Source: an uncultured bacterium
GTDB taxonomy: Bacteria; CSSED10-310; CAZUFC01
NCBI GenBank assembly: GCA_964619725.1
Contig: CAZUFC010000125.1
Span: 1 to 23,439 of the forward strand
Direction: 5' to 3'
DNA length: 23,439 nucleotides
Shown: piece by piece, positions 1 through 23,439 of the stretch
How positions within the stretch are numbered: position 1 is the stretch's first letter
Layout: every line of letters begins with the position of its first letter
Translations under genes and position numbers: made by a program
The notes under the pieces: model-generated
Seen by the model: only the letters and a program-made list of their open reading frames with translations
What the model was told of the DNA's origin: nothing
Databases searched by the model: none

Positions 1-53
1 GTGACTGTCCAGCATTAAATTTTGAATCGACAATCGAGTTTGTGGACAGTCAC
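1..53. repeat. Miniature inverted-repeat element (MITE-like), copy 1, possibly truncated by the window edge
   Basis: 11-bp inverted repeats GTGACTGTCCA (1-11) and TGGACAGTCAC (43-53), followed by TAG. The reverse complement matches 8281-8333 at 49/53 nt. Confidence 0.75.
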
Positions 54-164
54 TAGGCAGGGGTTACGACCTGGATAATCCTCGAGAGACTTTTTTCCAC
101 AAGCCGATAGAATCGAATCAAACGGTTTTTTAGACGAAATTCGTAACCCTTTTTCGACGGCTGA

Positions 165-3038
165 TCAATAATAATCGAAACCGACGGAATCGATTTCCCC
201 GTAGACTTCCGCCGAGGCTGGAAGAACAAAACCTGACCAGAAGAAGATGTTTTCTCCAGTACCGGCGTTTTCGGGCCAAACGAAGTTCAATATATTTTCT
301 TTGGGTCGGGCGCCGCAATTAAGGATTATCGGCCTGCAGGAGATTTCCGTGGACCAGTCAGGCCAGAACCAGTAGGAGCCGTAAACGTCGAGGATAATGT
401 AATGGTCGACCGAAGCGGGTTCGCCGGCATTCATGCAGGTGCAGGCGAGCAGGAAGGGATCGCCGCCGGCATAAGCTTCTCGGTTTAGTTCAAGAAGAGG
501 AACCGTGCGATCGACGACTGGAGTATAAGTGGTTATGACGGTAGGAGTCGGAGAATCGTTCGGAGTGAAAACGGGGGTGTTTGTCGGCGCCTGGGAAGGG
601 GCTGACGTCGGTGCGGCAGTAGGCGCTTCAGTGAATACGGGAGATGCCGTATTAGCCGGCGTGCAGGTGAGGACGACCGTAGGGTTTCCGGTTGGTTCAG
701 CAGTCGGAGAAGGCGTTGGTTCAGGCGTTGCGGTCACCGGGGCTTCAAACGGTTTGGAAGCTTCATAGATGTTCCAGTATCCGTCATTCAGAGCAGCGTA
801 GCCGACATGGAGGAGATCATCGTTTCCGTATCTTGCGGACGGCGCCGAATAGCATGTTACGGCGGAAGTAACGTTCTCCGCCGGCGAAAACTGTGTTCCG
901 TTCCAGCATGCATGCTTCAAAATATATCCCAGTTGATTTTTTTCACGCCAGACCAGCTCGACATTTCCAGTCGGGTTATTAAATGCGCATACGAATGATG
1001 AACGATCTGAGCATGGCGTTTCATAACAGGCAAATTCTGTTCCCTCTCTTTTGTAACCCATGATTTTAACGGCGTCTTCGACGCGCTGACGAACGAATAT
1101 CCAGAGCGACCCTTCAGCATCGAAGACTGGAGTCGGCAGGTAAAGCCTTTCATCAGAGGGTATTTCGATTATGTCGCCCCAAACGCCTTGAAAAATTCTG
1201 AAGCAGGCATGAACGCCCAGGTCGTCAAACCGGTTCCAGGCGACGGCTACGGTCTGGCCGTCATCATCGAGAGCCAAGCGAGGATAGAAGCAGTTTATTC
1301 CATCAGAAGATAAGGTTGCGGCTGCATCCCAGGACTGGCCGTTACGACGCCTGGATTCGATAGAGAAGCAGGCGTTTTTTTCTATCTGCCAGACGGCCAT
1401 CATATCTCCTGATGCCAAAATCGCCAGGCTGGGATGCATGGCGTAATCTTCATATGAAGTAAGGCTGCCGTGACCGCTTATGCTGTCGTTAGTGTAAGTC
1501 GCCCACTCTATGCTCTGGTTGTGGTCGTGCCGTGATGTGCTCCATAGAATCAACGCGGAATCGTCGCCCGTGGGTTGTATCGCCGGGTACCAGTCCCAGT
1601 AGTAATGGTAATAGACATTGACAGGCGAGCCGAAGATGCAGCCCTGGCTGCGAATGTAATAAGTGGAGGCTCGACAGGCTTCGGAAGTGTCGAAAACCAT
1701 CCACACGTCCGCTCCCCATGTGCGAAGACTGACATGGCCGTTGCAGTAGAGGTTACTCAGCAGACATTGTTCGCTGAAATCCGTCTCCGGCATCGGCTCG
1801 TTCCTGCTTCCTCTTTTTCCGGGTTCCATGACATGCAGCGAGGGGTCGCCCAGCATCACCATGCCGGAATGCCATTCGTAATTCCAACTTTGCCCCCACC
1901 AATGGCGCATTCCTTCCCCTACAACCTCGCCTTCGCCGATTTCCTGATAAGCCGATTGAAGGTCCATCTCATACATCAGCTTTGTACTGCCGAACGCGAA
2001 AAGCGCCTTGCTCTCTCCAAAAATATACCAGTTGGCCATATTGTCCATTTCTATCCACCGGGCGTTGCTGCAGCCGTTCGTCGTGATGAAGTAGGTTTCA
2101 ACCGGTTCAGCCGCTATCTCCATATTGAAGACTGTGCCCTCGCCGTGATCGTTGCTGTTGTTGTAAAGAAAAGTGTTGCCCCAGGGCGAGGAATGACCGA
2201 GGACATGGACCCAGGAATAACCCTGGTGGAGTTTTTGCTTATAATTGTAAGCATTGGTTTCCTGAGTCGAATTGATGTTATCCGTTACGGGAAATATTTC
2301 TTCGAGATGCGCTGTGGGTCCCCAGCCGTCGTCAATGAAGCTGAGTCCCTTGTACGGCAGTTCTATCGTTCCGGTCCTGTAGGCATGGTTTCTGTCGAAA
2401 TACTCCTGAAGCAGAAAGATGGGATCGTCCCAGGTCAGGTTTTCCGTATAAAGTCGACCGACCCATATTTCCGGCGCTGCAGAGTTCATGTCGTCATAAA
2501 CCCCGTCGCCGTTGCTGTCGGTCCACGTCCCGTTCATGTCGCTCAGGAACAGGTCTATCGGATAACAGACATCATAACCCCACATGTAATCCGTCCACGC
2601 GAAAGGTATATCGCCTACCAGCAAGGCTCCGACCACACCGTTGGAATACCCGGACTGCAAAAGAGCCCGTAACGCCTCAACCGTCCCGGACTCCCAGAGA
2701 TACAGTTCACTGGCAAGCCCTTCATTCAGTAGATCGCCCTGATATCTTGTCAGGCGGTCGTTGAGGTTATCATATATCGTACTGTTCACTACTACATAAA
2801 CCATGGGATCGCGATGACCGGAACGACTCGGATACGGCGTTTCCAGCCGGCGGAAAACGGTTTCGCCGGTTACAGGATGACGCTTCAGATACTCGGCGCG
2901 GGAAGTCAACGCCCGGTTAAACGGGTCGGCAGGAGATATCAAACGCCGGGATGATCCGGGCGCAGAATCTTCCGCTCTTGATGCGGATATGCCGCCGATC
3001 AGCAGGATTACTGCCAGACTTGCATATATTGATTTCAT
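165..3038 (-). CDS. Secreted C25 (gingipain-like) cysteine peptidase with a probable beta-propeller region, Pro/Thr linker and conserved C-terminal domain
   Basis: Signal peptide (MKSIYASLAVILLIGGISASRA). C25-type motifs LLVGDIP, PEIWVGRL, HVLGHSS (catalytic His), TNGCSN (catalytic Cys) and LGDPSL. Repeated beta-rich segments follow, then a TPEPTPSPT linker and a ~110-aa C-terminal domain homologous to that of 19486-20646. Confidence 0.8.
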   Translation of the reverse strand: MKSIYASLAVILLIGGISASRAEDSAPGSSRRLISPADPFNRALTSRAEYLKRHPVTGETVFRRLETPYPSRSGHRDPMVYVVVNSTIYDNLNDRLTRYQGDLLNEGLASELYLWESGTVEALRALLQSGYSNGVVGALLVGDIPFAWTDYMWGYDVCYPIDLFLSDMNGTWTDSNGDGVYDDMNSAAPEIWVGRLYTENLTWDDPIFLLQEYFDRNHAYRTGTIELPYKGLSFIDDGWGPTAHLEEIFPVTDNINSTQETNAYNYKQKLHQGYSWVHVLGHSSPWGNTFLYNNSNDHGEGTVFNMEIAAEPVETYFITTNGCSNARWIEMDNMANWYIFGESKALFAFGSTKLMYEMDLQSAYQEIGEGEVVGEGMRHWWGQSWNYEWHSGMVMLGDPSLHVMEPGKRGSRNEPMPETDFSEQCLLSNLYCNGHVSLRTWGADVWMVFDTSEACRASTYYIRSQGCIFGSPVNVYYHYYWDWYPAIQPTGDDSALILWSTSRHDHNQSIEWATYTNDSISGHGSLTSYEDYAMHPSLAILASGDMMAVWQIEKNACFSIESRRRNGQSWDAAATLSSDGINCFYPRLALDDDGQTVAVAWNRFDDLGVHACFRIFQGVWGDIIEIPSDERLYLPTPVFDAEGSLWIFVRQRVEDAVKIMGYKREGTEFACYETPCSDRSSFVCAFNNPTGNVELVWREKNQLGYILKHACWNGTQFSPAENVTSAVTCYSAPSARYGNDDLLHVGYAALNDGYWNIYEASKPFEAPVTATPEPTPSPTAEPTGNPTVVLTCTPANTASPVFTEAPTAAPTSAPSQAPTNTPVFTPNDSPTPTVITTYTPVVDRTVPLLELNREAYAGGDPFLLACTCMNAGEPASVDHYIILDVYGSYWFWPDWSTEISCRPIILNCGARPKENILNFVWPENAGTGENIFFWSGFVLPASAEVYGEIDSVGFDYY

Positions 3039-3430
3039 TTTTTCTTCCTTTCAGATTAATGACAAGACCGCTCCGAATTCCGGTCGAAAAAACAGTTGCA
3101 ATCAGATTCGAATAACCTTTTATAAAGATATCATCCTAACCTCAGGCTCGAAATGACGAGCCGTCGGTTCACCTGTTATGGTTTTATTCACCTGAAAACC
3201 GTTTGTCAAAGTATCCCGATTTTCATTCTCCCGTTTTAACCGGCGCTGCTGCAATATCCTGCGAGTGATTATTGCCAGGGGATCAGCGAGGGGGTCAGAG
3301 CCCTTCGCAAACCAACAGAATAGAACAGAACATCCGGTATCCGGCGCAAAATGGTTGACTTCATAAAACAAATCATGTTTGTATAATTTGATTTGATTTT
3401 CCTTCGATATGATCAACAGAACGGGGAGCT

Positions 3431-3820
3431 TTGAACAAGGTGGAAAAAACAGCAAAAAATGCTGAAAATGCAAGTAAAAAAGATATAGAATCGCGGCCGT
3501 GGGGATTTTTTCAGATTCTTTCTGATGAAAGCGATCACAAAGTTAAAAGAATTACGGTGAAACCGGCGAAAAGATTGAGTCTCCAGAGTCATAGAAGACG
3601 GCAGGAGCACTGGTACATTGTTTCCGGAAAAGGAAGGATGACGCTGGATGACGATGATTTTCGCGTCAAATCCGGCGATTCCGTCGATATCGCAAAAGGA
3701 GCGGCTCATCGCATTGAGAATATAGGCGAGGAAAACCTGGTTTTTGTTGAAATTCAGATAGGCGATTATTTCGGCGAAGACGACATTGTGCGTTATGAAG
3801 ACGATTATGGCCGGGCATGA
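3431..3820 (+). CDS. Stand-alone phosphomannose isomerase type II C-terminal cupin domain protein
   Basis: RPWG, KVKRITVKP, LSLQSH..RQEHW, HRIEN and EIQIGDYFGEDDIVRYEDDYGR match the ManC/PMI-II cupin. TTG start with a GGGGAG RBS. Confidence 0.9.
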   Translation: MNKVEKTAKNAENASKKDIESRPWGFFQILSDESDHKVKRITVKPAKRLSLQSHRRRQEHWYIVSGKGRMTLDDDDFRVKSGDSVDIAKGAAHRIENIGEENLVFVEIQIGDYFGEDDIVRYEDDYGRA

Positions 3821-4050
3821 TGAGATCGCCGTCGTAATTTGAAAGTTAATAGACTGATTTTCAGAATCGGACTGCAGCTCCAGGCTGCTTGTTACTCTCA
3901 GGATTATGAAACCAAAGCCCTGAAATTCATCAGCATTCAAACCAGTTAAGGTTTTCCGGCTTTAGACGAGAAAAGGTAATATTGACCCCCTGAATTTGAT
4001 GCTGAAGTGCAAAAGGCAATGAAAGTTTGACCTATAAAATGGAATAACTA

Positions 4051-5556
4051 ATGCAAGGCGTAGGCAGGAAAGCAGTAAGCGGTACGTTGTGGACGCTGAG
4101 CACTCAATTGCTGTCCGCTCTGGTCGGCGGTCTGGCCATTATTGTGCTGGCTCGACTTCTGGGGCCTGAAGAATACGGACTGCTTCCCCTGGTGAACAGC
4201 ATAATCGTCATTACGATAATCCTCACCGATCTGGGGTTATCGGTATCCACCGCTCGTTATATCGCACAATCGCGCAGTAAAGGGCCGGCGGTTCAGAAAA
4301 GAATACTGGTCGACGGCTTCAAGCTTCTGCTTTTGACCACTTCGCTCGGCGCCGGATTCTGTGCGGTTTTCGCTCATCCTTTGTCCCGGTTATTCGAGGA
4401 ACCCCGGCTGGCGCCTCTGTTGCCTGTGGCCGCCCTTCTTCTGTTGGGACGCGGGATGATGAAGTTTTTTGCACGCACTTTCCAGGGGTATCATGACTTC
4501 AGGCGTTCCGGTCTGACCAATAATGCTGCCGAGACGTTAATCGGCGTTTGTTCCGTCCTGCCCGTTCTTTTCGGGGCCGGAGTTTACGGGGCTCTATGGG
4601 GCCGGTCCGCAGGTTCTCTTTTGGGACTGATTCCTGCGGCAATCCTGATGTATTTCTTTCATGTCCGCAACCTGCCCACAGAAAAAGAATCATACTACGG
4701 CCGGTTAATCGTTTATGGCTTGCCCCTTATTCTAACCACCAGCAGTTTCTTTATTTTTACTCAAAGCGGCATCCTGATACTTGGTTTTCTCATGGACAGC
4801 AAATCCGTCGCTTATTACAGCCTTCCCCTCTCATTCATCATAAAAATACAGATTCCCGCCATCGCCCTGGGCAATTCCGTCGGCCCCATTCTGGGCAGCC
4901 TGTTTCAGGAGCATGATGAATTCAAGACAGCCCGCTTGTATCATTACGGGACCAAATATATTCTATCGCTTTATATTCCCGTTTCGATCATATGGGCTAT
5001 GCTTGCCGAACATATCGTCCTTCTGCTTTTCGGGGAGGCTTATTTGCCTGCTGTACCCATTTTTCGAATTTTTACTATTCTTTTGTTCGGTTTCGCCCTG
5101 TACGGTTTCGTCAATCCCGTTTTCGATTTTATGGGTAAAGCGTTTTTCAGGGCTGCCGTCATCTTTGTCCTGGCGCTAATCAATGTTTTACTCAATTTCG
5201 TCCTCATCCCCCGCTGGGGTATAAACGGAGCGGCCTGGGCCGTTCAGATCAGTTTCCTTCCGGCCGTCATACTTTTTTTCGTGATGGGCGGAAAATTATG
5301 CCGTTGTCCTTTAAAAGACAGATTAGAAGAAATGGCCGGGTTGGCGACTGCCGGCATCATTATGGCTGTTGTTCTATGCCTTCTTGTTTCCAATCAGAAT
5401 AATCCGATAATCCTGAGCCTGGCGGCGACATTTTCACTTGCTGTTTATATGTTACTGCTTTTAGCCTTTAAAGTCGTTACCCTGAAAGAAATCAGACAGG
5501 TATTTTTAGAACGGAGATTGGACTTTTCCGCGTATGGATCAAATGAACATTTTTGA
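4051..5556 (+). CDS. Oligosaccharide flippase (Wzx/PST family, MOP superfamily)
   Basis: 501 aa with about 14 hydrophobic segments. Motifs LARLLGPEEYGL, DLGLS...RYIAQ, LFGEAYLPAVP and NVLLNFVLIPRWGINGAAWA. Confidence 0.9.
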   Translation: MQGVGRKAVSGTLWTLSTQLLSALVGGLAIIVLARLLGPEEYGLLPLVNSIIVITIILTDLGLSVSTARYIAQSRSKGPAVQKRILVDGFKLLLLTTSLGAGFCAVFAHPLSRLFEEPRLAPLLPVAALLLLGRGMMKFFARTFQGYHDFRRSGLTNNAAETLIGVCSVLPVLFGAGVYGALWGRSAGSLLGLIPAAILMYFFHVRNLPTEKESYYGRLIVYGLPLILTTSSFFIFTQSGILILGFLMDSKSVAYYSLPLSFIIKIQIPAIALGNSVGPILGSLFQEHDEFKTARLYHYGTKYILSLYIPVSIIWAMLAEHIVLLLFGEAYLPAVPIFRIFTILLFGFALYGFVNPVFDFMGKAFFRAAVIFVLALINVLLNFVLIPRWGINGAAWAVQISFLPAVILFFVMGGKLCRCPLKDRLEEMAGLATAGIIMAVVLCLLVSNQNNPIILSLAATFSLAVYMLLLLAFKVVTLKEIRQVFLERRLDFSAYGSNEHF

Positions 5557-5566
5557 GCAATTCCAA

Positions 5567-6295
5567 TCAGTCCATAGGCTTTTCTCGATGAGTTTTCCAG
5601 CGTTCCATCTGTTCTTTGAATTCTCTGACTGCTTTGGGACCGTTCCTCTCCAATGCCTTTAAAAAGGCCGTCAAATTCCCGGTCCGGAATTCCATGCGAT
5701 GAACATTAAACGGCGTTCTGTTTTTTTGCGCTCCATGCAGCTTATTGGGCTTTACGAGATTCTCCAGGGCAGATTCGATACTGGCGGAATTTGTCCAATC
5801 GGCCTTATATAACGGCCTGCCTCTTCTGTCCAGAATCCAGGACATATTCGGCATTGAACCATAGGATATGTGACAGTCGCCGGATAACCTGTCGACCAAT
5901 ACAGGTCTTTCAATGTTAAAAATGTCCTTGAACGCAAGCGCATGCTGTATTTTTTGCTCCATTGTACGATGATGAGGATAATATTCGCCGGGATGCGCTT
6001 CATGCGTGTAAATAAAAATCGATGCAACCTTGTGCCGCTTGTATTTTTTCGCCAGTTCATCCATGGATGGACCCGCCATCCCGCAATACGGTCACGTCAG
6101 ACTGCCGAACTCGATTACTGTAAAAACGTTTTTGCGTCGGATATCGGAAAGTTTTACCGCATGCCCGTCAAGCGTGGTCAAAGTATGATCCGGCGCCGGC
6201 GATCCCAGCCGGGGACTTTCATCAAACCTCATCCAACGTTCAAACTTCTCATCCACAAATTCGTCGTAATTGTATTTCGCTATCATGTCGCTCAA
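5567..6295 (-). CDS. Iodothyronine deiodinase-like thioredoxin-fold selenoprotein (Sec at TGA 6094-6092), about 242 aa
   Basis: ORFs 6092-6352 and 5567-6079 are in the same frame, joined by TGA-CCG-TAT-TGC-GGG, which gives G.PAPD..L..LDG...EFGSLT-U-PYC...FIYTHEAHPGE...VLVDRL...YGSMPN. This matches the deiodinase FGSxTUP / YxxEAH pattern. Likely TTG start at 6295 after AAGGAGG. Confidence 0.85.
6061..6094 (-). promoter_or_regulatory. Putative bacterial SECIS element
   Basis: On the mRNA, UGA is followed after 10 nt by a perfect stem GGAUGG/CCAUCC with a G-rich loop CGGGU (plus-strand 6065-6081). A lower stem CCGU/AUGG is possible. Confidence 0.65.
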
Positions 6296-6433
6296 GTTCA
6301 CCTCCTTGACTTCCTTCACATTATTTTCCCATTGATGTTCGACAACCGTCAATACTCATTTTTAAACACGAACTCGTCTACTTTTCGTGGATCGAGACAC
6401 ACGATTATGATGTAAATTAATCTGTGGTTTTTC

Positions 6434-6464
6434 TTGACGACACATCTATTAAATTTGATATACT
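6434..6464 (+). promoter_or_regulatory. Putative sigma70 promoter for the 4Fe-4S/HMA operon
   Basis: TTGACG (6434-6439) and an extended -10, TGATATACT (6456-6464). The 19-nt spacing is long. Confidence 0.35.
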
Positions 6465-6620
6465 GTAGCCCCGGCATGGCATCAGGTTGCCGGGCTGCAT
6501 TATCGGAATTGAGGAAACGGATAGTGCGAGAGGAAAATTTATATTTTGCCTGAGGTGTAACGACGGCTGAAATGCACCTGGGGTACCTTTGAAGAAAACA
6601 AAGCCGGCCTGATTGATGAA

Positions 6621-7862
6621 ATGAACAGACACACCAAGCTTATCAGAAGAATTTTCCAGGTAGCGCTTTTGTCGGCTGTACTGATTGCCGGCGCTCGCTA
6701 CGCTCTGGGAATGAGCCGAACGAGTATTGAAACTTATTGCCCTTTCGGAGGGTTGGAAACCGCATTATCTCTGTTCACCCAAAAACAGTTCGCCTGTGCT
6801 GCCGGCGAAAGAAATTTCGCTTTATTCGTTGCATTGCTTATGCTTACTTTTTTAGCCCGAAAATCATTCTGCAGTTGGCTCTGTCCCGTTGGAACAGTAT
6901 CTGAGTTTTTAACGCGTGCTGCACGCAGAGTATTCCGTAAAAAGCGCAGGGATAAATCAGGCCATAGGCTGTACGCATTTGAACCGAGTCGCCGTCTTGA
7001 TTATTACTTGAGATTCCTGAGAATTCCCGTACTGATTCTGATCCTTTATTTCACTTATCGAACAGGAGAATTAATTTTCAGGGGATATGATCCTTACTAT
7101 ATTCTGTTCAGTTTTCACGGTCATGACGTCAGGTTGTGGAGTTATGGCGTCATTGCCCTGGTTCTCGCCGCCGTATTCGTTTTTCCCATGAGCTGGTGCC
7201 GGTATTTATGTCCTTTAGGCGTCAGCCTGGCGCCCTTCTCGGCATTCGGCAGGTTTCGCATCCGGCGGGACAGCGATTCCTGCAACAATTGCCGGGCCTG
7301 CGACAAGGCGTGCCTTCATTCGCTTAGGGTTTCTGATGTCAATGAAGTTAAATCCGCCGAATGCACCCTATGCCTGGAATGCGTTTCAGCCTGTAAGTCC
7401 TCTCGTTCTCTTTCTTTGAAATTCAGGTTTTTCCGTCTCTTCAGCATTTCACATAAATCAATTCCCGTCATGATCATCGCTTTAACGGCCCTGGGGCTTT
7501 TGGCCGCCCGAAGTTTTTCCGTCCCCAGCGTTGATCTCGAATTTCACCGGAATGCTGCTGACGTCGATGATAAAAGTATCCGCTCAACAGAGTTTATCGT
7601 TGATGGCGTCAAATGCGTCGATACGGCTCTTTCTGCAGCTTCAACGCTTGAAACCCTCGAAGGCGTTCTTGCTTTTAAGGCGTTCGCTTCTTACAATAGA
7701 ATAATCGTCGACCATGATCCGGCGACGACTGATACGGAAGAAATAATCGAGGCCATTGAAGGTCCGGTTTATGATGAGGAAACTAATGAGTTTTATTTTA
7801 ACCTCTTCACCATTCTGAAAGTAGACGGAGAGGATGTTGATTCATTAAACAGGAGGAATTAG
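6621..7862 (+). CDS. Membrane 4Fe-4S binding protein (NapH/MauN/YccM-like) with a C-terminal HMA-like domain
   Basis: ETYCPFGGLE, FCSWLCPVG, WCRYLCPLG, two ferredoxin motifs (CNNCRACDKAC, CTLCLECVSAC) and several TM helices. The C-terminal FIVDGVKCVDT...LEGV...DPATTDTEEIIEAIE resembles an HMA fold. Confidence 0.85.
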   Translation: MNRHTKLIRRIFQVALLSAVLIAGARYALGMSRTSIETYCPFGGLETALSLFTQKQFACAAGERNFALFVALLMLTFLARKSFCSWLCPVGTVSEFLTRAARRVFRKKRRDKSGHRLYAFEPSRRLDYYLRFLRIPVLILILYFTYRTGELIFRGYDPYYILFSFHGHDVRLWSYGVIALVLAAVFVFPMSWCRYLCPLGVSLAPFSAFGRFRIRRDSDSCNNCRACDKACLHSLRVSDVNEVKSAECTLCLECVSACKSSRSLSLKFRFFRLFSISHKSIPVMIIALTALGLLAARSFSVPSVDLEFHRNAADVDDKSIRSTEFIVDGVKCVDTALSAASTLETLEGVLAFKAFASYNRIIVDHDPATTDTEEIIEAIEGPVYDEETNEFYFNLFTILKVDGEDVDSLNRRN

Positions 7863-7863
7863 G

Positions 7864-8277
7864 ATGTTTACAAGAAAAGCTCTGATCATTACTGTCGTTT
7901 TGGTTTTAGGAATAACTTTCTGCGCATTTGCGGACGATAAGGCGCTTAACGAAAAAAAATCGAAAGAAGGCGATGGCCTGGTTACTATGGCTGTTTTCAA
8001 AACCCCGGAAATAGATAAAGACAAAGCCGTTGAAATATCCAAATCGCTTTCAGATGAAAAAGGCGTTATAAGCGCCAGACCTGACCTGAAAAAGGGGAAA
8101 TTTTCCGTTGTTTTTGACCAGAAAATTATCGATTCCAAAAAAGTTCTGAATATTGTTCAGGACGTCGTTCAAAACGCTGAATTAGATGACGAAAAGAAGG
8201 TTAAAGGGGACAGGTTCAAAAGAGACTGCGGCAAGTGTCCCCATAGAAAAACGTGCGCTGAGGCGGGGAAAAAATAG
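7864..8277 (+). CDS. Small exported protein with an HMA-like fold and a C-terminal Cys cluster
   Basis: AGGAGG upstream and a signal peptide ending AFA. The GVISARPDLKKGKFSVVFDQKIIDSKKVL pattern is typical of ferredoxin/HMA folds. C-terminal CGKCPHRKTC. Starts 1 nt after the upstream stop. Confidence 0.65.
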   Translation: MFTRKALIITVVLVLGITFCAFADDKALNEKKSKEGDGLVTMAVFKTPEIDKDKAVEISKSLSDEKGVISARPDLKKGKFSVVFDQKIIDSKKVLNIVQDVVQNAELDDEKKVKGDRFKRDCGKCPHRKTCAEAGKK

Positions 8278-8280
8278 TTA

Positions 8281-8348
8281 GCGCCTGTCCATAAACTCGA
8301 TTGTCGATTCAAAATTTAATGCTGGACAGCCACTGCGGTTTATGGACA
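8281..8348. repeat. Miniature inverted-repeat element (MITE-like), copy 2
   Basis: 8281-8333 is the reverse complement of 1-53 with 4 mismatches. There is an additional outer IR, TGTCCATAAAC (8286-8296) / GTTTATGGACA (8338-8348). Confidence 0.75.
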
Positions 8349-8382
8349 AAAATAAGTTATTGTAGAAGCGCCGGAATTATTG

Positions 8383-8433
8383 AAGGACAAAAGGACAAAA
8401 AGGACGTAAGGGACCTAAAGGACAGAAGGGACG
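8383..8433 (+). repeat. Degenerate 8-9 bp tandem repeat (ARGGACnnn x6)
   Basis: aaggacaa aaggacaaa aaggacgta agggaccta aaggacaga agggacg. Confidence 0.7.
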
Positions 8434-8934
8434 TTTGGAATCTAAAATCATTCGTATAAGCAAAAACCGGCATCTGAAAATTACCCGTGTCAAAAAAGAA
8501 ATAAAATTTTGGGACTGATCAAACCGGGGCTGCGCTTTTTCATAAAACCTTTAACTGATTGAAATCCCCACTAAAAAAGGTTCATTGCCCATGACTTTTG
8601 TTTGACGAATTCACCGCTGTTCATTTTACCGTAGGCCGTTTATTTCGATATTGACGGCCTATTATTCGCGGTCCCAACGTCACTTTCTTAGGTCCAATAT
8701 GAATGATGGGCTATTCAGTAGAATTGTAACCTCAAAAGACGCATTTTTGATCAATTCCGAAGAATCCGCGTTAGACCTCGTAGTCGGCAGATGTTATACT
8801 AGAGAAAGAACGAACGACAATATTCATGATAAGGGAAACGGATCAGGGAAGAGTTCGAGGTAAGCAAGTGAAAAGAAGGCGGCATGAGTTGTTTTCGTAT
8901 TGCATGATGTAACGCCTCACGGGAGGAGAAAATA

Positions 8935-10869
8935 ATGGCGACGAAGTACCGGGGAATGAACGGGCGATATATTGAAGTGGATTTGAGTTCCGGCGGGAGC
9001 CGGACGATTGAGTTGACGGACAGCGACGTGGAGTTGTATCTGGGGTGTAAGGTATTAGCGAGCAAGTTTCTTCATGAGATGATTCCTCCAGGAACGAATG
9101 CTTATGATCCGGGGAACGTTGTTATCGTGAACACAGGACCGCTGACGGGGAGCGGCGCGCCTACGAGCGCCCGGTTCAATATATCGAGTAAAAGTCCTTT
9201 AACCGGGGGAGCCGGGGCTTCCAACTGCGGAGGATCGTTCGGCATATATTTGAAGAAGACGGGACATGACGGACTGATAATCAAGGGAAAGGCAGAACGT
9301 CCCGTATGGCTGGAGATTAGTGAAAAGGGCGCTGAGATCAATGATGCCTCAGAAATGTGGGGATTGAATACGGAGGAAACGGAGGAAGCGCTGGGCGGTG
9401 GCCGCAAGACTGGTAAACTGGTCATAGGTCCGGCTGGGGAGAATCTGGTGCGATATGCTGCCGTGATGTCTGGCGAGAGGGCTGCGGGAAGGACGGGCCT
9501 GGGAGCGGTATTCGGCTCAAAAAACTTGAAAGCGGTGACGGCTAAAGGAACGAAGCGTCTGCGCCCGGCTGATCCTGAAGCGTTTCGAAAGGCGGTTTCA
9601 AGCTGGACGCGTCTGCTGCGCAAACACAATATTACCGGCTCGCTGCTTCCAAAATACGGCACTTCAAACATCATGCGAACTGTCAGCGACGGCAATGCCC
9701 TGCCCGTTAAAAATTTCCAGCAAGGCGCTTTTGAAGGAGCGGAAAACATCAGCGGACAGACGCTGGCGGAAAAATACCTTGTAAAAAATTACGGTTGCAT
9801 GTCATGTCCGATACATTGCGGCCGTTATATCGAATACAAAGGAGAAAGATTTAAAGGCCCGGAATTCGAGACGCTCGGCATGCTTGGAGCTAACCTGGGT
9901 AATTCCAACCTGGAATCCATCATTGAATGGAACCGTTTGCTGGATCGGCTGGGTATGGACACGATCTCGACCGGCGCTGCCCTGGGATTCGTAATGGAAC
10001 TCACCGAACAGGGATTGCTGGAATCGACCCTGGAATTCGGCAAAATCGATAATGTCGCTCAGGCTATTGAAAACATCGCATATAGAAAAGGATTGGGTCA
10101 TGATATGGCGGAAGGCGTTAAAAAAATGGCAAAAAAATACGGGGGCGAAGAATTCGCCATGCACGCAAAAGGACTGGAATTCGCCGCTTATGAGCCGCGA
10201 GGCGCTGTCGGACACGGGTTGGGGTATGCGACGGCCAATAGGGGCGGATGTCATCTTGACGGAGGATATCTGGTTTTTTACGAAGTGACGAACGACATGA
10301 CGATGGACCCGTTATCCCCGAAATCAAAACCCGCATTCTGCGTCTTCAATCAGAATGCTTTCGAAGCCGTCAGCGCGGCCGGCACATGTATCTTTACTAC
10401 TTATGCCGTCATGCCGAACCTCATATCATCTTTGAGTAAAATACCGGGAATTCCTCTTATTTTCAAAGAAGTTACGAAATATGCCGGGCTTCTGTTAGAC
10501 CGCCAGGGCGCGTTTCCGGAATGGGCTCTTCCCCTTCACCTGCCTGGTTTAAATCATACCGAAGCGCTCAGCGCCTATACAGGAATGAAAATGAATCTGG
10601 GTCGCTTTTTGAAGATAGGCGAAAGAGGTTTCAATCTGGAGAGAATGTTCAACATAAAACACGGCCTTTTACCCAGGGAAGACCGATTGCCGGAAAGAAC
10701 GACTCACGTCCTTCAAAGACTTAATGAACCGAGATCAAAAGTGCCTCTGGCAAAAATGCTCAAGAGTTACTACAAAATACGGGGATGGGATGAACGGGGA
10801 ATGCCGGCGAAAAGAAAGCTGCAATCGTTGAATATCGATTGGACCATGGAGGAAGTAGACTTTGGCTAG
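8935..10869 (+). CDS. aor: Aldehyde:ferredoxin oxidoreductase family protein (tungstopterin/4Fe-4S)
   Basis: TGPLTG, KSPLTG, SNCGGSFG, IGPAGENLVRYA, AAGRTGLGAVFGSKNLKA, GCMSCPIHCGR, GPEFET, DRLGMDTIS, RGGCH and YYKIRGWD. GGAGG RBS. Confidence 0.95.
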   Translation: MATKYRGMNGRYIEVDLSSGGSRTIELTDSDVELYLGCKVLASKFLHEMIPPGTNAYDPGNVVIVNTGPLTGSGAPTSARFNISSKSPLTGGAGASNCGGSFGIYLKKTGHDGLIIKGKAERPVWLEISEKGAEINDASEMWGLNTEETEEALGGGRKTGKLVIGPAGENLVRYAAVMSGERAAGRTGLGAVFGSKNLKAVTAKGTKRLRPADPEAFRKAVSSWTRLLRKHNITGSLLPKYGTSNIMRTVSDGNALPVKNFQQGAFEGAENISGQTLAEKYLVKNYGCMSCPIHCGRYIEYKGERFKGPEFETLGMLGANLGNSNLESIIEWNRLLDRLGMDTISTGAALGFVMELTEQGLLESTLEFGKIDNVAQAIENIAYRKGLGHDMAEGVKKMAKKYGGEEFAMHAKGLEFAAYEPRGAVGHGLGYATANRGGCHLDGGYLVFYEVTNDMTMDPLSPKSKPAFCVFNQNAFEAVSAAGTCIFTTYAVMPNLISSLSKIPGIPLIFKEVTKYAGLLLDRQGAFPEWALPLHLPGLNHTEALSAYTGMKMNLGRFLKIGERGFNLERMFNIKHGLLPREDRLPERTTHVLQRLNEPRSKVPLAKMLKSYYKIRGWDERGMPAKRKLQSLNIDWTMEEVDFG

Positions 10870-11869
10870 AGACGACTGGCGGAATATTCAGTCTTTACGG
10901 AATAAATGGAACAGCAGCAGGTTCTGTCCGGACGGTAAAGGGCATTATGAAAGCTGGTTTGTCAGGGCCAATCATCCTCATTATCCTCGCGCTTTCTGGA
11001 TAAGGTACACTATTTTTAAGCCGGAAGGATATGACAAGCCGGCGGAGGGAGAAATCTGGGCTATATATTTCGACAGGAGGTCGGGAGATATCGTCACTGT
11101 CAGAAATGTCTTTCCCATGGAGCAGTGCCGTTTTTCACGCCATGGTCTTGATATCGAAATCGGCGATAATTTATTGTCGGGAAAGGGGCTGACAGGCAGA
11201 GTCCGGCAAAACGGCAGGTCCATCGAGTGGGAGTTGAAATTTGCAGGAGATAAGGCTCCGTTGTTTCTGCTGCCGACGGCGCTATACGAATGTTCTTTTC
11301 CAAAGGCTAAAGCCCTGGTCGTTTTACCCAATGCGGTTTTTGCCGGTTCCATACGCATCAATAATACCGATGTTCCTGTCGACGGATGGAGAGGAAGCCA
11401 GAACCATAATTGGGGAGGCAGCCATACAGATCGTTACGCCTGGGGACAGACAGCGGGATTTGATAATGCGCCTGATGCCTTCCTGGAATGTTCCACGGCA
11501 AAAATTAAAACAGGCCCCTTATGGTCGCCCTGGATAACCCTTATAGTTATTCGAACAGGCCGCCGGGAAATTGCCGTTAATTCAATCCTACGGGGAATTA
11601 CAACGAAGGCTCAAATTGAAGATTTCCACTGGCGTTTCGATACGAGAACGCCCAATATGCGCATCTGCGGACAAATTTATGCCTCCAGGTCGCTGTTTGC
11701 TAAACTGATTTATCGCAATCCCCCGGGCGGAAATAAAATTTGCCTGAACACGAAAATAGCCCGATGTGAAGTCCGCATAGAAGAAAGAAACAAACAACCT
11801 GTTGAACTGCTTTCACGGCATGGGACGGCCTTCGAGCTGTTGGACGACGAAAATTCCTTTTTTTTATGA
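10862..11869 (+). CDS. Hypothetical protein with a tocopherol cyclase/AttH-like beta-barrel fold
   Basis: GHYESWFVRANHP...FWIRYT and GSQNHNWG...YAWGQ resemble the YFEGWY / EKNWG motifs of tocopherol-cyclase-like proteins. The TTG start overlaps the aor stop by 8 nt and has a GGAGG RBS. Confidence 0.55.
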   Translation: MARDDWRNIQSLRNKWNSSRFCPDGKGHYESWFVRANHPHYPRAFWIRYTIFKPEGYDKPAEGEIWAIYFDRRSGDIVTVRNVFPMEQCRFSRHGLDIEIGDNLLSGKGLTGRVRQNGRSIEWELKFAGDKAPLFLLPTALYECSFPKAKALVVLPNAVFAGSIRINNTDVPVDGWRGSQNHNWGGSHTDRYAWGQTAGFDNAPDAFLECSTAKIKTGPLWSPWITLIVIRTGRREIAVNSILRGITTKAQIEDFHWRFDTRTPNMRICGQIYASRSLFAKLIYRNPPGGNKICLNTKIARCEVRIEERNKQPVELLSRHGTAFELLDDENSFFL

Positions 11870-12246
11870 ATCTTCTCTAATCGAATGATCAGTCTGCCCA
11901 TTGTTGTAGTAGCCTGATTCTTAGAAAGCCATCCTTTGCTTTCTTTTATTTTATCATTATAATGGGTCAAAAGGCTTGAAGGGGCAATGTTTCTAAGCTC
12001 TAGACAAGCTCTTTTTTCGGATATGCAGGATTCGATACTGAACGGAAAAGTTTTTCGTTTCAGATGAATCGGAAAGTCTGCATTCCATTATTGAAGCAAG
12101 AATTTTCCACAATTACACAAGGAGGAGAAATTATTGGAGAGGAAATATTTGATTTTATGGGTCGGTTTTGATGAATGAGGCAATAATTGTTGGACTGATA
12201 TGAAAACATGGGAGAAAGATAATTGAATTATTAAGGAGGAAAATTA

Positions 12247-13959
12247 ATGAGGAAATCAGGATTAATATTGGGGATTATTTTGGCGTTATTTATCACGGCG
12301 CTGCCGGTATCGGGCGAGACGCTCACCGGGAGAGCGCCGGTCCAATTACCGGAACAGGACGGCGGATTCTCTAAAGACCCGGGCGGATTTACCGTTGAGG
12401 GAGATGATGCGGAACTGACGATTGATGCTTCAGCATCAAGCTCGCCTAAATTGACGTTCGCTGAAGCCGGAAGTTTGATATGGGAAATTATAGTCAATTA
12501 TTCGAACGAAAGATTATATTTTTATAATGCAGAGGGCGTAGTTAATTTAAGTATAGATCAGGAAGGCGGAATGGAACATAATTACCAGGGAACCGGCAAT
12601 GCCTTTCATTCTTCAGGCTCGACGCCGTACGCCATGTTCTGGATCGGCAACGACCACGAAGGAAACAGTTGGGGATTATCCGCGGGGATGGACAGCACAT
12701 CGGCGGGTTCTTCCTCCTACGGATTGTTTGGTTTCAATGACGGCGACGGATACGGCGTTTACGGCAGAAGCGCCAATGCAATAGGAACTTACGGCTTGAA
12801 TCAGACGTCGGGCAATTTTGGACAGTTAGGCGCTCCAGATTACGGGGCTTATGCTGAAAACTCAGCAGGACATTTTGGATATTTAGGGGGAAATTCCTAT
12901 GGCGTTTACGGCATCTATGAAAACGGCGCCGCCGATAACTACGGTTATTTGGGAGGTTTGACCAATGCCGTTTACGGGTATAACGGCGCATCAGGGAACT
13001 ACGGATATTTAGGCAGTCTTTCCTACGGCGTTTATGGAAATCTTGTTTCTGCAGAAGAAGGCGACTACGCCGTTTACGGCTACGGAACAGACAGTTCTGC
13101 TGAAGTCGGCTCCAGCTATGATCGACACGACACGTTAGGCGGCGTAAAAGGATATAATCTTTGGGGCAATGCTTATACTTTCGGTGTTGCCGGTTATTCC
13201 TATCTGGACTACAACCGGAGCGGCGGATGCTTCGGCGGCAAATACAACGGATTAATATGGGGATCAATGGGTTATCAGAATTCCGGCGGAAATGAATATG
13301 GCGGTTATTTCACCAACTGGACTACCGGCAGCGGAAAATCGTTCATGTCAGGCGTCGGCATCGGCGCTGTATCTGACTTCTTCGGCGGATACGTCCGGGG
13401 CGAAATGTACGGCCTGTACGCTCAAGGAAACCGATACGCCCAATACAACAACGGCGACGTCTATACCAGCGGCTGCAGCGCCGTCATGCTCGACGCCGGC
13501 GAAGAAAAACGCATCGCTGCCTATCATCCCGCTTCCGCTTCTGTCGACGTTTACGACTACGGCATGGGGACCGTTCTAGAGGGAAAAGCCGATATCAAAT
13601 TTAACGCAACTTTCAGCAAACTCGTCTCAACAAAAGATTCCGTTATTGTCACCGTTACGCCCGTCGGCCAGGGCGCTCAGCTATACATCGAAGAATGGAA
13701 TTCCGAAGGTTTCACCGTCGCAGATGCGGCAGATTTCACTTCAAACGTGCAGTTCACCTGGATAGCCGTCGGTAAAAGAAAAGGCTTTGAAAATCATCAG
13801 CCTCCGGAAGAACTGCTCAGCGCTCAATTCGATGAAAATATGAACAGGGTCACTCATTCCGATGCCGAACGCTCTCAGGATGCCGTGGGCATTTTCTATC
13901 AGGATGGAGAAATTCAATACGGTCAACCGCCGCTTGATATTCCTTCTGAAAGAGAATAA
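12247..13959 (+). CDS. Secreted Gly/Tyr-rich beta-repeat (fibre/adhesin-like) protein
   Basis: AAGGAGG RBS and signal peptide. Many GVYG/GYLG repeats. The C-terminal region (YDYGMGTV..GKADIKF...VIVTVTP...LYI...GFTV...FTWIAVGKRKGFE) resembles C-terminal domains of trimeric fibre proteins. Confidence 0.65.
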   Translation: MRKSGLILGIILALFITALPVSGETLTGRAPVQLPEQDGGFSKDPGGFTVEGDDAELTIDASASSSPKLTFAEAGSLIWEIIVNYSNERLYFYNAEGVVNLSIDQEGGMEHNYQGTGNAFHSSGSTPYAMFWIGNDHEGNSWGLSAGMDSTSAGSSSYGLFGFNDGDGYGVYGRSANAIGTYGLNQTSGNFGQLGAPDYGAYAENSAGHFGYLGGNSYGVYGIYENGAADNYGYLGGLTNAVYGYNGASGNYGYLGSLSYGVYGNLVSAEEGDYAVYGYGTDSSAEVGSSYDRHDTLGGVKGYNLWGNAYTFGVAGYSYLDYNRSGGCFGGKYNGLIWGSMGYQNSGGNEYGGYFTNWTTGSGKSFMSGVGIGAVSDFFGGYVRGEMYGLYAQGNRYAQYNNGDVYTSGCSAVMLDAGEEKRIAAYHPASASVDVYDYGMGTVLEGKADIKFNATFSKLVSTKDSVIVTVTPVGQGAQLYIEEWNSEGFTVADAADFTSNVQFTWIAVGKRKGFENHQPPEELLSAQFDENMNRVTHSDAERSQDAVGIFYQDGEIQYGQPPLDIPSERE

Positions 13960-14076
13960 CGGAGCTCGGTCTTTCGGTTCGCTATAGCGGCTTTTGTCCG
14001 CTCTAACGTAATAATGGATTTGAAAGAACCGAGAGAAGCCGTTATTAGACTCGTTCAATTATCGAAAGGAGGATAT

Positions 14077-14949
14077 ATGAAAATGGTGCGGTTAAAAAAT
14101 AAAATAATAGGGCAAAAGACAGCCCTTTTTCTGATGACCGCTATTCTCAGCGCCGTCTTTGCATTTTCCAGAGCCGGAGCTGCAGTCGTAACCACAATCC
14201 CGGACGGCTATACGGTAACTGTAGAACCCGGAATGACCGTCAAATTGCCTGGCGAATCGGAATTGCTTGTCCAGAACGGAGGGACGCTGGTATTGGTCGG
14301 AACGTCAGGCGCTCCGGTAACTCTGACTAATCTGACGGCCGGCCGCTATGCGTTAAACGTAAACGGCGTCATAAGGGCCCGACATGCGGCATTCAATTAC
14401 ACCGGAACGAACGGGGTTTACGTTGGTCCAAGCGGAACGATCGGCCTGATCAACAATTTTTCCGATTGTTCATTCCAGAACGGAGCGCCGGGAGGAGTCT
14501 ATTTAAAAGTGGAAAACGCTCAGGATTTCCGAGTGGGCGAACTGGGAACCATATCCGGGACTTCCTGGGCATCCGGCGCTTCCTATAATGTCTCTAAAAC
14601 TGCAGATCATGGCTATCTGCAATTCCTGGATTATTCAGGTACTTTATCCGGAGAATCCCATGATCTTGATTCGCATAATCGAATACTCTGGGGCTTCACT
14701 TCCCCAACTCCAACAGCTACGCTAACTCCTACCCGCACACCGACGGGTATGGCAACGGCAACAGCAACAGCCTCGCCCACGCTTTCACCTACATATCCGC
14801 CGATGACTCCTTCCGTTCCGCCATTCACTCCTACAAATACCCCGACTCACTCAGCTCCACCCATACCGGCATCAGGAACGTTGGGAATCGGTCTGTTAAT
14901 CATGATCCTCAGTCTCGGCATAGGTGCGCTGACGAAAAAAAGTAACTAA
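14077..14949 (+). CDS. Secreted beta-rich protein with a Pro/Thr linker and an IPTL-CTERM-like membrane anchor
   Basis: ATG 14077 follows AAAGGAGG, a better RBS than at 14014. Signal peptide ending AGA, TPTATLTPT linker, and C-terminus IPASGTLGIGLLIMILSLGIGALTKKSN (motif, TM helix, basic residues). Confidence 0.75.
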   Translation: MKMVRLKNKIIGQKTALFLMTAILSAVFAFSRAGAAVVTTIPDGYTVTVEPGMTVKLPGESELLVQNGGTLVLVGTSGAPVTLTNLTAGRYALNVNGVIRARHAAFNYTGTNGVYVGPSGTIGLINNFSDCSFQNGAPGGVYLKVENAQDFRVGELGTISGTSWASGASYNVSKTADHGYLQFLDYSGTLSGESHDLDSHNRILWGFTSPTPTATLTPTRTPTGMATATATASPTLSPTYPPMTPSVPPFTPTNTPTHSAPPIPASGTLGIGLLIMILSLGIGALTKKSN

Positions 14950-14967
14950 AATTGAATTTGGAGACGT

Positions 14968-15264
14968 ATGAATAAAGCCGGTCAATTGAGCATTACGCAA
15001 CTGATCGGAGAAGCTGCGAGAACCCGTAAAGATGCAGACGGGCTTCTTTGCCCGAGTTGGTTTGTTAAAATTTTAGAATTTAACGCCATTCCTGAATGGG
15101 ATGAAAGCCTGTTAATACTGAGAAATGCTGCTGTATGTATATCCGACGGCCTGGATGATTTCCAGCGAACTTTTTCCTATTCCCTGATTCAATCGAGATT
15201 TGAGTTTGCAGACAGCCGTTTGACAGAATGCGGACGATTTGTTACTAATATTATCGGCGATTGA
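14968..15264 (+). CDS. Possible small hypothetical protein (doubtful)
   Basis: 98-aa ORF with GGAG close to the ATG. No recognisable motif, and it overlaps the likely promoter (TTGACA at 15220) of the riboswitch operon. Confidence 0.2.
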   Translation: MNKAGQLSITQLIGEAARTRKDADGLLCPSWFVKILEFNAIPEWDESLLILRNAAVCISDGLDDFQRTFSYSLIQSRFEFADSRLTECGRFVTNIIGD

Positions 15265-15270
15265 CCCTGG

Positions 15271-15430
15271 AAGCGAACGATGACGCTTTTTCAGCGAAGG
15301 GGAAGCCGGTGCGAATCCGGCGCTGACCCGCAACTGTAATCGGGGACGAAACCCGCAAAAAACCACTGGAATTTCCGGGAAGGTGCGGGGAGTAGGGTGA
15401 ACCGTAAGTCAGGAGACCCGCTCGTTTGCA
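15271..15430 (+). promoter_or_regulatory. Cobalamin (AdoCbl) riboswitch
   Basis: Conserved elements AGGGGAAGCCGGTGCGAATCCGGCGCTGACCCGCAACTGTAA, CCACTGG...CCGGGAAGG and the B12 box AGTCAGGAGACCCG. Closing P1 is GCGAACGA / TCGTTTGC. Lies upstream of a TonB-dependent receptor. Confidence 0.95.
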
Positions 15431-15612
15431 TGCTTTGAAGCCTTCGAGGGGCTGGGGCGACGAAGCCGGCCTGCCTGTAGATTGAGTCGTTTGTTGCGAT
15501 TCTGGAACAATAAGCCCCAAAAATTGAATAGGACGGATATTAAAGCGGAAGATTTCATTTGTCTTCGATAATTTGGAAGTTTCCGACGGAATTCAAAGTT
15601 GGGGAATATTGA

Positions 15613-17679
15613 ATGAGAGGAAAATCGATTGGCGATTGCGACGCCTTTGACGTCAGAGGGAAAAAACGAGAAAACAAGAGTGTAAGGCTAACGTCGAAGG
15701 CTGCAATTTCGATTTTACTGGCGTTTTGCCTGTCTTCATTAGTTCAGGTTTCAGGCGAATCAGAAGCCGGCGACGATAAAGACGCCGAGTCGCCTTCATC
15801 GGTTTATCGTTACACCGAGACCATCGTGGTGGAAAGCGAAGCCCCGGTTTTTCATGAGATAGGAGTAACCGAGCTTCCGGCGTTCGTTGCGCGGATAGAC
15901 TTGCGGGATGAATCAACGCCTCGTTTCATCACCCTGCCTGAATTGCTGCAGAAGACCGTGGGAATTAACATAAAGGATTTCGGGGGATCAGGACAGCTTT
16001 CGACTGTTTCCATAAGAGGTTCTGATGCAGACCAGGCAGTCGTTCTGTTGGACGGCATACGGTTGAATTCCTCCAAAGGCGGCGGAGTGAATCTGTCCTC
16101 AATACCGCTGCATATGCTGGAAAGAGTGGAAATATTACGGGGCGGCGACTCTGCCGTTTTCGGGAACGGCGCTATGGGCGGAGTCGTGAATCTGGTGACT
16201 CGTCGATCAGGCGGTAAATTCCGTTTCGATATTGAAAGTTCATACGGTTCTTTCGATACCTGGGGGCTTGGTTTGCATACTGCCGGAAAGCTGAAGGATA
16301 TTCGTTATTCCCTGCTTTATCACTATGATTCTTCACAAGGCGATTTCACCTTCACCAACGATAACGGCACAGAATATAACGATCAGGACGATTTTGAAGA
16401 TATTCGCCGTAATAACGGATTTCATTCACGCGGACTTCTTTTAAAGTTATCCCGGGATATCTCTCCCGGAAGAACAGTGGAGGGGCTCTTCGAAGGATAT
16501 ATAGCCGACCGAAACATCCCGGGTATGACGACTTTTCCTTCTGATCATGCCGTTCAGGAGGAATCAAGAGTAAGCGGCCGGTTGCGTTCGATGCTTCAAA
16601 ATTTTCCGGCGGAAGGTTTCTCCGGCGATTTTCAGGCCTATTACCGTTCAGACAGGTTTAGATTTGACGATCCCTACGGTGAACAAACCGGCGTTCCCGT
16701 CAAAACGCGACAGAAAACGCATCTTGCAGGCTTCCAATACGGAATTAAGCGGATATTTCGTTCAGTCAACCTGGGAGGACATTTTATCTACGAAAACGAG
16801 AGACTGGACGATAAGACTTACCAGGCTGATGACCGACGAATCGCCGCTTTTCGTTTGAAATCCGATTTCCCGCTTTTTTCAGACAAATTGTTCGTGACGA
16901 CCCTGTTGCGATATGACGATATTTCTTCTGTCGGAAGCGCCTGGAGCCCCAAACTGGGAATACGTTTTAAAACAGGCAAGAATCAATGGATTAAAGCGAA
17001 CATCGGACAATCCTTCAGAGCCCCCGGATTCAATGAACTGTACATGAATGCAGGATTCATGACAGGCAATCCCGATCTTAAACCTGAACGAGGACTAAGC
17101 GCAGACTTCGGCATTGAATACAATTCCGAAAAGATACGGTTGACATCGGCCTGGTTTTATAACCGAACTACTGATTTGATTCGTTATGTAATAGTTTCCG
17201 GATTCCGATACAAACCCTTGAATATAGGAAAAGCACGCTCGGAGGGAATTGAACTCGAATGTTCAGTGAAACCCTGGAATATCGTTTCTTTCAGCACAGG
17301 ATATACTCTGCTGAAATCCATGAGCCTGATGGATGATCCCAATACATACGGAAAACAGGTCCCCGGAAAACCCAGGCATAATTTTTTCACACGTATCGAC
17401 AATGATAGGGGACCATTTCGCTCTTTTATCGAATACCGTTACTTGAGCGGAAATTTCATTACATTGGACAATACGAAAGAACTGGACGAACGGAATATCG
17501 TAAATATCGGTGCGGGTATGCGAATGCCCTGGTTTGGCGAAAGCTCTCCATTACGGGGACTGGAGCTTGGATTCGAAGTAAAAAACATGGGTGATGACGA
17601 AGTGGCGGACGTCAGGGGATTCCCTCTTCCCGGTCGGGCTTATTATATTACCGTGAAATATCAATATTCAGCGGAGTGA
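15613..17679 (+). CDS. btuB: TonB-dependent vitamin B12 receptor
   Basis: TonB box ETIVVES. Plug motifs SIRGS...VVLLDGIRLN, ERVEILRGGDSAVFGNGAMGGVVNLVT. Barrel motifs SFRAPGFNELY, GNPDLKPE, NIGKARSEGIE and GFPLPGRAYY. Controlled by the cobalamin riboswitch. Confidence 0.9.
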   Translation: MRGKSIGDCDAFDVRGKKRENKSVRLTSKAAISILLAFCLSSLVQVSGESEAGDDKDAESPSSVYRYTETIVVESEAPVFHEIGVTELPAFVARIDLRDESTPRFITLPELLQKTVGINIKDFGGSGQLSTVSIRGSDADQAVVLLDGIRLNSSKGGGVNLSSIPLHMLERVEILRGGDSAVFGNGAMGGVVNLVTRRSGGKFRFDIESSYGSFDTWGLGLHTAGKLKDIRYSLLYHYDSSQGDFTFTNDNGTEYNDQDDFEDIRRNNGFHSRGLLLKLSRDISPGRTVEGLFEGYIADRNIPGMTTFPSDHAVQEESRVSGRLRSMLQNFPAEGFSGDFQAYYRSDRFRFDDPYGEQTGVPVKTRQKTHLAGFQYGIKRIFRSVNLGGHFIYENERLDDKTYQADDRRIAAFRLKSDFPLFSDKLFVTTLLRYDDISSVGSAWSPKLGIRFKTGKNQWIKANIGQSFRAPGFNELYMNAGFMTGNPDLKPERGLSADFGIEYNSEKIRLTSAWFYNRTTDLIRYVIVSGFRYKPLNIGKARSEGIELECSVKPWNIVSFSTGYTLLKSMSLMDDPNTYGKQVPGKPRHNFFTRIDNDRGPFRSFIEYRYLSGNFITLDNTKELDERNIVNIGAGMRMPWFGESSPLRGLELGFEVKNMGDDEVADVRGFPLPGRAYYITVKYQYSAE

Positions 17680-19472
17680 TGGATATGTGCGTTTGGAATA
17701 AATACTGGTTGTGTTTGACTATTTGCTGCTTATGTTTCATTTCAGTTCTTTTACCAATGGCGGCGGATGCAGATGTGAAATTTTTCGATATGCGGTCATT
17801 TTATATTTACGACGTGACGAATTTCATCCGGGAACGGACGGGAATATACGACGTGCAGAATTTGACCGGGTGCAACATGTCGCCGGGAGAAGGAGACGAG
17901 ATGCTTCTGGCGGCAGGTGAAGGTCGTATCGTTGGATTGGATGCGCTTACTTTTTCGAGAATATTTGAATTGAATGAAAGCGATGTACGCGCGCTTTTCG
18001 GGCTGCCTGAAGGAACGGGTTACTTTTCAGTGTTCACCAAGGATTCGGAGACTGTCGACGAGTTGCTTTATTATGACCGGCAGACTGAAGTTTACTGGTC
18101 TATCCATCCCGAAACCGGGCGTATTGGACCATATACGGGAGTCACGTTGCCGGGTGATTTTTGTACCGGTTTCAGCGAAGCTTCTGAAGATGATATCGCG
18201 TTTTTGTATCGCATGGGCGAATCGGGTGATTATGCCTGGAGATTTCGTTCTTTGACGGATTCAAGCGAGCTGGACCTGGACATGCAGCCATTATTTGGAA
18301 TGAACCCGGCATTTGTGACGGAGGTCGAATTATCAGCAGCAGGGCAAACATACCGCTTCCTGGCGGCTTCAAACAGTGCGCAACAAGGCACGCAAACTCC
18401 GACTCCCACACCCTCTCCGACTACTACGCCTGATTCGACTTCATATCCCTTTGCAGCGGTCGTCGCCAATGGATTATCAGAAACGCTCAGCGTCCTGGAT
18501 TGTTCGGTTCCCCGTAATATGGAAACGCATATCGCAGATACAGGGAATGCTCCCAATCAACTTTTGGTAAATAACGGAGTACTTTATTGCATTAATTCAC
18601 GTTCCAACTCAATTACGCTATATGAGCTGCCGTCATTAAGGATGTTAACCGACCGGGAGATTTCGGTGGAAGACGGACGCAACCCTTTTAAAGCAGCATT
18701 CCTGAACGATTCAATTTGTTACGTGACTAATTTTGCCGCAGATTCCGTCTCAGTAGTCAATGTCGACGGCGGTTTCGTACAAAATGAAATCGCTCTGCCC
18801 CACGGCGATGAATTGCCGCGCGATCCCGGCGTTTCCCAAACCTGGGCAAAACCCTGTGGAATTTGCATAGTCAACGACAGGGCTTATGTCGCCTGTACGA
18901 ATCTGAATAATGAATTTATTGCTGGCGGTCCCGGCATAGTATGCGTGATAGACGTTGCGTCTCAATCCGTAATCGATATAATCGAAACGAACGGCAGAGA
19001 TACGGTTGACGTCAGTTGGAATGAAATATATCCGGACAGTCTCTGGATCACCAGCGCGGGCGATTACGTTCCCGGAACGGGATTCATCGGCAACGGAAAC
19101 GTCGACGTTTATTCTTTGTCCGGCAATGAGATCATTCATACCGTGGAATTGAATGAAGCGCCTTTTGAGATGATCATCAGCCCGGCAGGTCGCGCCTATG
19201 TCGGTAATGGAAGGCAGTCCCGGCTTTTACGGTTCAACGTCGAAGGATACGAAATCCTGCCGCCGATCGATATTCCCGGCGGCGGCATTGATGTCGGTTT
19301 CATTTCCGGATTGTCCATAGCCCCGGATGGCCTCCTGTGGATCACGGAATTCAGCTCGGATTCCATTTATATTCTGGATACCAATCAAAACGATGCCTTG
19401 ATCGAAGGCCCCTATATACCCGGACTCGGGCCCGATGCCGTCGTAACTTTCAACTGCTCGGCCGGACAATAA
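17676..19472 (+). CDS. Secreted two-domain protein: unknown N-terminal domain, Pro/Thr linker, YncE/BtuG-like beta-propeller
   Basis: Start overlaps the btuB stop (GTGA/TGATG). Signal peptide ending ADA and a QTPTPTPSPTTTP linker. Propeller repeats VANGLSETLSVLD, TGNAPNQL, YVTNFAADSVSVVN, PCGICIVNDRAYVA and GPDAVV. Confidence 0.8.
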   Translation: MMDMCVWNKYWLCLTICCLCFISVLLPMAADADVKFFDMRSFYIYDVTNFIRERTGIYDVQNLTGCNMSPGEGDEMLLAAGEGRIVGLDALTFSRIFELNESDVRALFGLPEGTGYFSVFTKDSETVDELLYYDRQTEVYWSIHPETGRIGPYTGVTLPGDFCTGFSEASEDDIAFLYRMGESGDYAWRFRSLTDSSELDLDMQPLFGMNPAFVTEVELSAAGQTYRFLAASNSAQQGTQTPTPTPSPTTTPDSTSYPFAAVVANGLSETLSVLDCSVPRNMETHIADTGNAPNQLLVNNGVLYCINSRSNSITLYELPSLRMLTDREISVEDGRNPFKAAFLNDSICYVTNFAADSVSVVNVDGGFVQNEIALPHGDELPRDPGVSQTWAKPCGICIVNDRAYVACTNLNNEFIAGGPGIVCVIDVASQSVIDIIETNGRDTVDVSWNEIYPDSLWITSAGDYVPGTGFIGNGNVDVYSLSGNEIIHTVELNEAPFEMIISPAGRAYVGNGRQSRLLRFNVEGYEILPPIDIPGGGIDVGFISGLSIAPDGLLWITEFSSDSIYILDTNQNDALIEGPYIPGLGPDAVVTFNCSAGQ

Positions 19473-19485
19473 GGAGTTCATTTAA

Positions 19486-20646
19486 ATGAAAGGTTTACCC
19501 TCAAATGGATGCTTCAAAATAAAACATTTTCTTGCTCTTATTTTCTCTCTTTCGCTTTCAACAACGATTTATGCCGACCCTTTCATCGATTCGGTCGCTG
19601 ACGTGCAATACGGATGGGGCGCAGGTTTCGGTCAGAGCGAATTACCGGACATCATTTTAGGTCCTCCCCGGGGATCGGGAGAAACGGGAGGCTCATTGGA
19701 TGTCCTGTCGCTCGGCGACGGCGGCGTTATTACGCTGGAATTCACCGATAATCTTGCATTGAACGGACCGGGACCGGACCTCATCATTTTTGAGAATGCC
19801 TTTTTCATCGCCGGCAACCCGGAAAACGTCTATGTAGAAGCGGCCTTCGTCGAAGTCAGCCAGGACGGCATAAATTTCGTGAGATTCCCCAACGACTACG
19901 ACCCGGAAGGAGAACCTCCCAATCATGCTGATAACTGGACCGGCTTCTCCGGCGTCCAACCCGTGTTTTCCAATCCGGAAAACGACATAGACCCTACTGA
20001 TCCGGATGTCGCCGGAGGAGACCTGTTCGATCTGGATGCGTTGCAGGAAAAAGGAGTTTTTTTCGAAGGGATTAAATATGTAAGAATAATAGATACGGAT
20101 GAACCGCCCAATGCCGCATACGACGACGACGGCGATGAAATATACGATCCCGGAACGCCCACCTACGGAAAATCCGGGTACGACCTGGATGCAATTGCCG
20201 CTGTCCATTCCCTGGAAATTGAAGACCCCATACCCACGCCGACCCCGACAATATTCCCGGAACCTACGTTCACACCCCAGATGCCTGCGGCAACCCCGAC
20301 GCCGATACCCTTCAACGTAGAATTGAATTTGAATAAAAATCGTTTCGAATCGAACGACCCATTCCTCCTTTCCATAAATATTCAAAATTCCGATCAGCAA
20401 CAAAGAATACGATGTTTCATTGTCCTGGAACTGTCAGGTGAATTCTGGTTCTGGCCTAATTGGGAAACGGAAACGGACTGGAGGGAAATCGAAATGGAAC
20501 CGGAGGAAACATGGAGCCGTATTATCCTCGAATTCCAATGGCCGGAAACGGATTTTCAAAACTACACCGCCCTGATATGGGCCGGTTGCCTGACCACGGA
20601 CAACATCCTGCTGGACGATCCCGCCTTTTGCGCCTTCGAATTCTGA
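19486..20646 (+). CDS. Secreted BtuH-like ('cell surface protein') putative cobamide-binding domain, with Pro/Thr linker and conserved C-terminal domain
   Basis: AAGGAG RBS and signal peptide. SLGDGGVITLEF...NGPGPDLIIFENAF...VEVSQDG...GGDLFDL...YVRIID...GYDLDAI resembles B12-operon surface domains. The C-terminal ~110 aa is homologous to the C-terminus of 165-3038. Confidence 0.7.
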   Translation: MKGLPSNGCFKIKHFLALIFSLSLSTTIYADPFIDSVADVQYGWGAGFGQSELPDIILGPPRGSGETGGSLDVLSLGDGGVITLEFTDNLALNGPGPDLIIFENAFFIAGNPENVYVEAAFVEVSQDGINFVRFPNDYDPEGEPPNHADNWTGFSGVQPVFSNPENDIDPTDPDVAGGDLFDLDALQEKGVFFEGIKYVRIIDTDEPPNAAYDDDGDEIYDPGTPTYGKSGYDLDAIAAVHSLEIEDPIPTPTPTIFPEPTFTPQMPAATPTPIPFNVELNLNKNRFESNDPFLLSINIQNSDQQQRIRCFIVLELSGEFWFWPNWETETDWREIEMEPEETWSRIILEFQWPETDFQNYTALIWAGCLTTDNILLDDPAFCAFEF

Positions 20647-20863
20647 AGATACGCCCAGGCCTCGCAAGGGGGCAGAGCCCTGACGGAAGCCTTGTAACAG
20701 GCTAAATATTTTAGAAGTTTTTTTGATCGGATCAACTCTTCTAAAGTTTTCAAAGATCAACTCATCTATACGCAATAAAGCGGGCATCAAAGAATGAAAT
20801 CCGGCTTTCTGTATGCTTATAACATTAAGCTAACCCAACCCGGAGCAGCAAAAGGCGATAACA

Positions 20864-21564
20864 ATGCAAACCCCGAAAACGGCGGCGCCGGGTCAGTACC
20901 TGAAAATCCAGAATTACGTGGTCAACTCTGCACCCGGTGAAACCATCTACAAGCCGCCCCCGGCACACGATGTGCCCATCATGATGGCCGAACTGGCGAA
21001 TTTCCTGAGCAGCGAAGGGGAGACACACCCGGTTTTAGTGAGTGGGATTGCCCAGTTCCAACTGGTCCATATTCATCCCTTTTTGGACGGCAACGGCCGC
21101 ACGTCCCTCCTGCTTTCCACTCTCTATCTTTACCGGGCGGGGTACGACTTCAAGCGGCTGTTCACAATCAGCGAATACTGCGACCGGGATCGACCCGCTT
21201 TTTACCGGGCTATTCAGGGTGTAAGAGAAGCCGACATGGACATGACCGGCCGGCTGGAATTCTTTGTCGATGGCCTGAGCGCCCAGCTTGCCGATGTCAG
21301 GGAGCGCGGCGAGAAGGCCATCCGAAAGGATATGATCATCAAGGAGCATAACCTGTCAGACCGCCAGACCCTGGCCCTTTCCCATATCCTTGTCCATGGT
21401 CGGGTGAGTATCCAGGACTTTGAGCGCCTCAGTTTTCGTGTCAGCCTCCGCACATTGCAAAGAGACCTCAGGGTCATGTGGACAAAAGCCTGATTATCGA
21501 GAGAGCCTCAAGCCCCGCCGATCCGACAAAAATTTACATCCTGGCAGGAAAATTATCCGGTTGA
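20864..21564 (+). pseudogene. Decayed Fic family protein with a C-terminal wHTH
   Basis: Fic motif [12 protein letters not shown] lacks the final Arg. The N-terminal part is missing. There is an apparent 1-nt deletion near 21479 (ATG TG GAC), and the shifted frame continues [27 protein letters not shown] to 21564. Confidence 0.8.
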
Positions 21565-21568
21565 TTTG

Positions 21569-21632
21569 CTGCGTCATGCTGTGACCCCGATCTGTAACAT
21601 ACTATGACAAGGACTGTGACAAGCTGTGACAA
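21569..21632 (+). repeat. Six degenerate CTGTGACAA direct repeats
   Basis: ctgcgtcat, ctgtgaccc, ctgtaacat, ctatgacaa, ctgtgacaa and ctgtgacaa, starting at 21569, 21579, 21592, 21602, 21614 and 21624. Confidence 0.6.
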
Positions 21633-21874
21633 AATATGTGAATACAAGGCAAACCGGAAATGTGACTCAACGCCGTTTTCGCCTCGCCGGTAACAGCCTG
21701 ATCTTTGATAAGGTGGGTGGGTGAGGTGATGGGAATTTCAATTTCATGCCTAACCTCTATATGATATTTCCATTGAGTAATGGATTTTTGAACATTTGCC
21801 GTGATAGAATAATTGCGGAAAGGAATGGGATGTTTTGGATTTTGGTTTTATGAATCGACAAAAAAGGAGATACG

Positions 21875-22141
21875 ATGCCAACTATTTCAATGTTTTTTGG
21901 GATCATAATTCGGATGTATTTTGCTCCAGGCGAACATCCTCCTCCACATTTTCACGCGTATTATAACGAGTTTAAGGCGACAGTGAACATTCACACATGT
22001 GAAATCATCGAAGGAAATCTCCCTGGAAGACAAACCAAGTTCGTCCTGGCATGGGCTGAGCTTCATCAGGAGGAATTGTTGGCCAATTGGCAACTGGTGA
22101 TGAATGGGGAGGAGCCCTTTAAAATACAACCGCTTCGGTAA
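21875..22141 (+). CDS. DUF4160 domain protein (putative toxin of a type II TA-like pair)
   Basis: MPTISMFFGIIIRMYF...EHPPPHFHAYY...LAWAELHQEELLANW is the characteristic DUF4160 sequence. AAGGAG RBS and an extended -10 (TGATAGAAT at 21802-21810). Confidence 0.9.
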   Translation: MPTISMFFGIIIRMYFAPGEHPPPHFHAYYNEFKATVNIHTCEIIEGNLPGRQTKFVLAWAELHQEELLANWQLVMNGEEPFKIQPLR

Positions 22142-22152
22142 GGAGAAATTTA

Positions 22153-22431
22153 ATGTATCCATCGATAAAACAAGTAGTTCCTCGCGATGATTTCACTCTC
22201 TCCATTGTTTTTGAAAACGGCGAGAGCGGTATACTTGATATGAGACCAATACTTGATTTCGGGGTATTCCATCGAATTAAAAAATTGAGTAAATTCAAGC
22301 AAGTGCGGATTGCCTTTGATACAATTTCGTGGGACTGCGGTGTTGATCTCGATCCTGAATATGTTTACGCAAAGTGTAAGGGAAAATCGATTGCCGAACC
22401 ACAGGATGAACCGGACGGCGAAAGCTCTTAA
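22153..22431 (+). CDS. DUF2442 domain protein (partner of DUF4160)
   Basis: IKQVVPRDDFTLSIVFENGESGILDM...GVF...FKQVRI...TISW...DLDPEYVY. AAGGAG RBS. The 3' end runs into the attC-like site. Confidence 0.9.
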   Translation: MYPSIKQVVPRDDFTLSIVFENGESGILDMRPILDFGVFHRIKKLSKFKQVRIAFDTISWDCGVDLDPEYVYAKCKGKSIAEPQDEPDGESS

Positions 22432-22479
22432 CCAAAGGCCGAAACTAAACCTCGCCGCCGGTTATCATAGCAGTTCGGC
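22393..22479 (+). mobile_element. Integron attC-like recombination site
   Basis: R'' GCCGAAC (22393-22399) and R' GTTCGGC (22473-22479) are perfect complements. The left arm GAT[G]AACCGG[A]CGGCGA pairs with the right arm TCGCCGCCGGTTATC, leaving two extrahelical bases. The R-L spacers are unpaired. Confidence 0.75.
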
Positions 22480-22583
22480 GAAAGCTGGAAGAAATTGAGC
22501 CGCTGATTGGCACGGATATTACACGGATGAAATGAATTTGAAACAAGCAGTCGAGACCTTGCGATTCAGTATTACATAGAGAT

Positions 22584-23078
22584 TTATCCCGGAATTTCTC
22601 CGACTGTTTGAAGTACTTTTTCGTATAAGTCGCTGCCGATTCTGAATCCGGCGTTTTTGATTAAAGCATCTATTGCCGGTTTTAGTTCGTCGATGATCAT
22701 CTGCCGTTTCGCCTCTGCAAGTATACCTAATACGCCCACGACATTGAGTCCCAGTCGTAAGGCGACATTTCGCGCAAGTTTTTCATCAATCAGAATTAAT
22801 TCTGCCTTAATTTCTATCGCCAGAGCAATTGCTTCGGCTTCCCCTTCGTCTAATTCAATCCTGAGAGCTTTGAAAAAATTGATATCTCTGACTGGATGAG
22901 ATATGATCCATTCTTCCGATTTAACCTCACTGCTTCCAGGTTGACCGTCTCCTGAAACTGCAATCTCCTGGTACACCGCTTCAGGTATATAAATATTTTC
23001 ATAGAGCTTCTTCAGAATATTTAACTTTCCAACAGCAGCAAGCCCTATTATCGGCGAAGCATCGCCTACGACAATCAT
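22584..23078 (-). CDS. DUF3368 / PIN-domain protein (toxin-like)
   Basis: MIVVGDASPIIGL...IPEAVYQE...LDEGEAEAIALA...LIDEKLAR...GVLGIL...GFRI. The start overlaps the upstream stop (ATGA). Confidence 0.9.
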   Translation of the reverse strand: MIVVGDASPIIGLAAVGKLNILKKLYENIYIPEAVYQEIAVSGDGQPGSSEVKSEEWIISHPVRDINFFKALRIELDEGEAEAIALAIEIKAELILIDEKLARNVALRLGLNVVGVLGILAEAKRQMIIDELKPAIDALIKNAGFRIGSDLYEKVLQTVGEIPG

Positions 23079-23320
23079 ATTCTTTCCAGTTTACGAAGCG
23101 TTTTTAAGTCTTCTTCAAACTCCTTAATGCCATAATGAACTGGTATTCCACGGCTGGACAGGAGATGCTGAAATTGAAATCGGTTCATTCCGGATAACCT
23201 GGCGGCCTGAGCCAAAGTTACTTTCTCTTTCTCGAAAAGCATTACGGCGATTTCCAGCAGAAGTTCATCATGCGACATGCGAGCTGCCCGTAAAATTTCA
23301 TCTGATATTACGACGCTCAT
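23075..23320 (-). CDS. UPF0175 family protein (antitoxin-like HTH)
   Basis: MSVVISDEILRAARMS.DELLLEIAVMLFEKEKVTLAQAARLSGMNRFQFQHLLSSRGIPVHY...EEDLKTL. The ATG at 23320 is preferred over the extended start, which lies inside the palindrome. Confidence 0.9.
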   Translation of the reverse strand: MSVVISDEILRAARMSHDELLLEIAVMLFEKEKVTLAQAARLSGMNRFQFQHLLSSRGIPVHYGIKEFEEDLKTLRKLERI

Positions 23321-23330
23321 TTTTCGACTC

Positions 23331-23384
23331 TCTTTCTGCTCATGGCCTGGTGAAGAATTTTTCACCAGGCCATGAGCAGAAAGA
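23331..23384. repeat. 54-bp near-perfect palindrome
   Basis: 24-bp perfect arms TCTTTCTGCTCATGGCCTGGTGAA / TTCACCAGGCCATGAGCAGAAAGA around GAATTT, which is itself palindromic except for one mismatched pair. Confidence 0.9.
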
Positions 23385-23439
23385 TAACAAAAAAAGAAAA
23401 ATAAGTCAAAGTGAAAAAATTAACGGGAAAACAGCAATT

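Follow-up and report, generated by a model that had tools for sequence, protein, structure and literature searches.

Several kinds of C-terminal module sort or anchor secreted bacterial proteins. The type A C-terminal domain (CTD) of type IX secretion systems (T9SS; TIGR04183 / PF18962, Por_Secre_tail) is a small all-beta Ig-like domain located at the chain end of signal-peptide proteins, with tens to hundreds of copies per genome. The exosortase signals (PEP-CTERM, TIGR02595; IPTL-CTERM, TIGR04174) combine a brief motif with a transmembrane helix and a basic cluster, and are found at the C-terminus of many secreted proteins. The type I dockerin (PF00404), which follows a Pro/Thr linker at the C-terminus of many enzymes secreted by the same organism, is a helical repeat of ~60 aa that binds calcium. 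Entire secretomes are defined by C-terminal sorting domains, and once such a domain is found, the proteins that a lineage secretes or displays on its surface can be read from sequence alone. The DNA analyzed here, referred to as the window, is a stretch of 23,439 nucleotides from an uncultured bacterium (GTDB lineage Bacteria; CSSED10-310; CAZUFC01). It encodes two proteins, P0003 and P0004, ending in a shared domain, the tail. We consider that this tail is probably a modular C-terminal tag, specific to the lineage, by which proteins are sorted to the cell surface or retained there, and that it belongs to a distinct family and works without a T9SS. Both open reading frames (ORFs) are present where a previous, sequence-only reading had placed them, and they comprise the following parts:

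165-3038, minus strand: ORF of P0003, 957 aa
About 2973-3038, minus strand: P0003 signal peptide, a signal-peptide-like N-terminus as read from the sequence
753-3038, minus strand: P0003 signal peptide and cargo, the cargo consisting of a C25-like region (clan CD, divergent) and, after it, a region rich in repeats
504-752, minus strand: P0003 Pro/Thr/Ser/Ala-rich linker, residues 763-845 (48% P+T, 66% P+T+S+A)
168-503, minus strand: P0003 tail domain, residues 846-957 (translation, BLASTP, HMM match with E 4.6e-32)
165-167, minus strand: P0003 stop codon, directly after the tail
19486-20646, plus strand: ORF of P0004, 386 aa
About 19486-19575, plus strand: P0004 signal peptide, a signal-peptide-like N-terminus read in the same way
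19486-20223, plus strand: P0004 signal peptide and LIC_13355-like cargo domain (NF033170, 70 bits, below the cut-off of 120)
20224-20310, plus strand: P0004 Pro/Thr linker, residues 247-275 (62% P+T)
20311-20643, plus strand: P0004 tail domain, residues 276-386 (translation, BLASTP, HMM match with E 2.3e-26)
20644-20646, plus strand: P0004 stop codon, directly after the tail

BLASTP aligns the tails of P0003 and P0004 (the last ~112 residues) without gaps, with 29 identities over 88 positions (E 4e-20), in agreement with the 29 identities over 89 aa counted by hand in the sequence-only reading. The signal peptide and Pro/Thr linker that it gave to both proteins are also borne out by the N-termini and linker compositions listed above. 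The chains end with GFDYY in P0003 and AFEF in P0004. An HMM built from these two tails alone reports 214 domain matches in the same genome, and 227 after iteration, so that the similarity of the two tails is far beyond chance. Within the window, the HMM reports two tail carriers only, P0003 and P0004. Neither the two window tails nor a set of 30 tails match any Pfam or NCBIfam family at E<=1. Absent from both collections, the tail domain is, by these searches, new, as had been proposed when it was taken for an undescribed domain. A search of the ESM Atlas reports unnamed clusters only, and in public metagenomes the domain accounts for 2,412 clusters when grouped at 50% identity. It is not mentioned in the literature searched, in part under another phylum's name. 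Close relatives are currently annotated "hypothetical protein".

AlphaFold predicts the P0003 tail to be a confident independent domain, folded into an eight-strand Ig-like sandwich (pLDDT 97.2). Foldseek analysis of this model against the PDB does not report anything at E<=1e-3. The best VIA-align hit is the N-terminal Ig-like domain of a GH66 dextranase (Z 10.3, rmsd 2.6 over 96 residues), and further neighbors include the biofilm matrix protein RbmA (8.8), CARDB (7.7) and the polysaccharide-binding domain of Wzt, all at Z 7-10, a range of which Z 7-8 is common background in such a search. No T9SS CTD structure is found among the matches listed by Foldseek or among the best 50 of VIA-align. 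Since the fold is a common one, these neighbors do not show any function. They would nevertheless be expected if the tail were an ordinary ligand- or substrate-binding Ig-like module, resembling a carbohydrate-binding module (CBM) or an adhesin domain, that binds a common polymer or matrix and has no role in sorting or attachment. We regard this as improbable, despite the Pro/Thr linkers, which are typical of binding modules, in view of the distribution of the tail and of the modules that it replaces.

In the 9.17-Mb assembly of the window (90.9% complete, 6.5% contamination), the iterated HMM detects 227 tail copies in 226 ORFs, defined as stop-to-stop frames and not as gene calls; an independent count yields at least 150 matches among 264 candidates. 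The domain is thus far from confined to the two window proteins, and it occurs, as anticipated, in the tens to hundreds of copies per genome and nearly always at the C-terminus. The copy ends within 25 aa of the stop codon in 217 out of 227 cases (median 3 aa), and 8 of the 227 lie further away. Among the 217 terminal copies, 186 exhibit an aromatic residue within the last 4 positions, and 172 an aromatic-small-aromatic triplet followed by only 0-3 residues. So tight a constraint on the free C-terminus suggests a partner that recognizes the end of the chain itself. A strict signal-peptide heuristic, a home-made test that flags 29% of background ORFs (435/1500), is passed by 159 of the 209 carriers of at least 250 aa. 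The tail is commonly neither internal nor on cytoplasmic proteins. None of the 226 carriers has a hydrophobic helix (17-mer) in its last 45 aa, and among the 159 that pass the signal-peptide test only 7 look lipobox-like, consistent with the absence of a transmembrane helix and of a lipobox from the two original tails. Across the genome, P+T+S make up 44.5% of the 40-aa stretches upstream of the domain, compared with 16.9% in the background.

The cargo is as diverse as had been expected: 203 cargo parts fall into 97 single-linkage groups. Pfam analysis of 115 family members reports 12 Peptidase_C25 (11 of them with a gingipain propeptide), 11 M14, 5 S8, 3 Porphyromonas-type arginine deiminases and 5 other peptidases, leaving 55 without a family. 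Such usage, with 226 carriers and about 97 cargo types, is far above that of CBMs, and it extends to non-degradative cargo such as the B12-operon protein P0004. Moreover, 217 of the 227 tails are restricted to the end of the chain, which is itself conserved, a confinement that is unusual for binding modules. An HMM of the tail domain would improve the annotation of these genomes at once.

The taxonomic range is restricted, again as anticipated. Ten of the 13 other genomes of the phylum return from 57 to at least 114 tail matches, the tail-less ones being G001, G002 and G004, as against 4 out of 387 genomes of other phyla, all four with a divergent form. This divergent branch outside the phylum comprises tandem copies and copies located directly after the signal peptide. 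Copies that are internal, tandem or next to the signal peptide are compatible with a tag, and equally with an Ig-like module of general extracellular use; the existence of internal, tandem and N-terminal copies counts in favor of an ordinary binding module. Fermentibacteria-type MAGs that possess relatives of the P0003 cargo do not return any tail at E<=1e-10, a threshold that leaves room for weaker matches; their 9-14 first-look candidates are similar to those of negative genomes.

P0003 had been labeled a C25 peptidase. It does not return any match in Pfam, NCBIfam or PDB sequences, so that the label lacks direct support, but its end-to-end homologue P0053 (E 7e-103) reports a weak hit with Peptidase_C25 (PF01364; E 4.1e-7, 30 bits for a cut-off of 23), and 22 of the 30 ESM clusters nearest to P0003 are of the C25 type. 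The GHS (His, residue 281) and GCSN (Cys, residue 322) motifs of P0003 are a candidate catalytic dyad. The label "BtuH-like" given to P0004 holds only in part: no B12-binding protein is matched among PDB sequences, but the operon does lie behind a cobalamin riboswitch. The P0004 cargo has 1056 relatives at E<=1e-5, and Myxococcus records give its family the name "cell surface protein". P0004 itself, devoid of a lipobox, is the final gene of this cobalamin-riboswitch/TonB-receptor operon, in which it is preceded by:

15258-15439, plus strand: cobalamin riboswitch heading the operon that ends in P0004 (Rfam RF00174, 111 bits for a gathering score of 31.5, E 2.1e-27)
15613-17679, plus strand: TonB-dependent receptor in a BtuB-like position (Pfam TonB_dep_Rec_b-barrel 9.5e-40, Plug 7.7e-21)
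17676-19472, plus strand: ORF of 598 aa between the receptor and P0004, without a tail (ORF list; no Pfam family)

The presence of a TonB-dependent receptor in the window indicates that the organism has an outer membrane.

Relatives of both cargo parts occur with other C-terminal modules. Among 119 listed relatives of the P0004 cargo, the 30 closest all possess the same tail, 0-6 aa from the end. By contrast with these, P0189 ends in a type A domain of the T9SS (TIGR04183, 31.2 bits for a cut-off of 23), P0185 in a PEP-CTERM signal (17.6 for 16 bits), and P0191, P0193, P0197 and P0199 in a Pro/Thr linker followed by Dockerin_1. Relatives of the P0003 cargo are present in Fermentibacteria MAGs, and these P0003-like proteins exhibit a T9SS type A domain at their end (L043, 31.2 bits); SprA is found in 5/5 of the Fermentibacteria-type MAGs that encode them. 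In the tail-less genome G001, the four C25 peptidases inspected (L106, L108, L110 and L112) have at their C-terminus a motif together with a hydrophobic helix and a basic cluster, and one of them reports an IPTL-CTERM hit of 19.7 bits, for a cut-off of 20.5. As judged by homology, these cases show related cargo swapping among four kinds of tag across lineages. The tail occupies the site of known surface-sorting signals in related bacteria, and hence is probably a new kind of address tag. Every module that the tail replaces on related cargo is a signal for sorting or anchoring, with no CBM among them, which argues further against an ordinary binding module. Copy number, position, cargo diversity and module replacement together support the earlier proposal of a modular tag used by many cargo proteins of the lineage. 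Complementarity between the tail and exosortase was considered and is only partial: the full-length enzyme is encoded in G001 and G002 only, hence not in the tail-less G004, and a short exosortase-like protein occurs in 14/14 genomes.

If we assume that the tail is an extremely divergent T9SS CTD, and that the T9SS serving it has itself diverged beyond detection, its size class, Ig-like beta-sandwich, extreme C-terminal site and signal-peptide cargo would be explained. The cargo does resemble T9SS secretomes, with gingipain-type C25 with propeptide, M14 and Porphyromonas-type deiminase, and PorU-like C25 proteins are present (230 bits for a cut-off of 420). However, PorU-like proteins occur in the tail-less G001 too, and do not themselves carry the tail. 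Furthermore, hhalign comparison of 30 tails with 20 genuine type A CTDs reports a probability of 0.16% over 6 columns. TIGR04183 is found in 0/12 genomes, its only matches being in the low-completeness MAGs G013 (10) and G012 (1); G000 returns 0 matches, as compared with at least 150 and 133 in the control genomes. The core genes were searched in assemblies that are 60-96% complete: SprA is detected in 0/14 genomes (2/2 Bacteroidota controls and 5/5 Fermentibacteria-type MAGs being positive), PorV stays below the cut-off of 250 bits throughout the 14 genomes (463-464 bits in the controls; the two sub-threshold matches, in G001 and G005, score about 20 bits), GldM is found in 0/3 genomes with both controls positive, and the best GldK match scores 92 bits for a cut-off of 350. 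A divergent T9SS CTD is therefore highly improbable, and the profile comparison and the failure to find SprA, PorV, GldM and GldK bear out the earlier view that the tail is not such a domain. Regarding type B (TIGR04131), no match exceeds the cut-off in the 14 genomes, in a search run without a positive control, and a single internal sub-threshold match is located on a 4489-aa ORF. A PorU-like C25 protein (C69 of G000, 1096 aa) was also considered as a dedicated sortase and rejected: it has neither a tail nor conserved neighbors nor an adjoining PorV-like gene, and its equals occur in the tail-less G001.

The window does not encode the secretion machinery, as already pointed out in the sequence-only reading. 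GspD is detected above cut-off in 14/14 genomes, every genome of the phylum possesses two type II secretion systems (T2SSs), and besides the T2SS no system exporting proteins across the outer membrane was detected. The search for Slam/T11SS (PF04575), with 0/14 genomes, is uninformative since the controls did not give any match either. In 9/9 evaluable type 1 clusters, belonging to four families, the GspD-Big_1 pair is followed by a tail-bearing gene, and in G003 and G007 the gene of a GspC-like PDZ protein separates that of a tail-bearing S8 subtilase from that of GspD. A tail ORF lies within 5 kb of GspD at 12 of 19 loci, for a background of 19%, a comparison that is not a statistical test; among the type 2 clusters, only 3/8 display this. 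This synteny is inherited among kin and thus does not represent independent evidence, and since the T2SS and the Big_1 gene also occur in tail-less genomes, neither is specific to the tail. The Big_1/invasin-like gene next to GspD was accordingly rejected as a tail-specific partner, divergent copies adjoining GspD in the tail-less G001 and G004. Homologues of the beta-helix or M6 neighbors that follow the Big_1 gene were not found in the tail-less genomes, so that this site does not add to the cases of module replacement.

These T2SS loci bear on an alternative that is unlikely, yet deserves weight, in which the tail would be the export signal itself, read in the periplasm and directing folded cargo to the T2SS, or else directing cargo to a dedicated translocon, with surface retention secondary or absent. 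For example, a GspC-like PDZ domain or the secretin N-domains might read the conserved free C-terminus, which is strongly constrained; PDZ domains bind free C-termini. The PDZ gene of G003 and G007, the nine type 1 clusters and the detection of no export system other than the T2SS are consistent with such a role, and so is the fact that the T9SS CTD, replaced by the tail on two cargo families, is an export signal. It is opposed by the presence of GspD in the tail-less G001, G002 and G004, where the T2SS is thus independent of the tail, and by the known T2SS substrates, which to our knowledge do not possess any portable signal. In addition, the Pro/Thr stalks, the replacement of dockerin and PEP-CTERM, and the tandem and N-terminal divergent copies fit an anchor better. 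A more specific version appears less likely still: the tail would be a portable, sequence-definable T2SS signal carried by ~60-230 proteins per genome, its free aromatic C-terminus being read by a GspC-like PDZ or by secretin periplasmic domains, and it may then hold the cargo on the surface. If true, the T2SS would thereby acquire its first general targeting signal, and the arrangement would amount to a T9SS-like secretome strategy running on T2SS hardware. Any T2SS link that holds would bear on the long-standing question of substrate recognition by this system.

Returning to the surface tag that we favor, a plausible sequence of events can be drawn. The signal-peptide-like N-termini suggest that the carriers would reach the periplasm through Sec. 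They would then cross the outer membrane, most plausibly via one of the two T2SSs, as suggested by the presence and synteny of the latter. The features common to the replaced modules suggest that the folded ~110-aa Ig-like tail, kept at a distance from the cargo by its Pro/Thr stalk, would finally retain the cargo by binding a surface component, for which lipopolysaccharide or capsule, a surface layer and a scaffold protein are candidates.

Compared with the described systems, the tail shares its fold class with generic Ig-like and CARDB-like extracellular domains (Z 10.3 for the dextranase, 8.8 for RbmA and 7.7 for CARDB). These are usually internal or repeated, however, with 3-17% identity to the tail, and the tail does not match any family model. 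The exosortase signals resemble it as C-terminal sorting signals, found on a P0004 relative and, as motif, helix and basic cluster, on C25 peptidases of the tail-less G001, but they include a transmembrane helix, present in 0/226 tails. Type I dockerins occupy the same position, after a Pro/Thr linker, on relatives of the P0004 cargo, and the copy numbers of cellulosomal dockerins per genome are of the same order as that of the tail; in contrast to their helical repeat, the tail is an eight-strand beta-sandwich without a PF00404 match. The T9SS type A CTD differs by its length (~75 model positions versus ~110 aa) and by its PNP, GxY and K motifs, which the tail lacks along with any profile similarity or model match, and SprA, PorV, GldM and GldK are undetected. 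Both are nevertheless small Ig-like domains ending the chains of signal-peptide proteins, with tens to hundreds of copies per genome, overlapping cargo (C25 with propeptide, M14, PAD_porph and S8) and, on relatives of P0003 as well as of P0004, an identical position. The tail would therefore serve, as the analogy suggests, the job done elsewhere by T9SS C-terminal domains, PEP-CTERM signals and dockerins, and a rare uncultured phylum without a T9SS fields a T9SS-like arsenal of gingipain-type peptidases, carboxypeptidases, arginine deiminases and subtilases behind a different tag.

The ~110-residue C-terminal domain common to two proteins of the window, here called the tail, is probably a surface-sorting or retention tag. 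The window is one entire contig of an assembly of 9,173,508 bases (344 contigs, 90.9% complete, 6.5% contamination) and carries the following features:

165-3038, minus strand: P0003, a 957-aa protein with a C25-like cargo and the tail
6621-7862: 4Fe-4S protein (Pfam)
8935-10869: tungsten-type aldehyde ferredoxin oxidoreductase (AFOR_C 3.2e-117)
15258-15439: cobalamin riboswitch (RF00174, 111 bits)
15613-17679: TonB-dependent receptor, after the riboswitch
between the receptor and P0004: 598-aa ORF without a family
19486-20646, plus strand: P0004, a 386-aa protein with a LIC_13355-like cargo and the tail
20864-21493: Fic/DOC gene (Pfam)
21875-22431: DUF4160/DUF2442 pair, typical of toxin-antitoxin modules (Pfam)
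22584-23365, minus strand: DUF3368/UPF0175 pair, typical of toxin-antitoxin modules (Pfam)

The last ~112 residues of P0003 and P0004 align without gaps (29 identities out of 88, E 4e-20). Both proteins start with a signal-peptide-like segment and contain a Pro/Thr-rich linker (residues 763-845 with 48% P+T in P0003, residues 247-275 with 62% in P0004), as the sequence-only reading had described them. That reading also took the domain to be undescribed, and a single noise match (E 0.3) is all that Pfam and NCBIfam return at E<=1 for the two window tails. Thirty tails of the same genome, searched singly against Pfam at E<=1, report four unrelated families, each in one tail out of 30 (best E 0.01), and no Pfam family is common to the 30 nearest ESM Atlas clusters.

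The proposal of a tag used by many cargo proteins is borne out within the genome. An HMM iterated from the two tails over the 53,820 stop-to-stop frames reaching 60 aa grew from 214 to 227 domains in 226 ORFs, steady over the final three rounds, while an independent genome search matched 150 out of 150 scored sequences from 264 candidates, hence at least 150 tails. The copies stop within 25 residues of the chain end in 217 cases out of 227 (median 3); eight are more internal, two of these being short fragments, and several internal copies look composite, the tail being followed by an FGE-sulfatase-like or 5'-nucleotidase-like segment. Fusions to FGE-sulfatase-type domains, before or after the tail, are seen in G000:C179:522-2942 and G000:C153:3829-6570 of this genome and in locus L162 of another phylum. 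The last four positions include an aromatic residue in 186 of the 217 terminal copies, and 172 have an aromatic-small-aromatic triplet with just 0-3 residues after it; Glu is the most frequent final residue (62 copies). The main rival explanation meets the data at this chain end: the tail itself would be the export signal, including a version in which the PDZ domain of GspC reads a free aromatic C-terminus, and we regard it as unlikely. No hydrophobic 17-mer occurs in the last 45 residues of any of the 226 tail-bearing ORFs. Searched against 1.84 billion cluster representatives, the profile of 30 tails matches 2,412 at E<=1e-3 (1,680 reach 1e-10 and 29 reach 1e-30), and in 148 of the 150 listed the match ends within about 5 residues of the protein end, the exceptions being P0039 and P0122.

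The proteins bearing the tail are predominantly predicted to be exported. By home-made heuristics rather than SignalP, 159 out of 209 carriers (at least 250 aa, uncut by contig ends) pass a strict signal-peptide test versus 435 out of 1500 ORFs (at least 300 aa) drawn at random from non-carriers, and 184 versus 682 pass a looser one; just 7 of the 159 appear lipobox-like. The 40 residues upstream of the tail contain 44.5% P+T+S versus 16.9% in the background, with at least 35% in 143 out of 211. Single-linkage clustering of the 203 cargo parts that reach 150 aa gives 97 groups, the largest with 67 members and 75 being singletons, and for 57 of the 226 carriers a second one lies within 1 kb. 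Pfam was scanned for 115 of the 149 listed non-window proteins (those of at least 250 aa, 34 shorter ones being dropped; E<=1e-5 for the first 61, E<=1e-8 for the other 54). It assigns Peptidase_C25 to 12 proteins (11 with Propeptide_C25), Peptidase_M14 to 11, BNR/sortilin-type domains to 7, Peptidase_S8 to 5, PAD_porph to 3, and C13, Trypsin_2, M6, M28 and C1 to one each. Endonuclease I, Kelch, PGA_cap, purple acid phosphatase, beta-helix/NosD, lamin-tail, CE2/GDSL, PBP and other families also occur, and 55 of the 115 have no Pfam family.

AlphaFold2 predicts eight β-strands from the 30 tails (pLDDT 97.2, pTM 0.87, 110 residues out of 110 above 90). Foldseek reports no match of the model in the PDB at E<=1e-3. 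VIA-align (48,161 chains), for which the tool itself remarks that Z 7-8 is common background, ranks first the N-terminal Ig-like domain of a GH66 dextranase (Z 10.3, rmsd 2.6, 96 residues, 12% identity), followed by RbmA (Z 8.8), Ig-like domains of macroglobulin, transglutaminase and GH2 (7-8.4) and CARDB (7.7); its best 50 rows contain no T9SS C-terminal domain (CTD). The tail as modelled is thus predicted to be an Ig-like sandwich, a fold that gives no function. Some of these neighbors belong to glycoside hydrolases, and that the tail is a substrate-binding module is improbable in our estimate, the cargo groups being as numerous as they are.

The gene context of P0004 offers one case of a probable surface role. 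The stretch 15258-20646 is a complete cobalamin-riboswitch operon comprising the riboswitch, the TonB-dependent receptor, the 598-aa ORF, whose product could be a new B12-capture component, and P0004. The operon supports a link of P0004 to B12, whereas the earlier label "BtuH-like" is not borne out by its sequence, which has no match in the PDB. Accessory proteins of B12 uptake, such as the Bacteroides BtuG-type, act outside the outer membrane. Since P0004 possesses a signal peptide and is devoid of a lipobox, we infer that no candidate other than the tail is left to keep it at the surface. Elsewhere on the contig, the 4Fe-4S protein and the tungsten-type oxidoreductase fit an anaerobic fermenter.

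The strongest functional evidence, as far as sequence comparison can suggest function, comes from three independent cases of module replacement on related cargo. The P0004 cargo domain (residues 30-270) has 1,056 relatives at E<=1e-5. In the 119 that are listed, the tail stands 0-6 residues from the end of each of the 30 nearest, while P0189 ends with a domain of T9SS type A (31.2 bits with TIGR04183, cut-off 23), P0187 with a match below that cut-off (18.9 bits), P0185 with PEP-CTERM (17.6, cut-off 16), and P0191, P0193, P0197 and P0199 with Dockerin_1 after a Pro/Thr linker; NCBI records of short Myxococcus forms bear the name "cell surface protein". Relatives of the P0003 cargo (29-44% identity) occur in MAGs titled Candidatus Fermentibacteria, Aegiribacteria and Sabulitectum; in Fermentibacteria-type MAGs, which encode SprA, they exhibit terminal T9SS type A-like tails (L043, 31.2 bits; L041, 17 bits, below cut-off), L046 matching the PorZ C-terminal region alone and L045 nothing at E<=0.01. 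In another MAG, L051 carries the window's tail in place of T9SS type A. Lastly, G001, a tail-less genome of the window's phylum, probably CSSED10-310, has 15 PF01364 matches above 100 bits. Its C25 peptidases that were inspected (L106, L108, L110, L112) end with a short motif, a hydrophobic helix and basic residues (IPTL-CTERM in L110, 19.7 bits, cut-off 20.5), and full-length exosortase is found in G001 and G002 alone among the 14 genomes of the phylum. Each of the 14 also encodes one short protein (~180-230 aa) matching the C-terminal half of exosortase PF09721 alone, e.g. G000:C134:13003-13455. The tail therefore occupies the position of four established sorting or anchoring modules, and the choice of tail on P0003-type cargo apparently follows the machinery present.

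The range is as restricted as the sequence-only reading had anticipated. CSSED10-310 is a rare, uncultured, predicted Gram-negative phylum, apparently sister to Acidobacteriota (PMC8248873), and that dedicated paper mentions neither its secretion nor its C-terminal domains; the main texts of PMC10116835, PMC4846661 and bioRxiv 10.1101/146886 do not mention the tail. Ten of the 13 other genomes of the phylum (families f4, f6 and f7) have from 57 to at least 114 tail matches, and G001, G002 and G004 (f2, f3, f5) none. In a 401-genome sample (E<=1e-5), 15 have the tail: the window's genome, these ten, and 4 out of 387 from other phyla, namely three of family f47 (G055, G223, G373; 20-21 matches each at E<=1e-3) and G059 of f51 (4). 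Their copies (L148-L171) are divergent (E 1e-8 to 1e-12) with the core pattern kept, mostly 2-13 residues before the stop, though some form tandem pairs (L165, L170) or follow the signal peptide immediately (L159, L162). Single genomes of Firestonebacteria, Omnitrophica, Lentisphaeraceae, Kiritimatiellia and Planctomycetota give no match, nor do five Fermentibacteria-type MAGs (G408-G412) at a strict E<=1e-10 (first-look candidates 9-14, as in other negatives). The tail-bearing proteins nearest to P0004 (58-68% identity) count among them four NCBI records of "candidate division CSSED10-310 bacterium", a name to which NCBI gives phylum rank, and on these grounds the window's phylum is probably CSSED10-310.

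Type II secretion is the most plausible route. Every one of the phylum's 14 genomes encodes GspD (TIGR02517, scoring over the cut-off), in most cases with two full-length copies. Six loci, picked after tail proximity was noticed and annotated with Pfam, fall into two cluster types. Type 1 comprises GspK, a GspL-like protein, GspM, a 750-812-aa GspD and a Big_1/invasin-like protein, followed by a tail-bearing beta-helix protein (G000, G005) and/or M6 peptidase (G003, G005). Type 2 comprises a tail-bearing S8 subtilase (G003, G007; a flavoprotein in the window's genome), then a GspC-like PDZ protein, a 626-644-aa GspD and GspE. Because of that choice, the survey was extended to every GspD locus (n=19) in the 11 genomes with the tail: a tail ORF lies within 5 kb in 12 and within 3 kb in 11, versus 309 out of 1604 (19%) non-tail ORFs of at least 500 aa in the window's genome, a conserved linkage rather than a statistical test since synteny among related genomes is inherited. 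At 11 loci GspD has a Big_1 homologue beside it; nine of these have a tail gene, and in the other two the contig begins within the Big_1 gene. A tail gene is present at three of the eight loci left. The Big_1 gene is single-copy, 374-430 aa with three Big_1/invasin-like Ig repeats, directly downstream of the long-form GspD (L172, L174, L177 and others) in every one of the 11 genomes with the tail, and two tail-less genomes have longer versions; in G001 and G004 it also adjoins GspD, followed by no beta-helix or M6 homologue. As a T2SS accessory gene it is both unusual and conserved. Genes for T2SS substrates often lie beside those of their own system, and in our reading the tail-bearing proteins encoded at GspD clusters, at least, would be such substrates. 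A tail-bearing protein would be exported by Sec, cross the outer membrane, most plausibly via T2SS, and then be retained through the tail, held on its Pro/Thr stalk.

That the tail is served by a hidden T9SS is very improbable. SprA is found in none of the 14 genomes of the phylum (60-96% complete, as assembled) nor in the four f47 and f51 genomes, while its model gives 2281 and 2421 bits in Bacteroidota controls and exceeds the cut-off in five out of five Fermentibacteria-type MAGs, so that non-Bacteroidota versions are visible to it; literature on type IX secretion in Fermentibacteria or Fermentibacter was not found, in a search from which subscription journals were mostly absent. In the 14 genomes, PorV is never above cut-off (controls 463-464 bits), nor is the type B CTD (searched without a positive control), and GldM is absent from the three tested (positive in both controls). 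The best GldK score, 92 bits versus a cut-off of 350 (controls 543-589), comes from generic FGE-sulfatase domains, of which the model matches 36 in the window's genome. PorU gives there a partial sub-threshold match (about 230 bits, cut-off 420) to a 1096-aa C25 protein (G000:C69:23988-27278, L103:9989-13279) without tail or conserved neighborhood. Similar proteins (about 210-233 bits) occur in G003 (L104:9340-12342) and, equally good, in tail-less G001 (L106, L108), ending with a weak 'choice-of-anchor X'-like segment (G000, G003) or a transmembrane-type anchor (G001). TIGR04183 matches nothing in 12 of the 14 genomes, the window's included, versus 10 matches in G013, one in G012, and at least 150 and 133 in the Bacteroidota controls. 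The ten of G013 (69% complete, 520 contigs, no SprA) are genuine type A domains on small contigs (C274, C433, C243, C54 and others) and may be bin contamination. Compared directly, the profile of 30 tails and that of 20 type A CTDs from two Bacteroidota MAGs align over 6 columns (probability 0.16%, E 0.37), and the tail is, to judge by its sequence, not a T9SS domain, in agreement with the sequence-only reading. The two families may nevertheless be comparable in task: the T9SS CTD does both jobs, so the export-signal reading and the preferred one, retention at the surface, are not exclusive.
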